Below, piece after piece: positions 1 through 60,954 of a stretch of 60,954 nt of DNA; position 1 is the first letter of the stretch, and every line of letters begins with the position of its first letter. Both the position numbers and the translations under genes were made by a program. The notes under the pieces were generated by a model. The model saw nothing but the letters and a program-made list of their open reading frames with translations. It made no database searches and was not told where the DNA came from. The stretch is taken from positions 1-60,954 of the forward strand of contig JAZQIW010000116.1 in NCBI GenBank assembly GCA_045541355.1. The letters run 5' to 3'. This stretch comes from Eubacteriales bacterium (GTDB lineage: Bacteria; Bacillota; Clostridia; Oscillospirales; CAG-382).

Positions 1-1
1 T

Positions 2-3000
2 AAGATTCTCTCGCTGTATAATGCAGGTGTTGTAATGGGTAATGATGAGTTCGGTACCTTCAGCCCCGAAAACAGCATCAAGAGAAGCGAATGTGCAGCT
101 ATTATCAATAGAGTTGCAATTCCCGAAAACAGACTTAAGAAGACACTTTCCGATTTCACAAGCGAGGAAGCTTATGTTCTCTGCTATAACGTCGGCATGG
201 CGAATGTCAGAGAAAGCTACGGTATAAACTCGGGTTGGGTACTCGATAACAGAGGCGGTAACGCAAAGCTTACCGATGACGGCTATAACTCTCTCGGCGA
301 CGTTTCCGAAAAGTACGCAACAGCATTTGTAAGAGAGTTTAACTTTGTTCCGAGTGGCGAAATCGTTCTTGAAACACAGGTTATTGGTAAGAACGAAGGC
401 ACGTTCCTCGAATACAGAGATATTGATGAAAAAACAGTATATATGCTCAAAGTAGTTGACGGTAAGTGGTCTGTACTCGGAAAAGACGGTAAGTACATGG
501 CAGTTGCAGATGCACACGATGGTAATGTAAGCATCAGAGCATATGTGAATCTTGATACAGGTATGAGCAAGACATTTGTTGACGGCAAGGGCGGTGTAGA
601 AGCTGACCTTCTTTCCGATAATGTTATGTCTTACAGAGCAGGTATTGACGAAAAGGGAACAGGCTCACTCGTTGTTTCCGAGGTTAATATGGTTGTTAAC
701 TACGGTATGTACGAAAACTTTGAACTTTTCGGTGCAGATAAGGCTTACGGCTGGGAAACAAGCGGTCTTGTTTCTTACAATGATAAGGAAAACCAGCTTG
801 ATATCCAAAACGGCTCTGTTAAGAAGACATTCTCTGCAGTTGGCGGAACAGTTGTGACAGAGGCTCTTGTAAACTCTATTGACGGTAGCGATTATTCCGT
901 TGCAATCGGCGATGTTCTTACCGTTGAATCCAAGGGCGGAAAGCTTACAGCAGGCGGTAAAGAACTCTATAACCTTACAAAGAATATGTGGTACAGACTC
1001 AGAGTTGAGGCTAATACACAAAGCGGCATAGCAAAGATTGTTCTCAACGGCAGAAGCGTTGGTGAAGTTGCTCTTTCCAAGAACGAAGCTGTTTCTGCAC
1101 TTTCTGTTACTGCAAGCGGAAAGCTCGGTCTTGATAATGTAAAGGTTTATGAAAAGTTTGAACAGATAGACTATGTTCCCGCACCCGCGGCTAAGGCAAG
1201 CCTTGACGATTACATCACGGTTATGAATATCTGCTCTCTCTGGAGAAACGGTACACACTTTGGCTGGGGTGTTATTTCCGCATATGATGAACCTACTCCT
1301 GTTCTCGGATTCTATGATGAAGGCAGTCCCGAAACAGCAGACTGGGAAATCAACTACATGGTAAACCACGGTATCGACGTTCAGGCGTTCTGCTGGTATG
1401 CTGACACAAGCACAGCTCCTCTTAAGAACCCCAACAACAGCGAACAGCTTCATAACGGTTACCAACTCGCAAAGTACTCTGATTATATGTATTATGTAAT
1501 CATCTGGGAGGCAGCAGGCACAAACGGACTTAAATCCGCACAGTTCAGAAATAACACAGTTCCTTACTGGTTTGAAAACTACTTCCTCGATGAAAGATAC
1601 TTAAAGATTGATAATAAGATTGTTTTCCCCGTTTATTCCGCAAATACAATTGCTGAAGAAAAGAATCTCGGCTCTGTAGCAAATGTAAAGGCTGAATTCG
1701 ATTATCTCGAAGAAGTTGCTCGCGGCTATGGATTTGACGGCGTAATCTTTCTTTCCGCAGGTGATGCAACATCAACTGTTGCTGATATGGGCTTTGACGG
1801 CGTATATGCTTATAACTGGGGTACAGAAGGTAAGAAGTACAGCACAAACGTTGACAGAAACACAAAGACCGCGGCAAATGCCGAAAAGGTTGGTATTTAT
1901 GCAGTTCCTACAGTTTCCGTAGGCTTCGACTCCATTCCCTGGCACGCAGTTCGTGAAGGCATGATGACAGAAGAAGACTTTACAAAGTCTATCGAATGGG
2001 TAAAGAATACATATCTTCCCAAGTATTCACCGAAGGCTTCCTGGGCTGATAAGCTTGTTTGGCTTTCTACATGGAATGAATACGGCGAAGGTACATATAT
2101 GATGCCTGCAGGTCAGAATGGCTTCGGCTATGTCGATGTAATCAGAAAGACACTTACAAATATGCCCGAAGCACATAGCGATATAGTTCCTACTCTCAAG
2201 CAGAGAGAAAGAATTAATCATCTCTATCCTCAGTACGCAAAGACTCTCGCAAGAAACGGCGAATACTGGCTCAAGGCTTCATCCGATGTCTCGTTTGCCA
2301 AGAAGGCACCCAAGAATAAGCTTTATATCAACGGCATTGATGTTCTTGCAAACTCGATTCCCGAAAAGGCTATCCCCGCACAGGTTGTTGACGGTAAGGT
2401 TTATTTCCCCTTCAATCCCATGACATGTGTACACTATATCTTAGGTGCTCACTATGAGTACAGAAAGGATGCAGGCACACTCAGAATTATGGCAAACGGC
2501 CATGAGGTAAAGTATGAAATCGGCTCTGACAGATATATCTTAGACGGTAAGGAGCTTGATCTCGGTTATACTCTTGCAACATTTGACAGCCTTCCCATGC
2601 TTGATTTTGAAAAGCTCGCGAAGGATCTCGGCTATAAGTCCGAAACAAAGGACGGCGACCTATATATCTACTCCGATACATACGACACAGTATGGAAGAG
2701 CATAGCAGAAAGAAAGACGGGCGGCTGGGAGTTTAACGGCTTTGATACAGAAGGCTGGTCAAGCGGTAATATGGATCTTATTATGACAGGCTCGTCAATG
2801 CGTCTTGTAACAAACTCCAAGAATACAGGCGACCCCATTGCAATGTTCAATGCTTCCGACTTCCCCGAAGATTTCCATACAAAGAGATATCTTTCCATGG
2901 AAATGAAGTTCAGATATAGCATTACAAATGCCACAACAGAGCCTCACATCAAGTTCTACTATATTACCGACGTTGACAGTAAGTATTCCGAAAGTAAGAC

Positions 3001-4189
3001 TATCGTAGTTAACCTTTATGACCTCAGCAGCGGCGATGAATGGCAGACAGCAACAGTAGATCTTAAGAATCTCGAACCCTGGCAGGCAGCAACAGCCCTT
3101 ACAGGTCTCAGATTTGACCCCTTCAACGGCTACGGCGAAATGGAAGTAGACTATATCAGATTTGTTGAAGATCCCACATACGTTTATGTTCCTATCGAAG
3201 AAGTGCCCATGTCCATTACAAACGGTGACGCAGAGGACGAAAAGCTCACTCCCTTCACCTCTAACGGTGCAAAGATTGTAAGAGTTGAAGACCCCGATAA
3301 GAAGGGTAATCACGTATGGCACGTGCAGGCACAGCCCGGCGGTAAGTATGTATACTTCATGTATCCTGCCCGTTATAAGCAGGGTGCAACATATAAGGTT
3401 TCCTTTGATATCAAGCTCGGTGAAAATAATATCGGCAATGAAGCACTCACATCCACCTCCTTCTGCCTCAACCTCAAGTATGCAGATAAGGGTGCTCTCA
3501 ATGACCTTGACCACATCGTGGGCAGTAATGTAAAATTCTCACAGGCTGACGGCTGGGTGCATTATGAAACCAATGCCACAGTCGAAAAGCTTGACAGTAA
3601 TTCCAAGTCTCAGTTTACAATCTACCTCAATCCCAACGGCGATGCAGGCTTCAGCTACTACCTTGATAACATCAAGATTGAAATGCTAAGCGAAGAAGAA
3701 CAGATGAAGGCTAACCCCTCCAAGTACTTCAAGTGGGAAAAAGCAAAGGGCGAGGTGCTCTTTGATACAGATGAACAGTGGAATACACTCAAAGAGTTCT
3801 CCGGCCTTGCAGAGCATAAGGTAGAAAACGGCGAGCTTTACATGGTGGCGGATGATACTTCTGACCCTCAGGTTTATATTAAAGGCTCTTTTGACGGCGA
3901 TAAGTATAAGCTTGTTGCAGTACGCTTCAGGAAAGAAAACGTCGGCGAAGAACGCACACAGGCGGGCTTTAAGATTTACTTTACTACAAAGGAAGACGAA
4001 AAGCTTTCCGAAAAGAAGTCTGTGGCAGTAAGAACGGCGGCTCTTATTGATGACGGAGACGGTTACTATACGGCGGCTCTTCATATGACAAATGAAGCAT
4101 GGAAGGGCGAAGTTACAACAATCCGTATTGACCCTGCCGATGCAACAGGTACATTTATCCTTGATAAGGTAATGCTTGTTGAAGTATAA
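2..4189 (+). CDS. 5'-truncated large surface protein: SLH domain, GH99-like/WbsX-type glycoside hydrolase domain, copper-amine-oxidase-N-like domain and several CBM-like beta-sandwiches
   Basis: Frame is open from base 2 (KILSLYNAGVVMGNDEFGTFSPENSIKRSECAAIINRV, an SLH repeat), so the ATG at 35 is internal. LGFYDE...GIDVQAFCWY and TWNEYGEGT match GH99-like/WbsX motifs. Repeated LRFDP/IRIDP modules and ITNGDAED resemble CBM4_9. Confidence 0.75.
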   Translation, partial: KILSLYNAGVVMGNDEFGTFSPENSIKRSECAAIINRVAIPENRLKKTLSDFTSEEAYVLCYNVGMANVRESYGINSGWVLDNRGGNAKLTDDGYNSLGDVSEKYATAFVREFNFVPSGEIVLETQVIGKNEGTFLEYRDIDEKTVYMLKVVDGKWSVLGKDGKYMAVADAHDGNVSIRAYVNLDTGMSKTFVDGKGGVEADLLSDNVMSYRAGIDEKGTGSLVVSEVNMVVNYGMYENFELFGADKAYGWETSGLVSYNDKENQLDIQNGSVKKTFSAVGGTVVTEALVNSIDGSDYSVAIGDVLTVESKGGKLTAGGKELYNLTKNMWYRLRVEANTQSGIAKIVLNGRSVGEVALSKNEAVSALSVTASGKLGLDNVKVYEKFEQIDYVPAPAAKASLDDYITVMNICSLWRNGTHFGWGVISAYDEPTPVLGFYDEGSPETADWEINYMVNHGIDVQAFCWYADTSTAPLKNPNNSEQLHNGYQLAKYSDYMYYVIIWEAAGTNGLKSAQFRNNTVPYWFENYFLDERYLKIDNKIVFPVYSANTIAEEKNLGSVANVKAEFDYLEEVARGYGFDGVIFLSAGDATSTVADMGFDGVYAYNWGTEGKKYSTNVDRNTKTAANAEKVGIYAVPTVSVGFDSIPWHAVREGMMTEEDFTKSIEWVKNTYLPKYSPKASWADKLVWLSTWNEYGEGTYMMPAGQNGFGYVDVIRKTLTNMPEAHSDIVPTLKQRERINHLYPQYAKTLARNGEYWLKASSDVSFAKKAPKNKLYINGIDVLANSIPEKAIPAQVVDGKVYFPFNPMTCVHYILGAHYEYRKDAGTLRIMANGHEVKYEIGSDRYILDGKELDLGYTLATFDSLPMLDFEKLAKDLGYKSETKDGDLYIYSDTYDTVWKSIAERKTGGWEFNGFDTEGWSSGNMDLIMTGSSMRLVTNSKNTGDPIAMFNASDFPEDFHTKRYLSMEMKFRYSITNATTEPHIKFYYITDVDSKYSESKTIVVNLYDLSSGDEWQTATVDLKNLEPWQAATALTGLRFDPFNGYGEMEVDYIRFVEDPTYVYVPIEEVPMSITNGDAEDEKLTPFTSNGAKIVRVEDPDKKGNHVWHVQAQPGGKYVYFMYPARYKQGATYKVSFDIKLGENNIGNEALTSTSFCLNLKYADKGALNDLDHIVGSNVKFSQADGWVHYETNATVEKLDSNSKSQFTIYLNPNGDAGFSYYLDNIKIEMLSEEEQMKANPSKYFKWEKAKGEVLFDTDEQWNTLKEFSGLAEHKVENGELYMVADDTSDPQVYIKGSFDGDKYKLVAVRFRKENVGEERTQAGFKIYFTTKEDEKLSEKKSVAVRTAALIDDGDGYYTAALHMTNEAWKGEVTTIRIDPADATGTFILDKVMLVEV

Positions 4190-4203
4190 AAATCAATAAT
4201 TTT

Positions 4204-4232
4204 GCCCCATGCCGAAAAGGCATGGGGCTTTT
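4204..4232 (+). terminator. Rho-independent terminator of the SLH-GH gene
   Basis: GCCCCATGCC-GAAAA-GGCATGGGGC followed by TTTT. Confidence 0.85.
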
Positions 4233-4238
4233 ATAAAC

Positions 4239-4278
4239 AAAAAACAAAAATGCGTCGCGGCTTTTGCCGCGACGCATT
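4239..4278 (-). terminator. Rho-independent terminator of the anti-sigma gene
   Basis: AATGCGTCGCGGC-TTTT-GCCGCGACGCATT with an A-run to its left (U-tract on the minus strand). Confidence 0.8.
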
Positions 4279-4285
4279 GTGCTTG

Positions 4286-5554
4286 TCAGTCAAAGAAGTT
4301 GATAGAAGAATTTTTTATCTGTGAAAGCATTTCTTCTGTCATTGTGGGAGCATTGTCTGTGATAAAGCTGTTATCCAGACCGTTTTCCTTGAATTTTTCT
4401 CTGTTAATTATATATTCGTCGCCGTAAAGCTCACGAAGTCTGTTGTCAATAAGTGAAAGATTGTAGTCGAGATTTTCTTCTCCGTAAAGCAGAACGAGAC
4501 CCTCAAATAAACCGTCGGAAATTTCGCACGTAAGGAAGGCTGAATTGTATGTTGTACTTTTGTCTGCTTCTTGCTCTGCCTCTTCTTCAATAGCTTCGTT
4601 GGCAGCATCTTGGATTTCTTCTTCCTGTGCGGTATCCTCAACTAAAATGCCATTGCTTTCCGGTGCCTTTGCTGCACTACCGCCCGAACCGCCGCCTGAA
4701 CCGCCGCCCGAACCGCCGCCTGAACCGCCGCCTGAACTTGAACCGCCGCCCGAACTGCCGCTTTCATTCTTTTCGGTCACGTGTGGATGAGGGGAGAACT
4801 TTAATATTTGCTTTTCTTCCTCAACTGCCGTTTCCTCGTTATCAAAAGTGTCGGAGTAGGATGTGTCATCTTCAGTGTAAGTGACGTCGGAAACAGTACC
4901 CGAAAAAGAGTCGGTATCAACTCTGTAATCGTATGCGGGAGCATCTAAAGCTTCTTGTGTTAAATTGGAAGTCTCGCTTTGCAGCGAAACATCGTTATCC
5001 ACCTCTGCGTCATCCGAATAAGCCTGCACACCGCTGTCGGAAGTAAGCTTTGTGAACAGTACTGCTTCTTCATCGAATGTGCTGTCCTCGTAGAATTCCT
5101 CTTCAGAAACCGACTCGTCATTTTCTTCCATGGGAACTGCCGTAATCTGACCGTCTGCCTTAAATGAAGTTTTAACTCGGTTGCTGTCTGTTACTGTCTG
5201 TGAAAGATCATCCGACGGCATATGCCGTATTATGAGTGCCGCACCGAAGATGATAATAATGGCTGCGGCGGTACCGAGATGGTGTGTCAGTCTGAAATGA
5301 CGTGTGCCTGCGGGAAGTGAAGGGGCTTTTTCTGATGACTCTATTGCCTTCATTACCTTTGCTGTGATTTCACCCTTGCCGATGCCGGGAATACTTGCTG
5401 TCATAAGCTGACGATGTAATTCTTCTGACTGAGAAAGAAGAGCCTGACAGCGTGGACAGCCTTCAATGTGGCTTCGCTGCTCGCGAGTCAAAAGCGATTC
5501 GCTGAGAATAAGCTCTTCAAGACTCTCACAGATGTTCATATTCAATTCGTCCAC
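4286..5554 (-). CDS. Zinc-binding (ZAS/zf-HC2) membrane anti-sigma factor with a long acidic extracytoplasmic region
   Basis: HIEGCPRC (HxxxCxxC) near the N-terminus; one TM helix (LGTAAAIIIIFGAALII); directly downstream of an ECF sigma gene; RBS GAAAGGAG fits GTG at 5554. Confidence 0.8.
   Translation of the reverse strand: MDELNMNICESLEELILSESLLTREQRSHIEGCPRCQALLSQSEELHRQLMTASIPGIGKGEITAKVMKAIESSEKAPSLPAGTRHFRLTHHLGTAAAIIIIFGAALIIRHMPSDDLSQTVTDSNRVKTSFKADGQITAVPMEENDESVSEEEFYEDSTFDEEAVLFTKLTSDSGVQAYSDDAEVDNDVSLQSETSNLTQEALDAPAYDYRVDTDSFSGTVSDVTYTEDDTSYSDTFDNEETAVEEEKQILKFSPHPHVTEKNESGSSGGGSSSGGGSGGGSGGGSGGGSGGSAAKAPESNGILVEDTAQEEEIQDAANEAIEEEAEQEADKSTTYNSAFLTCEISDGLFEGLVLLYGEENLDYNLSLIDNRLRELYGDEYIINREKFKENGLDNSFITDNAPTMTEEMLSQIKNSSINFFD
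4679..4760 (-). repeat. 12-nt tandem repeat encoding a (GGGS)n linker in the anti-sigma factor
   Basis: CCGCCGCC(C/T)GAA repeated; protein SGSSGGGSSSGGGSGGGSGGGSGGGSGGS. Confidence 0.85.
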
Positions 5555-5589
5555 CGTTTGCACTCCTTTCTGTAATTTACATATTCTTT

Positions 5590-5614
5590 GACGAGGGTGA
5601 CTTGAAAAAGTTCC
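5590..5614 (-). promoter_or_regulatory. ECF-sigma-type promoter between the sigma and anti-sigma genes
   Basis: Minus strand GGAAC-N16-CGTC(AAA), a typical ECF -35/-10 pattern. Confidence 0.65.
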
Positions 5615-5616
5615 CT

Positions 5617-6228
5617 CTAAAAGTAATTTTCTTTAATAAGAATTTTTTTCAGAGCCTCACGCGCTCTGAAAAGCCTTGACTTTACCGTTCCGACCTCAAT
5701 GGAAAGAGCCTCTGCAAGCTGCTCGTATGAATAATCGTTCATGTCGCGTAGAATAATAATCTCGCGGTGCTCCTGTGAGAGCTTTGATATGGCATTCCAT
5801 AACAGAGCCGAGCGTTCGCTTTCAAGAGCCGATTTTTCGGGATTGTTTCTGTCAGAGGTGTCGGGAATGTCAAAGCCTTCGTTTTCCTCTCCCGAACTGT
5901 CAATGCTTGTGGAATTTATTCTTTTCTTTCTTACGAAATCGTATGCACAGTTTTTCGCAATTCGGTAAATCCAAGTGGAAAATTCGCTTTCGCCCTTGAA
6001 GGAGGAAAGAGACCTGTATACCTTCAGGAAAACCTCCTGCGAGATGTCAAGAACGTCATCAGGATTGTTGACTACGCTGTAAATGCAGGTGCTTACCAGA
6101 CGTTCATGCTTTGTCACAAGCTTTTCAAATGCAGCCTTGTCGCCGTCGGCGGCCAAGTATGCAAGAGATGTATCCTCGGGTAAGTTTTCCGAATATGCAT
6201 TTTTCTTTTTGCCGAACAGAATGCCCAT
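5617..6228 (-). CDS. ECF RNA polymerase sigma-70 factor (SigW/RpoE-like)
   Basis: Region 2 (DISQEVFLKVYRSL...FSTWIYRIAKN) and region 4 (YSYEQLAEALSIEVGTVKSRLFRAR); RBS AAAGGAGGTG. Confidence 0.92.
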   Translation of the reverse strand: MGILFGKKKNAYSENLPEDTSLAYLAADGDKAAFEKLVTKHERLVSTCIYSVVNNPDDVLDISQEVFLKVYRSLSSFKGESEFSTWIYRIAKNCAYDFVRKKRINSTSIDSSGEENEGFDIPDTSDRNNPEKSALESERSALLWNAISKLSQEHREIIILRDMNDYSYEQLAEALSIEVGTVKSRLFRAREALKKILIKENYF

Positions 6229-6264
6229 CTGTAAACACCTCCTTTACAAGAAATTACAGCATAT

Positions 6265-6293
6265 AGTATAACACCAAAAATGAGAATTTGCAA
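6265..6293 (-). promoter_or_regulatory. SigA-type promoter of the ECF sigma gene
   Basis: TTGCAA-N17-TATACT with extended -10 TG. Confidence 0.65.
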
Positions 6294-6414
6294 GAATTTA
6301 TTGTTAATCTTGAAATGTTTTTTGCATAATGAATAAACTGAAGATAATTTTTGCTGATTTGTAGGCAATAGTATATATAAAGTATTAAGAATGTGAAAAC
6401 TTTGCTAAAGATAC

Positions 6415-6443
6415 TTGAAAATGTTGGAAAATAGTATTAAAAT
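6415..6443 (+). promoter_or_regulatory. SigA-type promoter of gap
   Basis: TTGAAA-N17-TAAAAT. Confidence 0.6.
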
Positions 6444-6499
6444 ATTAGTTGTGAAAAATTAAATCACTAATTTAATTTATTTTTTTGGAGGAATTTAAA

Positions 6500-7537
6500 A
6501 TGTCAGTTAAAGTTGCTATTAACGGTTTTGGCCGTATCGGTCGTCTCGCATTCAGACAGATGTTTGGTGCTGAAGGTTATGATGTTGTTGCTATCAACGA
6601 CCTCACAAAGCCTTCCATGCTCGCTCAGCTTCTCAAGTATGATACAGCTCAGGGCGGTTACTGCGGTACTCTCGGTGAAAATCTTCACACAGTTGAATCC
6701 GATGATGAAGCAGGCACAATCACAGTAGACGGCAAGACTCTTAAGATTTACGCTGAAAAGGACGCTAAGGATTGTCCTTGGGGCGAGCTTGGTGTAGATG
6801 TAGTTCTTGAATGTACAGGCTTCTACTGCTCCAAGGAAAAGTCTCAGGCACACATCGATGCAGGTGCTAAGAAGGTAGTTATTTCTGCTCCCGCAGGTAA
6901 CGATCTTCCCACAATCGTATACAGCGTTAACGAAAACACACTTACAAAGGAAGACACAATCATCTCTGCTGCTTCTTGTACAACAAACTGCCTCGCTCCC
7001 ATGGCTAAGGCTCTCAATGACTACGCAGCAATCCAGTCCGGTATCATGACAACAGTTCATGCATACACAGGCGACCAGATGATTCTCGACGGTCCCCACA
7101 GAAAGGGCGACTTCAGAAGAGCAAGAGCAGGCGCACAGAACATTGTTCCTAACTCCACAGGCGCAGCTAAGGCTATCGGTCTTGTAATTCCCGAGCTCAA
7201 CGGCAAGCTTATCGGTTCTGCACAGAGAGTTCCTACCTGCACAGGTTCTACAACAATCCTCGTTGCAGTTGTTAAGGGCAAGGACGTAACTAAGGAAGGC
7301 ATCAACGCAGCTATGAAGGCAGCAGCTAACGAATCCTACGGTTACAATGAAGATCAGATCGTTTCTTCCGATGTTATCGGTATGAGATTCGGTTCTCTCT
7401 TTGATGCTACACAGACAATGGTAGCTAAGATTGATGAAGACACATATCAGGTACAGGTTGTTTCCTGGTACGATAACGAAAACTCCTACACAAGCCAGAT
7501 GGTTCGTACAATTAAGTACTTCGCTGAACTTGCATAA
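6500..7537 (+). CDS. gap: Type I glyceraldehyde-3-phosphate dehydrogenase
   Basis: [11 protein letters not shown], catalytic [16 protein letters not shown]; RBS GGAGG before ATG 6500. Confidence 0.98.
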
Positions 7538-7574
7538 GTTGTAGAAGCTTTAAATCAATCGGATTATGATTGCT

Positions 7575-7607
7575 TGCCGATGTCAGATAATGACATCGGC
7601 ATTTTTT
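7575..7607 (+). terminator. gap terminator
   Basis: TGCCGATGTCA-GATAA-TGACATCGGCA followed by TTTTTT. Confidence 0.88.
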
Positions 7608-7623
7608 AATTTCATAAAAATGT

Positions 7624-7652
7624 TTGACAAATAAGCGAAATTGTGATAAAAT
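7624..7652 (+). promoter_or_regulatory. SigA-type promoter of the XRE/ImmA-like operon
   Basis: TTGACA-N17-TAAAAT with extended -10 TG. Confidence 0.75.
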
Positions 7653-7670
7653 CCCTTAGAGGTGAATACC

Positions 7671-8042
7671 ATGGACGAATTAACAACCCTTATAAAATCA
7701 GAAATCAAACGAAAATATAAAAGTGTCAGACAGTTTGCCGCAGTAATTGATGTGCCTCAGTCAACCATAATCAGTGCCATTAGAAAGGGCGTTGAGGGAA
7801 CGGCTTTTGAAACGGTAGTGAAAATATGCACGGCGCTTGATATAAAGCTTTCGCTGAATTCGGGGCAGTATATTGATAAGGAAAAAAGCGAACTGCTGGA
7901 GTGCTTTTCCGAGCTTGATGAGAGGGGAAAGCATACCGTAAAATCGGTATGTAATGTCGAGCTTATGAGATGCAGGAATATTCCCATAATGAGTATTGCG
8001 GCAGCACTCGAAAAGCTTCAGAATTCATCCTCGGGAGAATAA
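7671..8042 (+). CDS. XRE/Cro-CI-family helix-turn-helix transcriptional regulator
   Basis: SVRQFAAVIDVPQSTIISAIRKG...VVKICTALDI resembles phage/ICE-type repressors; RBS GAGGTG before ATG 7671. Confidence 0.8.
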   Translation: MDELTTLIKSEIKRKYKSVRQFAAVIDVPQSTIISAIRKGVEGTAFETVVKICTALDIKLSLNSGQYIDKEKSELLECFSELDERGKHTVKSVCNVELMRCRNIPIMSIAAALEKLQNSSSGE

Positions 8043-8044
8043 AA

Positions 8045-8938
8045 ATGAAGACGGTAAAGAAACGTGCATTGGAATTTCTGAATAAGCATAGAGTAAAGAC
8101 ACTTGATGAGCGTTCTTTAATGGATGCTGTTGAAAATATGGGATATACCATACTCAGATTCGGCGGGGATATTGGTGATACAGCCGACATTTTCATATCC
8201 CTTTCAATAAAGACCGACCTTGAGGATGTTCCGGATAGCTTCAGCTATTGTAAAGGGGTTTTGAAATATGTGTTTATCAAGGACGGCTTGCCCGAGGAAC
8301 AAAGAATTGCCTGCCTTTGCATTGAAGCGGGAAATATAACCCTTGGGAATTTTCATAATAATACAACTCTTTCGCTTAACCATGAGAAAAGAATAAATGC
8401 AGTCGCATTTTATGTGTATCTCAGAGAGCTTAGCTCTTTGCATGGAATAGGCGCATTGTTAAACCGCTATTTTGCCGAGACTGCGGCGGCAGCATTGTGC
8501 ATTGGTGTGCTTGCCTGCTTTTCGCTGACGGCAATAACCCTTCACGGTGCTCTTGAAAGGAATAATGTCAATGCCTTTGAGCTGTCGGGAAATGTGGTAA
8601 ATAATGAAAGCGTAGAAGAAGCCGACGAGGATATTGACATAGAAGAAAAGCTTGAGGCGGTTTTTGCAGAGTCTGATAGCCTTGGACAAGTTGTCAGTGC
8701 AGACGACGGCGTGACGGTAGATGACGGTGCTGTTGTTGAGCCTTTGCCCGATGAAACCTACTCAAACGAAAAATATAATGTACCTTCCGCAACAAACGCA
8801 TATTACGTTACCAAAAGCGGCAAAAAGTATCATGTTGAGGGCTGTTCATATGTAAAGGACTTGTCGGCGTGTCGGGCACTTTCGGCGGAGGAAATTTCTC
8901 AAAGCTCATATGAGCCGTGTAAAAGATGTATAAAGTAA
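8045..8938 (+). CDS. Membrane protein with a degenerate ImmA/IrrE-like N-domain, a TM helix, an acidic linker and a C-terminal Ada-like metal-binding module
   Basis: YVFIKDGLPEEQRIACLCIEAGNITLGNF aligns by eye to the ImmA HExxH region; TM segment AAAALCIGVLACFSLTAITL; C-terminal YYVTKSGKKYHVEGC...YEPCKRC; RBS GGGAGAA before ATG 8045. Confidence 0.65.
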   Translation: MKTVKKRALEFLNKHRVKTLDERSLMDAVENMGYTILRFGGDIGDTADIFISLSIKTDLEDVPDSFSYCKGVLKYVFIKDGLPEEQRIACLCIEAGNITLGNFHNNTTLSLNHEKRINAVAFYVYLRELSSLHGIGALLNRYFAETAAAALCIGVLACFSLTAITLHGALERNNVNAFELSGNVVNNESVEEADEDIDIEEKLEAVFAESDSLGQVVSADDGVTVDDGAVVEPLPDETYSNEKYNVPSATNAYYVTKSGKKYHVEGCSYVKDLSACRALSAEEISQSSYEPCKRCIK

Positions 8939-8945
8939 AAGAAAG

Positions 8946-9228
8946 GGATGGATACTTGTTACCCATCCTTTGTGCTTGTCGTAAAAAAACGATTCAAAAT
9001 TCTTTGCGTTGCTTTCTTCTAAGAAAGCGACCGGGTTTCCAAAGGCGAGAAGCCTTTGGTCGCTGTCCGCAGACAGCGAAACTTCCGTGCTTAACATGGC
9101 GCAGGAAAGGTGAATTTTTCGACCTTATGGGGCGAAAAAGAGGAAAACCCTCGCCGGGGGTTTTCCTGAAATGTGACAAATGTACTTTTTCAATAGGCAG
9201 AAGGATGGATACTTGTTACCCATCCTTT
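8946..9228. repeat. Hairpin-rich non-coding element bounded by an exact 26-bp direct repeat that is itself a terminator-like hairpin
   Basis: GGATGGATACTTGTTACCCATCCTTT at 8946-8971 and 9203-9228; internal hairpins at 9009-9030, 9039-9059, 9060-9079 and 9141-9167. Confidence 0.75.
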
Positions 9229-9234
9229 TTTGTA

Positions 9235-10176
9235 TCAAATATACTTTTCCGTGAATTCCGAAACCGTCTTAACGTAAGCTTCGTTGTCTACAAAATAGCA
9301 TAGACCGTGACCTGCTCCCTTTACGGTAAGCATTCTCTTTTCCGATGCACAAGCATCGAATATTTTCTTTCCCATTTCGTAGGGAACGTATCTGTCGTCG
9401 TCACCGTGTATTATGAGCACAGGAATGTTTGTTTTTTTGACAGCATCAACTGCTGTGCTGTCGGAAAGCCCGATTTTTAGGAACAGCCTTGCCGAAAGCT
9501 TGACTAAAGGCATGACAAGCACTGGAGGAAATCCCATCTTTCTCGCGACGTGCCTTATTATTTCCTCGGGAGAGGAATACGGACAGTCGGCAAGAATAGC
9601 AACAACATTTTTTGGTAAATCAAGCTCGCTTGCCATGAGCACCGTTGCTGCCCCCATGCTTATGCCCGAAAGAATAATCTTTGTATCGCTTCCGAAACGC
9701 TCTGATGCGTAGTTTACCCATGAAAGCACGTCATATCTTTCCTTGATGCCGAAGGTGATGGCATTTCCTTCGCTTTTCCCGTGGGAACGCTGGTCAACAA
9801 GAATGGTGCTTATGCCTCTTTTTCTGTTTATGGCACTTCCGCCGCAGTAGTCGCGTATTGCAGAGCCTCGGTAGCCGTGAAACTCAAGCTCAATAACACC
9901 CTTTACCGTATCTGCCGGATAGTATCTGCCGAAGAGAGAAAGATTGTCAAAGGACTTAATGTATATTTCCTCATACTCCTGCTTGTCAAGCTCGCCTATT
10001 AGCGACAGCATATTTTCGCGAACGGGATTAAACTGGTCGTTGTCGGGAATGCTTGTTGTAATATCGTCGTCTTTGTCGGGTGCGGAAAAGGTCATACCGA
10101 AAATAATCCTCAGTGCAATAAAAAATAAGACACTTACCAAGATTATAACAGACAGTATTATAATGACGTACTGCAT
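9235..10176 (-). CDS. Membrane-anchored alpha/beta hydrolase (YqkD-like)
   Basis: N-terminal TM, FHGY, nucleophile elbow GISMG, IIHGDDD, GAGHG. Confidence 0.88.
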   Translation of the reverse strand: MQYVIIILSVIILVSVLFFIALRIIFGMTFSAPDKDDDITTSIPDNDQFNPVRENMLSLIGELDKQEYEEIYIKSFDNLSLFGRYYPADTVKGVIELEFHGYRGSAIRDYCGGSAINRKRGISTILVDQRSHGKSEGNAITFGIKERYDVLSWVNYASERFGSDTKIILSGISMGAATVLMASELDLPKNVVAILADCPYSSPEEIIRHVARKMGFPPVLVMPLVKLSARLFLKIGLSDSTAVDAVKKTNIPVLIIHGDDDRYVPYEMGKKIFDACASEKRMLTVKGAGHGLCYFVDNEAYVKTVSEFTEKYI

Positions 10177-10184
10177 AAAACCTC

Positions 10185-10667
10185 CTAAATTGCCGTAAGG
10201 TCGGCTGTTTTGGCTCCTATCAGCTTAATGAGAGCCTGTGCCTCGAGCATGAGCTGACAACCTCTGACTCCTGCACTTACCGTGATTTTGTCCCATAAAA
10301 GTGCTGTTTCGTCTAAGTAGGTGGGATAGCTTTTTTTCATGCCGACGGGACTGCAGCCTCCGCGTATGTAGCCGGTATTTGCAAGCAGGTCCTTGACGGG
10401 TAAAAGCTCCACTCTCTTGTCGCCCGAGACCTTTGCACACTTCTTGAGGTCAAGCTCTGTGGCACAGGGTATGCAGAAAACCACAAGACCGTTTTTGTCG
10501 CCTTTCGCCACCAAGGTTTTGAAAACAATGTCGGGATTAAGCTTTGTTTTTTCTGCAATGTGAACTCCCGAAAGGTCGTTTTCGTCAACCTCATACAGAA
10601 TTGGCTCATATGGAATTTTTGCGCTGTCCAGAATGCGCATGGCGTTTGTCTTTGTCAATATTATCAC
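10185..10667 (-). CDS. ybaK: Cys-tRNA(Pro) deacylase YbaK/EbsC
   Basis: KTNAMRILD, VFKTLV, GYIRGGCSPVGMKK, SAGVRG; start may be TTG at 10658. Confidence 0.92.
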   Translation of the reverse strand: MIILTKTNAMRILDSAKIPYEPILYEVDENDLSGVHIAEKTKLNPDIVFKTLVAKGDKNGLVVFCIPCATELDLKKCAKVSGDKRVELLPVKDLLANTGYIRGGCSPVGMKKSYPTYLDETALLWDKITVSAGVRGCQLMLEAQALIKLIGAKTADLTAI

Positions 10668-10745
10668 CGTATCTTAAAGTTAATATAATTATATCCCGAA
10701 AAGCATAAATAAATATGATTTTTATTGTAAAAAATAATATACTAC

Positions 10746-10774
10746 TTGAAAAACATCTGTGTTTTGGTTATAAT
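10746..10774 (+). promoter_or_regulatory. SigA-type promoter of the hprK operon
   Basis: TTGAAA-N17-TATAAT. Confidence 0.7.
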
Positions 10775-10792
10775 ACTTTTGAGGTGAGCATT

Positions 10793-11731
10793 ATGGAAAA
10801 ATATACTATTCCTTTAAGGTCGGTTATACAGGAGCTTAAGCTTGAAGAAATTTATGTTCCTGATAATATTGAGGAAATATTGGTTGTCAAAAAGGAAGTA
10901 AACAGACCCGGACTTCCCTTTGCAGGCTTCTTTGACCATTTTGACCCCGACAGAATACAGATAATGGGTAAGGTCGAATACAGATATCTGCTTGGGCTTT
11001 CGGATGTCGATAGAAGGAACAGCCTTCTTCAATTCTTTTCTCATAAACCCACAGCCTTTGTAGTTTCGTCGGGAATGGATGTTTTTCCCGAGGTAATAGA
11101 GGCGGCAAGGCTTTACGGTGTTCCGGTGCTCAGAACCGGTGATACAACCTCAAATATTGTGGGAAGCCTCATAGCTTCGCTCAATGTCAGCCTTGCAGAG
11201 AGAATGACAAGACACGGCGTTTTTGTCGAATGCTACGGTGAAGGTATTCTGATTCTTGGCGATAGCGGAATAGGTAAGAGTGAAACGGCAATAGAGCTGG
11301 TAAAACGCGGTCATAGACTTATAGCCGATGATGCGGTGGAAATCAAGAAGGTTTCCGCAAAAACTCTTGTAGGTTCAGCACCTGAGCTTATACGCCATTA
11401 TGTAGAGCTTCGCGGTATAGGTATAGTTGATATAAGAAGAATTTTCGGTATGGGTGCTGTAAAGCTTACCGAAAAGATAGATATGGTAATTAACCTTGAA
11501 CCGTGGCAGCAGGGAAAGTTCTACGAAAGGGTAGGACTTGAGACTGAGTATATGAACATAATGGGAATTGACGTTCCTTCAACAACCATTCCCGTAAGAC
11601 CGGGACGAAACCTTGCGATTGTAATTGAAATTGCGGCAATGAATAACAGACAGAAAAAGATGGGCTATAATACCGCTGTCGAGTTTAATAAAAAGCTTAT
11701 GGGACAGCTTAGTGATGACAATAACAGATAG
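10793..11731 (+). CDS. hprK: HPr(Ser) kinase/phosphorylase
   Basis: VNRPGL, HGVFV, Walker A GDSGIGKSE, LIADD, ELRGIGI, PVRPGRNLA; RBS GAGGTG before ATG 10793. Confidence 0.97.
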   Translation: MEKYTIPLRSVIQELKLEEIYVPDNIEEILVVKKEVNRPGLPFAGFFDHFDPDRIQIMGKVEYRYLLGLSDVDRRNSLLQFFSHKPTAFVVSSGMDVFPEVIEAARLYGVPVLRTGDTTSNIVGSLIASLNVSLAERMTRHGVFVECYGEGILILGDSGIGKSETAIELVKRGHRLIADDAVEIKKVSAKTLVGSAPELIRHYVELRGIGIVDIRRIFGMGAVKLTEKIDMVINLEPWQQGKFYERVGLETEYMNIMGIDVPSTTIPVRPGRNLAIVIEIAAMNNRQKKMGYNTAVEFNKKLMGQLSDDNNR

Positions 11732-11742
11732 GGAAGAAAGAT

Positions 11743-13290
11743 ATGTTTAAAAATCTTAGTTTAAAAGAAAAAATATATCAGTTGATTGTTGTTGATAACC
11801 ATGCGATAGTAAGAGAAAACGGACCCGAGGAGTTTTTCAGAAAGTATCCCGTCGGCGGACTTTATTTTACAAAGGGTTATGTTCAGGATCTCGGTGCACT
11901 AATGGCAGAGGGTGCTCAGAGTAACGGGGATTTAATAAAAAAGTGCAGAAGCTACTCCAAAACACCCCTTTTGATTTGCGCGGATGATGCTTTGATAGGC
12001 GGCGATGATTTGAATATGAGCCTTTCGGGTGCTGCGGCGTGTGAGGACGACAGCGTTTATTTTGAATACGGAAAAATGCGCGGCATAGAAATGAATTACC
12101 ACGATATTGACTGGATTCTCCAGCCCTGCATCGACTTGGATTTTGTAAGACATGATCATACCTCGCGTATGGTTACGGATGACCCGGAGTTTTGTGCAAG
12201 ATTCTTCTCGCAGATAGTAAAGGGAATTCAATCAAGAGGCGTTATCGCGACGGCAAAGCATTTTCCGGGACAAGGCACATATAATGTGAATTTCCATTAT
12301 GCACCCGGTAGAAATACCCTTGATTTTGATACATGGATGAAGACCTACGGCTACACATATAAAGAAATGTTCAAGGCAGGATGTCAGTGCGTAATGACAA
12401 GCCATATAGTATTCCCCGATTATTGCTACGAGTCGGAGGACGGCTATCCTCCTGTTTGTACCTTCTCAAAAAAATTAACAATCGGGCTTTTGAAAGAAAC
12501 GCTCGGCTTTGAGGGTGCAGTTGTGACAGATGCTCTTACCATGGGCGGTATGAGCTGCGGAAATACTGCAAGAGAATCGGCACAGGCATTTAAGTGCGGA
12601 GCAGACCTGCTTCTTTGGGCGCCGATTGAAACGGCAGATATTATTGAGGAAATGATACTTTCGGGCGAAATACCGATGAGCCGTCTTGATGATGCACTCA
12701 GTAGAATTGAAAGAATGCGAAGCTTTGTAAGGGAGAATAAAAAGGAATGTCCCGAAAATGCAAAAGAGCTTGTGGATTCGTTTGCCAAAAAGACCTTTGA
12801 ACTCGGTCCTGAGCTTATAAAGAACAGAAATGAAGCACTGCCTCTCACAAAGCAAGATAAAATCCTTGTTATAGGAAACGGCTATCCGCAGGGTAAGCTT
12901 GATGAAATAAAGGTGTTTTCGGATATTCTTTGTGACAGAGGATATGATGTAACCTTCCGTGAATATCTTCTCACCTGCTATCAGGATGAAATAGATGAAA
13001 TAATAAAGGGCTACGATAAGATAATAATTGTACTTAATCATCCAATGCCTGTTATTGAATCAAACTATTCCTCCACCACATGGGCATCACACCTTGTTGA
13101 TAAATCGAGAAAAATAATCGTAAATTTCTCAAACCCCTTCCTTGCCGAAGATTTTTATCCCGATGAGCCGTGTGTGGTAAATACAAACGTAAAACTGTCA
13201 AAGTCGTCGGCAGAGGCGGTTGTTGACAGGCTTTTGGGAGAAAAAGCTTTTTCAGGAAAAGCTCATATAACAATGAAATATTTAAGATAG
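11743..13290 (+). CDS. Glycoside hydrolase family 3 (beta-N-acetylhexosaminidase/phosphorylase-like), no signal peptide
   Basis: AKHFPGQG, MTSHI, LGFEGAVVTDAL (nucleophile Asp), GEIPMSRLDDALSRI. Confidence 0.85.
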   Translation: MFKNLSLKEKIYQLIVVDNHAIVRENGPEEFFRKYPVGGLYFTKGYVQDLGALMAEGAQSNGDLIKKCRSYSKTPLLICADDALIGGDDLNMSLSGAAACEDDSVYFEYGKMRGIEMNYHDIDWILQPCIDLDFVRHDHTSRMVTDDPEFCARFFSQIVKGIQSRGVIATAKHFPGQGTYNVNFHYAPGRNTLDFDTWMKTYGYTYKEMFKAGCQCVMTSHIVFPDYCYESEDGYPPVCTFSKKLTIGLLKETLGFEGAVVTDALTMGGMSCGNTARESAQAFKCGADLLLWAPIETADIIEEMILSGEIPMSRLDDALSRIERMRSFVRENKKECPENAKELVDSFAKKTFELGPELIKNRNEALPLTKQDKILVIGNGYPQGKLDEIKVFSDILCDRGYDVTFREYLLTCYQDEIDEIIKGYDKIIIVLNHPMPVIESNYSSTTWASHLVDKSRKIIVNFSNPFLAEDFYPDEPCVVNTNVKLSKSSAEAVVDRLLGEKAFSGKAHITMKYLR

Positions 13291-13301
13291 GAGAAAATGA
13301 A

Positions 13302-14258
13302 ATGTATAGTTTTGGAATTGACCTCGGAGGTACAAATATTGCTGTAGGTATCGTAGATACAGAAACGGGAAAAATACTCAGAAAGGGCAGCGTTCCCACA
13401 CTTGCAAAACGTCATGCCGATGAAGTTATAAAGGACATGGCGGCACTTTGTAAGAAGCTTGCAGAGGAGCATGGAATAACTGTCGGTGATGTGGCATACG
13501 CAGGAATTGCCGCGCCCGGTACAATTGATAATGCTACGGGTACTGTAATTTATTCAAATAATATCAGAATGGATAACTATCCTATTGCCGCAAGACTTCG
13601 TGAGTACCTCGGAATTGATACCGTTTATTGCGAAAACGATGCAAATGCTGCCGCCTACGGCGAGGCGGCATACGGTGCATCCAAGGGCACTAAAAGCTCT
13701 GTAATGATTACCCTCGGAACAGGTCTTGGCGGCGGTGTAATAGCTGACGGAAAGCTTGTTACGGGTATTAATGCTGCAGGAAGTGAGCTTGGTCATACAG
13801 TAATTTCTGTCGGTGGACTTCAGTGTACCTGCGGCAGACGCGGCTGCTGGGAGGCATATTCCTCGGCAACAGGCCTTATCAATATGACAAAGCGTAAGCT
13901 TGAAAAGGTTTCAAAAGACGAAACGGTTATGTGGGAAATGATTGAAAATGAGGGCAAGGTAAGCGGAAGAACCGCCTTTAATGCCATGAAAAACGGCGAC
14001 AAAATCGGTAAAGAGGTTGTTGATGAATACCTTCTCTTCCTTGCAGAGGGCATAACAAATATGGTAAACATCTTCCAGCCCGAGGTTGTGGTAATCGGCG
14101 GCGGCGTTTGTAATGAAAAGGAACACCTTGTCGAGCCCCTTAAAAAGATGGTTGATGATGCTCAATACTATAAGGGCGAAGGTCCTCGGACAATAATAAA
14201 GGTTGCAGAGCTTGGTAATGATGCAGGCATCATAGGAGCAGCAATGTTGGGCTTCTGA
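13302..14258 (+). CDS. ROK-family sugar kinase (glucokinase-like)
   Basis: GIDLGGT, ENDANAAA, TLGTGLGGG, ELGH...CTCGRRGCWE, LGNDAGIIGAA. Confidence 0.93.
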   Translation: MYSFGIDLGGTNIAVGIVDTETGKILRKGSVPTLAKRHADEVIKDMAALCKKLAEEHGITVGDVAYAGIAAPGTIDNATGTVIYSNNIRMDNYPIAARLREYLGIDTVYCENDANAAAYGEAAYGASKGTKSSVMITLGTGLGGGVIADGKLVTGINAAGSELGHTVISVGGLQCTCGRRGCWEAYSSATGLINMTKRKLEKVSKDETVMWEMIENEGKVSGRTAFNAMKNGDKIGKEVVDEYLLFLAEGITNMVNIFQPEVVVIGGGVCNEKEHLVEPLKKMVDDAQYYKGEGPRTIIKVAELGNDAGIIGAAMLGF

Positions 14259-14281
14259 TAATCAAAACTTGCATTTTTCTG

Positions 14282-14317
14282 ACGGCAAATCCTCTAAAAG
14301 TTGGGGTTTGCCGTTTT
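14282..14317 (+). terminator. Terminator of the hprK-GH3-ROK operon
   Basis: ACGGCAAATCC...GGGTTTGCCGT followed by TTT. Confidence 0.7.
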
Positions 14318-14376
14318 GATTTGCATTTTTACCCTCCGAATTATGCAAAAATATTGTAAACAAATGTTGAACTCTA

Positions 14377-14405
14377 TTGCCAATCCAATAAGAGTGCTGT
14401 ATAAT
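14377..14405 (+). promoter_or_regulatory. SigA-type promoter of the aminotransferase gene
   Basis: TTGCCA-N17-TATAAT. Confidence 0.7.
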
Positions 14406-14460
14406 ACTAAGGAATGTGAAATTGATGATATTGTTTGTGCATCGAAAGGAATGTAAGACG

Positions 14461-15741
14461 ATGAATTATTGTTCTATGACAAGAGCTGAACTTGAAAACG
14501 AAAAACAGCTTTTGCAAAATGAGTATAATGAATATGCAAAACAGAAGCTTAATATCAATATGACAAGGGGAAAACCCTGTACAGAACAGCTTGATATTAC
14601 AGAGGGAATGCTTGGCGTGATGTCAAAGAACGAGGATTGCTTTACGGACAAAGGCTTTGACTGCAGAAATTACGGACTTGTAGACGGCATTGACGATGCA
14701 AAGAAGATGTTTTCTCCCATTATAGGAGTACCTTGCGAACAGATAATAATAGGTGGAAACTCCAGCCTTAACCTTATGTATGATGCCATGGCAAGATGTA
14801 TGCTTTACGGCGTTGCAGGAGGAAACGGTGCATGGGTAAAGCAGGGAAAGGTAAAGTTTTTGTGTCCCGTTCCCGGCTATGACAGACACTTTGCAATTTG
14901 TGAGTCATTGGGTATTGAAATGGTGAATGTTCCTCTTCTTGCAGACGGACCCGATATGGACATTGTTGAGGAGCTTATAAAGGATGAGGCCGTAAAGGGA
15001 ATATGGTGTGTTCCCAAGTACTCAAACCCGACAGGAACAAGTTATAGCGAAAAGACGGTTAAGAGACTTGCATCAATGAAGCCGGCATCAAAGGATTTCA
15101 GAATATTCTGGGATAACGCATATGCAGTTCATGACCTGTATGAAAACGAAAAGGATGAGCTTGTGGACATTCTTCCCGAATGTGAAAAGGCGAATAACCC
15201 CAATCTTGTTTATATTTTTGCATCCACAAGTAAAATATCCTTCCCCGGAAGCGGTGTCAGCTGCATAGGTGCATCGAAGGAGAATATCGACCATATTAAG
15301 AGTATCATGCAGATGCAGACAATCGGCCATGATAAAATGAATATGTTAAGACACGTCAAGTTCTTCAAGAACGCCGAGGGAATTAAGGAGTTTATGAAGA
15401 AGCACGCGGATATTTTAAGACCTAAATTTGAACTGTGTGACAGGATGCTCTGCGAAAACCTGAAGGAATACGGCATTGCAAGCTGGACAAAGCCTCTCGG
15501 CGGCTATTTTATAAGCCTTGATGTTCCCGAGGGCTGTGCAAAGAGAACGGTATCTCTTGCTGCACAAGCAGGGGTGGTTCTGACAGAAGCAGGTGCAACC
15601 TTCCCTTACCATAAAGACCCTAAGGACAGTAATATGAGAATTGCGCCCAGCTTTCCTCCGCTTTGCGAGCTGGAAAAGGGCATGGAGGTTCTGTGCGTTT
15701 GCGTAAGACTTGCATCTGTTGAAAGAATGTTAGCTGAATAA
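14461..15741 (+). CDS. PLP-dependent class I/II aminotransferase (Rv3722c/C. glutamicum AspT-type aspartate aminotransferase family)
   Basis: NMTRGKP, CPVPGYDRHF, WCVPKYSNPTG, WDNAY, PLP lysine in ASTSKISF, RIAPSF; RBS GAAAGGA before ATG 14461. Confidence 0.88.
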   Translation: MNYCSMTRAELENEKQLLQNEYNEYAKQKLNINMTRGKPCTEQLDITEGMLGVMSKNEDCFTDKGFDCRNYGLVDGIDDAKKMFSPIIGVPCEQIIIGGNSSLNLMYDAMARCMLYGVAGGNGAWVKQGKVKFLCPVPGYDRHFAICESLGIEMVNVPLLADGPDMDIVEELIKDEAVKGIWCVPKYSNPTGTSYSEKTVKRLASMKPASKDFRIFWDNAYAVHDLYENEKDELVDILPECEKANNPNLVYIFASTSKISFPGSGVSCIGASKENIDHIKSIMQMQTIGHDKMNMLRHVKFFKNAEGIKEFMKKHADILRPKFELCDRMLCENLKEYGIASWTKPLGGYFISLDVPEGCAKRTVSLAAQAGVVLTEAGATFPYHKDPKDSNMRIAPSFPPLCELEKGMEVLCVCVRLASVERMLAE

Positions 15742-15803
15742 TTATTAAATTTGGGGCGGTGCTTTGCGGTAACCGCCCTTAGCTTTGGAAAAAAGGTGAT
15801 AAT

Positions 15804-16457
15804 ATGACAAAGAAAGAGCTTGTAAAACGCTATGTGCTGTTTGTAATAAGTCTGTTTTTTATCGGGCTTGGGGTAGCATTTACAAAGCACGCAGAGCTTG
15901 GCGTTTCGCCAATATCGTCGGTTGCAAATGTTGTAAGCATAAAGTTTACATTCCTTTCCTTCGGAACGTGGCTGACAATGTCAAATCTCCTTATGCTTGC
16001 GGGACAGGTTTTACTTTTAAGAAGGAATTTTAAACCCATACAGCTTTTGCAAATCCCGCTTTCGTTTTTGTTTGGTTACTTTACGGATTTCGGTCTTTGG
16101 CTTGTTGGTGTTTTTCCAAATGAGGCATATGCTGCAAGACTTGTTCTTGTGTTTGTGGGAATAGCGGTGCTGGGCTTTGGAATTGCCCTTGGGGTGATTG
16201 CCGATGTTCTTCTTAATTCGGGTGAGGCGTTTGTCAAGGCACTGTCGGATGTTGCGGGAAAGGATTTCGGCAATACAAAGATATTCTTTGACGTATCGTG
16301 GGTGGCACTTTCTGTTGTACTGTCGCTTTTGTTTTTTGACGGCAAGCTTGTCGGAACGCGAGAGGGAACGGTCATTTCGGCTGTGCTTGTGGGAGTGAGT
16401 GTCAAAATATTCCGAAGATTATTTCAAAAACCGCTGATAAAGCTTGTAACAAAATAA
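15804..16457 (+). CDS. YczE/YitT-like integral membrane protein
   Basis: LGVSPISSV, several TM helices, GTREGTVISAVLVG. Confidence 0.8.
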   Translation: MTKKELVKRYVLFVISLFFIGLGVAFTKHAELGVSPISSVANVVSIKFTFLSFGTWLTMSNLLMLAGQVLLLRRNFKPIQLLQIPLSFLFGYFTDFGLWLVGVFPNEAYAARLVLVFVGIAVLGFGIALGVIADVLLNSGEAFVKALSDVAGKDFGNTKIFFDVSWVALSVVLSLLFFDGKLVGTREGTVISAVLVGVSVKIFRRLFQKPLIKLVTK

Positions 16458-16461
16458 TATG

Positions 16462-16491
16462 AAAAACGGCAGTCCGTTCGGACTGCCGTTT
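16462..16491. terminator. Bidirectional terminator between the YczE-like gene and ftsH
   Basis: AAACGGCAGTCCG-TT-CGGACTGCCGTTT. Confidence 0.85.
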
Positions 16492-16496
16492 GTGTT

Positions 16497-18554
16497 TTAC
16501 TTGTTGTCCTCGCCCGAGGATGAATCTACGTCGTCATCCTTTTTCTTGGCGGTAAATTTCTGAGTAACGGATTCTTGATTGTCGGCATCGTTGGGGCTTT
16601 CTGCCTCATTCTGTGCCTTTTCCTGCTCCTGCTTGCTTTCTTTTTCTTTAAGCTCCTTCTGAGCCAAGTTCTCGCTTTCGCTCTTCTTGCTCTTTGCCTC
16701 TGCAATAGCTTCAACAGCTGCCGCATCAGGCTCCTTTGTGTCCATAATGTAAGCGAACTGTTCTTCGTCCATTATCTCGTGATTTACAAGATACTCTGCC
16801 GTAAAGTCAAGCTTGTCGCGATTGGCTTCAAGTATTTCAAGAGCCTTTTTGTAAGCTCTGTCAATGATGAAATGAACCTCGCTGTCAATGTCAGCTGCAA
16901 CCTTTTCGGAGAAATCTCTTGTCGAGCCAAAGTCTCTGCCGAGGAATACCTCCTCATGACCTGTGCCGTATACAATGGGACCGAGCTTTTCACTCATGCC
17001 GTATTTTGTTACCATGCCGCGTGCAAGCTTTGTCGCTCTTTCAATGTCGTTGGAGGCACCGGTTGTTATGTCGTCGTTGCCGTAAATTATAGCCTCGGCA
17101 ACACGACCGCCGAGAAGCCCCACTATTTCCTCTTCCATTCCGCGCTTCGTCATTGAAACCTTGTCCTCGGTGGGAAGCGATAAGGTGTAGCCGAGTGCAC
17201 GGCCTGCGGGGATAATGGATATCTGATGAACATTGTCAAGAGTTTCAAGAAGCTGGTGAATGATTGCATGACCTGCTTCGTGGTAAGCTGTGTTTCTCTT
17301 TTCCTTGTCGGAAATGATGCGTGATTTCTTCTTGGGGCCGACAATCACCTTGATTGTAGCATCCTCAAGCTCGGACATACCTATAAGATGCTTGCCTCGT
17401 CTTGCCGCAAGAAGCGCCGCTTCGTTGAGGAGGTTTGCAAGGTCAGCACCCGTAAAGCCTGCGGTTGTCTTGGCAAGGGTTTTGAGGTCAACTTCCTTTT
17501 CAAAGGGCTTGTTTCTTGCATGAACCTTGAGAATTTCTTCTCGTCCCTTGATGTCGGGATAGTTTACCGTAATCTGTCTGTCGAAACGGCCGGGACGAAG
17601 AAGTGCGGGGTCGAGAATGTCAGGTCTGTTTGTTGCCGCCATTACAATGACACCGTCGCTGTTGCCAAAGCCGTCCATTTCAACCAGAAGCTGGTTGAGA
17701 GTCTGCTCACGCTCATCGTGTCCGCCGCCGAGACCTGCACCTCTGTGACGGCCCACGGCATCTATTTCATCAATAAAGATGATGGCATTTTGGTTTTTCT
17801 TGGCTGTTTCAAAGAGGTCTCTTACACGTGAAGCACCGACACCCACATACATTTCAACAAAATCCGAACCCGAAATTGAGTAGAAGGGAACGTTTGCTTC
17901 GCCTGCAACTGCCTTTGCGAGAAGAGTTTTACCTGTACCGGGAGGGCCGACAAGAAGAACGCCTCTTGGAATCTTTGCGCCAAGCTTTGTGAACTTTGCG
18001 GGGTTTTTGAGAAATTCAACAACCTCTTCAAGCTCTTCCTTTTCTTCGTCAGCACCTGCAACGTCAGAGAAGAGAACCTTGCTCTTTTCGTTTGTGCCGA
18101 GCTTTGCGCGGCTTCTGCCAAAGGAGTTGATTTTTCCGCCCTTGCCGCCCGCAGCTTGATTCATAATGTAAACCCAGAGGATTATAAACACTACGATAAT
18201 GACAATGTAGGGAAGGAAGCTTACCCACCAGGGAAGCTCAGTAAACTCCTCATAGGTGAACTCCGTGATGATGCCTTTTTCCTTCTGCGTGAGAATAAGC
18301 TCCTTTAAGTCTCTCTCAAATAAATCAAGACTTCTGAGCTTAAAGGTGATTGTGCTGTTGTCCTTTGTCTCTATAATCAGGGTGTTGTCCTGCTTTACGA
18401 TAAAGGAGTCAACCTTTTCCTCGTGGAATAAATCTACGATTTCGCTGTAAAGCATGGGCTTATCGCTCTGGCTGTCCATAAGTGTTGTTGTGGCAAAAAG
18501 AATTGCCAATATCAGCACAATGTAGAGAATAATTGTTTTTGCGTTGTGTTTCAT
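16497..18554 (-). CDS. ftsH: ATP-dependent zinc metalloprotease FtsH
   Basis: Two TMs, [43 protein letters not shown]. Confidence 0.98.
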
Positions 18555-18581
18555 TGAATTAACATCACTCCTTGATGAATG

Positions 18582-20000
18582 TCAGTCTAAACGGTAAAGT
18601 GTTACCGAAAAGCAAAATGGCTTGGTGTTGTCGTTTTTGAATGGATCGGAACATATAACCGACGGAATAAGTATGGGAAGATTTCCTTTGCAAATAATCG
18701 GAAGGGTAAACCTGTCTTTCTCGGGAATACCTGCCGTTGAAAGCGGCCTCTTTAAGCTCTTGTGTATGCCGCCGTGCAGAATTTTATCTCCGTCTTTTCT
18801 GTTTCTGACCATAAGACTATCGGGTATTGTAGCAGAATACAAATAATCTGTAATTACCTTTTTGTAAATATTTTCATTATTTGAAAGTGTTTTCGGAATG
18901 TCTTCTTTTTGGTCAAAACTTATATACAAAGCATATGGAGAATTTTCAAAAAACATTTCTCCCTCAGCAAAATTCTTTTCAAAATAAAACCTTTCTTTTT
19001 TCTTTTTTCTCTCATCGGGAATGAAAGACAGCCTTCCGGCGTAAATGCTTGCACATAATCCGTCGGGGAAGGATACCCTGCAGCAAAGGCTTTTGTTATC
19101 CTTGTATTCGTAAATTTTTCTGCATAATGCATTTATGTGAGTCTGCTCGGGCATATATGAGCTTTTTTCGGAATAGTGCATAATGATTATGCGCGATAAA
19201 ATACACTTGTCAAGAAGACATAAGTCACCAAGCTTGTCGCTGAAGCTGTCTTTTGCGACTCTGTCAAGATATTCGTTTTCGTCTCTCAGAATACCGCAGC
19301 TTCTTTGGAGAGAGGTGTCAAATGACGGATTTATTTTCCTGATTTCGGGTAAAATTCTTGCCCTTATACAGTTTCTTGTGTAATCTGTGTCAAGATTTGT
19401 AGAGTCTGTGATAAAGCCTTGACCTCTCTCTTCTAAAAACGCCTCAATCTCGTCTCTTGAAACATAAATCAGGGGACGAATGATGAATAAGCCTCGGCTT
19501 TCCGCGCGCTTTGGAGGAATTCCGCAAAGACCTCTCGTTCCGCTGCCTCTGATAAGATTGAATAAAACCGTTTCGGCGTTGTCATTCTTGTTGTGGGCTG
19601 TTGCAATGTGAAAGATACCTTTTTCAAGGCAGATTTCCCTGAAAGCACCATACCTTTCATTTCTTGCAACCGTCTCAATCGACTCGGATTTTTCTCCCGC
19701 GATGCGCGGAATGTCAATTCTCCTTGAAATAAACTCAATGCCAAGCTTTTCACATAAATCCCTTGAAAACTGCTCGTCTCTGTCTGCTTCCTGTGCGCGA
19801 ATCATGTGGTTAATATGACAGGCATAAAGCTTAAAGCCGTACTTTTCCCTCAGGTCGTTAAGGACTGTGGTAAGGCAAACGGAATCTGCCCCGCCGGAAA
19901 GCCCGATAAGAATTTTTTCGCAGCCTTCAAAGAGGGAAAAATCGCTGTTTGCTCTTTGTATTTTTTCCAAAAGTGAAAAAGTTATGTTAGTGCTGTTCAT
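18582..20000 (-). CDS. tilS: tRNA(Ile)-lysidine synthetase
   Basis: PP-loop LSGGADS, HINHMIR, ARNERY, TAHNKNDNAET, DSTN..TDYTRN; ATG 20000 overlaps the end of dnaB. Confidence 0.93.
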   Translation of the reverse strand: MNSTNITFSLLEKIQRANSDFSLFEGCEKILIGLSGGADSVCLTTVLNDLREKYGFKLYACHINHMIRAQEADRDEQFSRDLCEKLGIEFISRRIDIPRIAGEKSESIETVARNERYGAFREICLEKGIFHIATAHNKNDNAETVLFNLIRGSGTRGLCGIPPKRAESRGLFIIRPLIYVSRDEIEAFLEERGQGFITDSTNLDTDYTRNCIRARILPEIRKINPSFDTSLQRSCGILRDENEYLDRVAKDSFSDKLGDLCLLDKCILSRIIIMHYSEKSSYMPEQTHINALCRKIYEYKDNKSLCCRVSFPDGLCASIYAGRLSFIPDERKKKKERFYFEKNFAEGEMFFENSPYALYISFDQKEDIPKTLSNNENIYKKVITDYLYSATIPDSLMVRNRKDGDKILHGGIHKSLKRPLSTAGIPEKDRFTLPIICKGNLPILIPSVICSDPFKNDNTKPFCFSVTLYRLD

Positions 20001-21333
20001 GTGAATTGTCAAGACTTGTGAATTTGGTGTACTGTCCGAACCAGCCAAGTGTCACCTTGCCTGTTGAGCCGTGTCTGTTTTTTGCGATAATACATTCGGC
20101 AATGTTTTGCTTTTCGGGATCGTTCTTGTAGTAGTCGTCTCTGTAAAGGAACATAACTGTATCGGCATCCTGCTCGATAGCACCCGAGTCACGAAGGTCT
20201 GAGAGCATAGGAGTTTTGTCGGTTCTCGACTCAGGACCTCTTGAAAGCTGTGCACAGGTGATAACGGGAACCTGCAGATCCTTTGCCATAAGCTTTAAGG
20301 CACGCGAAATATCGGCAACCTCCTGAACTCGGTTGTCATTTCTGCGGTCGGATTGCATAAGCTGAAGGTAGTCAATAACAACAAGCCCGAGGTTCTTTAC
20401 ACGTCTGAGCTTTGCCTTCATGCCGGTTACGGTAATGCCTGCCGTATCGTCTATGAGAATGTCTGTTTGAGAAAGAACGCCCGAGGCTCTTGCAAGCTTT
20501 ACCCAGTCGTCTTCGGAAAGGTCGCCCTTTCTCATTTTGTATGAGTCAATGAGTGCCTCGGAGGAGAGCATTCTTGAAACAAGCTGTTCGCAGGACATTT
20601 CAAGAGAAAAGACTGCAACAGCCTTTTTTGTCTTTAGTGCAACCTGAGATGCAATATTAAGACAAAAGCTTGTTTTACCCATACCGGGACGTGCACCGAC
20701 GAGAACAAGGTCGGAATTTCCCATGCCGACAAGAAGCTTGTCAATGTCAGGGAAAAACGTGGGAGTACCGAGAGCCGCCTCGCCGTTTTTTACAAGCTCG
20801 TCAAGATGCTTGTAGTTGGCAAGAATAACATCCTTGATATGTGAAAAGCCTTTTGTTTCGTTCTTGTCCGCAATGTCAAAAATAAGCTGCTCGGAACGGT
20901 CAAGAATGTCGGCGGTGTTTCCCTCGGCAGTATAAGCAAGCCTTGAAATTTCGCCTGCCGCTTCTATAAGACGGCGCAAAAGTGCCTTGTCCTTGATAAT
21001 CCTTAAATAATCGGGCAGATTTGCAATTGACGGAACAGACTGCGCCAGAAGCGCAACATAGCTTTTTCCGCCTGCATCGTCGTATGTGCCGCTTCGTACA
21101 AGCTCGTCAATAAGCGTTACAACGTCAATAGTGTTGTTGGAGAGGAACAGCTCACGCATAGCCTCGTAAATGCTCTTGTGCTGTTCGAGATAAAAATCCT
21201 CTGTGTGAATGACGTTTGCAACCTCTCTTATCTTGTCCGGATCCAGAATAATTGCACCCAGAACAGACTGCTCAGCCTCGAGCGAAAAGGGCATTTTGTT
21301 GAGATTTTCTTCTGTAAGAAAAAGATCAGCCAT
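19987..21333 (-). CDS. dnaB: Replicative DNA helicase
   Basis: EAEQSVLG, GARPGMGKT, FSLEMS, IDYLQLM, DLRDSGAIEQDAD, AKNRHG. Confidence 0.97.
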   Translation of the reverse strand: MADLFLTEENLNKMPFSLEAEQSVLGAIILDPDKIREVANVIHTEDFYLEQHKSIYEAMRELFLSNNTIDVVTLIDELVRSGTYDDAGGKSYVALLAQSVPSIANLPDYLRIIKDKALLRRLIEAAGEISRLAYTAEGNTADILDRSEQLIFDIADKNETKGFSHIKDVILANYKHLDELVKNGEAALGTPTFFPDIDKLLVGMGNSDLVLVGARPGMGKTSFCLNIASQVALKTKKAVAVFSLEMSCEQLVSRMLSSEALIDSYKMRKGDLSEDDWVKLARASGVLSQTDILIDDTAGITVTGMKAKLRRVKNLGLVVIDYLQLMQSDRRNDNRVQEVADISRALKLMAKDLQVPVITCAQLSRGPESRTDKTPMLSDLRDSGAIEQDADTVMFLYRDDYYKNDPEKQNIAECIIAKNRHGSTGKVTLGWFGQYTKFTSLDNSHEQH

Positions 21334-21342
21334 TTTACTTTA

Positions 21343-21792
21343 TCATTCCTTGCTTGCGATAAGCACGTTGAGCTTACCTGTAATTTCGGGATAGAGCTTA
21401 ACATCGACAACGTGTGTGCCGAAGGCCTTGAGGGGTTCTGAGAGATTAATCTTTCTCTTGTCAATTTCAATGGAGAACTGTGCTTCGAGAGCCTCTGCAA
21501 TTTCCTTTGAGGTAACCGAGCCGAAGAACTTGCCGCCTTCACCCGCAGACATATAGAGCTTTACAACAATGCTCTCAAATTTAGCCTTTGTGTCAAGAGC
21601 CGCCTGTCTTTCAAGCTCTTCTCTTCTTTTCTTAGCAGCCTCCTTGTTCTTTACATCGTTGAGAACTGCCGCATCAACCTCACAGGCAAGCTTTTTGGGG
21701 AAAAGGAAGTTTCTTGCATATCCGTCGGAAACATTTATAATTTCGCCCTTCTTGCCCTGACCTTTAACATCATTGAGTAATAATACCTTCAT
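21343..21792 (-). CDS. rplI: 50S ribosomal protein L9
   Basis: [32 protein letters not shown]; RBS AAAGGTGG before ATG 21792. Confidence 0.97.
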
Positions 21793-21836
21793 TGTAAATA
21801 TACCACCTTTGTATGAATATTCTATTCTAATATAAA

Positions 21837-21865
21837 AGGATATCATATATTTGCCGTAAAGTCAA
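21837..21865 (-). promoter_or_regulatory. SigA-type promoter of rplI-dnaB-tilS-ftsH
   Basis: TTGACT-N17-TATCCT with extended -10 TG. Confidence 0.55.
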
Positions 21866-21906
21866 TGAAGGGAATAAATAATTTATGTAAATAATAAATA
21901 ACTCTA

Positions 21907-21935
21907 TTGATAAATTTGTTTTTTTCTGCTATAAT
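21907..21935 (+). promoter_or_regulatory. SigA-type promoter of uppP-ftsK
   Basis: TTGATA-N17-TATAAT with extended -10 TG. Confidence 0.7.
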
Positions 21936-21976
21936 GTACTATGTTAGAATAGTGAAATGATATAAAGGAGAAAAGT

Positions 21977-22828
21977 ATGCTATATTTAAAATCAATTTTG
22001 TACGGAATAGTACAGGGACTTACAGAATTTCTTCCCGTGTCAAGCTCGGGACACCTTGCAGCATTTCAGAACATTTTCGGGAAAATAGATGAAAGCCTTT
22101 CAAGTGTTACATATACCTTGCTTTTGCACGTGGGCACACTTGCTGCGGTGCTTGTGATGTACAGAAAAGATGTGCTTGAGTTGATTTTAAGCTTTTTCTC
22201 GGTGGTAAAGAAGCTGTTTTGCGGAAAGCTTAAGTTTAAGGAAATGACAGACGGCGAAAAAATGTTTTGCCTTTTGTTTCTTGCACTAATTCCCCTTGTT
22301 GTGGGAGCAGCTCTTGAAGGCACGGTGGAATTCCTTTCGGCATATACATGGTGTGTCGGTGTGCTTTGGATAATAAACGGACTGTTTTTCATATTCACGG
22401 AAAGATTGAACGTAAAAAAGAAGAGCTTTGATGAGATAAAGCCGCTTGATGCATTTATTGTCGGCTTTTTCCAGCTCTTTGCAATTCTTCCGGGTATTTC
22501 CCGTTCGGGAATGACAATAACAGGCGGCGTAATTAAGGGCTTTAACAGAGAATTTGCTGTAAAGTTCTCCTTCATTCTCTCAATACCCGCAATTTTAGGC
22601 TCTGTGGTAATTACACTTCTTAAGGATGCAGACAGCCTTGCTTTGGGCGGCTACGGAGGAGTGTTCTTTGCAGGCGTTGCGGCTTCCTTTGTTTCGGGAC
22701 TTGCGGCAATAAAGCTCCTTCAGTACATAACAACAAAGCATACCTTTAAGAGCTTTGCATACTATTGCATCGCAGCAGGTGTATTTGCAATAGCATTTGA
22801 TGCAGTAAAAATGATAATCGGAGGTTAA
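21977..22828 (+). CDS. uppP: Undecaprenyl-diphosphate phosphatase (BacA)
   Basis: GIVQGLTEFLPVSSSGHL and LPGISRSGMT motifs; multi-TM. Confidence 0.95.
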   Translation: MLYLKSILYGIVQGLTEFLPVSSSGHLAAFQNIFGKIDESLSSVTYTLLLHVGTLAAVLVMYRKDVLELILSFFSVVKKLFCGKLKFKEMTDGEKMFCLLFLALIPLVVGAALEGTVEFLSAYTWCVGVLWIINGLFFIFTERLNVKKKSFDEIKPLDAFIVGFFQLFAILPGISRSGMTITGGVIKGFNREFAVKFSFILSIPAILGSVVITLLKDADSLALGGYGGVFFAGVAASFVSGLAAIKLLQYITTKHTFKSFAYYCIAAGVFAIAFDAVKMIIGG

Positions 22829-22832
22829 TACC

Positions 22833-25571
22833 TTGGCAACAAAAAAGACGGCAAAAAGTAAAGGCGCGGGCAAGAAGCCTGTGCGCCAGCTCGAATTGAA
22901 TGAAAACGCAAAGGTGCGTCGTCACATAAAGGAATTGAAACGCCAGCAAAACAGAGAGAATACCATGATGTATCATATCATGCCTGCCGTTCTTCTTGTT
23001 TGTGCACTGTTTCTTGCACTGTGCCTTGCAGTACCCGACGGAATGGGCATACTTAAATACATAGGCGTGCTTTTCTCGGGACTTGTAGGAAAGGTTGCTG
23101 TGTGGTTGTTGCCTATATGCATGGCAATACAGGCGTTTTTGTGGAAAAAGGATTATATAGCATATAGAATAACCCTTAAATGTGTTGTTGCGGCAGTTTT
23201 TGTCATAAGCGTATCTACCGTGCATCAGCTGTGGCTTATATCGGAGGGTGCCGTTGTAAAGCCCAATCCCTTCGACCTGTTTACCATGGCACAAAGCCTT
23301 GACTCGGCAGGTATCTGCGGAGGACTTTTCGGCGTTCTCTTAAAAAGTATTGCAGGAACTGTCGGTTCATGGATAATAATTGTACTTTTGCTTGTTGTCT
23401 CGGCATTTGCCGTGTTTGATATAACACCATGGGATATGGCGGTGTTTGTTGTCAACAAGATACGTGAAAAGGTTTATAATATTAATCTTGAAAGACAGGA
23501 AAGACTCGAGGAAAGCCTGAAGGAACAGAATACGGCAAAGAAAAAGCTCATTTCCGAGGCTAAGGAAAAGAGCGAGCAGGATAAAGCTCAGGACGGGCTT
23601 GATATGAGAAAGAGACGAGCCTTTCTTGAGGATGCGGGAAAGGATAGCGGCTATGACGATGAAAATGCTTTGCCGCCGGAAGAAATAACTCCCGAGCTTT
23701 CAACCGATAATACGGATATTTCCTACGAGGCTCAGAACGATGCATCGGAGAGGTCAGAAAATGAAGAACAGATAGTAGATATCAATGCCTTTGACGAGGT
23801 TGTGAATAGCCGTATGCAGACAGTAAAGGATGCACCCGAGAGTGAGTTTGCCTGGGCAGCCAATAATATACCCGAAACGGCAGAGGGCGATATTTCTGAC
23901 ATTTTTACAGATGATGCGTCCATTGCCATTGCGGGAACACAGGCGGCAGCAGGGGTGCTTAGCGGCGAGAAGGCAGACCTGTCACAGCGAAAGGCAGAAG
24001 GGGCAGGAGAGCTTGACAGTATAAATGATAAGGTTCCCGTAGAGCCGGAGCCTACCGTTGAAGAGGTGTATAACTTCCCGCCCATTAACTTCCTTAAAAC
24101 CGATCCCAACCCTCTTACCTTTGCGGTAACGGATGAGCTTAAGCAGACAAGTATTAAGCTTGTTGAAACCCTTAAAAACTTCGGGGTAAAAACAAGAATA
24201 ATGAATATCTGCTGCGGTCCGACGGTTACAAGATATGAGCTTCAGCCTGAGGTCGGAGTAAGAGTTCGTTCTATTGCAAATCTTTCCGATGATATTGCCC
24301 TTCATCTTGCGGCGGCAGGCGTCAGAATAGAAGCACCAATTCCGGGTAAGGACGCGGTGGGTATTGAAATACCCAACAAAACCGTATCTACCGTATATCT
24401 CAGAAATCTTATCGAAAGCAGCGACTTTGAAAACCAGAAGAGCAAGATAACCGTTTGTCTCGGCATGGACGTTGCAGGCAGTCCCATATATATGAATATT
24501 GCCAAAATGCCCCATATGCTTATAGCAGGTGCTACGGGTATGGGTAAATCTGTATGTATAAACAGCTTTATCGTAAGTATGCTGTATAAGGCAAGACCCG
24601 ATGAAGTAAAGCTTATTCTTATTGACCCGAAAAAGGTAGAGCTTAGTATTTATAACGGACTTCCGCATCTTCTTGTTCCTGTTGTGAGCGATCCCAAAAA
24701 GGCGGCAGGCTCGCTTTCATGGGCAGTAAATGAAATGGAACGCCGTTTCCTTCTCATAGAAGAGGTTGGCGTTCGCGATATAGATACATATAACGAAGTG
24801 ACAAAGGATGATCCCGAAAAGGAATATATGCCTAAGATTGTCATTATTATAGATGAGCTTGCAGACCTTATGATGACGGCACGTGACGAGGTAGAAACCT
24901 CAATCTGCCGACTTGCACAGAAGGCAAGAGCTGCGGGTATGCACCTTGTAATCGGCACCCAGAGACCGTCGGTTGACGTAATTACAGGTCTTATTAAGGC
25001 AAATGTTCCCTCGCGTATAGCCTTTACGGTTGCTTCACAGGTTGACTCAAGAACAATCATTGACGTGTCGGGTGCAGAAAAGCTTCTCGGTCGAGGCGAT
25101 ATGCTGTATGCTCCTGTCGGAAGCATGAAGCCGATGAGAGTACAGGGCTCGTTTGTAAGCGAAAAGGAAATTGAAAACATAGTAGAGTTCTTAAAGAACG
25201 GTAAGAAGTATGAATACGATGCCGACATTATTGAAAGCATCGAAAGAGAGGCTGCAAAATGCGGCGAAAAGAAGAAGGGTAAGGGTGCTGACTCCGACGG
25301 CTTTGACGATGCCGAGGATAAAGACAGCATAATGAACAGCGACGATGCCATTCTACCTGCAATTGAGATTGCGGTGGATTCAGGCTCTGTTTCAACCTCC
25401 CTTCTCCAAAGACGCCTGAGTCTCGGATATGCAAGGGCGGCGAGAATTGTTGATAAGCTTGAAAAGCTTGGAGTGGTAGGCCCCTTTGAAGGCTCAAAAC
25501 CGAGAAAGGTGCTTATAACACGAGAAGAATACCTCGAAATGCGAATGAACTATGAGGGAAGAGATGAGTAA
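22833..25571 (+). CDS. ftsK: DNA translocase FtsK/SpoIIIE
   Basis: N-terminal TMs, PHMLIAGATGMGKS, IIIDELADL, TQRPSVDV, gamma domain STSLLQRRLSLGYARAAR; TTG start after GGAGG. Confidence 0.96.
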   Translation: MATKKTAKSKGAGKKPVRQLELNENAKVRRHIKELKRQQNRENTMMYHIMPAVLLVCALFLALCLAVPDGMGILKYIGVLFSGLVGKVAVWLLPICMAIQAFLWKKDYIAYRITLKCVVAAVFVISVSTVHQLWLISEGAVVKPNPFDLFTMAQSLDSAGICGGLFGVLLKSIAGTVGSWIIIVLLLVVSAFAVFDITPWDMAVFVVNKIREKVYNINLERQERLEESLKEQNTAKKKLISEAKEKSEQDKAQDGLDMRKRRAFLEDAGKDSGYDDENALPPEEITPELSTDNTDISYEAQNDASERSENEEQIVDINAFDEVVNSRMQTVKDAPESEFAWAANNIPETAEGDISDIFTDDASIAIAGTQAAAGVLSGEKADLSQRKAEGAGELDSINDKVPVEPEPTVEEVYNFPPINFLKTDPNPLTFAVTDELKQTSIKLVETLKNFGVKTRIMNICCGPTVTRYELQPEVGVRVRSIANLSDDIALHLAAAGVRIEAPIPGKDAVGIEIPNKTVSTVYLRNLIESSDFENQKSKITVCLGMDVAGSPIYMNIAKMPHMLIAGATGMGKSVCINSFIVSMLYKARPDEVKLILIDPKKVELSIYNGLPHLLVPVVSDPKKAAGSLSWAVNEMERRFLLIEEVGVRDIDTYNEVTKDDPEKEYMPKIVIIIDELADLMMTARDEVETSICRLAQKARAAGMHLVIGTQRPSVDVITGLIKANVPSRIAFTVASQVDSRTIIDVSGAEKLLGRGDMLYAPVGSMKPMRVQGSFVSEKEIENIVEFLKNGKKYEYDADIIESIEREAAKCGEKKKGKGADSDGFDDAEDKDSIMNSDDAILPAIEIAVDSGSVSTSLLQRRLSLGYARAARIVDKLEKLGVVGPFEGSKPRKVLITREEYLEMRMNYEGRDE

Positions 25572-26490
25572 ACGGGATAAGAAAAAGCTTTTCATGCTTG
25601 TTCTGATTCTTTTGCTCGGACTTTTAAGCTTTCTTAATGAACGGTATGACCTTGAGGGAGTGCTGTCGGGAAACAAAAACAGTGTCGTACAGAATTCCGA
25701 CGGCAAAACAGCCGATGAGGAAATGTACTATGTTCATTTTATTGACGTGGGACAGGGTGACAGTACCCTTTTTGAAACATCGGAAGGAAAGTATGTGCTT
25801 GTCGATGCCTCGACGGGAGCTGCTGAAATAAAGCTTGTTTCTTACCTTCGCAATGAGGGCGTAGAACAACTTGAATACGTCATATTTACCCATCCCCATG
25901 AGGATCATATTGGCGGCGGCGATGCGGTGCTTGAAAGCTTTGAAGTGAAAAACGTGTATATGACCGACAGGACAGAGAACACCTCAGCCTTTGAAAGACT
26001 TGTTGATGCTTTGTATGAAAGCGTAGAACAAAAGGGCACAAAGGTAATGCAGCCTTATGTGGGAGAAACCTTTAGTGTAGATAAGATGGAATTTACCGTG
26101 CTTTCCGACGGCAGAGGCTATGAAGACCTCAATGATGCAAGTATTTGTATTAAGGCAGCTTACGGAGAAAGCGGAATCGTCATTACGGGCGATGCGGGAG
26201 CAGAGGTTGAAAGAAAAATATTGGAGTGCGGCTTTGATGTTGAAGCAGAGATAATGAAGCTCGGACATCATGGCTCAAGCTCATCCAACAGCGATGCGTT
26301 CCTTGATGCCGTGCAGCCCGAAGCTGTAATTGCAAGCTGTGAAAAGGATAACGATTACGGACATCCTCATGTAGAGGTAAGACGTGCGGCGGATAAAAGA
26401 AACATTCCTCTTTACAGAACAGACCTTGACGGTGATGTAGTGTTTGCTTTTGACAGGGAGAGCATTATTCTGCCGAGCTTTGAGGATTAG
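25564..26490 (+). CDS. ComEC/Rec2-like metallo-beta-lactamase-fold hydrolase with N-terminal anchor
   Basis: HFIDVGQGDS, THPHEDHIGG, TGDA, KLGHHGS, YGHPH, YRTD. Confidence 0.88.
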   Translation: MSKRDKKKLFMLVLILLLGLLSFLNERYDLEGVLSGNKNSVVQNSDGKTADEEMYYVHFIDVGQGDSTLFETSEGKYVLVDASTGAAEIKLVSYLRNEGVEQLEYVIFTHPHEDHIGGGDAVLESFEVKNVYMTDRTENTSAFERLVDALYESVEQKGTKVMQPYVGETFSVDKMEFTVLSDGRGYEDLNDASICIKAAYGESGIVITGDAGAEVERKILECGFDVEAEIMKLGHHGSSSSNSDAFLDAVQPEAVIASCEKDNDYGHPHVEVRRAADKRNIPLYRTDLDGDVVFAFDRESIILPSFED

Positions 26491-27568
26491 CGGCGGCTTT
26501 GTAAAGCCTGAAGGAACCGAGCTTTGCTCCGTTGCTTGAGTATTCCGTAAATGACTGTTCTTTGTTAAGATTTATCAGATAGGTCAGAGAAAAGTTATCC
26601 TTGCCGCTGTATGTAAGGAAAATGTCGTCATTGGTGTAATACTCGTCAAATCCGTGGTATATTATAAAGGACTCGGAATCGGCAATTTCGCATATATCAA
26701 AGTTTTCTTTGGCAAAGGAGTGCATATCCTTGTGGCTTTGCCAGTCGAGAGGGTCAGAAAGCGTGACGGCAATGTATTCTTCATTGCCGTTTTTTGATGA
26801 AGTAACAAGACATCTTCCTGCTTTCGAGGTGTAGCCTGTTTTTACACCGAAAGAACCGTCGTATAACCTTAAAAATCTGTTGTGGTTCGAGAAAAACCTG
26901 GGATTTTTCCCTTTGGTAGTGTAGTTTTTTGTTCCCACAATGCTTCGGAAAAGTTCGTTTTTAAGAGCCTCTTTTGTTATTACCGAAAGCTCGTAGGCAG
27001 TCGTGTAGTGACTGTCGCTGTCAAGTCCGTGCGGATTGTCAAAATGGGTGCTAATAAGCCCAAGAGAGTGACAACGGCTGTTCATGTATTTGACGCATTC
27101 CTCAACCGTACCGAAAACCCCTTCGGCAAGTGCTGTTGCCGCATCGTTTCCTGACTCAAGTAAGAGTCCGTACAACAAATCAAGCACGCTTATTTTTTCT
27201 CCTCTTTTCAGATATATTGATGAGCCCTCGGTGCTTGCGGCATTTTCGGAAACCTCAATTATTGTGTCGGGCTCAGCACATTCAATGACACACAAAGCCG
27301 TCATGATTTTTGTGGTGCTTGCCATGGGAAGAGGCGTGTGGGCATTCTTTTCAAAGAGAACTGCACCGCTTTTTGCATCTGTAATAATGGCGGCAGAGGC
27401 ACTCTGACAAAGAGAGCTGTTGTAGGATATGGTGTTGATAATGGGTGTTGTAATTGATGCGGGGATTTCATTCTTTTGCACTGTTGGGGAGAAGAATATA
27501 AGAACGGCGCAAACGGTGATAAATAAAAAATTCATGTAAAAAATATATTTAAAGGATTGTCGTTTCAT
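26465..27568 (-). CDS. dacB: D-alanyl-D-alanine carboxypeptidase (peptidase S11), probably the sporulation DacB type
   Basis: ASTTK (SxxK), SGN, NPHGLD, KTG; SigE-like promoter upstream. Confidence 0.8.
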   Translation of the reverse strand: MKRQSFKYIFYMNFLFITVCAVLIFFSPTVQKNEIPASITTPIINTISYNSSLCQSASAAIITDAKSGAVLFEKNAHTPLPMASTTKIMTALCVIECAEPDTIIEVSENAASTEGSSIYLKRGEKISVLDLLYGLLLESGNDAATALAEGVFGTVEECVKYMNSRCHSLGLISTHFDNPHGLDSDSHYTTAYELSVITKEALKNELFRSIVGTKNYTTKGKNPRFFSNHNRFLRLYDGSFGVKTGYTSKAGRCLVTSSKNGNEEYIAVTLSDPLDWQSHKDMHSFAKENFDICEIADSESFIIYHGFDEYYTNDDIFLTYSGKDNFSLTYLINLNKEQSFTEYSSNGAKLGSFRLYKAAANPQSSAE

Positions 27569-27606
27569 AAAATGCCTCCAAATTCTTCATGGATTGTTTT
27601 CTCTAT

Positions 27607-27635
27607 ATAGTATGTTTGCAGGCAGAATAATATGA
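27607..27635 (-). promoter_or_regulatory. Sporulation SigE-type promoter
   Basis: TCATATT-N14-CATACTAT on the minus strand, upstream of the DD-carboxypeptidase. Confidence 0.7.
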
Positions 27636-27648
27636 AACCCAAAAGGAA

Positions 27649-28464
27649 GTGAAAGATATGGAATATAGCTTTAATACGCGTAGAATCCTCAGCTATCTAA
27701 GACGTGCCGTGGATGATTATAATATGATAGAGGATGGAGACAGAATAGCTGTCGGACTTTCGGGAGGAAAGGATTCGGTGGCACTTGTCTGCGCTATGGC
27801 AAACCTTAAAATATTCTATCCGAAGAAGTTTGACATTGAGGTTATAACCATGGATCCCGGCTTTTATAAGGCAGGCTTTGGAGATGAACAGGAAATTAAA
27901 AAGGGTTTTTTTGCACTTGAAGAGCTTTGCCGCCAGCTTGATGTAAATTTTACCCTTTTTGAAACCGACATAGCAAAGATAATATTTGATATCCGTAAGG
28001 AAAAGAACCCCTGCTCGCTTTGTGCAAGAATGCGCCGCGGTGCACTTCATACCCACGCAAAGGAGCTTGGATGTAATAAAATAGCCTTAGGGCATCACTT
28101 TGACGATGCTGTTGAAACCTTTATGATGAACCTTTTCAATGAGGGAAGAATAGGCTGCTTTTCACCCGTAACATATCTTGACAGAATGGATATAACACTT
28201 TTGAGACCGCTTGTTTATACTCCCGAAAAGGATATTCGGTATTTTATAAATCACTCGGATTTGCCGATAATAAAAAGTCCTTGCCCTGCCGATAAAAGCT
28301 CTGACAGAGAGAATATGAAACAACTTCTTGCAAAGCTTGATAAGGAAAATAAAGGTATAAAATACCGCATTTTCGGCGCAATGCAAAGGGCAGGGGTTGA
28401 CGGATATAAGGAAGGCTTTGGCTTTAAGCAATTTGAAGACGATAACGCAAAGGACAATTCTTGA
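27649..28464 (+). CDS. ttcA: TtcA/TtuA-family PP-loop tRNA thiolation protein
   Basis: LSGGKDS, PCSLCARMRRG, LGHHFDD, LRPL, SPCP; start may be ATG 27658. Confidence 0.85.
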   Translation: MKDMEYSFNTRRILSYLRRAVDDYNMIEDGDRIAVGLSGGKDSVALVCAMANLKIFYPKKFDIEVITMDPGFYKAGFGDEQEIKKGFFALEELCRQLDVNFTLFETDIAKIIFDIRKEKNPCSLCARMRRGALHTHAKELGCNKIALGHHFDDAVETFMMNLFNEGRIGCFSPVTYLDRMDITLLRPLVYTPEKDIRYFINHSDLPIIKSPCPADKSSDRENMKQLLAKLDKENKGIKYRIFGAMQRAGVDGYKEGFGFKQFEDDNAKDNS

Positions 28465-28524
28465 TTTGCCCTTGCTTTAATGCCGTAATGCTGAATGGCT
28501 TATCTGTGTATTCTGCAAAAATAA

Positions 28525-28553
28525 GAATAAATTTTTCATGCTTTGCATATACT
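28525..28553 (+). promoter_or_regulatory. Sporulation-sigma-type (SigE or SigF/G) promoter
   Basis: GAATAAA-N14-CATATACT upstream of the small Cys-rich ORF. Confidence 0.5.
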
Positions 28554-28585
28554 TAACTCAGGAGCAAAGTCAGGAGGAGTTTATT

Positions 28586-28762
28586 TTGTCGGATAATAAA
28601 AAAACGTGTGCAGAGAAGGTTGAAAGATACTGTCATGTGATTGGCAGAAACAGAACAATAATCAGATATTTTGACGGTAGTAATTGCTTTGAATGTGCCA
28701 ATAGACAAGAGTGCGAAAAAAACGGCGGATGTAAAAATGAAGCAAATAAAAAGGAAGGCTGA
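28586..28762 (+). CDS. 58-aa cysteine-rich hypothetical protein
   Basis: Strong RBS AGGAGGAG 6 nt before TTG 28586; six Cys (TC, YCH, CFEC, EC, GC); fills the ttcA-purF gap. Confidence 0.65.
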   Translation: MSDNKKTCAEKVERYCHVIGRNRTIIRYFDGSNCFECANRQECEKNGGCKNEANKKEG

Positions 28763-28778
28763 TGCCTTCCTGTTTTTA

Positions 28779-30215
28779 TTAGTTGTCTTCTTCTTCGCCT
28801 GCACCGGGGATACCGCTCCAGCAGTAGGTACAAAGCTTCTCTGCCGGCAGACCCGTTGCCTCAATCATGTCGTCAAGCCTGTGATATCTAAGGGAGGTAA
28901 AATGAAGCTCCTTTCTGATTTCCTCAACCATGGCATTGTACTGCTCGGTTTCGGGATCGGAGTAGATTTTAAGAAGCTCCTTGTCAGGCTCACGGCCCTC
29001 AAGTCTTGTTATAACACGTCTTGTAATAAGCTCCATTTCAGAGGTTGAACGTGAAAAGTTCAGATATTTGCATCCGTATAAGAGGGGAGGACATCCTACT
29101 CTAATGTGAACCTCCTTTGCACCGCAGCTGTAAAGGAACTCGGTAGTTTCCCTTAACTGTGTACCTCTAACGATAGAGTCGTCAATAAGCAGAAGGCTCT
29201 TGTTTTCAATAAGATCGTGAACAGGTAAAAGCTTCATCTTTGCAATAAGCTTTCTCTTTGTCTGTGTCGGAGGCATGAAGGAACGGGGCCAGGTGGGGGT
29301 GTACTTGATAAATGGGCGTGCAAACTGAATTCCCGATTCGTTGGCATAACCTACCGCGTGCGCCAGTCCCGAGTCGGGAATACCTGCAACCATGTCAGGC
29401 TTTGCATCGTCGCGCTTTGCAAGAAGCTTTCCGCAGTGGTAACGCATCTTTTCAACACTCAGACCCTCGTAGGAGGAGGAGGGGTAACCGTAGTAAATCC
29501 AGAGAAAAGCACAGATTTTCATGGTGTCGCCGGGTGCTACTAAGGTTTTTACCTCATCGGGTGTAATAATTGCTATTTCGCCGGGGCCCAGATTCTTGTA
29601 GTCAACATAACCGAGATTCAGGTAGGCAAAGGATTCAAAGCAAACACAGTAGCCTGTGTTGTCACTTTTCTTTCCGATAACAACAGGTGTCTTGCCGTAT
29701 TTGTCTCTTGCAGCATAAATGCCCTTGGGCGTGAGAATAAGCATACTGAGAGAGCCGTCGATTATTTCAAGTGCGTATTGGATACCCTCAATAAAGTTGT
29801 CCTTTTGGTTTATGATTGCGGCAACAAGCTCTGTGGGGTTGATTTCACCGCCCTGCATTTCAAAGAAATGTGCCTTGCCGTCAATAATTTTTTCGGAGAT
29901 TTCCTCAATGTTGTTTATTTTACCCGTGGTTGTAATGGCAAATGAGCCGTGATGTGAACGGACAAAAATTGGCTGTGCCTCGTAGTCTGAAATACAACCG
30001 ATACCCATGTTGCCTTTCATGGAACTGAAATCAGAAAAGAACTTAGTTCTGAAGGGTGCGTTTTCAATGTTGTGTATGGACTTTTCAAACCCGTTTTCAC
30101 TGTCATAAACAGCAAGACCTGCACGACGTGTACCAAGGTGAGAATGATAGTCTGTACCGTAAAAAATATCAAAAACACAATCTTCCTTTAATGCTGCACC
30201 AAAAAAACCACTCAT
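28779..30215 (-). CDS. purF: Amidophosphoribosyltransferase, variant lacking the N-terminal catalytic Cys
   Basis: PRPP motif LLLIDDSIVRGT, GIPDSG, RSFMPP, Fe-S Cys (ICAF, GCKY, CTYC); begins MSGFFG. Confidence 0.9.
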   Translation of the reverse strand: MSGFFGAALKEDCVFDIFYGTDYHSHLGTRRAGLAVYDSENGFEKSIHNIENAPFRTKFFSDFSSMKGNMGIGCISDYEAQPIFVRSHHGSFAITTTGKINNIEEISEKIIDGKAHFFEMQGGEINPTELVAAIINQKDNFIEGIQYALEIIDGSLSMLILTPKGIYAARDKYGKTPVVIGKKSDNTGYCVCFESFAYLNLGYVDYKNLGPGEIAIITPDEVKTLVAPGDTMKICAFLWIYYGYPSSSYEGLSVEKMRYHCGKLLAKRDDAKPDMVAGIPDSGLAHAVGYANESGIQFARPFIKYTPTWPRSFMPPTQTKRKLIAKMKLLPVHDLIENKSLLLIDDSIVRGTQLRETTEFLYSCGAKEVHIRVGCPPLLYGCKYLNFSRSTSEMELITRRVITRLEGREPDKELLKIYSDPETEQYNAMVEEIRKELHFTSLRYHRLDDMIEATGLPAEKLCTYCWSGIPGAGEEEDN

Positions 30216-30264
30216 ATATATACCTCATAAAATGATGTGCCGATTAAAAAAACCGCCAACTAAT

Positions 30265-30293
30265 ATTATATACTCGATTTAAGCTTATGTCAA
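30265..30293 (-). promoter_or_regulatory. Consensus SigA promoter of purF
   Basis: TTGACA-N17-TATAAT. Confidence 0.85.
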
Positions 30294-30359
30294 GGAGCAG
30301 AAAGCTTTTTGTAAGCACAAAAACAAAGCAGTTTTTTTAGGTAAATTGGTTAAAATGTC

Positions 30360-30397
30360 AAAAAGATAGCCGACAGAACAAGTCTGTCGGCAAAAAA
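30360..30397 (-). terminator. Terminator after the SLH gene
   Basis: GCCGACAGA-ACAAG-TCTGTCGGC flanked by A-runs. Confidence 0.7.
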
Positions 30398-31684
30398 CTA
30401 CATAGGTCTTTCCGTAGAGGATACTTCCGATATTTCTCCGTCTTGGATTTTTATATCAAGAACTCCCTCGGTTCTCAAACCCTGCACTGTGTTTCTTAAA
30501 ACCATAAGTATTCTTGCATTGTCGCTTTGATATTCAAAGCCGAGGGGATTTCCGTCTCTTAAAGAGCATTCGTATGTCATCTCATAAAGCCCGCCGCCGT
30601 TGTCCTCATAAATATATACGTCAATTGCATATCCCAGAGGGATGTCAAAGCTGCGGCTGTATTCAATTTCACCGCCGTCACAGTCTAAATACTCTGCTTC
30701 ATTCTCAAGTATCTCTGTTGCGGCTTCAAAGGTGAGCATCCCTTCGTAAAGGCTGTGATTAAAAAGCATATCGGATGATACATCTGGCGCGTATCCCTCA
30801 TCAATCAGCCTCGTTCTCATGGAAAGGTCGGTGACGGTTGCAAGCACCTTTGCCATTTCCGCACGTGTAAGGTCTGCGTTGGGATAGAAGCAGCCTGAGA
30901 CATCGCCGTTGAATATTCCGTTGTAGTAGGCCTTGAGAATAGCTGTTCTTGATGACTTGGGTATGTCCTCAAAATCGGAAATACAGTATTCGTACTCGTA
31001 GAGAATGTCCTCGTTGTAAAAGGTACCGAGAATAAATTCATGTCCTCTTCCGCCGATTTCTGACGGTACGTTTCTTGCACGAAGAGCGCCGTCAAGCTCA
31101 AAGGAGGCAGAGATGCTCTCGGCAAACCTGTATCTTGAAACGGGGCTTTCCGAAAGCTCGGTGTCAATATATGTAATGTAAGAGCCGTCGGCTTCAAATA
31201 AATCATAGTCGGAAAGAATTCCAAGCTCGTACATTACCTGAAAGTAACCCGAATACCATATTTCAGCACATTCAGCACCCATTGCGTAAAGCTCGGCTTT
31301 TCTTTGCTTTGCAACATTCTCAAGACCGAGATATCTTGTGATAACCGTACTGCATTCAGCATATGAAAATGTGCTTTGAGGCTCAAAGGCACTTGGGGTC
31401 TTGCCCTTTATAAGCTCATTGCTTACAAGATAGTCAAGATAGGAATAAAACCAATCATCGGGATTTACATCCGTAAAATCCGAAATTTCCGCTTTCTTGT
31501 GCGTATGCAGGAGGTCTGATGAAACGTAAGGCTGCTGCTGTGGCTTTGAGTAATTCTCTCGCTGGGAGAGAAGCGCATCAAAGCTTGCACTTTCATCGGC
31601 AATCGCAGGTGAAAACAGCATACCGAGAGCATATGACAGCACCGCGGCAAGACAAATAATGCGTTTTTTTGTTTTATAATTCAT
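30398..31684 (-). CDS. Secreted S-layer-homology (SLH) domain protein
   Basis: Signal peptide; FTDVNPDDWFY...IKGKTPSAFEP; AYYNGIFNGDVSGCFYPNADLTRAEMA. Confidence 0.82.
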   Translation of the reverse strand: MNYKTKKRIICLAAVLSYALGMLFSPAIADESASFDALLSQRENYSKPQQQPYVSSDLLHTHKKAEISDFTDVNPDDWFYSYLDYLVSNELIKGKTPSAFEPQSTFSYAECSTVITRYLGLENVAKQRKAELYAMGAECAEIWYSGYFQVMYELGILSDYDLFEADGSYITYIDTELSESPVSRYRFAESISASFELDGALRARNVPSEIGGRGHEFILGTFYNEDILYEYEYCISDFEDIPKSSRTAILKAYYNGIFNGDVSGCFYPNADLTRAEMAKVLATVTDLSMRTRLIDEGYAPDVSSDMLFNHSLYEGMLTFEAATEILENEAEYLDCDGGEIEYSRSFDIPLGYAIDVYIYEDNGGGLYEMTYECSLRDGNPLGFEYQSDNARILMVLRNTVQGLRTEGVLDIKIQDGEISEVSSTERPM

Positions 31685-31702
31685 GTTACTGCTTCCTATG
31701 CT

Positions 31703-34576
31703 TTATCTGTCAACGTCGTAGAGTGAGTTGATGTCTTCTTCATATCTTGAAATGTCATCTTCGTTCTCGCCCTCGGTGTCCTCGTCAACCTCACTGTTTC
31801 TGTCATCAAGGGTTGTGTCAAGGTCGTTGTCTGATACTTCAAAGCCGGAGATGTCCTCGGGGGAGTTCTCCTCGTCTTTTTTGTCCTTGTCCTTGTTTTT
31901 ATCCTTGTTTTTATCCTTGTTTTTGCTGCCCGAGTCCTTTTTGTCGGAGTCGTTGTCGCCGTCGCCTTCTTCATCCTCATCCTCATCCTTGTCCTTGATG
32001 GGAGAATTTTCGGCGTTGTGAATTGTGCAAAGCTTGTTTATAGCCATACCTGCGGTATAGGATGCATTGTAGCCGATTGTTTCTCCCTCCGCAAGAAGTG
32101 AATGGTAGAAGGGGAAGTAGTCGATAATTTCGTCTATTTTGTCAATGTCCACATATCTGTATGTGTAGAGTGAATCGGCAACGGGAAGGTCACCGTGGGT
32201 AAAGCTTCTGTCCTCTTCTCTGATAAGAGAAATTGTGGTTCTTGTTTCCTCGGGACAGTACTTGTTTGCAACCATGTTGCTCATGGCACACCAGCTTACG
32301 TCAACATGAACATTGCAGGAGCGTGTGGGCTTGTTTTCGTTCTGATAGAAATAGCTTGTGGTAGCTCTGTTGCCTCTGGCATCGTGAGAACAGCTTTCTG
32401 TTGGCAACAGGCCGCTGTCAAGACAGGTGGAGGCAGTGGTCAGCTTTGAAAAATCAAAGTGTCTTAAAGTCTCTTCGCCGTTTGCAACAGCATTGAAATG
32501 CCTTTCGTGAACGCGTGTCATAACCTTGTCCCAGGCAGCAAGAGACTGGCTTGAGCCGAACTTGTATAGGCTTTTTGGAATGTCATATCCAAACCAACAG
32601 GCACCGACATAGTAGGGTGTAAAGCCGCAGAAATAATCATCCTTGTTGTCGTTTGTGGTACCCGTCTTTGCGGCGCAGTTTACTCTCTGGTCAAGGGTGA
32701 TTCTTGCAGCAGTACCGCCCGAAACGACATTTTGCAGGATTTTTGTCATAACCGTAGCAGTAGATTCGGATATAACAGGCTCCTGATTTATCGGGTTGTC
32801 AAGAAGCATTGTTCCGTCGGAGTTTAAAACTCTTGTGTAGAGTCGCGGTGCGGAATATGTTCCTCCGTTGGGGAAGATAGAATACGCCGCCGTCATTTCC
32901 ATGACGGTAATGCCGTGGGTAAGACCGCCAAGTGCAAGAGGAGCTACATCTCTGTCAGAGTCTACAAGACTGTCGATGTGAAGCTTGTTCTTTGCAAAAT
33001 TGAAGGCATAGTCGGGAGTAAGCTCGTCTTTGAGAATTTTGACAGCCGCCGTGTTCTTTGAACGCATAACAGCTTCGTTTACCGTGATTTTGCCCTGATA
33101 AACATTGGGAGAATTAGTCGGCCAGTATTTGTTCATCTTTTCCATGAAAAGAGGAGTGTCATCAATAACTGTGCCGTAGTTGATAAGACCGAGATCCATG
33201 GCAGGGGCATAAACCGTAATAGGCTTTATGGATGAACCGACCTGACGCTTGCTTGCCGTTGCACGGTTAAGCTCAAGCTTGCCTGTCTTTTCGCCTCTTC
33301 CGCCTACAAGACCGAGAACATCGCCTGTGTACGGATCCATAATTACCATGGCGCTCTGGGGTTGAACACCGTCGTCAACCCTCTGGAATGTTGACGGGTC
33401 TTCAAAGACCTCCTCCATTATCTTCTGAATTTCAGGATCCATTGTGACATATATTTCAAGACCGCCCGAATAAATCATGTCCATAGCATACTGCCTTGAA
33501 TAGCCGTATTGCTCTCTGAGATCGTCAACAAGCTGTTCAATAAGGGCATCTTTGAAGTAGGAGTAGGGCTTGTCGGCTTCCTTGGAAGCTTCCTCCATTG
33601 TTATGTTAAGAATAAGCTCCTGAGCCAAAGCCTCGTCATACTCCTCGTGAGATATCCATTCAAGCTCCAGCATTTTGTCAAGAACAACCTCGCGCCTTTC
33701 CTTGTTGTAATCGGGGTTTCTGACGGGGTCGTACTTTGTGGGGGACTTGGGAATTGATGCGAGACACGCCGATTCAAGCAGCGTAAGCTCGGACACGTCT
33801 TTGCCGAAATAGTAGTTTGCCGCAGCCTGAACGCCGTAGTTGCTTCGCGAAAGATGTATTCTGTTAAGGTACATTTCAAGAACCTCTTCCTTGCTTCGCT
33901 TTTCGGACAGGCTAAGGGCTCTGAAAATTTCCTTGACTTTACGCTGGATGGTTGTGTCATCATCCTCGGTTACGTTTTTGATAAGCTGCTGGGTAATTGT
34001 AGATCCGCCGTAGTCGTCGTTGCCGGACACAAATTGAATGGCAGCACCGAAGGTACGCTTCCAGTCAACGCCGTTGTGCTTCCAGTATCTTTCGTCTTCG
34101 ATGGCAAGAAAAGCATCAACAAGATGACTCGGCATCTGATTGTATGAAACCCATGAACGGTTTTCGGAGCCGTAAATTCTCTCGTCAACAAGCTCTATGT
34201 TGTTGCCGTTTTGGTCTGTGTAGTAGAGCTTTGTGGTCATGTCAAGATTCTTTTCAAGACCGGTTATGTCAAAATCGGGCTCAACAAGATATTCCTTTAC
34301 GTAAATGGCAAATGCACCGCCCACAATAATGCCGGTTATGGTACCTATAAGCAGAATGGTAAGAAGGGTGTTAAAAGTCCACTGAACTATTTTCTTAACA
34401 CAAATTCCGCTGACCTTGGCACTCTTTTTAAATACCTTTTTTGCCGTTGCCTTTTTTATGTTGACAGCAGTATCCACCCTTATTTCTCCGTTCTGCTTCT
34501 GATGCTTGGAAATGCCGGGGAAGGCGTGGGTTTGCTGTGTGTTGTTCTGTCTGTTGTTCATGTTGTCGTTGTTCAT
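31703..34576 (-). CDS. Class A penicillin-binding protein (PBP1A family) with Cys/His-rich and charged C-terminal extension
   Basis: Transglycosylase EDERY, GGSTITQQL, RKVKE; transpeptidase SSIK, SKN, KTGT; RBS GGAGG before ATG 34576. Confidence 0.95.
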   Translation of the reverse strand: MNNDNMNNRQNNTQQTHAFPGISKHQKQNGEIRVDTAVNIKKATAKKVFKKSAKVSGICVKKIVQWTFNTLLTILLIGTITGIIVGGAFAIYVKEYLVEPDFDITGLEKNLDMTTKLYYTDQNGNNIELVDERIYGSENRSWVSYNQMPSHLVDAFLAIEDERYWKHNGVDWKRTFGAAIQFVSGNDDYGGSTITQQLIKNVTEDDDTTIQRKVKEIFRALSLSEKRSKEEVLEMYLNRIHLSRSNYGVQAAANYYFGKDVSELTLLESACLASIPKSPTKYDPVRNPDYNKERREVVLDKMLELEWISHEEYDEALAQELILNITMEEASKEADKPYSYFKDALIEQLVDDLREQYGYSRQYAMDMIYSGGLEIYVTMDPEIQKIMEEVFEDPSTFQRVDDGVQPQSAMVIMDPYTGDVLGLVGGRGEKTGKLELNRATASKRQVGSSIKPITVYAPAMDLGLINYGTVIDDTPLFMEKMNKYWPTNSPNVYQGKITVNEAVMRSKNTAAVKILKDELTPDYAFNFAKNKLHIDSLVDSDRDVAPLALGGLTHGITVMEMTAAYSIFPNGGTYSAPRLYTRVLNSDGTMLLDNPINQEPVISESTATVMTKILQNVVSGGTAARITLDQRVNCAAKTGTTNDNKDDYFCGFTPYYVGACWFGYDIPKSLYKFGSSQSLAAWDKVMTRVHERHFNAVANGEETLRHFDFSKLTTASTCLDSGLLPTESCSHDARGNRATTSYFYQNENKPTRSCNVHVDVSWCAMSNMVANKYCPEETRTTISLIREEDRSFTHGDLPVADSLYTYRYVDIDKIDEIIDYFPFYHSLLAEGETIGYNASYTAGMAINKLCTIHNAENSPIKDKDEDEDEEGDGDNDSDKKDSGSKNKDKNKDKNKDKDKKDEENSPEDISGFEVSDNDLDTTLDDRNSEVDEDTEGENEDDISRYEEDINSLYDVDR
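31880..31925 (-). repeat. In-frame 12-nt/6-nt repeats encoding KNKDKNKDKNKDKDK
   Basis: CCTTGTTTTTAT tandem copies on the + strand. Confidence 0.75.
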
Positions 34577-34622
34577 AAGACCTCCGATATAATGCACATT
34601 TGGCAAAAGTCTCAAAATGCTT

Positions 34623-34653
34623 GTATAAAACGAGTTCAAAATACCCATACTTA
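34623..34653 (+). promoter_or_regulatory. Forespore SigG/SigF-type promoter
   Basis: GTATA-N18-CATACTTA upstream of the BofC-like gene. Confidence 0.6.
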
Positions 34654-34671
34654 TAAAAAGGGGGAGTATAG

Positions 34672-35079
34672 TTGAAAAATAAAGAAAAGCGAAATACCGC
34701 CGTTAAACTGGGGCTGGCTGCCCTTGCACTTTTCTTGCTTTTCGCGGGAATGGCAACGCTGTACGGAGTTCTGCCGGGTGCCGTGTGTTACAGCGTAAAC
34801 GCAGAATCCAAAAGCGAAAACGCCATGCAAGAGGTGCGCCTTGCCATATCAGAGCCGGACATTCCATATAAAAGCGTCGGTGAAATACCATTCGCTAACG
34901 GCTTTGTGATAAAAAGCGAGAAGGACAGTATATACGTTTTCAAAGGAAATAAGGCGCTGTACAGAATAAATGCTTCACTTTCCGAGTTTCCCGAAAGCGA
35001 TATGCAGATAATAAAAGAAGGCTTTGATGTTGAAAGCAAACAAAAGCTTCATGAAATAGTGCAGTACCTTGAAAGCTGA
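34672..35079 (+). CDS. Membrane-anchored BofC C-terminal-domain-like protein
   Basis: N-terminal TM; C-terminal FVIKSEKDSIYVF...LSEFPESDMQIIKEGFDVESKQKLHEIVQYLES resembles BofC_C; RBS AAGGGGGAG before TTG. Confidence 0.65.
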   Translation: MKNKEKRNTAVKLGLAALALFLLFAGMATLYGVLPGAVCYSVNAESKSENAMQEVRLAISEPDIPYKSVGEIPFANGFVIKSEKDSIYVFKGNKALYRINASLSEFPESDMQIIKEGFDVESKQKLHEIVQYLES

Positions 35080-35091
35080 AAATATGTATGT

Positions 35092-35117
35092 GCCTGTCGT
35101 TTGCCGACAGGCTTTTT
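35092..35117 (+). terminator. Terminator between convergent small genes
   Basis: GCCTGTCG-TTTGC-CGACAGGC followed by TTTTT. Confidence 0.7.
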
Positions 35118-35118
35118 G

Positions 35119-35394
35119 TCAATCGTCGCTGCAGTTTTTGCAGGAACAGGCACAGGCCCAAATCAGTATTGCCGCAAGAACGGCATAGATAATCGGCAGA
35201 AGCCTTGCTTCCTTGTCATAATCAAAGCCGAAACGCCAAAGAGGCGAATGCTTTTTTGTAGATTTTAGCTGACAGTCAAAATTTGCCTTGCTTTTGATAG
35301 AAAGGCTTTTCAGATAGCTGTAAAAGTCACACATTTTTTCTTTTGAGCTTTCCAGAGCAGTCATTGTTTTGTCAAACGTCTGTTTACAAGACAT
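35119..35394 (-). CDS. Small hypothetical protein with a C-terminal TM and Cys-rich tail
   Basis: RBS AAAGGAG; upstream extended -10 TGGTATAAT; TM LLPIIYAVLAAILIW followed by ACACSCKNC. Confidence 0.7.
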   Translation of the reverse strand: MSCKQTFDKTMTALESSKEKMCDFYSYLKSLSIKSKANFDCQLKSTKKHSPLWRFGFDYDKEARLLPIIYAVLAAILIWACACSCKNCSDD

Positions 35395-35512
35395 AAGCTG
35401 TTCTCCTTTGCAAAAATGTTAATGAATATAATAAACCTATCATATAGTATTATACCACATTTTTTGTAAAAGTAAACAGTATATTTTGAATATTGTAATA
35501 ACGCAGCCTCTT

Positions 35513-35543
35513 AAAAAAAAGCGGGATGCCGAGACGGCACCCC
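35513..35543 (-). terminator. Terminator of the alr operon
   Basis: Imperfect GGGATGCCG-AGA-CGGCACCCC stem with an A8 run to its left. Confidence 0.55.
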
Positions 35544-35549
35544 AAAAAG

Positions 35550-36662
35550 CTAATATACTCTTGCCACACGTGGAGAAACATCGCACAAAAGCTCATATGC
35601 TATGGTTCCCGCATTTTTCGCCTGCTCGTCACAGCTAATCTTTTCTCCCTCGTTTTCGCCCCATATTGTAACCAAATCAAGCACCTGTGCTTTGCTAACC
35701 TCGCTTATGTCAATCATTGCCATGTCCATACATACCCTGCCTATTATGGGGCATCTCTTGCCATGGCATAAAACTTCACCTTTTCCGTTTGAAAGACACC
35801 TGAACAGCCCGTCGGCATATCCTGCACCTATTATTGCAATCCTCATCTTTCTGTCTGCAATAAAATCATGTCCGTAGCTTACGCCGTCGCCGGGGTTTAA
35901 ATCCTGAATACCTACAATCCTTGTAAAAAACTGCATGGCGGGAATAAGGTTTTTGTCTTCCGTTTCACAGCCGTAGAGATAAATTCCCAAACGTGTTGCA
36001 TCAAGATGCATATTTTCAAAATTAATTGTGCCGGCACTGTTGCAAATGTGACGGATTTTTGGGTTTATTCCCATGTCCTTTAGATAATTGCAGCCCTTTT
36101 CAAAGCATTTGTATTGGAATCCCGAAAGTGCCGTATCGTTCTCCGCCTTTGCAAAGTGGGAGAATACCCCTTCAACCTCAATGTTTTTGTTTTGTCTCAG
36201 AAAAGAAACAGCTTCCCTTAAATCCTCGGAAACAGTCTCCCTTGTTATATCAAAGCCCGTTCTGTTCATTCCTGTGTTCAGTTTTATGTGAACCTTTGCC
36301 TTTTTGACGGTCTGAACCTCACTGATAAGCTTTGCGAAATCAAGGCTTGCTACCGCAAAGGAAATGTTGTTTTCAATGGCTTCTTCTATGTGGCAGGGAA
36401 GAATAAGCCCGAGAACAAGAATTGAACAGTCAATTCCGCCCTCTCTTAGCCCCATTGCTTCTTCAAATGAGGAAACTGCAAAAAAATCGCACCCCTCATC
36501 GGTAAGAGCCTTTGCGACTCTCACTGCACCGTGACCGTAAGCATTTGCCTTTACAACGCAGATTACCCGCCTTTGTGTTTTGCTTTTTATGTAATTGTAG
36601 TTGTGCTTTATGGCATCAAGGTCAATTTTACAAAAGGTTTTAAGCTTGTTTGTGTCGTTCAT
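35550..36662 (-). CDS. alr: Alanine racemase
   Basis: VVKANAYGHG, HIKLNTGMNRTG, FSHF, GYADG, GRVCMD. Confidence 0.96.
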   Translation of the reverse strand: MNDTNKLKTFCKIDLDAIKHNYNYIKSKTQRRVICVVKANAYGHGAVRVAKALTDEGCDFFAVSSFEEAMGLREGGIDCSILVLGLILPCHIEEAIENNISFAVASLDFAKLISEVQTVKKAKVHIKLNTGMNRTGFDITRETVSEDLREAVSFLRQNKNIEVEGVFSHFAKAENDTALSGFQYKCFEKGCNYLKDMGINPKIRHICNSAGTINFENMHLDATRLGIYLYGCETEDKNLIPAMQFFTRIVGIQDLNPGDGVSYGHDFIADRKMRIAIIGAGYADGLFRCLSNGKGEVLCHGKRCPIIGRVCMDMAMIDISEVSKAQVLDLVTIWGENEGEKISCDEQAKNAGTIAYELLCDVSPRVARVY

Positions 36663-36680
36663 TTTATACTCGCCTTTATT

Positions 36681-37259
36681 TTAATCATTTTTTATTGTTT
36701 TGAATTCTTCTATTGTTATAAGTACCGAGCTCTTGTCGTTTCCGACACTGAGAGATGTGGGGTATCCTGTACTTTGGTTGTAGTTTATACGGTATTGCAT
36801 CCCGTTTTCTTCAAATTCCGCACTTACGGAGCCGTCTGCCTCGGAAATGGAAAAGCAGTCCTGCGATAGCTGTGAGAGCTTTGAGGGAATGACATCCGAA
36901 AAGAGCGAAAACATAAGCGTAAGGTCTCCCGCAATGCTTTTTGGAACATTTGCAGGTATTCCCGATAGTTCAAAAATGAATATGTCGGGGTTATACGCAG
37001 AGTCGCTGGTTATTGAAATGCCGCTGTATTCCTGCGGTTGCTTGAATAAAAGGACTGTTTTGTCGGATTTTGTAATGTCGGCACTGCCGTATGCTTCCTG
37101 TTCCGAATCCGAAATCACATACGAAAGGCTTGCATTGTAGCCGGAGTAAAGGTTTTCGCAAATAAGTTTTTTTGAGTACTTGTCACCTGAGCATCCCGCA
37201 AGAGAAGCCGAAAGCAACACTGCCAAAAACAAAAATGAAAAGCTCTTAAATAACCTGAT
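36681..37259 (-). CDS. Lipoprotein, GerS/YdcC/LolA-like by position
   Basis: Lipobox LAGC; lies between nnr and alr; RBS-supported start appears to be ATC at 37259 (ORF track uses TTG 37232). Confidence 0.6.
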   Translation of the reverse strand: MRLFKSFSFLFLAVLLSASLAGCSGDKYSKKLICENLYSGYNASLSYVISDSEQEAYGSADITKSDKTVLLFKQPQEYSGISITSDSAYNPDIFIFELSGIPANVPKSIAGDLTLMFSLFSDVIPSKLSQLSQDCFSISEADGSVSAEFEENGMQYRINYNQSTGYPTSLSVGNDKSSVLITIEEFKTIKND

Positions 37260-37282
37260 AACGCATCATTCCTTAAAGTGTA

Positions 37283-38788
37283 TTAAGGAAGCAGCTTTGC
37301 AATTTCAAGCGGTAAATCCGAGGGCAGATAGCCGTATTCCGAGATTTTTTTCTTCAATGAATCTCCTGCCTTGCCGTGAAGATAAACTGCCAACGCCGAG
37401 GCGTAAAAGGGATTTATTCCCTGTGCCGCCAATGATGAAATAAGACCTGCAAGCACGTCACCGCTTCCTCCCTTTGAAAGTCCTGCGTTTCCGCTTGTGT
37501 TAATGCAGAGGTGGCCGCTTTGGTCTGCAATTACGGTAGAGGCACCCTTGAGAACAACAATGCAGCCAAAATCCTTTGCAAACTGCTTTGCAAAGCCTAT
37601 TCTGTTTTGCTGTATTTCCTGAGTGCTTTTTCCGTAAAGACGTGCAAATTCAAGGGGGTGGGGAGTAATGATGCAGGGGCTGTGCGCTTCCTTTAATATA
37701 TGTGTATTCCCGCACAGACAATTTATTCCGTCAGCATCAATAATTGTGGGACATTGTGCACTCTTTATAATTGAAAAAAGTATTTGCTTGTCCCTTTCAT
37801 CTGTTCCCATTCCGCAGCCCGCAACAATCGCCGTTGCCTTTTTGCAAAGCTCGCTTATCTCGGTAATACAAGGTTGAAGATTATCCGAAAGACATGAGAA
37901 AACGGGCTCAATAAGATGGTTTTGCAGTACGGTTAGCGTATCCTTGTCCCTTGCGATGTTAACAAGCCCCACACCCGAGCGAAGCGCCGCCTTTGCCGCA
38001 AGTATTGCTGCACCCGTCATGTAAGGCGAACCGCAGAACATGAGAAGCCGACCGTAGCTTCCCTTGTGGCTGTCTGCCTTTCGTTTTGGAATGTTATCTT
38101 TTAAGAAATCATCATCAACTATAAGAGCATCCTTTGGAATTTCTTGGCAAAGCTCTTTCGGATACCCTATGCTTTGCGTGTGAATTTCACCGCAGTATTG
38201 CCTTGCAGGATATGAAAGCATACCTGTTTTTATGAATGCCATGGTGTAGGTGTGATGTGCATTAAAGGCAATACCCTCAACTCTTCCGTCGCTGCTGTTT
38301 ATGCCCGAAGGGGTGTCTATGGCAATTCTGAGAGCCTCAGAGCCGTTGCATTTATCCAAAAGAAGCCCGAGGCTGCTGCCCTTTTCAATGCACCCGTAAA
38401 AGCCGACACCGAAAAGTGCATCTATAATTATGTCGGCATCCTGCAAAATAGCCTCCGCTAAATCAGATGAACAAATCTGGACACCGCACTTTTTGCAGTC
38501 ATCAAATACGCTTTTTGCCGTATCGGTTGTCGGCTCGCAGTCAAATACGTTGATGACACATACGTTGTACATCATCGTGTGCATAAGGCGTGCAATTTCA
38601 TAACCGTCTCCGCCGTTGTTGCCTTTTCCGCACAGAATAACAATTTTCTCCTTGTGCTTGACATGGGAGATAATAGAGCCGTAGCAGCTCTTTGCCGCAT
38701 TTTTCATGAGAGTGAGCTCGGAAATGCCGTATTTGCTGACGGCAAGACTGTCAGCATACCGTATCTGCTCGGGAGAAACAGTGAACAT
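37283..38788 (-). CDS. nnr: Bifunctional NAD(P)H-hydrate epimerase/dehydratase (YjeF)
   Basis: CGKGNNGGDG, DALFGVG, DTPSG, HKGSYG, IDADG, TPHPLEF, GGSGDVLAG. Confidence 0.95.
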   Translation of the reverse strand: MFTVSPEQIRYADSLAVSKYGISELTLMKNAAKSCYGSIISHVKHKEKIVILCGKGNNGGDGYEIARLMHTMMYNVCVINVFDCEPTTDTAKSVFDDCKKCGVQICSSDLAEAILQDADIIIDALFGVGFYGCIEKGSSLGLLLDKCNGSEALRIAIDTPSGINSSDGRVEGIAFNAHHTYTMAFIKTGMLSYPARQYCGEIHTQSIGYPKELCQEIPKDALIVDDDFLKDNIPKRKADSHKGSYGRLLMFCGSPYMTGAAILAAKAALRSGVGLVNIARDKDTLTVLQNHLIEPVFSCLSDNLQPCITEISELCKKATAIVAGCGMGTDERDKQILFSIIKSAQCPTIIDADGINCLCGNTHILKEAHSPCIITPHPLEFARLYGKSTQEIQQNRIGFAKQFAKDFGCIVVLKGASTVIADQSGHLCINTSGNAGLSKGGSGDVLAGLISSLAAQGINPFYASALAVYLHGKAGDSLKKKISEYGYLPSDLPLEIAKLLP

Positions 38789-38790
38789 TT

Positions 38791-39630
38791 TTATGTCTCT
38801 TCTTTCTTTATGTTGTAGAAGTGAGGCTGTCTTTTTTCAAAATAATAGCATCCGCAAATGCCGTGATTCAAAAGAAAATCCGCCGCCTCATCAAAGCCTC
38901 TGCCTTCGCTGCCTGCCATGTGGCTGTCGGAACCCAGAGTAAACATCTTGCCGCCAAGGGAGATGTAAAGCTCGAGTAAATCCTCCTCCGGACAAAAGGC
39001 TCTTGGGTTTTGCTCTGTACATTTTGCCGTGTTTATTTCAAGAGCCGTACCCTTGTCAATAATAACCTTGAAAACATCCTCTATTGTTTTTTTATAGCCG
39101 TCAAGCGTCGCACCCTTTTTGTAAATGCCGTTGATGTAACGAAGGGGATAGGTGACATGACAGAGCACATCGAATTTGTTATCGTAAACGGTTTTTAGCA
39201 TATAATCGAAATATGTTCTGAGAAGTCCGTCAATATCATATGTGTCCGTACCCGAAAAGTCGGCACTTGAAAATTCACATTCTTTTCCCTTGTAGTCAAC
39301 AATGTGTGAGCTTGCAAGGAGAATGTCGTAGTTGTAAAAGGAAAAGGCAGCATTCAGTCTGTCATTGTACTTTTCAATTGCCGCATCGCTTATTTCAATG
39401 CCCGAAAAAACACGTATTTTTCCCCTGTATTCGCGGTTTAGCTCATCCGCTGTCTTGCAGGAAAGGGGAATGTTCTTTGGTATGTCATGTGCCTCAAATA
39501 AACGCAGGTCGCTGTGGTCGGTAAAAGCAATACCGCAAAGTCCCTTGTCGATAGCCGAAATAATAGCGTCTCTCGGCTCTTTTGATGCATCACATGAATA
39601 CTTTGTGTGGGTGTGACAGTCGAAATACAT
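38791..39630 (-). CDS. PHP-family histidinol-phosphatase (HisJ/HisK-like)
   Basis: DCHTHT, FTDHSD, GIEI, LEINT, TLGSDSH. Confidence 0.85.
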   Translation of the reverse strand: MYFDCHTHTKYSCDASKEPRDAIISAIDKGLCGIAFTDHSDLRLFEAHDIPKNIPLSCKTADELNREYRGKIRVFSGIEISDAAIEKYNDRLNAAFSFYNYDILLASSHIVDYKGKECEFSSADFSGTDTYDIDGLLRTYFDYMLKTVYDNKFDVLCHVTYPLRYINGIYKKGATLDGYKKTIEDVFKVIIDKGTALEINTAKCTEQNPRAFCPEEDLLELYISLGGKMFTLGSDSHMAGSEGRGFDEAADFLLNHGICGCYYFEKRQPHFYNIKKEET

Positions 39631-39662
39631 TTTTCTTCTCCGTTCATTCTTTGCTAATTTGT

Positions 39663-39691
39663 ATTATACCGCTAAAGAGCTTGTTTGTCAA
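39663..39691 (-). promoter_or_regulatory. Consensus SigA promoter of the PHP-nnr-lipoprotein-alr operon
   Basis: TTGACA-N17-TATAAT. Confidence 0.85.
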
Positions 39692-39748
39692 TCGGGAAAG
39701 GCGGGTTTGTTATTGAAGGCTGAAATACGGTGCCTTTGAGAGCGCGGC

Positions 39749-39783
39749 AAAAAAATCAGGCTGCCTCCCTCGGAAGCAGCCGT
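39749..39783 (-). terminator. htrA terminator
   Basis: GGCTGC...GCAGCC stem with an A-run to its left. Confidence 0.55.
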
Positions 39784-39794
39784 GGTAATAATAA

Positions 39795-41384
39795 TCACTG
39801 TGCATCAAGCTTAAAAGTAATGTCAAGCGTTTCGCCCGTATTGTCGTCACCGTCGCGGTAAACTGTAAGAGTAACCGTCTCGCCGGCTCTTGCCGAACCC
39901 TTTGCGGCATTTATTTCATCAATGGTTTTAACTTCCTTGCCGTTGTAGTGGGTGATGATGTCACCGCGTCTGAGACCTGCTTTTGCGGCAGAGCCTTCTC
40001 TGTTTATCTGAACAACGAGAACACCCTGAGGAATGCCGTAGTGTTCAGCCTCGTCTTTTGAAATTGCACTGCCGTTGATGCCGATAATGCCCTTGCCGTA
40101 GGCGAAATCCTCCTCGGTACGTTCAACAACCTTGCCGTGTTCGATAAGCTGGCGGATAATGGGCATAGCACCGTTCATGGGGATAGAGAAGCCGATGCCC
40201 TCGTAGTCGGCTGTAAGCTTTAAGGTGTTGATACCGATAACCTGACCGCGTGTGTTGATAAGGGGACCGCCGGAGTTGCCGTGGTTGATTGTGGCGTTTG
40301 TCTGAATAAGCGTCATTGTTTTCTGAACTGAGCCGAAGCTGTCGGTTATTTCAACGTCTCTGTTGATGGAGGAAACAATACCGTCGGTTACCGTTCCTAA
40401 GAACTCAATTCCTGCAGGACAGCCGATAGCCACTACCGATTCACCCACAACAAGCTCGTCTGAGTTGCCTACCTCCATAGGAATAAGCACTGTTCCCTCG
40501 GGCGGTGTGATTTTGAGAACTGCAATATCCGAAAGCTCGTCTGAGCCGACAAGAGTTGCCTCTACTTCTGTTTTGTCATGAAGAACAACGGTTATTTTTT
40601 TAGCGTCTTCAATTACATGATGGTTTGTGATGATGTAGCCGTCATTGCTGTAAATAAAACCGGAACCTGAGGCGGTGGATACACCTGTTGAGGGCGTAAA
40701 ATAGAAGGGGAATGAGCTGTAGCTTACCTCAACCTCGGAAATAATACCGACAGAGGAGGGGGAGCATTTTGCCGCAATCTGGGGAATTGTAAGAATCTGT
40801 CCTTCAAGGGAAGGGTCAACAAGCGCATAGCTTTCGGGATTTGTTGTTACAGGATTTGATTTTGAAGGAGCACTGCTGTTTTCACCTTCGGTAACGTGGG
40901 GCAGAACCTTTGAATCAAAGCCTCTGATTGTATTGTTTCTTCCGTCGCCTATATAGTCTGCAACCATAACAGTCATTACAATTACAGATAAAGTGAATAC
41001 CGAGAGAATAACACCGAGGAAAACCTTGAAGCCTTTTTGCGAGGATTCTTTCTTTTTGCCCGAATCCGAAGTGCTTTGACCAAGGTAATCGTTTTCACTG
41101 TTCCATTCATAGCTTTCACTGTGCATGGAAGGAGTATAGACGTCTGCGTTGGGGTAAACCTGTGTCTGAGGCTGAGATGCTCCTTCGACGGGTGACTGAA
41201 CGGGAGCCTGATAAGAAGGGGCTGTGTCACTGCTTGGAATGTTCTCGGAAGGACTGCCAATGCTTTCGGCAGAAACATAGCCGTTGTCGGCGGAATTGTT
41301 ATGAATAGACTCAGAATGTGTATTTGCAGAGTCAAAACTTGTATTGTTTGTATTGTTTGTATTGTTTGTATTTTGTTCAAACAT
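39795..41384 (-). CDS. htrA: Membrane-anchored HtrA/DegP serine protease with PDZ domain
   Basis: TM, GSGFI, TNHHV, DIAVLKI, INHGNSGGPL, PDZ (AAKAGLRRGDII); N-terminal (NNT)n from a 9-bp repeat. Confidence 0.95.
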   Translation of the reverse strand: MFEQNTNNTNNTNNTSFDSANTHSESIHNNSADNGYVSAESIGSPSENIPSSDTAPSYQAPVQSPVEGASQPQTQVYPNADVYTPSMHSESYEWNSENDYLGQSTSDSGKKKESSQKGFKVFLGVILSVFTLSVIVMTVMVADYIGDGRNNTIRGFDSKVLPHVTEGENSSAPSKSNPVTTNPESYALVDPSLEGQILTIPQIAAKCSPSSVGIISEVEVSYSSFPFYFTPSTGVSTASGSGFIYSNDGYIITNHHVIEDAKKITVVLHDKTEVEATLVGSDELSDIAVLKITPPEGTVLIPMEVGNSDELVVGESVVAIGCPAGIEFLGTVTDGIVSSINRDVEITDSFGSVQKTMTLIQTNATINHGNSGGPLINTRGQVIGINTLKLTADYEGIGFSIPMNGAMPIIRQLIEHGKVVERTEEDFAYGKGIIGINGSAISKDEAEHYGIPQGVLVVQINREGSAAKAGLRRGDIITHYNGKEVKTIDEINAAKGSARAGETVTLTVYRDGDDNTGETLDITFKLDAQ

Positions 41385-41502
41385 GAATTATCATCCTTTC
41401 CTGCTTGCTTTTTAAAGCCGTCATCAGCTTACGTTATATATTTTACCGTATCTTTTTGAAGTATTATTGTCAGTTATGTGATAAATAAATGAAAAATAAT
41501 GA

Positions 41503-41539
41503 AATGCACCGTAAGGCTAAGGGTGCCGTTACGGTGCAG
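41503..41539 (-). terminator. Hairpin (probable terminator) after the YcdB-like gene
   Basis: TGCACCGTAA...TTACGGTGCA. Confidence 0.55.
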
Positions 41540-41561
41540 AAAGGAAATATTGTATGAAGCC

Positions 41562-43913
41562 TTATCTTTCAAGCATCTCGAGGGTTATTACATTTTCGCA
41601 AAGCGTGAGAGCCTCAGCACGCGTGAGTGTATCATAGGGTCTGAAGCTTGCGCCGTCACCCTCAATCAGACCAAAGCCCTTTGCAATTGCCGCAAAACCG
41701 ATATCCTCGCTCTTAAGTGAGAGATTGTCTGCAAAATCCGTGATAAATACGTTTTCAAGACAGGCGATTTTTGCATAGCCGAGAGAAGAAATAATGTACT
41801 TTACGGCATCCATTCTTGTAATGCTCTCTGCCGTATCATCAAGCTCGTCTCTGCCGTAGAGTCTGCAGGTGCTATAAAGGTCATAAAGCTCTTTTGCGGT
41901 AATTTTTTCGTCGGGTCTGAAGCTTTCTTCCTCAAATCCGATTCCCGCATAGCTGAATCTCAGGATTGTGTCCTTTGCCCAGTGGGAATCAATGTCGTTG
42001 TAGGAATATCCGCCTTTTTCCTTGTATTCCTCGCCCGAATAGTTTATCATTTTTCCGTCAAGTGCTCTGATTGTAGTTGTTCCCAAGTCATATGCGGAAT
42101 ATACAAGCCTTGAATATGTGCTTGTTTCATAGAGAGAATCATAATCGATGTATTCACCGCGCTTTTCGTCGGCAAGATACTTGTTGTAGGTGAAGTTGGA
42201 ATTGATTTCGTAATTGAGACCGAAGCCTTCATAGGAATAGAGAGACATAAGAGCATCCTCGGCACTTATTGCATCCTTGGGAGATTCAAATTCAACATCC
42301 TCATACCAGTTGTAATTGTAGGAGGTAATCTTTCCCGTAATGAGGTCAACCGCAACGCTGAAGTTGTTGTATGTAAAGTCAACGCCCTCATTTACTCTTA
42401 CAAAATTGAGATTTTTGATGCCGTAAACGGGAGTTCTGTTTCCAATGTCGCTTTCAATGTACTTTATTGCATTGTACTGCCAGGAATCGGAGTATCTGAC
42501 TTTTTCCGCTTTTTCGGGCTGCATAAGCTTTATAAAATTGCTTGCAGTCTCAATAGCCTCTTCGTCAGAAACAGCAATTTCGGGAACGGGAAGCTTGTTT
42601 TCGGTGTAGTAATAGTGGTCGGGAGTGTCGGCAGAGAAGCTGATAAGCTCACCTGTCTGTGCATCAACACTTGCGTGCATACCGCTGTAACTATACTTTT
42701 CTTCGTCATAGGGAACCGAAAAGCTTATGCTCCAGGCATACTTGTCGCCGTTATCCTCCTCTGACTCGGAACCGAGAGGGCGAACCTCCCTGTAAAGCTT
42801 GTCAAGCCTTGCACTTACAGCCGTTGCATCGGGATTGATGTAGAGGTATTCGTTTTCGGTAACTGACTTTATCGCTTCGTCCTTTGAAATGAGGTTTTTG
42901 AGTACCTCAAGCTGTGCAAGCTCCTGCTCGGAAAGTCTGTATCCGCCGTCTTCTTCAGCCTCTGTACTTTCTTCCGCTGCCATATCCATCGCCACAAACT
43001 TGTTTGCGGAAGAACCGCCCGCAGCACCCGAGGTTACTGTGTTCCAGGTGTTTCTTTCAAGGTAAACCTTTCCTGTTTGTGCATCAACCGAAATATATCC
43101 CTTTTCGGGGGTGTAAATGAGATAAGCCTTTCTTGAAAGAAGCTTGCCCTCGTCATCGTATTCTGTCTTTAATCTGTAAGAAAGAACCATGCTCTGATTT
43201 TCGGAGAGTATTTTCTTTGCTTCATCCTCTGTTATAGCCTTGTCACCCTCGGCAAATCCGATACCGGTAGCGTATGTACAGCCAAGATACATAACCCTTC
43301 CCGTTTTGTGGTCAACCTCAACGGTGATGGTGTTGTCGGGAACGGGAATGCCGTTTTCATGCCTTACAAAGTTGTAGGTATAGTTGTGGTTGTAAAGCGA
43401 AGCGTTATGTGTGCTGTCAAGAACAAGCTCACTTTTTGCGGTGTAGGGAACTGTCTTTTTGATAAAATCCGTTGCTGTCGATAAAAGCTCGTCGGGACTC
43501 TTGTCGGGAAGAAGTGCCTTGTATTCAGAGAGAAAGTCGGAATATCTGTAATAGGTGATGTTTCCATCGTTGTCGCATCTTACCGAAACCTCACCCGTAG
43601 TATTGTCAGTCCAGTAAAAACGCCATGAAGGACGGGAATAATAGCTTCCTGCGGAAAAATCCCATGAAAAGTTTTCAAATTCTTCAGGCACATCAATAAG
43701 AGGGCGTACCTTCTTTATCATAGCCTCCATCATTCCGGGTGTCGGCTCATTTATAAATTCTTTGCCTGTAATTTTGTCTATTTGTACATGTATTGTATCT
43801 TCGACATCCTCATAAAGCTCATCCATGGAAATGTCTACCGATTCTGCTCCGACATAAGTAATGCCGCAGGTACAAAGGCAAGCCGCTGTAATAATGCTGA
43901 GTAATTTTTTCAT
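41562..43913 (-). CDS. Secreted YcdB/YcdC (PepSY-like repeat) protein with C-terminal SLH domains
   Basis: Signal peptide; repeats YNFVRHENGIP..VEVDHKTG, SVDAQTG, NFVRVNEGV..VAVDLITG; SLH YNDIDSHWAK and GLIEGDGASFRPYDTLTRAEA. Confidence 0.78.
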   Translation of the reverse strand: MKKLLSIITAACLCTCGITYVGAESVDISMDELYEDVEDTIHVQIDKITGKEFINEPTPGMMEAMIKKVRPLIDVPEEFENFSWDFSAGSYYSRPSWRFYWTDNTTGEVSVRCDNDGNITYYRYSDFLSEYKALLPDKSPDELLSTATDFIKKTVPYTAKSELVLDSTHNASLYNHNYTYNFVRHENGIPVPDNTITVEVDHKTGRVMYLGCTYATGIGFAEGDKAITEDEAKKILSENQSMVLSYRLKTEYDDEGKLLSRKAYLIYTPEKGYISVDAQTGKVYLERNTWNTVTSGAAGGSSANKFVAMDMAAEESTEAEEDGGYRLSEQELAQLEVLKNLISKDEAIKSVTENEYLYINPDATAVSARLDKLYREVRPLGSESEEDNGDKYAWSISFSVPYDEEKYSYSGMHASVDAQTGELISFSADTPDHYYYTENKLPVPEIAVSDEEAIETASNFIKLMQPEKAEKVRYSDSWQYNAIKYIESDIGNRTPVYGIKNLNFVRVNEGVDFTYNNFSVAVDLITGKITSYNYNWYEDVEFESPKDAISAEDALMSLYSYEGFGLNYEINSNFTYNKYLADEKRGEYIDYDSLYETSTYSRLVYSAYDLGTTTIRALDGKMINYSGEEYKEKGGYSYNDIDSHWAKDTILRFSYAGIGFEEESFRPDEKITAKELYDLYSTCRLYGRDELDDTAESITRMDAVKYIISSLGYAKIACLENVFITDFADNLSLKSEDIGFAAIAKGFGLIEGDGASFRPYDTLTRAEALTLCENVITLEMLER

Positions 43914-43949
43914 TTTTTAACCTCCTGTCGGTTTGTTTTATGCCTGTAA

Positions 43950-43975
43950 GACGAAGTGACTGTATGTAAAGTTCC
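43950..43975 (-). promoter_or_regulatory. ECF-sigma-type promoter of the YcdB-like gene
   Basis: GGAAC-N17-CGTC, matching the site at 5590-5614 including an internal AGTCAC. Confidence 0.65.
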
Positions 43976-44014
43976 GTTTGTTTTGGTAAATAATACACTT
44001 TTGTGAATTATGAC

Positions 44015-44045
44015 AAAAAACAGGGCGGCCATTTGGTCACCCTGT
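44015..44045 (-). terminator. Terminator of the SLH-PPIase gene
   Basis: ACAGGGCGGCC-ATTT-GGTCACCCTGT with an A-run to its left. Confidence 0.65.
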
Positions 44046-44052
44046 CGGGAGT

Positions 44053-45594
44053 TTATTGAATAAAGTCTGTGAGATGATCGTAGTTTTCTGTGTATGTTAT
44101 TGAGATGCTTTCCTTGGTTTCGGCAGACTTGCGTGCGAAAGAGGCAATTGCTGCGTTTGCCGCAATGTTTGTAAAATCGGGACTTTCTGTAAATTCGTCA
44201 AGGTCAAATTCGAGACGCTTTATGATGTGGTAACCGTAGGTTGTTTCAACAATACCGCTGATTTCACCCTCGTCAAGACCGTATGCTGCCTCTTCAAATT
44301 CCTTTACCATTTGACCCTTTGTGAAGTAGTAGCCGCCTTCTCTTGCCGACATTCCGGGATCCTCGCCGTATTTTTCACGAAGGCTTGAAAACTCGTCTTC
44401 ATCCTCCTCAAGCAGGTGCAATATCTCAAGAGCAAGCTTGTAGGAGTCCTCGGTGTCCTTGGAAATGAGAATGTGCTCTGCACATATGTAGTCGTTGTCG
44501 ATAGCGTATTCGTAAACCGCGCTCGGCTCCGTATTCTGCATTTCTGCCGTTATAACATAGGGAATAAGCTCTCCTATTACAATAAGCTTTGCATATAGTG
44601 AATCTGTGAGCTTCTGGGATTCGAGAACGTCAAAATAGCTCATTTCGCCGTAATCCTCAAGCTTTGTATAGTAGTATGCTGTCAGCAGGTCGGATAAAAG
44701 CTCGTGGCTGATTGTTGCATCAAGCTCCTTTGCAAGCTTTACAAAGGTTGCGCTTGAGAGAATTTCATCGTTGATTTTTTCCTCGTCGCCGCCGTAGACA
44801 TACTTGTAGTACCTGTATTCAGCCGCAGAGACAACATATGAGCTTGCATTGATAAGCATAACATCGTCAAGGGCATTTCTGTCTGTCTGCATATCAATGT
44901 AGTATAATACCTCGTCAATGCCGTACTGCTCTCTCATTTCCGAAAGCTCGTAGGTAAGACGCATTTCGGGTAGGGCAACTCTTGCAAGGATAACCGCCGC
45001 CCTTGTTCTTGTTATGGGGCTGAAGGGGAGAAACGTGCCGTATTCGTCATTGCCGTTCAGGATGCCGGCGTTGTAGAATTTCTTGACGTCTCTTGAAAAC
45101 GGGGCAGCATCGGGAACATCCTGAATGTATTTTACATTGTTTATTGCAGGGAAGAAATCATCTTCAAGGGCTGCCGAAAAGAGCTGTACCATTTCGTAGG
45201 ATAAAACCGAACGGTCGTAGCTGTCAAACTGACCGTCTGAGAAAATGCCGTATGCTCTGCCGTAGTTTATGTACTTGTCGTACCACATCGGGTTTTCAAA
45301 TTGTGAAAACTCAACAATTTCCGTGTCGGTGTGAATGCTGTGAAGCCTTGAAGCTATGGTAATTGCCTGAGCCACCGTCATTTCGGTGGTTGTGTCAAAG
45401 GCATAACCCGATACACCGTCCATAAGCCCAAGCTCGTATACTGCCGCAACATTGGAGGCAAACCAGGCATCGCCGGGAACATCTACAAATCTTCCGTCAT
45501 AGACAAGACTCTTTGTAAAATCCCTTGCCGAAGCACAAACCGAGAGAAGCGCGGCAACAGCAATCAAGATAGAAAAAATCTTTATTCTTTTCAT
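44053..45594 (-). CDS. SLH-anchored parvulin (PpiC/PrsA-like) peptidyl-prolyl isomerase
   Basis: Signal peptide; three SLH repeats; [34 protein letters not shown]. Confidence 0.88.
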
Positions 45595-45627
45595 TGTAAC
45601 CTCCCAATAATACAGTTTACTGTTTGT

Positions 45628-45656
45628 ATTCTATCATACAGTTGCCTGCAATTCAA
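45628..45656 (-). promoter_or_regulatory. SigA-type promoter of the SLH-PPIase gene
   Basis: TTGAAT-N17-TAGAAT with extended -10 TG. Confidence 0.55.
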
Positions 45657-45696
45657 CAACAAAATGAAAACACTTTAATAATGGTATATAAACCTA

Positions 45697-45725
45697 TTGA
45701 CAATAAATGATAATTGTGGTAAAAT
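45697..45725 (+). promoter_or_regulatory. SigA promoter of tRNA-Val
   Basis: TTGACA-N17-TAAAAT. Confidence 0.8.
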
Positions 45726-45741
45726 AACCAAGCTGAAATAC

Positions 45742-45817
45742 GGACGATTAGCTCAGTTGGTAGAGCACTCGCTTGACGTGCGAGTGGTCAGGGATTCGAG
45801 TTCCTTATCGTCCACCA
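45742..45817 (+). tRNA. tRNA-Val (GAC)
   Basis: 76 nt; acceptor stem GGACGAT/ATCGTCC, D-arm AGCTCAGTTGGTAGAGC, anticodon arm CTCGC-TTGACGT-GCGAG, T-loop TTCGAG, encoded CCA. Confidence 0.96.
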
Positions 45818-45853
45818 AAAATAACGGTCTCTGCTTTTGGCAGAGACCGTTTT
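45818..45853. terminator. Bidirectional terminator shared by tRNA-Val and SBP paralog 1
   Basis: AACGGTCTCTGC-TTTTG-GCAGAGACCGTT flanked by A and T runs. Confidence 0.85.
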
Positions 45854-45864
45854 GCTTTTTGTTA

Positions 45865-47271
45865 TCAGCCGATTTTACCGTAGCTTCTGTTGAATTCCTG
45901 AAGCTTTATGATAGCCTGAGATTCGTTGGCAGCATAGTATGAGGAGAAATCGGGGTTGTTGAGCTGTGCAAGGTCGCGTCCTGCGGACTGGAATGTGCCG
46001 CCCGATATGTAGCCGAGGTCATAAATAAGGGAGTCCTTGATTATGTCAACCATAGCTTCGGATTCTGCGTCTCTTGAGAACTTTGTCTTAAGAGAGATTT
46101 CGTAGAATGCGGGGATAACGTCGCGTGAACCAATGGCACAAAGAGCTTCTGTGATGTTACCTGTTCTTGAAGTGTCCTCAACCGTTACAGGCATAACAAC
46201 AAGGCTTGAACCGCCGCCGATGATGGTTGTATACTCGTCGTCATCAGCGAACTTGGGATAGGGAAGAATACCGAAATCGTCGGACATATTACGAAGCGAC
46301 TGAGCTTCGCCGAGACACTTTTCAGCAATAAGAGCTCTTCCTTCTCTGAAGGGGTCTGAGGCGATGGAAACGCTTTCCTTCTTGAGGTAAGCATCATCGG
46401 ACATGAGCAGATCAAAGTATTCCGCAAAGATGTCAACGGTTTTTGCACTGTTAAGAGTAAGCTTGGGAACGCCTCTTGCATCCTTTGTGTAGATTCTCTG
46501 TCCGCCTGTGTAAAGCACAGCAATGGGACCGTACCAGTCAACGCCGTAGTAGCCGTACTGGTCAACGTCGGGATGCATTATACCGTCACCCGAAAGGTCC
46601 TTTGAACCCTTCTTTGCGATTTTTTTCATTTCATCAAAGGTCCATTCCCCGTCAAGAACCATTTCATAAGGGTACTCAAGACCAAGCTCGTCAAAAATAG
46701 TCTTGTTGAAGAACAGTGCGTACGAATAGTAGAGTCTGTGCGTAGAAATGTCGCCGTCGAGAACATAAAGATGGCCGTTTACACTGCAGGAATCAACTAT
46801 GTCCTTTGACCACCAGGGCTTGTCAAGATGAATGGTGTCAACCTCGTGGAAATTTACAAGGGTGTTCTGAATGGCATATGAAAAGGCTGTTCTTGCATGG
46901 GGAAGAATGATATCGTACTGGTCATCACCGGCAAGAATACTGCTTATTGCATCGTCGGCTGTTGTGCTTACCGATTCAATGGCGGTAATGTCAATGTTGA
47001 ATAGAGCCTTTACGGTTTCATTTCTTCTGTAAACGGCGTCATTTATGATATCGCCTGTTTCTTCTTCAATGTACTGATTGTCAATCATGTCATTGCGGGT
47101 GAGAATTCTGAAGTTGTAGCCGTCGTAGTCTTCTATTTTAAGATGCTGAATATAATCATCATTGGTGTCAACTACGGCTTTTTCTCTTTCTTTTTCAGCT
47201 TTTTTGCAGGAGCTGATGGTAAAAACAGCCACCATGGCAAGAGCAAAACAAGCAAATTTTCTGAATTTCAA
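45865..47271 (-). CDS. Extracellular solute-binding lipoprotein (sugar SBP-like), paralog 1
   Basis: TTG start after AAAGGAGGT; lipobox ISSC; FFNKTIFDELG, GEWTFDEM, FGILPYPK. Confidence 0.85.
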   Translation of the reverse strand: MKFRKFACFALAMVAVFTISSCKKAEKEREKAVVDTNDDYIQHLKIEDYDGYNFRILTRNDMIDNQYIEEETGDIINDAVYRRNETVKALFNIDITAIESVSTTADDAISSILAGDDQYDIILPHARTAFSYAIQNTLVNFHEVDTIHLDKPWWSKDIVDSCSVNGHLYVLDGDISTHRLYYSYALFFNKTIFDELGLEYPYEMVLDGEWTFDEMKKIAKKGSKDLSGDGIMHPDVDQYGYYGVDWYGPIAVLYTGGQRIYTKDARGVPKLTLNSAKTVDIFAEYFDLLMSDDAYLKKESVSIASDPFREGRALIAEKCLGEAQSLRNMSDDFGILPYPKFADDDEYTTIIGGGSSLVVMPVTVEDTSRTGNITEALCAIGSRDVIPAFYEISLKTKFSRDAESEAMVDIIKDSLIYDLGYISGGTFQSAGRDLAQLNNPDFSSYYAANESQAIIKLQEFNRSYGKIG

Positions 47272-47298
47272 TCCAATTACCTCCTTTGTATATTTTTT

Positions 47299-47327
47299 AT
47301 TATACACCCTGTTGCAGAATTTGTCCA
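47299..47327 (-). promoter_or_regulatory. SigA-type promoter of SBP paralog 1
   Basis: TGGACA-N17-TATAAT. Confidence 0.7.
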
Positions 47328-47381
47328 CAGGTTTTGCAAAAAATGTAAAAAAATATAAAAAATACAAAAAATACATAAAGC

Positions 47382-47410
47382 AAAAAGCAGAGCCGTAAAG
47401 ACTCTGCTTT
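47382..47410 (-). terminator. Terminator of SBP paralog 2
   Basis: AAAGCAGAG...CTCTGCTTT. Confidence 0.7.
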
Positions 47411-47433
47411 AAATTATGTATTAATTCCGTAAA

Positions 47434-48849
47434 TTAACCAATCTTTCCGTATGCCTTGTTGAATTCATCAAGCTTAACAAGAGCTGCTGATTCGTTAGCT
47501 GCATAGTAGGAAGAGAAGTCGGGGTTGTTCTGATGTGAGAGACTGTAACCGATGGAGTTGAAGGTACCGCCGGAAACATAACCGAGGTCGTAAATGAGGG
47601 AGTTCTTAATAACGTCAATCATTTTTTCGGACTCTGCGTCTCTTGAGAACTTTGTCTTAAGGGAAACTTCATAGAAAGCAGGAATAACGTCGCGGGAACC
47701 GATAGCACAAAGAGCTTCTGTGATGTTACCTGTTCTTTCGTAGTCTTCAACGGTAATGGGCATAAGCATAAGGCTTGCATGACCGTTGATTACGGTAGCA
47801 TATTCGTCGTTATCCGAAAACTTAGGCCAAGGAAGAATACCGAAATCATCGCTCATACCTCTGTAACCCTTTGCATTGCCGAGGTCGGAGTCTGAAAACA
47901 TTGCTCTGCCTGCGGGGAAGAGGTCTTCCTTTGCCATTCTCTTCTGGTCAAGCTGAAGGAATACATCATCGGAATCTGCAAGATCAAAGAAATCGGAGAA
48001 TATGTCAATTGTCTTTGCATTGTTAAGCGTAAGCTTGGGAATACCTCTTGCATCCTTTGTGTAGATTCTCTGTCCGCCTGTGTAAAGCACCTGAATGGGA
48101 CCGAACCAGTCTCTTGTGTAATAACCGAACTGGTCATCATCCTGATGCATGATACCGTCACCGTTGAGGTCCTTGGAGCCCTTCTTTACAAGCTTAGAGA
48201 ATGCATCAAATGTCCATTCGCCGTCAAGAACCAAGTCGTAAGGATATTCAAGTCCGAGCTCATCAAAGATGGTCTTGTTGAAATACATACAGAAAGCAAA
48301 GTGAAGTCTGTGAGTGGCAATATCACCGTCAAGAACGTAAAGATGTCCGTTTACGTTACAGGAATCGATAATGTCCTTTGACCACCAGGGCTTGTCGAGG
48401 TGGAGAGACTTTACATCGTTGTAGTTGACGAGAGTGTTCTGAACAGCATAGGTGAAAGCACTTCTTGAGTGGGGGAAAATCAGGTCATACTGGTCATCAC
48501 CCGCAAGGATGCTGTTAAGGGCATCTGTTTCACTGCCGTTTGTAGAAGACTCGGTAGCAACGATGTTGATGTTGAGAAGAGACTTTACTGTTTCGTTTCT
48601 TCTGTAAACGGCGTCGCTTACGATGTCACCTGTTTCTTCTTCAACATATTGGTCGGTAATGAGACCCTTTCTGGCGAGGATTCTGAATTCGTAGCCGTCA
48701 TAATCCTCAATCTGAATGTGCTGAAGGTACTCGTCATCTGTGTCAATTTGAGCTGAAGTGCCGCCCTTTTTTTCTTCCTTCTTACAAGCAGTAACTGCAA
48801 GAATAGTAAGAAGTGAAAGAACGAGGCAGGCGATTTTTTTGAATTTCAA
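47434..48849 (-). CDS. Extracellular solute-binding lipoprotein, paralog 2
   Basis: TTG start after AAGGAGGT; lipobox VTAC; colinear with paralogs 1 and 3. Confidence 0.85.
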   Translation of the reverse strand: MKFKKIACLVLSLLTILAVTACKKEEKKGGTSAQIDTDDEYLQHIQIEDYDGYEFRILARKGLITDQYVEEETGDIVSDAVYRRNETVKSLLNINIVATESSTNGSETDALNSILAGDDQYDLIFPHSRSAFTYAVQNTLVNYNDVKSLHLDKPWWSKDIIDSCNVNGHLYVLDGDIATHRLHFAFCMYFNKTIFDELGLEYPYDLVLDGEWTFDAFSKLVKKGSKDLNGDGIMHQDDDQFGYYTRDWFGPIQVLYTGGQRIYTKDARGIPKLTLNNAKTIDIFSDFFDLADSDDVFLQLDQKRMAKEDLFPAGRAMFSDSDLGNAKGYRGMSDDFGILPWPKFSDNDEYATVINGHASLMLMPITVEDYERTGNITEALCAIGSRDVIPAFYEVSLKTKFSRDAESEKMIDVIKNSLIYDLGYVSGGTFNSIGYSLSHQNNPDFSSYYAANESAALVKLDEFNKAYGKIG

Positions 48850-48882
48850 AAGATTCAACCTCCTTATAAATATAACGATGTA

Positions 48883-48911
48883 ATTATATACCTTTTTTGG
48901 GGTTTTGTCTA
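48883..48911 (-). promoter_or_regulatory. SigA-type promoter of SBP paralog 2
   Basis: TAGACA-N17-TATAAT. Confidence 0.7.
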
Positions 48912-48974
48912 CATATTCTTGAAATTGTATAAAAAATATAGACTGAAAGTTTAAAGTTTGTTATATTTTTGCAG

Positions 48975-49005
48975 AAAAAAACGGGATACTTTTCGGTATC
49001 CCGTT
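48975..49005 (-). terminator. Terminator of SBP paralog 3
   Basis: AACGGGATAC-TTTTCG-GTATCCCGTT with an A-run to its left. Confidence 0.8.
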
Positions 49006-49033
49006 CAGTGTAAGGTGTGTTCTTACGTTTTTA

Positions 49034-50449
49034 TCAGCCGATTTTTCCGTATGCCTTGTTGAATTCTGCAAGCTTAACGAGAGCAGCGGATTCCTTTGAA
49101 GCATAGTAGGAGGAGAAGTCGGGATTGTTCTGTTTAGCAAGGTCGCTGCCGGCAGACTGGAATGTACCGCCGGAGGAATAACCGAGGTCATAGATGATGG
49201 AATCCTTGATAATGTCTATCATTTTTTCGGATTCTGCGTCTCTTGAGAACTTTGTCTTAAGAGATACTTCATAGAAAGCAGGAATAACATCGCGGGAACC
49301 GATAGCACAGAGAGCCTCTGTGATAGCACCTGTTCTTTCGTAGTCCTCGACTGTAATGGGCATTATCATAAGGCTTGAATGACCGTTTACGATTGTTCTG
49401 TACTCATCGTCTTGTGAGAATTTGGGCCAGGGAACAATACCGAAGTCGTCATTCATGCTTCTGAGTGCCTTTGCCTGACCGAGACCTCTGTCGGCAAACA
49501 TTGCTCTGCCGTGGGAGAAAAGATCCTCCTTGGGTGATTCATTGTTCATTTGAACAAAGAGGAATACGTCGTCGGTTTCTGCAAGATCAAAGAACTTGGA
49601 GAATATGTCAACGGTTTTTGAGCTGTTGAGAGTAAGTTGGGGAACGCCTCTTGCATCCTTTGAGTAGATTCTCTGTCCGCCTGTGTAAAGCACATTGATA
49701 GGACCGTACCAGTTCCATGTGTAGTAACCGAACTGGTCATACTCGTTGTGAAGAATACCGTCACCGTTGAGGTCCTTTGAGCCCCTCTTTACAAGCTTCG
49801 AGAATGCATCGAATGTCCATTCGCCGTCAAGAACCAGGTCGTAAGGATACTCAAGTCCGAGCTCATCGAAGATGGTCTTGTTGAAATACATACAGAAAGC
49901 ATAGGTAAGTCTGTGTGTTGCAATGTCTCCGTCAAGAACATAAAGACGTCCGTTTACATTACAGGAGTCAACAATGTCCTTTGACCACCAGGGCTTGTCG
50001 AGATGGAGAGACTTTACCTCGTTGTAGTTTACAAGAGTGTTCTGTACCGCATAGGTGAAAGCACTTCTTGAGTGGGGGAAAATCAGGTCATACTGATCGT
50101 CGCCCGCAAGGATGCTGTTAAGTGCATCTGTTTCGCCGCCGCCTGATGAGGACTCTGTCGCAACAATGTCAATGTTGAAGAGAGACTTTACGGTTTCATT
50201 TCTTCTGTAAATGGCATCGCTTACGATGTCACCCGTTTCTTCTTCGACATACTGGTCGTTTATCATGCCTTTTCTCGACAGAATTCTGAATTGGTAGCCG
50301 TCGAAGTCCTGAACGTCAAGCTGCTCTATGTATTCGTCAGATGCTATGTCATCGCGAGCAGTTTGTTCTTTCTCTTCTTTTTTGCAGGCTGCAAGAGACA
50401 CGGCAACAACCGCGGCAAGTGCAAAGCACGCAATGTTTCTTAGTTTCAA
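49034..50449 (-). CDS. Extracellular solute-binding lipoprotein, paralog 3
   Basis: TTG start after GGGGGGT; lipobox LAAC; colinear with paralogs 1 and 2. Confidence 0.85.
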   Translation of the reverse strand: MKLRNIACFALAAVVAVSLAACKKEEKEQTARDDIASDEYIEQLDVQDFDGYQFRILSRKGMINDQYVEEETGDIVSDAIYRRNETVKSLFNIDIVATESSSGGGETDALNSILAGDDQYDLIFPHSRSAFTYAVQNTLVNYNEVKSLHLDKPWWSKDIVDSCNVNGRLYVLDGDIATHRLTYAFCMYFNKTIFDELGLEYPYDLVLDGEWTFDAFSKLVKRGSKDLNGDGILHNEYDQFGYYTWNWYGPINVLYTGGQRIYSKDARGVPQLTLNSSKTVDIFSKFFDLAETDDVFLFVQMNNESPKEDLFSHGRAMFADRGLGQAKALRSMNDDFGIVPWPKFSQDDEYRTIVNGHSSLMIMPITVEDYERTGAITEALCAIGSRDVIPAFYEVSLKTKFSRDAESEKMIDIIKDSIIYDLGYSSGGTFQSAGSDLAKQNNPDFSSYYASKESAALVKLAEFNKAYGKIG

Positions 50450-50482
50450 TGAAATACCCCCCAAAATCATCATTATGAGCAC

Positions 50483-50511
50483 ATTATACATTACTTTTTA
50501 TCATTTGTCTA
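50483..50511 (-). promoter_or_regulatory. SigA-type promoter of SBP paralog 3
   Basis: TAGACA-N17-TATAAT. Confidence 0.7.
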
Positions 50512-50530
50512 CCTTTTTTTGTAAAAAAAT

Positions 50531-50561
50531 AAAAAAAGCGGACACGTTTTCGTGCCCGCTG
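50531..50561 (-). terminator. pfkA terminator
   Basis: AGCGGACACG-TTTT-CGTGCCCGCT with an A7 run to its left. Confidence 0.75.
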
Positions 50562-50575
50562 CTTAGATTTGTCTG

Positions 50576-51643
50576 TTAGATGGAAATTCTCTCTGCAAGA
50601 TTGTAAAGACGAGTGAGATAATCCTTTTTGGAAGCAGCTCTTTCAAGCATCTCTTCTCTGAGAGTGGGCTCGATTGCCGCAATTTCTTCTTCGGTTGCCT
50701 TGCCCTTTACGATTCTGTCGAAGGTAAAAGCGTATTCCATTTCGGAAATGTGAATGTTGCCTCTTCGGTAGCATACAACCTCGTTGTATCTGCCCTCAAG
50801 AAGCTGCTCAACGGCACGGTTGCCCATTCTTGTTGCCATTACTCTGTCGGTACAGCTTGGAGAACCGCCTCTCTGTACGTGTGCAAGAACGGCAAGTCTT
50901 GTTTCAACACCCGTTTTTTCTTCTATTTCCTTTGTAAGCTCTGCCGAGTAGTTCTTTCCCATACCTTCGGAAACCATAACGATAAAGTTGCGCTTGCCGT
51001 GGTGTGAAAGCTCAATAATGTTCTTTAAGAGTCGGTCCTTGTTAAAGGCGATTTCGGGAATGGCGATGCCTGTTGCACCGATTGCGATACCGCATTCAAC
51101 GGGAATGTAGCCTGCGTGTCTGCCCATTACCTCAACAACATTGCATCTTGCATGGGATTCACAGGTGTCTCTGAGTCTGTCAACCATTTCGATAACCGTG
51201 TTCTTTGCCGTGTCGTAACCTATGGTGTAGTCGGTTGCCGAGATGTCGTTGTCAATTGTACAGGGAATACCTATGCAGGGAATACCGCTTCTTGAAAGGT
51301 CGGTAGCACCTCTGAAGGTGCCGTCGCCGCCGAGGGTAACAATACCGTCAATGCCGTTCTTTTTGCAGTTTTCAACAGCAAGGGCAATACCCTCAGCCGT
51401 CTTGAACTTGTCGCATCTGTCGGAGTAGAGCATAGTGCCGCCGTGATTCAATATATTGGAAACATCTCTTTCGGAGAGAAGCTTCATATCGTTTTCTATA
51501 AGTCCCTTGTAGCCGCAATAAATGCCCATGACCTCAATGCCGCGGGAAATTGCACTTCGTACTACACTTCTGATTGCAGCGTTCATACCGGGTGCATCGC
51601 CGCCGGATGTGAGAACACCGATTCTTCTAAATTCTTTAGCCAT
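50576..51643 (-). CDS. pfkA: ATP-dependent 6-phosphofructokinase
   Basis: TSGGDAPGMN, GGDGT, TIDND, VEVMGR, HVQRGG. Confidence 0.96.
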   Translation of the reverse strand: MAKEFRRIGVLTSGGDAPGMNAAIRSVVRSAISRGIEVMGIYCGYKGLIENDMKLLSERDVSNILNHGGTMLYSDRCDKFKTAEGIALAVENCKKNGIDGIVTLGGDGTFRGATDLSRSGIPCIGIPCTIDNDISATDYTIGYDTAKNTVIEMVDRLRDTCESHARCNVVEVMGRHAGYIPVECGIAIGATGIAIPEIAFNKDRLLKNIIELSHHGKRNFIVMVSEGMGKNYSAELTKEIEEKTGVETRLAVLAHVQRGGSPSCTDRVMATRMGNRAVEQLLEGRYNEVVCYRRGNIHISEMEYAFTFDRIVKGKATEEEIAAIEPTLREEMLERAASKKDYLTRLYNLAERISI

Positions 51644-51811
51644 TATATCTACCTCTGAATGTAAGTGGTCAAGTCGGTCTGAAGTATAACGTTAAATAAT
51701 TAACACAAGACCGTACTTGCTTATTATAATTGTATTTTCCCCTCAATCTGTAAACACATTGCAAAATAAATGTTACAATTTAAAGATGTCATGTGATTTT
51801 GTAACCTGCTG

Positions 51812-51840
51812 TTGACAAAAACGCTTGAATTTGCTATAAT
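51812..51840 (+). promoter_or_regulatory. Consensus SigA promoter of the HPr-like gene
   Basis: TTGACA-N17-TATAAT with extended -10 TG. Confidence 0.85.
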
Positions 51841-51873
51841 AACCCCGTAATGTTTTTAAGGAGGTAATGCAAA

Positions 51874-52104
51874 ATGAAAACATTAATGATTAAGCTTTCG
51901 ACAATCGAAGAGGTAAGAAAGTTTGTTAATACCGTATGCGCTTTTGAAGGAGAGGTTGACCTCAAATCGGGCAGATACGTAATTGATGCAAAGTCTATCA
52001 TGGGTATTTTCAGCCTTGACCTTTTAAAGCCCATCGAAATGACAATTCATTCCGATGACTGCGATGACCTTGTTGAAAAGTTAAAGGAATTTGTGGTTGA
52101 ATAA
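51874..52104 (+). CDS. HPr-family protein lacking the His15 motif
   Basis: IDAKSIMGIFSL (Ser46 motif) present; no GxHARP; RBS AAGGAGGT. Confidence 0.88.
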   Translation: MKTLMIKLSTIEEVRKFVNTVCAFEGEVDLKSGRYVIDAKSIMGIFSLDLLKPIEMTIHSDDCDDLVEKLKEFVVE

Positions 52105-52125
52105 ACAGCACAAAACAGAAGAGAC

Positions 52126-52153
52126 AGCCGTTTCCGCGCGAAACGGCTTTTTT
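52126..52153 (+). terminator. Terminator of the HPr-like gene
   Basis: AGCCGTTTC-CGCGC-GAAACGGCT followed by TTTTT. Confidence 0.85.
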
Positions 52154-52294
52154 GTGTCTTTTTGTAATAATGTAAAATTAATAAAATGTCTATTTACTTT
52201 TATACTTTAAGTTGTTATAATATTAAAATAACGTCGAAAGACAAAAATAATAAGGAAAGAGCTGCATTGTTTGCGGCTAACGGGTAAAACTGAA

Positions 52295-52588
52295 ATGAAT
52301 GAAAAATTAAAGAGCCCGCAGGTCAATAACCTTTTCAGAGCAATTCTCTCGCTTGAAACGATAGAGGAATGCTATGACCTTTTTGAAGATTTGTGTACTG
52401 TTGCCGAAATCAGGGAAATGGCAAAGAGAGTGGCGGCTGCCCATATGCTTTCCGAAGGTAAAAAATATACCGAGATAGCAGAGGCGACGGGACTTTCCAC
52501 AGCCACCATCAGCCGTGTAAACCGCTGCCTCAAGTACGGAAGCGACGGCTACACAAGAGCACTCAGTAAAATAGAATATGAAGAATAA
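52295..52588 (+). CDS. YerC/YecD TrpR-related protein
   Basis: LFRAILSLETIEECYDLFEDLCT, TGLSTATISRVNRCL.YG; start could also be TTG 52271. Confidence 0.9.
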   Translation: MNEKLKSPQVNNLFRAILSLETIEECYDLFEDLCTVAEIREMAKRVAAAHMLSEGKKYTEIAEATGLSTATISRVNRCLKYGSDGYTRALSKIEYEE

Positions 52589-53342
52589 GGGCTACGGACA
52601 GTACCTTTCCGAGGTTTATGACAGACTCAATGCAGAGGTTGACCCTAAGGAATGGGCAAGCTTTTGCGAGGAGTGCTTCAGAAAATATGCCATGTGCGAT
52701 GTAAAGCACGTGTGCGAAATAGCCTGCGGAACGGGAAGCGTGTCAATAGAGCTTGAAAAGCGCGGCTATAAGCTGACAAGCAGCGATTTGTCAGAGGATA
52801 TGCTGTCGATTGCCGACAATAAGGCGTTTGAGACGGGCTGCAAAAATGTTGTCTTTGCAAAGCAGGATATGTGCTCATTCACGGCGGCAAATAAGGCGGG
52901 GGCAGTAATATGCCTTCTTGACAGCGTGAACTGCCTGCTTGCGCCAAAGAACGTAAAAATGTGCTTTGAAAGCGCATTTAATATACTTGCGGACGGCGGA
53001 GTGTTTGTATTTGATGTAAACTCAAGGTTTAAATTTGAGAACATCTATGCAGATAAAGCCTATGTTCTTGAGGATGACGGAGTGCTGTGTGCATGGCAGA
53101 ATTATTATGATGCCGACAAAAAGATATGCGATTTTTATCTGTCCTTTTTTATGGAAAATGATGACGGCACGTATTCCCGCCACGATGAAATAAATAAGGA
53201 AAGAATGTATACCGAAAAGAATATACGCTCGTATCTTGAAGCGGCAGGCTTTTCGGGTATATATTGCTTTGGCGGCATGGATTTTTCGGCGGCTGACGAA
53301 AATAAAAACGAAAGACTTCATTTTGTTGCCGTAAAGCAATAG
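52578..53342 (+). CDS. Class I SAM-dependent methyltransferase (YqeM-like)
   Basis: EIACGTG motif I, DLSEDML, QDM, GVFVFDVN. Confidence 0.88.
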   Translation: MKNKGYGQYLSEVYDRLNAEVDPKEWASFCEECFRKYAMCDVKHVCEIACGTGSVSIELEKRGYKLTSSDLSEDMLSIADNKAFETGCKNVVFAKQDMCSFTAANKAGAVICLLDSVNCLLAPKNVKMCFESAFNILADGGVFVFDVNSRFKFENIYADKAYVLEDDGVLCAWQNYYDADKKICDFYLSFFMENDDGTYSRHDEINKERMYTEKNIRSYLEAAGFSGIYCFGGMDFSAADENKNERLHFVAVKQ

Positions 53343-53374
53343 TCAGCAAAAAACGAAATATAGGGATTGATTGG

Positions 53375-54256
53375 ATGTTAGATAATACAATTACACGTGC
53401 CATGACGCGATGCGGCTCGGCAAGGATAATCATAATAAACTCAAAGGCAATGGTAAACGATGCCATTCGTATACATAACCTTTCACCCACCGCTGCGGCG
53501 GCTCTCGGAAGAACCCTTACCGCAACAAGTATGGCGGGAATCATGCTTAAAGATAAGGAAGATACTGTAACCGTAACCTTTAACGGAGACGGGGTGTGCG
53601 GCAAGGTGCTTGCGGTTTCGGATTATTACGGAAATACCAAGGGCTTTGTGCAGAACCCTCAGGCGGATCTTCCCTTGAATTCAAGGGGAAAGCTTGACGT
53701 TGCGGGTGCCGTGGGAAAGGGCACAATGAGTATCGTAAAGGATATGGGACAGGGCGAGCCCTTTGTGGGACTTGTACCGATAGTTTCCGGGGAAATCGCC
53801 GAGGACTTTACAAATTATTATGCCACAAGCGAGCAGACACCGACAGTCTGTGCTCTTGGTGTGCTTATGGGTAACGACTATAAGTGCCGTGCGGCAGGGG
53901 GCTTTATGATACAGCTTCTCCCGGGCACCGACGATAAGTTTATTGACAGACTTGAAGCAAGATTGCCTCTTATTCCTCCCGTTTCCCATATGTTCTCAAG
54001 CGGTAAGACAAACGAGGAATACTTAAAGGAAATTCTTGGGGATATTGAATTTGATATTTTTGATGAGGCTGATGTTTCCTATTATTGCGAATGCTCAAGG
54101 GAAAGAGTCGAGAGGGCAGTGCTGTCAATAGGACAAAAGGAGCTTTCTGAAATGATAGAGGAGGGCAAGGACGTTGAGGTATCCTGCCAGTTCTGCGATA
54201 AAATATATAAATTCACAAAGAGCGATCTTGAAAAACTTGCAAAGGGCGCAAAATAA
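53375..54256 (+). CDS. hslO: Hsp33 redox-regulated chaperone
   Basis: AAALGRTLT, SGEIAED, SEQTP, AGGFMIQLLPG, CECS...CQFC zinc centre. Confidence 0.96.
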   Translation: MLDNTITRAMTRCGSARIIIINSKAMVNDAIRIHNLSPTAAAALGRTLTATSMAGIMLKDKEDTVTVTFNGDGVCGKVLAVSDYYGNTKGFVQNPQADLPLNSRGKLDVAGAVGKGTMSIVKDMGQGEPFVGLVPIVSGEIAEDFTNYYATSEQTPTVCALGVLMGNDYKCRAAGGFMIQLLPGTDDKFIDRLEARLPLIPPVSHMFSSGKTNEEYLKEILGDIEFDIFDEADVSYYCECSRERVERAVLSIGQKELSEMIEEGKDVEVSCQFCDKIYKFTKSDLEKLAKGAK

Positions 54257-55680
54257 TGGAAGCACAAAAAAGAACGGCTGATGAAAACACGGCGGATATA
54301 AGAAATCAGGAAAAGTATGCCGTAAGAGTAAGAGAGCTTGTTAAACGTAATTATAATAATCCAAAGGTGTATATTGCAACCTTCGGATGCCAGCAGAACG
54401 AAGCCGACAGTGAACGCCTTATGGGTACGGCGCTGTCCTTGGGCTATGAGAGGGCAGAGTCGATGCAAGATGCTGACCTTGTCATATTTAACACCTGTGC
54501 CGTAAGAGAACACGCCGAGCTCAGAGCTCTTTCAAAAACGGGACAGCTCAGACATCTTAAGCAAAAGAATAAAAAAATGCTTATCGGTCTGTGGGGCTGT
54601 ATGGTAAGCCGTGAAAACAGGGTTGAGGATATAAAGCATAAGTACCCGTATGTTGATTTTGTGGCAGGCACGAATATGCTTCACAGACTTGCCGAAATAC
54701 TGTGCGATGTCATGGAGAATGACAGACGGAGATACTATGTGGATACTCTTGATTATTCGATAGTTGAAGGAATACCCGTGTTCAGACAGGACAAAATAAA
54801 GGCATATGTATCGGTAATGTACGGATGTAATAATTTCTGTACATACTGTATCGTTCCTTATGTCAGGGGAAGGGAAAGAAGCAGAAATAAGGACTGTATT
54901 CTTGAAGAAGTAAAGGGACTTGTGCAAGCAGGCTATAAGGAAATAACCCTTCTCGGGCAGAATGTCAATTCCTACGGAAAGGATTTGAGTACGGAATACG
55001 GTTTTGCCGAGCTTGTGGAGGATATCTGTAAAATCGAGGGCGATTTCGTTCTGAGATTTATGACAAGCCATCCCAAAGACGTGTCGGATAAGCTGATTGA
55101 GACTATTGCGAAAAATCCAAAGGTTGAGCGTCATTTCCACCTGCCCGTTCAGTCGGGTTCATCAAGAATCCTTAAGGAAATGAACAGAAAATATACCAAA
55201 GAGCAGTATCTCGAAACGGTAGAAAAGCTGAGACGTGCCGTTCCGGACATTGTGATTACAACGGATATTATCGTAGGCTTTCCCGGTGAGACAAGGGAGG
55301 ATTTTGAAGAAACTCTCGATATGGTAAGAAGGGTAAGGTACGATTCTATTTTCTCGTTTATCTATTCTCCGAGACCCGGAACACCCGCAAGCAGCTTTCA
55401 GGATGTGACAAGTCAGGAGGAAAAGACAGAGCGTATGACATCTCTGCTTTCGCTGCATAGGGAAAATATTACGGCAATAAACAGTGAATATGTCGGGAAA
55501 ACCGTGCGTGTTCTGTGCGAGCAGACAGAGGATGAGAGGGGATTTTTCACGGGAAGAACCTCATCCGCAAAGCTCTGTAAATTTGAAAGCGGAAATAAGG
55601 ATATCGTCGGAAAATTCGTCGATGTGAAAATAGATGCCTACGGAGAATCTCTCCTTAAGGGCAAAGTAATTGAAAGGTGA
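54256..55680 (+). CDS. miaB: tRNA-2-methylthio-N6-dimethylallyladenosine synthase
   Basis: TFGCQQN, NTCAVRE, radical SAM CNNFCTYC, HLPVQSGS, C-terminal TRAM domain. Confidence 0.96.
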   Translation: MEAQKRTADENTADIRNQEKYAVRVRELVKRNYNNPKVYIATFGCQQNEADSERLMGTALSLGYERAESMQDADLVIFNTCAVREHAELRALSKTGQLRHLKQKNKKMLIGLWGCMVSRENRVEDIKHKYPYVDFVAGTNMLHRLAEILCDVMENDRRRYYVDTLDYSIVEGIPVFRQDKIKAYVSVMYGCNNFCTYCIVPYVRGRERSRNKDCILEEVKGLVQAGYKEITLLGQNVNSYGKDLSTEYGFAELVEDICKIEGDFVLRFMTSHPKDVSDKLIETIAKNPKVERHFHLPVQSGSSRILKEMNRKYTKEQYLETVEKLRRAVPDIVITTDIIVGFPGETREDFEETLDMVRRVRYDSIFSFIYSPRPGTPASSFQDVTSQEEKTERMTSLLSLHRENITAINSEYVGKTVRVLCEQTEDERGFFTGRTSSAKLCKFESGNKDIVGKFVDVKIDAYGESLLKGKVIER

Positions 55681-55688
55681 TTGTGAAT

Positions 55689-56123
55689 ATGAATGAACTT
55701 ATGAAGCTGGCAAGAGAATTGGGCGAAAAGCTTGCCGAAAGCAATGAATATAAGAATTTCTGCGAAACAAGGGATAAGTGTAAGGCGAATCCTACTCTTA
55801 AAGCAAAGCTTGAGGAGTTTAAGGTTCAGAAAAAGGTGTATGATATCGAGAGCGCAAAAGGCGAAGAAAATGATATGCAGCTTCTCGATGCTGTTTCCGC
55901 AAGAATGGAAACCCTTTACTCAGAGATTACCTCTCATCCCGAAATGAAGGAATATAATAAGGCTGAGGAAACACTTAATATTCTTCTCAATGCAATCAAT
56001 ATGACAATAACCTCTTATATCACTCCCGAAACCCTCACCTCCGAAAAGGAGTATGATGATTTTGAGGACGGTCAGGAGGGCGGCTGTACCCATAATTGCA
56101 GCACCTGTAAGGGCTGTCATTAA
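55689..56123 (+). CDS. YlbF/YmcA (Ric)-family regulator with a C-terminal Cys motif
   Basis: LARELGEKLAESNEY helical N-terminus; sits between miaB and mutS as ymcA does in B. subtilis; tail CTHNCSTCKGCH. Confidence 0.8.
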   Translation: MNELMKLARELGEKLAESNEYKNFCETRDKCKANPTLKAKLEEFKVQKKVYDIESAKGEENDMQLLDAVSARMETLYSEITSHPEMKEYNKAEETLNILLNAINMTITSYITPETLTSEKEYDDFEDGQEGGCTHNCSTCKGCH

Positions 56124-56161
56124 GCCCTGTATTAAAAAAACAGAAAAGGACAGGTAAGAAA

Positions 56162-58768
56162 ATGCCCTATACCCCCATGATGCTTCAATATCTTGAAGTA
56201 AAGGAAAAGTATAAAGACGAAATACTCTTCTACCGTCTCGGTGACTTTTACGAGATGTTTTTTGATGATGCAAAAATCGTATCCCGCGAGCTTGAACTGA
56301 CGCTGACGGGAAAGAGCTGCGGCATGGAGGAAAGAGCACCCATGTGCGGTGTTCCTTATCATAGTGCGGAAACGTATATTGCAAGACTTGTCAAAAAAGG
56401 TTATACAGTTGTTGTCTGCGAGCAGGCAGAGGATCCGGCAACGGCAAAGGGGCTTGTAAGACGTGAAGTGTCAAGAATTATAACCCCCGGCACCGTTACC
56501 GAAAGCACCATGCTTCAGGATGGGAAGAATAACTATCTTTGCTCCCTTTATATCTCAGGCTCCGTATGCGGTCTTTGCTTTGCGGATGTTTCGACCGCAA
56601 AGATATTTGTAACTCAGATTACCGACGGTGAAATCAATAAAAGGGTAATAAATGAGCTTGCCACGTATAGCCCGAGTGAGATTATAACAAATGCCGACAG
56701 AGACGGTGTTAAGGAAATATATTCTTATATACGCGAAAGACTCGGCTCTGTTTTCAATGACCGGGCGCAGAATCTGTTTTCATCGGGAGCCTACGGCTAT
56801 GTGTGTGAGCATTTCGGAAAGGATGAGCTTGACAAGGCCTTCCTGAATGAAAACTCTCCCGCAGTGGATGCGGTGGCGGCACTTCTTAAGTATATTGCCG
56901 AGACTCAGAAGGTGGATTTGTCCTATCTCAATAAGCTTGAAAGCTATGATAATAATGCATATCTCGGTATTGATGTAAATACCCGAAGAAATCTTGAGCT
57001 TTGCGAAACAATGAGAAGTCGCGAAAAGAAGGGAACGCTTCTCTGGGTGCTTGATAAAACCAAAACGGCAATGGGTGCAAGACTTCTGCGTAAGTGGATT
57101 GAGATGCCTCTTGTGAGCTGTAATGAAATTCTGCGCAGACAGGGTGCTGTCAAGGAGCTGTATAATAACTATATTGCCAAGGAAGAGCTGCAGCATCTTC
57201 TCGGCGAAATCGGTGACCTTGAAAGGCTTATGACAAGGGTTGTGTATAATACAACAGGCGGCAAGGACATGAAGGCGATTGAGCAGTCGATAAAGGTTAT
57301 ACATCCCATAAAGGAAATACTTTCAAAGCTTGGCAGCGAGGAGCTTTCGCACCTTGATAATAACCTTGATATGCTTTCGGATATTGCACAGTATATACAA
57401 AATGCCATTGATGATGACCCGCCGTTTTCCATAAGAGAGGGCGGATTCATAAAAGAAGGCTTTTCGGCAGAGGCGGATGAGCTGAGGGCGATGATGAATG
57501 ACGGCCACTCGTGGATGGCGAAAATCGAACAGTCCGAAAGAGAGCTTACGGGAATAAAGAACCTCAAGGTCGGCTATAACAGAGTGTTCGGCTACTATAT
57601 TGAGGTTACAAATTCCTTTAAGGACATGGTGCCCGACAGCTATGTCAGAAAGCAGACGCTGACGGGAGCCGAACGCTATATTACCCAAGAGCTCAAGGAA
57701 ATGGAAACCAAGGTGCTGGGAGCAAAGGAAAGACTCGTGGCACTTGAATATGAGCTGTTCCAGCAGCTTCGTGAATATGTTGCGGATAATCTGCAAAGGG
57801 TGCAGAAAACGGCAATTGCTCTGTCTGAGCTTGATGTGTATGTTTCCCTTGCAGACGTTGCAAAAAAGAATAACTATACCTGCCCTGAGGTTGACAGCTC
57901 CGATGTTATAGACCTTGTAGATTCAAGACACCCCGTGGTGGAAAAGTTTATGAAGAACGAAATGTTTGTTCCAAATGACGTGCATTTTGATGAAAACAGG
58001 AGACTTCTTCTCATAACCGGTCCCAACATGGCAGGTAAAAGTACATATATGAGACAGACGGCGCTTATTGTAATTATGGCACAGATGGGCTCATTTGTTC
58101 CTGCAAGAAGCGCGAGAATAGGTATTGTTGATAAGGTGTTTACCCGAATAGGTGCATCGGATGACTTGGCGCAAGGACAGTCAACCTTTATGCTGGAAAT
58201 GTCTGAGTGTGCGTATATTTTAAAGAACGCCACAAAAAGAAGCCTTGTTGTGTACGATGAAATAGGCAGAGGAACCTCAACCTATGACGGCATGAGTATT
58301 GCAAGGGCGATTGTGGAGTATACGGTAAGCAAGAAGCTTTATGCAAAAACCATGTTTGCCACTCATTACCATGAGCTGACGGAACTCGGCGATGTGTGCA
58401 GGGGTGTTGCGAATTTCAATATCGTTGCCAAAAAACGCGGTGATGACCTCATATTTCTCAGAAAGATTGTGGAGGGTGCTGCTGACAGAAGCTACGGTAT
58501 AGAGGTGGCAAAGCTTGCAGGCGTTCCGAAATCCATTGTTGACAGGGCGAATGATATCCTTAGGGAGATTGAAGAAAAGCATAATGTAACTCCCGTAAAG
58601 AGTCAGGTGCCTAAAATGAAGATAACAGAGGATTATAGCTCAACAATGTCTCTTGAAAGCATGGAGCAGGAAAAGGTAATTGATGAGATAAAAAGTATAG
58701 ATATAAATACGCTTACTCCCATAGAAGCCTTGACAAAGCTGTATGAATGGCGTAAAATGTTGGAGTAG
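56162..58768 (+). CDS. mutS: DNA mismatch repair protein MutS
   Basis: TPMMLQY, GDFYEMF, TGPNMAGKST, DEIGRGT, FATHY. Confidence 0.98.
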   Translation: MPYTPMMLQYLEVKEKYKDEILFYRLGDFYEMFFDDAKIVSRELELTLTGKSCGMEERAPMCGVPYHSAETYIARLVKKGYTVVVCEQAEDPATAKGLVRREVSRIITPGTVTESTMLQDGKNNYLCSLYISGSVCGLCFADVSTAKIFVTQITDGEINKRVINELATYSPSEIITNADRDGVKEIYSYIRERLGSVFNDRAQNLFSSGAYGYVCEHFGKDELDKAFLNENSPAVDAVAALLKYIAETQKVDLSYLNKLESYDNNAYLGIDVNTRRNLELCETMRSREKKGTLLWVLDKTKTAMGARLLRKWIEMPLVSCNEILRRQGAVKELYNNYIAKEELQHLLGEIGDLERLMTRVVYNTTGGKDMKAIEQSIKVIHPIKEILSKLGSEELSHLDNNLDMLSDIAQYIQNAIDDDPPFSIREGGFIKEGFSAEADELRAMMNDGHSWMAKIEQSERELTGIKNLKVGYNRVFGYYIEVTNSFKDMVPDSYVRKQTLTGAERYITQELKEMETKVLGAKERLVALEYELFQQLREYVADNLQRVQKTAIALSELDVYVSLADVAKKNNYTCPEVDSSDVIDLVDSRHPVVEKFMKNEMFVPNDVHFDENRRLLLITGPNMAGKSTYMRQTALIVIMAQMGSFVPARSARIGIVDKVFTRIGASDDLAQGQSTFMLEMSECAYILKNATKRSLVVYDEIGRGTSTYDGMSIARAIVEYTVSKKLYAKTMFATHYHELTELGDVCRGVANFNIVAKKRGDDLIFLRKIVEGAADRSYGIEVAKLAGVPKSIVDRANDILREIEEKHNVTPVKSQVPKMKITEDYSSTMSLESMEQEKVIDEIKSIDINTLTPIEALTKLYEWRKMLE

Positions 58769-58811
58769 GTATTTGATAAAATAAGATTTGAGAAAGGGAT
58801 GGTGAATCAGA

Positions 58812-58904
58812 ATGAGTACCGATGGGCGAAGTTGCACGTACAATCATATACATAGCAGACATGACGTATTCTTCTTGATTCGCGCTCCTTTTTTGCGTAG
58901 GTAA
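58812..58904 (+). CDS. Putative 30-aa leader peptide of mgtE (MSTDGRSCTYNHIHSRHDVFFLIRAPFLRR)
   Basis: SD-like AAAGGGATGGTGA ending 6 nt before ATG 58812; TAA at 58902-58904; overlaps the alternative RNA stems. Confidence 0.5.
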   Translation: MSTDGRSCTYNHIHSRHDVFFLIRAPFLRR

Positions 58905-59000
58905 AGAATAATACGTGTATTGTCTGCCGCCGTCATGCCTTTTTCAGGTGACGGCGGTATGCTTTTGTCTTGCAGCCTTACCAAAAAATACAGTAAGGAG
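58855..59000 (+). promoter_or_regulatory. Attenuator-like leader of mgtE
   Basis: Stem 58855-58876/58904-58927; terminator-like GCCGCCGTCA/TGACGGCGGT (58926-58958); alternative CATGACG/CGTCATG pairing; CCTTAC/GTAAGG hairpin over the RBS. Confidence 0.6.
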
Positions 59001-59011
59001 ACGATACGTTT

Positions 59012-60382
59012 ATGAGAGAGAATCTCGAATTGTTCTTTGAACAGATGAACGAGCTTTTTGAAGCGAAAAGCTATAAAAAAATGCGTGAGCTTATAGAGGA
59101 TACACCCGAAGCGGATACGGCAGAGTATATGCAGACTCTTGAAGCTAAAAACGCACTTATTGTTATGAAGATAATGCCAAAAGACCTTGCAGCAGATGTT
59201 TTCAGCTACATTGAATCGGATTTTCAAGAGGAAATCGTGGGACTTGCCTCGGATGAGGAAATCAAAAAGCTCATAGAAGAGCTCAGTACCGATGATGCTG
59301 TTGATATGCTTGAGGAAATGCCGGCAAACCTTGTGCAGAAGGTTCTTCGTAATGCAACTGCAAATACCAGAGCCGAAATCAACAGATTTCTCAACTATCC
59401 CGAGGAAAGCGTCGGGAGTATAATGACCAGCGAATATACAAGCCTTAAGGCAAATATGACCGTAGGCGAGGCGATTGAGTATATCAGAAAGGTTTCGTAC
59501 CATAAGGAAACGGTATATACCTGTTATGTTCTTGGTGCAAGACGTACCCTTGAGGGTGTGCTTGAGCTTTCGGATATTCTCGGCTGCAGAGATGATGAAG
59601 AGCTGGTAGAAAACCTGATGGAAACAAATGTAATAAAGGTTGAAACCCATGATGATAGGGAGGAAGCGGTAAGGCTTACGCAGAAGTATGACCTTTTTTC
59701 ACTTCCCGTTGTTGACAGCGAAAACAGAATTGTCGGAATAGTTACCGTCGATGATGCCATGGATGTCATTGAAGAAGAAGCGACAAGGGATATCGAGCAA
59801 ATGGCGGCGATTGTTCCTACCGAAACGCCTTATCTGAAAACAAGTACACTTTCCCATGTAAAGGCGCGTTTTCCGTGGCTGTTTGTGCTCATGCTTGCAG
59901 GAATGCTAAACGGAGTAATACTTGGTAAATACGAAATGGCAATATCGGCATTACCCTTGCTTGTTACGTTTATGCCGATGCTTACGGGTACAGGCGGTAA
60001 TTCCGGCTCTCAGACAACTGCAACGGTAATCCGCGCAATGACACTTGATGAAATATCCTTGAAGGATTCGTTCAGAGTTATGTGGAAGGAAATAAGGGTA
60101 GCGCTGACAATCGGCGTGATCTTCGGCGTTCTTAATTTTGCAAGGATTTACTTTTTTACAAGTGACCCCGATAGGGTGGGTGTAGGACTTGTCCTCGGAC
60201 TTGCCATGATTTTTACTATTTTTATGGCAAAAACCCTCGGCGCATTCCTGCCTCTGTTGGCAAAAAGCTTAAAGCTTGACCCCGCAGTTGTGGCATCTCC
60301 CATGATTACAACAATAGTTGATGTGGTTTCACTCATGTTCTACTTTAACCTTGCCATAGTAATTCTTGGACATAGAATGTAA
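59012..60382 (+). CDS. mgtE: Magnesium transporter MgtE
   Basis: MgtE_N, two CBS domains (GIVTVDD), RFPWL, GGNSGSQ, DPAVVASPMITTIVD. Confidence 0.96.
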   Translation: MRENLELFFEQMNELFEAKSYKKMRELIEDTPEADTAEYMQTLEAKNALIVMKIMPKDLAADVFSYIESDFQEEIVGLASDEEIKKLIEELSTDDAVDMLEEMPANLVQKVLRNATANTRAEINRFLNYPEESVGSIMTSEYTSLKANMTVGEAIEYIRKVSYHKETVYTCYVLGARRTLEGVLELSDILGCRDDEELVENLMETNVIKVETHDDREEAVRLTQKYDLFSLPVVDSENRIVGIVTVDDAMDVIEEEATRDIEQMAAIVPTETPYLKTSTLSHVKARFPWLFVLMLAGMLNGVILGKYEMAISALPLLVTFMPMLTGTGGNSGSQTTATVIRAMTLDEISLKDSFRVMWKEIRVALTIGVIFGVLNFARIYFFTSDPDRVGVGLVLGLAMIFTIFMAKTLGAFLPLLAKSLKLDPAVVASPMITTIVDVVSLMFYFNLAIVILGHRM

Positions 60383-60392
60383 AATGTATTTT

Positions 60393-60420
60393 GATGCACC
60401 GCCTTTTGGCGGTGCATCTT
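60393..60420 (+). terminator. mgtE terminator-like hairpin
   Basis: GATGCACCGCC-TTTT-GGCGGTGCATC followed by TT. Confidence 0.75.
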
Positions 60421-60445
60421 GCTTCCCTTGCGGGAAGTCTCCGCA

Positions 60446-60954
60446 GGCAATTTCGCGGGTCGAGCCGGCTCGACACCCAACATCGCGGTCACGTTCTGCA
60501 AACCCAAATAACATCCCCCGCGATAGAAAACGTCGCTTGACCGCCATAAATCCAAGCGGTCAACCGATTAAAACCCAATTAGCACAACCCCAAATGGAGG
60601 GAGTTAAGCCCCCACGGGTCGAGACGGCTCGACACCCAACATCGCGGTCACGTTCTGCAAACCCAAATAACATCGCCCGCGATAGAAAACGTCGCTTGAC
60701 CGCCATAAATCCAAGCGGTCAACCGATTAAAACCCAATTAGCACAACCCCAAATGGAGGGTGTTAAGCCACCACGGCGAAAGAGGGAGATTCAGCGGAGC
60801 GTCGGGCGGGGATGCCCCCGCTGGCAATTTCGCGGTCATGTTCTGCAAACTAAAACAACATCGCCCGCGATAGAAAACGTCGCTTGACCGCCATAAATCC
60901 AAGCGGTCAACCGATTAAAACCCAATTAGCACAACCCCAAATGGAGGGTGTTAA
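60446..60954. repeat. Tandem array of 159-bp palindrome-rich non-coding units running off the window end
   Basis: Units start at 60456 and 60615 (period 159); a third partial unit starts at 60830; internal inverted repeats GGGTCGAG/CTCGACACCC, ATCGCGG/CCGCGAT and TTGACCGC/GCGGTCAA. Confidence 0.9.

Follow-up and report, generated by a model that had tools for sequence, protein, structure and literature searches.

What controls the magnesium channel gene mgtE in a clostridial genome in which the usual regulator cannot be found? In Firmicutes, control of Mg2+ uptake is usually explained by the M-box riboswitch. In the window analyzed here (the whole 60,954-nt stretch of contig JAZQIW010000116.1 from a Eubacteriales bacterium), mgtE follows mutS after a spacer of 243 nt. 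A whole-assembly search showed its product to be the single MgtE match in this genome, and a search of the same assembly found no CorA. A reading made from the sequence alone had proposed that the spacer is a leader-peptide attenuator of mgtE and not an M-box. The latter part of the proposal was borne out: an Rfam scan of positions 57500-60954 at E ≤ 10 left the leader without any match, and RF00380 (M-box) was found nowhere in the assembly, which is 95.8% complete, whereas control genomes did match. A variant M-box was also considered and rejected, because the RF00380 covariance model matched neither the window nor ten diverse related mgtE leaders at E ≤ 10. The leader transcript is predicted to start near position 58765, downstream of a promoter-like site within the 3' end of mutS (Table 1). 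Because the number of such sites in the region (four) does not exceed that expected from shuffles (4.2), we assign this promoter by its position.

Table 1. Features of the mutS-mgtE spacer and its flanks, in window coordinates.
Feature	Coordinates	Strand	Evidence
Promoter-like site, TTGACA / 17 nt / TAAAAT, within mutS 3' end	58730..58758	+	11/12 consensus matches
Region 1, 5' arm of helix P1; contains uORF SD, start codon (58812) and codons 2-3	58790..58820	+	duplex with 58865-58895
Leader ORF (uORF), 30 codons + TAA, peptide MSTDGRSCTYNHIHSRHDVFFLIRAPFLRR	58812..58904	+	SD, start, open frame, N-terminus conserved across genera
GGG-CGA-AGT (Gly5-Arg6-Ser7), proposed slow/sensing site	58824..58832	+	in-frame CGA in 58/61 uORFs
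Region 2, 5' part; 5' strand of helix H2, candidate antiterminator	58854..58874	+	duplex with 58905-58928
Region 2, 3' part; 3' arm of P1	58865..58895	+	ends in six U, 58889-58894
Region 3; 3' strand of H2, directly after uORF stop codon	58905..58928	+	duplex test
Regions 3:4; GC-rich hairpin T2 with U-rich tail TGCTTTTGTCTTG, candidate regulated intrinsic terminator	58922..58972	+	RNAalifold, folding
CCTTAC (58976-58981) / GTAAGG (58993-58998) hairpin over part of mgtE SD AAGGAG (58995-59000)	58976..58998	+	sequence, folding
mgtE (456 aa)	59012..60382	+	MgtE_N, CBS pair, MgtE membrane domain (Pfam PF03448, PF00571, PF01769)

The spacer does contain the short upstream ORF (uORF) that the sequence-only reading had described, with a Shine-Dalgarno (SD) sequence, GGTGA, at 58801-58805, the stop codon TAA at 58902-58904 and a peptide exactly as quoted there. 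It is presumably translated. In all 22 related leaders the SD and an ATG or GTG start are kept and the frame stays open for 20-48 codons, whereas the other two frames have median open lengths of 6.5 and 7.5 codons. In profile searches the window peptide matched nothing in Pfam (E ≤ 1), and four leader peptides likewise drew no NCBIfam match (E ≤ 10); sequences of this length can score little in such searches. The conserved part of the peptide comprises the first 7-14 residues only. The N-termini fall into the types MD.GSS..., ME.GSS..., M.[DE]P.RS and MSTDGRS, with acidic residues, proline and small residues within the first 6-14 codons; the window peptide, which starts MSTDGRS, has one acidic residue (D4) and no proline and is thus a weak match to an EPDP-type motif. 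Neither the sequence nor the length of the C-terminal half is kept, even inside the genus, where MSTDGRS is followed by unrelated tails.

This distribution of conservation bears on two alternative roles of the uORF. The sequence-only reading had placed ribosome arrest at a C-terminal RAPF, by analogy to the RAPP/RAGP arrest peptides. The motif is present (codons 24-27), but it is unique to the window genome and absent from all other leaders compared, including those that precede MgtE proteins 84-90% identical to that of the window; its codon sequence is explained by the location of these codons in the 3' arm of P1. Thus, the uORF proved to be conserved among related leaders and the RAP motif did not, and we consider arrest at this site extremely improbable. 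Alternatively, the product of the ORF might act as a small protein in its own right, such as a regulator of MgtE resembling the enterobacterial small-protein regulators MgtS and MgtR. The ORF is indeed conserved, is preceded by a good SD and encodes 20-48 residues, and a conserved uORF peptide described as having an unknown role follows M-boxes in mycobacteria (PMC12810186). However, conservation confined to the N-terminus, together with a C-terminal half that is constrained by RNA helices instead, makes this reading very unlikely. What survives of the proposed leader-peptide attenuator is a conserved uORF amid alternative pairings, with a logic resembling that of MgtL; its arrest site does not. 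The conserved determinants are N-terminal: behind the SD and ATG/GTG start, an acidic or small-residue beginning is followed by an in-frame CGA that comes after a Gly, Pro or Asp codon and usually precedes AGU.

The CGA codon is the most constant of these elements. It occurs in frame within the first 18 codons of 58 of the 61 non-identical uORFs, between codons 4 and 14 and at nine different codon positions; over the three frames, the CGA trinucleotide is distributed 70/5/25. CGA accounts for 70 of the 135 Arg codons in the uORFs and for 59 of 1213 (4.9%) in the adjacent mgtE genes. Inspection of the aligned uORF sequences showed that the distances from the start codon to CGA differ by whole codons. 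The remaining conserved residues are spelled by different synonymous codons: Thr ACC/ACA/ACG/ACT, Asp GAT/GAC, Cys TGT/TGC and His CAC/CAT. In the long ORFs of the window genome all three codons of the proposed sensing site are rare, CGA making up 4.4% of Arg, GGG 4.3% of Gly and AGT 9.6% of Ser codons. The tRNA-Arg anticodons found in this genome are ACG, CCG, TCT and CCT, with TCG absent, and no tRNA-Gly(CCC) was found there; this tRNA set implies that GGG, CGA and AGT are read by wobble. CGA is reported to be read slowly in a his-leader assay (PMC4046918).

To delimit the family independently of peptide patterns, we used a criterion consisting of an SD, a start codon, 12-70 codons and a [Gly/Pro/Asp codon]-CGA at codons 4-15. 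It matched 59 of 102 unique mgtE upstream regions, compared with 0/102 reverse complements and 1/102 and 0/102 coding windows; the compared leaders are related to each other, and the peptide patterns were chosen after the data had been seen. The remaining 43 leaders lack the element by this strict criterion, some of them carrying variants that lie outside it. In a phylum-wide sample the same criterion identified the element in 2 of 28 cases, one of them convincing, and a metagenome pattern scan for additional close relatives yielded a single locus (L142). Two further ideas were dropped: a +1 frameshift at GGG-CGA, because the other frames are not conserved, and a likeness of GGGCGAAGU(CGUAAC) in L011 and L012 to a 16S rRNA segment, which was attributed to coincidence because it is absent from other leaders.

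Of 29 corA loci from the same order, 7 also have this type of uORF upstream of the gene (controls, 1/29 and 0/29). These corA uORFs include the starts MEPAPSPRS, MNPDPRS, MSPEPRS and MSGDPRS, with CCN-CGA-AGT, and the N-terminal peptide type is thus kept while the downstream RNA differs. Among the 80 loci L031-L110, an M-box is present in eight. Five loci (L085, L086, L093, L094, L100) have an M-box without such a uORF, the M-box lies directly upstream of the uORF in L017, L098 and L160, and in L074 and L077 it lies upstream of a TTG-start uORF candidate. At mgtE loci, M-box and uORF are mostly alternatives and sometimes a tandem.

The leader is strongly structured: its 262 nt fold at -76 kcal/mol, versus -61.3 +/- 4.9 for shuffles (z = -3.03). 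As MAFFT aligned the leader 5' core without gaps, individual helices were tested by comparing duplex energies with those of shuffles; region 3 is misregistered in alignment A4. Helix P1, formed by region 1 and the 3' part of region 2, has an energy of -30.1 kcal/mol in the window (z = -4.8) and z-scores of -3.0 to -4.8 in all six sequences of the window's subgroup; it is kept with compensated changes in L002-L005 and L142 and is also predicted by RNAalifold. Together with the U-run at its 3' end, P1 resembles an intrinsic terminator or pause hairpin, the first in the leader, and would also hide the uORF SD. Similar features recur across the family. About 22 of the 61 leaders have a U-tract at +48 to +95 with a stem partner at about -16 to +9 of the uORF start, and the arm containing the SD and start pairs downstream better than shuffles do (median z = -1.84; 27/61 below -2).

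A second helix, H2, corresponds to the pairing of the 3' half of the uORF with 58904-58927 that had been noticed in the sequence. This pairing is real and covarying: H2 has an energy of -19.9 kcal/mol and z = -4.3 in the window, and five relatives show z-scores of -4.1 to -9.4 with compensated changes. The ACGTATT(CTT) of region 2 belongs both to the 5' strand of H2 and to the 3' arm of P1, and because the two helices share the segment ACGUAUU, they compete. The last bases of region 3 (CTGCC) double as the base of hairpin T2, so that H2 overlaps just the bottom 3-4 pairs of T2. In the six sequences the uORF stop codon either overlaps region 3 or precedes it by up to 13 nt. T2, the GC-rich hairpin with an imperfect U-tract of the earlier reading, is likewise present, with a core at 58925-58959 (-23.7 kcal/mol). 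It folds in all six subgroup sequences (-19.1 to -26.5 kcal/mol), and 4 of its 14 pairs in the RNAalifold prediction have changes on both sides. Its tail at 58960-58972, UGCUUUUGUCUUG, is an imperfect U-tract and is weakest in L003, L004 and L142; P1 is followed by six U. A simple terminator consensus scan flagged neither T2 nor P1. Two smaller pairings from the earlier reading fared less well. The sequences of CATGACG (58860-58866) and CGTCATG (58931-58937) are there, but L002 and L003 can form this pairing poorly or not at all, and it is not conserved. The CCTTAC/GTAAGG hairpin over the mgtE ribosome-binding site, also present, is kept in L006, L008 and L009 and weaker in L007, but absent in the nearest relatives L002-L005.

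CGAAGU has no conserved pairing partner in the subgroup of the window leader (L001), for which RNAalifold gives only a weak local hairpin, and a 28-nt ribosome-footprint window around CGA has no significant downstream partner there (z about 0). The same test was negative for the Lawsonibacter-type subgroup; family-wide, 16 of 58 leaders fall below z = -2, nearly all of them with CGA at codons 11-14. Occupation of the A site by CGA would place the ribosome over no more than the inner part of P1.

A purely RNA-based element is another conceivable reading: a riboswitch of a new kind that binds Mg2+ or a ligand, or a site bound by a protein, with an untranslated "uORF" whose open frame is incidental. 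The strong structure of the leader, the concealment of the uORF SD and start by P1 and the conservation of CGA-AGU and of SD-like purine tracts as nucleotides are compatible with it, and the invariance of CGA-AGU at the nucleotide level could reflect an RNA-level role instead of decoding speed. Yet the start is consistently preceded by an SD at the proper distance, the frame is open in every case, CGA remains in frame wherever it lies, spacing changes by whole codons among synonymously varying neighbors, and the N-terminal peptide type persists before corA despite a different downstream RNA. Furthermore, neither a complex conserved multi-helix core nor a matching Rfam family was found, and the helices that are conserved exclude each other, as those of an expression platform do. 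We therefore regard an RNA-only element as quite unlikely.

The predicted pairings 1:2, 2:3 and 3:4, with the stop codon at the border of regions 2 and 3, are those of a trp-style attenuator. The device recurs before magnesium-channel genes in many related bacteria and is therefore probably a ribosome-based Mg2+ sensor like MgtL of E. coli. On balance, we favor, as the probable though by no means certain reading, that the mutS-mgtE spacer is an MgtL-type translation-coupled Mg2+ attenuator ending in an intrinsic-terminator-like hairpin. The following sequence of events can be envisaged, in which the direction of the switch is our supposition. In the early part of the uORF, where acidic or small residues are followed by Gly-Arg(CGA)-Ser(AGU), the ribosome would be intrinsically slow or unstable. 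Region 1 would pair with region 2 to form P1 or, alternatively, region 2 with region 3 to form H2. At low Mg2+, the pioneer ribosome would linger at, or abort near, codons 5-7 and keep the start-codon side of P1 open; regions 2 and 3 could then pair, T2 would lose its base, and RNA polymerase would read into mgtE (ON). With ample Mg2+, the ribosome would reach the stop codon and cover both regions, H2 would be blocked, T2 would form and transcription would end (OFF). Without a ribosome, P1 would form, hide the uORF SD and sequester region 2, and it may itself terminate transcription (default OFF).

It is the association with magnesium-channel genes that suggests Mg2+ as the signal, and the same attenuator might instead respond to translation capacity, to the supply of charged tRNA-Arg(ICG) or arginine, or to ribosome-targeting antibiotics. 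Attenuators of the ermC and amino-acid types respond to ribosome-targeting antibiotics or amino-acid supply, the latter classically sensing the amino acid whose codons they contain, and Salmonella mgtA also responds to proline limitation. The one invariant codon of the present family specifies Arg and has only one tRNA to read it, and the Pro codons of Salmonella mgtL are reported to matter for mgtA control (Gall 2016, as cited in PMC11552253). By contrast, the regulated genes encode Mg2+ channels of two unrelated families, MgtE and CorA, the element mostly replaces and sometimes follows an Mg2+ riboswitch, and the Arg codon is a single one rather than part of a run. Nor did scans of the window genome reveal a credible second leader or any other credible carrier gene, although the filter was imperfect, the mgtE uORF itself being masked in one scan by a spurious 268-aa antisense ORF. 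A signal other than Mg2+ is thus unlikely. Returning to the Mg2+ attenuator, we suggest tentatively that the decoding and peptidyl-transfer centers might be the sensor. They would respond to an invariant CGA, readable in this genome only by inosine-adenosine wobble, behind a poor peptidyl donor (Gly, Pro or Asp) on a very short acidic or small-residue chain, and the device would govern mgtE, corA and mgtA. As part of the same joint reading, and equally speculative, such a sensor may sometimes be stacked behind an M-box.

On the favored reading of the spacer as an Mg2+ attenuator, the mgtE and corA genes of a large group of gut and rumen Clostridia, comprising Oscillospirales and some Lachnospiraceae, appear to be controlled by a ribosome-based leader peptide, in place of the M-box or besides it. 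The MgtL principle would then extend beyond enterobacteria and mgtA and be coupled to a hairpin resembling an intrinsic terminator. The candidate determinant is one synonymous codon choice, CGA, which could reveal how ribosomes sense Mg2+, and the unannotated uORFs before mgtE and corA could enter genome annotation. Among openly accessible papers, judged by title and abstract, none describes a uORF of the MgtL kind ahead of mgtE or corA in Firmicutes.

The M-box (ykoK, RF00380) of related genomes lies before mgtE and acts on an intrinsic terminator. The element of the window likewise sits before mgtE, but it is shorter, has an ORF as its conserved core and does not match the covariance model. 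It differs from the arrest peptides ApdA/ApdP and SecM (RAPP/RAGP) in that the uORF family lacks a conserved C-terminal arrest motif. Attenuators of the trp type combine a leader ORF carrying regulatory codons with 1:2, 2:3 and 3:4 pairings and a terminator hairpin followed by a U-tract. The window leader shares with them the ORF with a regulatory codon, the three alternative pairings and a stop codon placed such that a finishing ribosome would mask region 2 and the start of region 3, and its terminator-like hairpin is followed by an imperfect U-tract; unlike them, it has a single rare codon in place of several consecutive codons for a pathway amino acid, a region 1 that includes the SD and start codon, and a candidate antiterminator that overlaps only the base of the candidate terminator.

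In Mycobacterium tuberculosis, rv1805A is described as a conserved translated uORF that follows an M-box before Mg2+-stress genes, an order comparable to that in the three tandem loci above; its peptide is reported to be specific to mycobacteria and termination to be Rho-dependent, whereas the window has no M-box (PMC12810186). The "mgtE motif" of Thioalkalivibrio (Narunsky et al. 2024, PMC11109978), compared here by its description, is likewise conserved upstream of mgtE and contains an SD and an AUG; it is, however, reported only from a single genus of gammaproteobacteria, where it forms a multi-stem RNA around the start of the main ORF, without a uORF. Nascent chains with N-termini rich in D, E or P and in small residues are reported to destabilize the ribosome, an effect that grows as Mg2+ falls and that MgtL exploits as an Mg2+ sensor (bioRxiv 10.1101/2021.02.02.429294). 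The N-termini of the window family, with their acidic, proline and small residues, appear to fit this phenomenon (IRD; Chadani et al., same preprint), which is described as aborting translation within the first 6-14 codons, with Mg2+ counteracting; the invariant CGA lies outside the IRD rule as published there.

The closest parallel is with MgtL and CorL of Salmonella and E. coli, for which efficient translation of mgtL or corL is reported to repress mgtA or corA (PMC11552253). The differences are as follows: the genes concerned here are mgtE and corA of Clostridia; MgtL and CorL act through Rho-dependent termination, whereas the window leader has intrinsic-terminator-like hairpins with U-tails; the SD and start of the window uORF lie inside helix P1; and the window peptide has no proline and gives no sequence-profile match. 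The systems have in common a short uORF in the leader of a gene for Mg2+ transport and mutually exclusive leader structures, between which translation would select in the present case. To judge from the family as a whole, with MD or ME starts in relatives and [DE]-P-R before corA, an N-terminus dominated by acidic, Pro or small residues may be a further shared trait. E. coli mgtL, which reads MEPDPTPLPRRR..., contains CCT-CGA, the same succession of a Pro codon (here also Gly or Asp) and CGA.

Comparative sequence evidence identifies the element in front of mgtE as a putative conserved leader-peptide attenuator, most similar to MgtL and CorL, the leader peptides of mgtA and corA in Salmonella and E. 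coli. The mutS-mgtE spacer (243 nt, at the window's end) contains all the parts described in the sequence-only reading, namely a Shine-Dalgarno (SD) site, a 30-codon leader ORF (uORF), complementary segments, a GC-rich hairpin (T2) and a hairpin over the mgtE ribosome-binding site, exactly as given there, and the leader folds more strongly than its shuffles (z = -3.03). The claim that this is not an M-box also holds: the leader matched no Rfam family at E<=10, and neither an M-box nor CorA was found in the window's own assembly (95.8% complete), which carries a single MgtE. Scans of the same genome found no second credible uORF copy. An antisense open frame of 268 aa (58844-59650, minus strand) overlaps the leader and the beginning of mgtE. 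It is very likely spurious, but automatic intergenic filters can miss the uORF because of it, as happened in one own-genome scan. The mgtE terminator is immediately followed by a tandem repeat (60456-60776; 159-nt unit, 2.0 copies, 97% identical), non-coding by eye, with a further similar copy, read from the sequence, extending to the window end at 60954.

Features of the mgtE leader in the window and of two tandem arrangements in related loci
Locus	Feature	Position	Remark
Window	mutS	56162-58768	Pfam
Window	strong promoter-like site	58730-58758	11/12 matches
Window	uORF SD, GGTGA	58801-58805	
Window	leader ORF	58812-58904	30 codons
Window	complementary segments	58854-58874 and 58905-58928	
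Window	GC-rich hairpin, core	58925-58959	U-rich tail
Window	CCTTAC/GTAAGG hairpin		over mgtE SD
Window	mgtE	59012-60382	Pfam
L017	M-box	1078-1234	
L017	uORF	about 1322	
L017	mgtE	1495	
L098	M-box	323-488	
L098	uORF	552-644	

The mgtE loci compared came from 40 related genomes (L001-L030, L001 being the window's own) and from named genome records (L031-L110). The closest are from uncultured Oscillospiraceae/Clostridia MAGs, others from Lawsonibacter, Flavonifractor, Faecousia, Ruminococcus, Acutalibacteraceae and Lachnospiraceae, and in most of them a uORF that has an SD and starts with ATG or GTG lies ahead of mgtE. In 22 of the 22 first-collected leaders the uORF frame runs 20-48 codons without a stop (median 28.5; medians of the other two frames, 6.5 and 7.5). 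The peptides match no Pfam or NCBIfam model. Their N-terminus is conserved (MSTDGRS in the window; MKSHGRG, MDTPGRS, MNDIPGRS, MEGRS..., MD.GSS....[GPD]RS and MDDASQNTIAPR in relatives), and three peptide patterns, picked after the data were seen, match 63 of the 110 loci.

Placed side by side, the leaders share an in-frame CGA codon, mostly followed by AGU and preceded by a Gly, Pro or Asp codon, at uORF codon 4, 5, 6, 7, 8, 11, 12, 13 or 14; other conserved residues vary synonymously. Among 61 non-identical leaders (three added by hand), 58 have an in-frame CGA within the first 18 codons, the exceptions being L019, L026 and L097. CGA occurs 70, 5 and 25 times in frames 0, 1 and 2, and provides 70 of 135 Arg codons in the uORFs versus 59 of 1213 in the mgtE genes next to them; among the Ser codons of those genes, AGU accounts for 153 of 1558. 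A criterion free of peptide patterns (an SD and start followed by a frame of 12-70 codons, with [Gly/Pro/Asp codon]-CGA anywhere from codon 4 to codon 15) retrieved 59 of 102 unique mgtE upstream regions; of 102 reverse complements it retrieved 0, and two sets of 102 coding windows gave 1 and 0. The locus counts throughout overstate independence because the loci are mutually related. In the window's own genome, CGA, GGG and AGU make up 4.4%, 4.3% and 9.6% of their codon families; the 42 tRNAs detected in the whole assembly include Arg anticodons ACG, CCG, TCT and CCT, with tRNA-Arg(UCG) and tRNA-Gly(CCC) absent among them. Three rare codons thus stand in a row in GGG-CGA-AGU, and these tRNAs would decode each of them by wobble. 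The predicted sensing site is this N-terminal [Gly/Pro/Asp]-CGA-AGU region, not RAPF, where the sequence-only reading had placed it: the C-terminal half, RAPF included, is unconserved even among members of the genus. Of the original proposal the leader-peptide attenuator stands and its arrest motif falls. Judged by titles and abstracts, literature searches returned no description of such a leader.

For the subgroup comprising L001-L005 and L142 (from a metagenome scan), RNAalifold predicts T2 and a helix, P1, that joins the SD, start and codons 2-3 to the uORF's 3' part; five pairs are changed on both sides. Both the P1 duplex (z = -3.0 to -4.8) and that of the complementary segments, H2 (z = -4.1 to -9.4), stand out in six of six sequences. 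Compensated changes form two sets, GGUGAAUCAG/UUGAUUCGC vs GGUGAG/CUCAC vs GCGUGAG/CUUGCGC, and GCAGACA/UGUCUGC vs GCGGA/UCCGC vs GCAGAAAG/CUUUCUGC. Since ACGUAUU is common to P1 and H2, the two would be mutually exclusive, and CUGCC is both the H2 end and the T2 base. The uORF stop lies between 13 nt before the downstream H2 segment and its interior. Such an arrangement is that of a trp-type attenuator. The CATGACG/CGTCATG pairing proposed earlier is weak or missing in L002 and L003.

Across the wider family, downstream pairing of the SD/start arm has a median z of -1.84 relative to shuffles (below -2 in 27 of 61 leaders), and about 22 of 61 have a U-tract after the helix. The architecture differs in other subgroups: some have a late U-tract that pairs with uORF codons 3-12, whereas in the Lawsonibacter type a separate terminator lies at about +150 to +228. 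For the stretch that a ribosome would cover while CGA occupies its A site, the L001 and Lawsonibacter-type subgroups show no significant pairing partner downstream (z about 0); z falls below -2 in only 16 of 58 leaders, and in nearly all of these CGA is at codons 11-14. A ribosome so placed in L001 would open P1 only in its inner part, which is nevertheless the segment needed by H2. A consensus terminator scan called neither T2, whose U-tail is imperfect, nor P1.

From the gene association, the relationship to M-boxes and the published MgtL mechanism, we infer Mg2+ as the signal and the direction of the switch. By a strict rule, 7 of 29 corA loci from 120 sampled genomes of this order have a uORF of the mgtE type (MEPAPSPRS, MNPDPRS, MSGDPRS, MSPEPRS twice, MSSVPRG, MVPGRL; controls, 1 and 0), and a looser rule adds MSTDPYRS, MVPDPYRS and others. 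Downstream of corA in L135 (2447-2550) is an azaaromatic (yjdF) riboswitch, unrelated to the uORF element. M-boxes occur in 8 of 80 loci in L031-L110, five of them without such a uORF (L085, L086, L093, L094, L100), and in 1 of 20 scanned loci from L002-L022. In L017, L098 and L160 (from a phylum-wide sample) an M-box followed by a CGA-uORF precedes mgtE, a tandem that would represent two different Mg2+ sensors in series; an M-box-controlled uORF described in mycobacteria is a parallel (PMC12810186). L074 and L077 carry, after the M-box terminator and 116 to 65 nt upstream of mgtE, a TTG-start ORF of 16 codons (MPDRPKERRS...) with Asp-CGA at codons 3-4, which may represent the leader peptide in degenerate or minimal form. 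In the phylum-wide sample only 2 of 28 mgtE leaders satisfy the pattern-free criterion, one convincingly; the element is thus concentrated in this order and in neighbouring groups.

E. coli mgtL (L141:632-685), encoding MEPDPTPLPRRR..., has three Arg codons, CGA, CGG and AGA, the first in a CCT-CGA pair, a Pro-CGA pair that also occurs in the clostridial mgtE and corA uORFs. All three are described as low-abundance Arg codons in a his-leader study, in whose assay CGA was decoded more slowly than CGU or CGC (PMC4046918); the available portions of the cited literature contain no remark on mgtL's choice of Arg codons. According to PMC11552253, mgtA or corA is repressed when mgtL or corL is translated efficiently at high Mg2+, and induced when elongation at Pro or acidic residues is inefficient. 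Nascent chains with a D/E/P-rich, small-residue N-terminus are reported in a preprint to destabilise the ribosome, an effect that is stronger when Mg2+ is low and that MgtL exploits (bioRxiv 10.1101/2021.02.02.429294); the clostridial uORF peptides are built of the same residue types.
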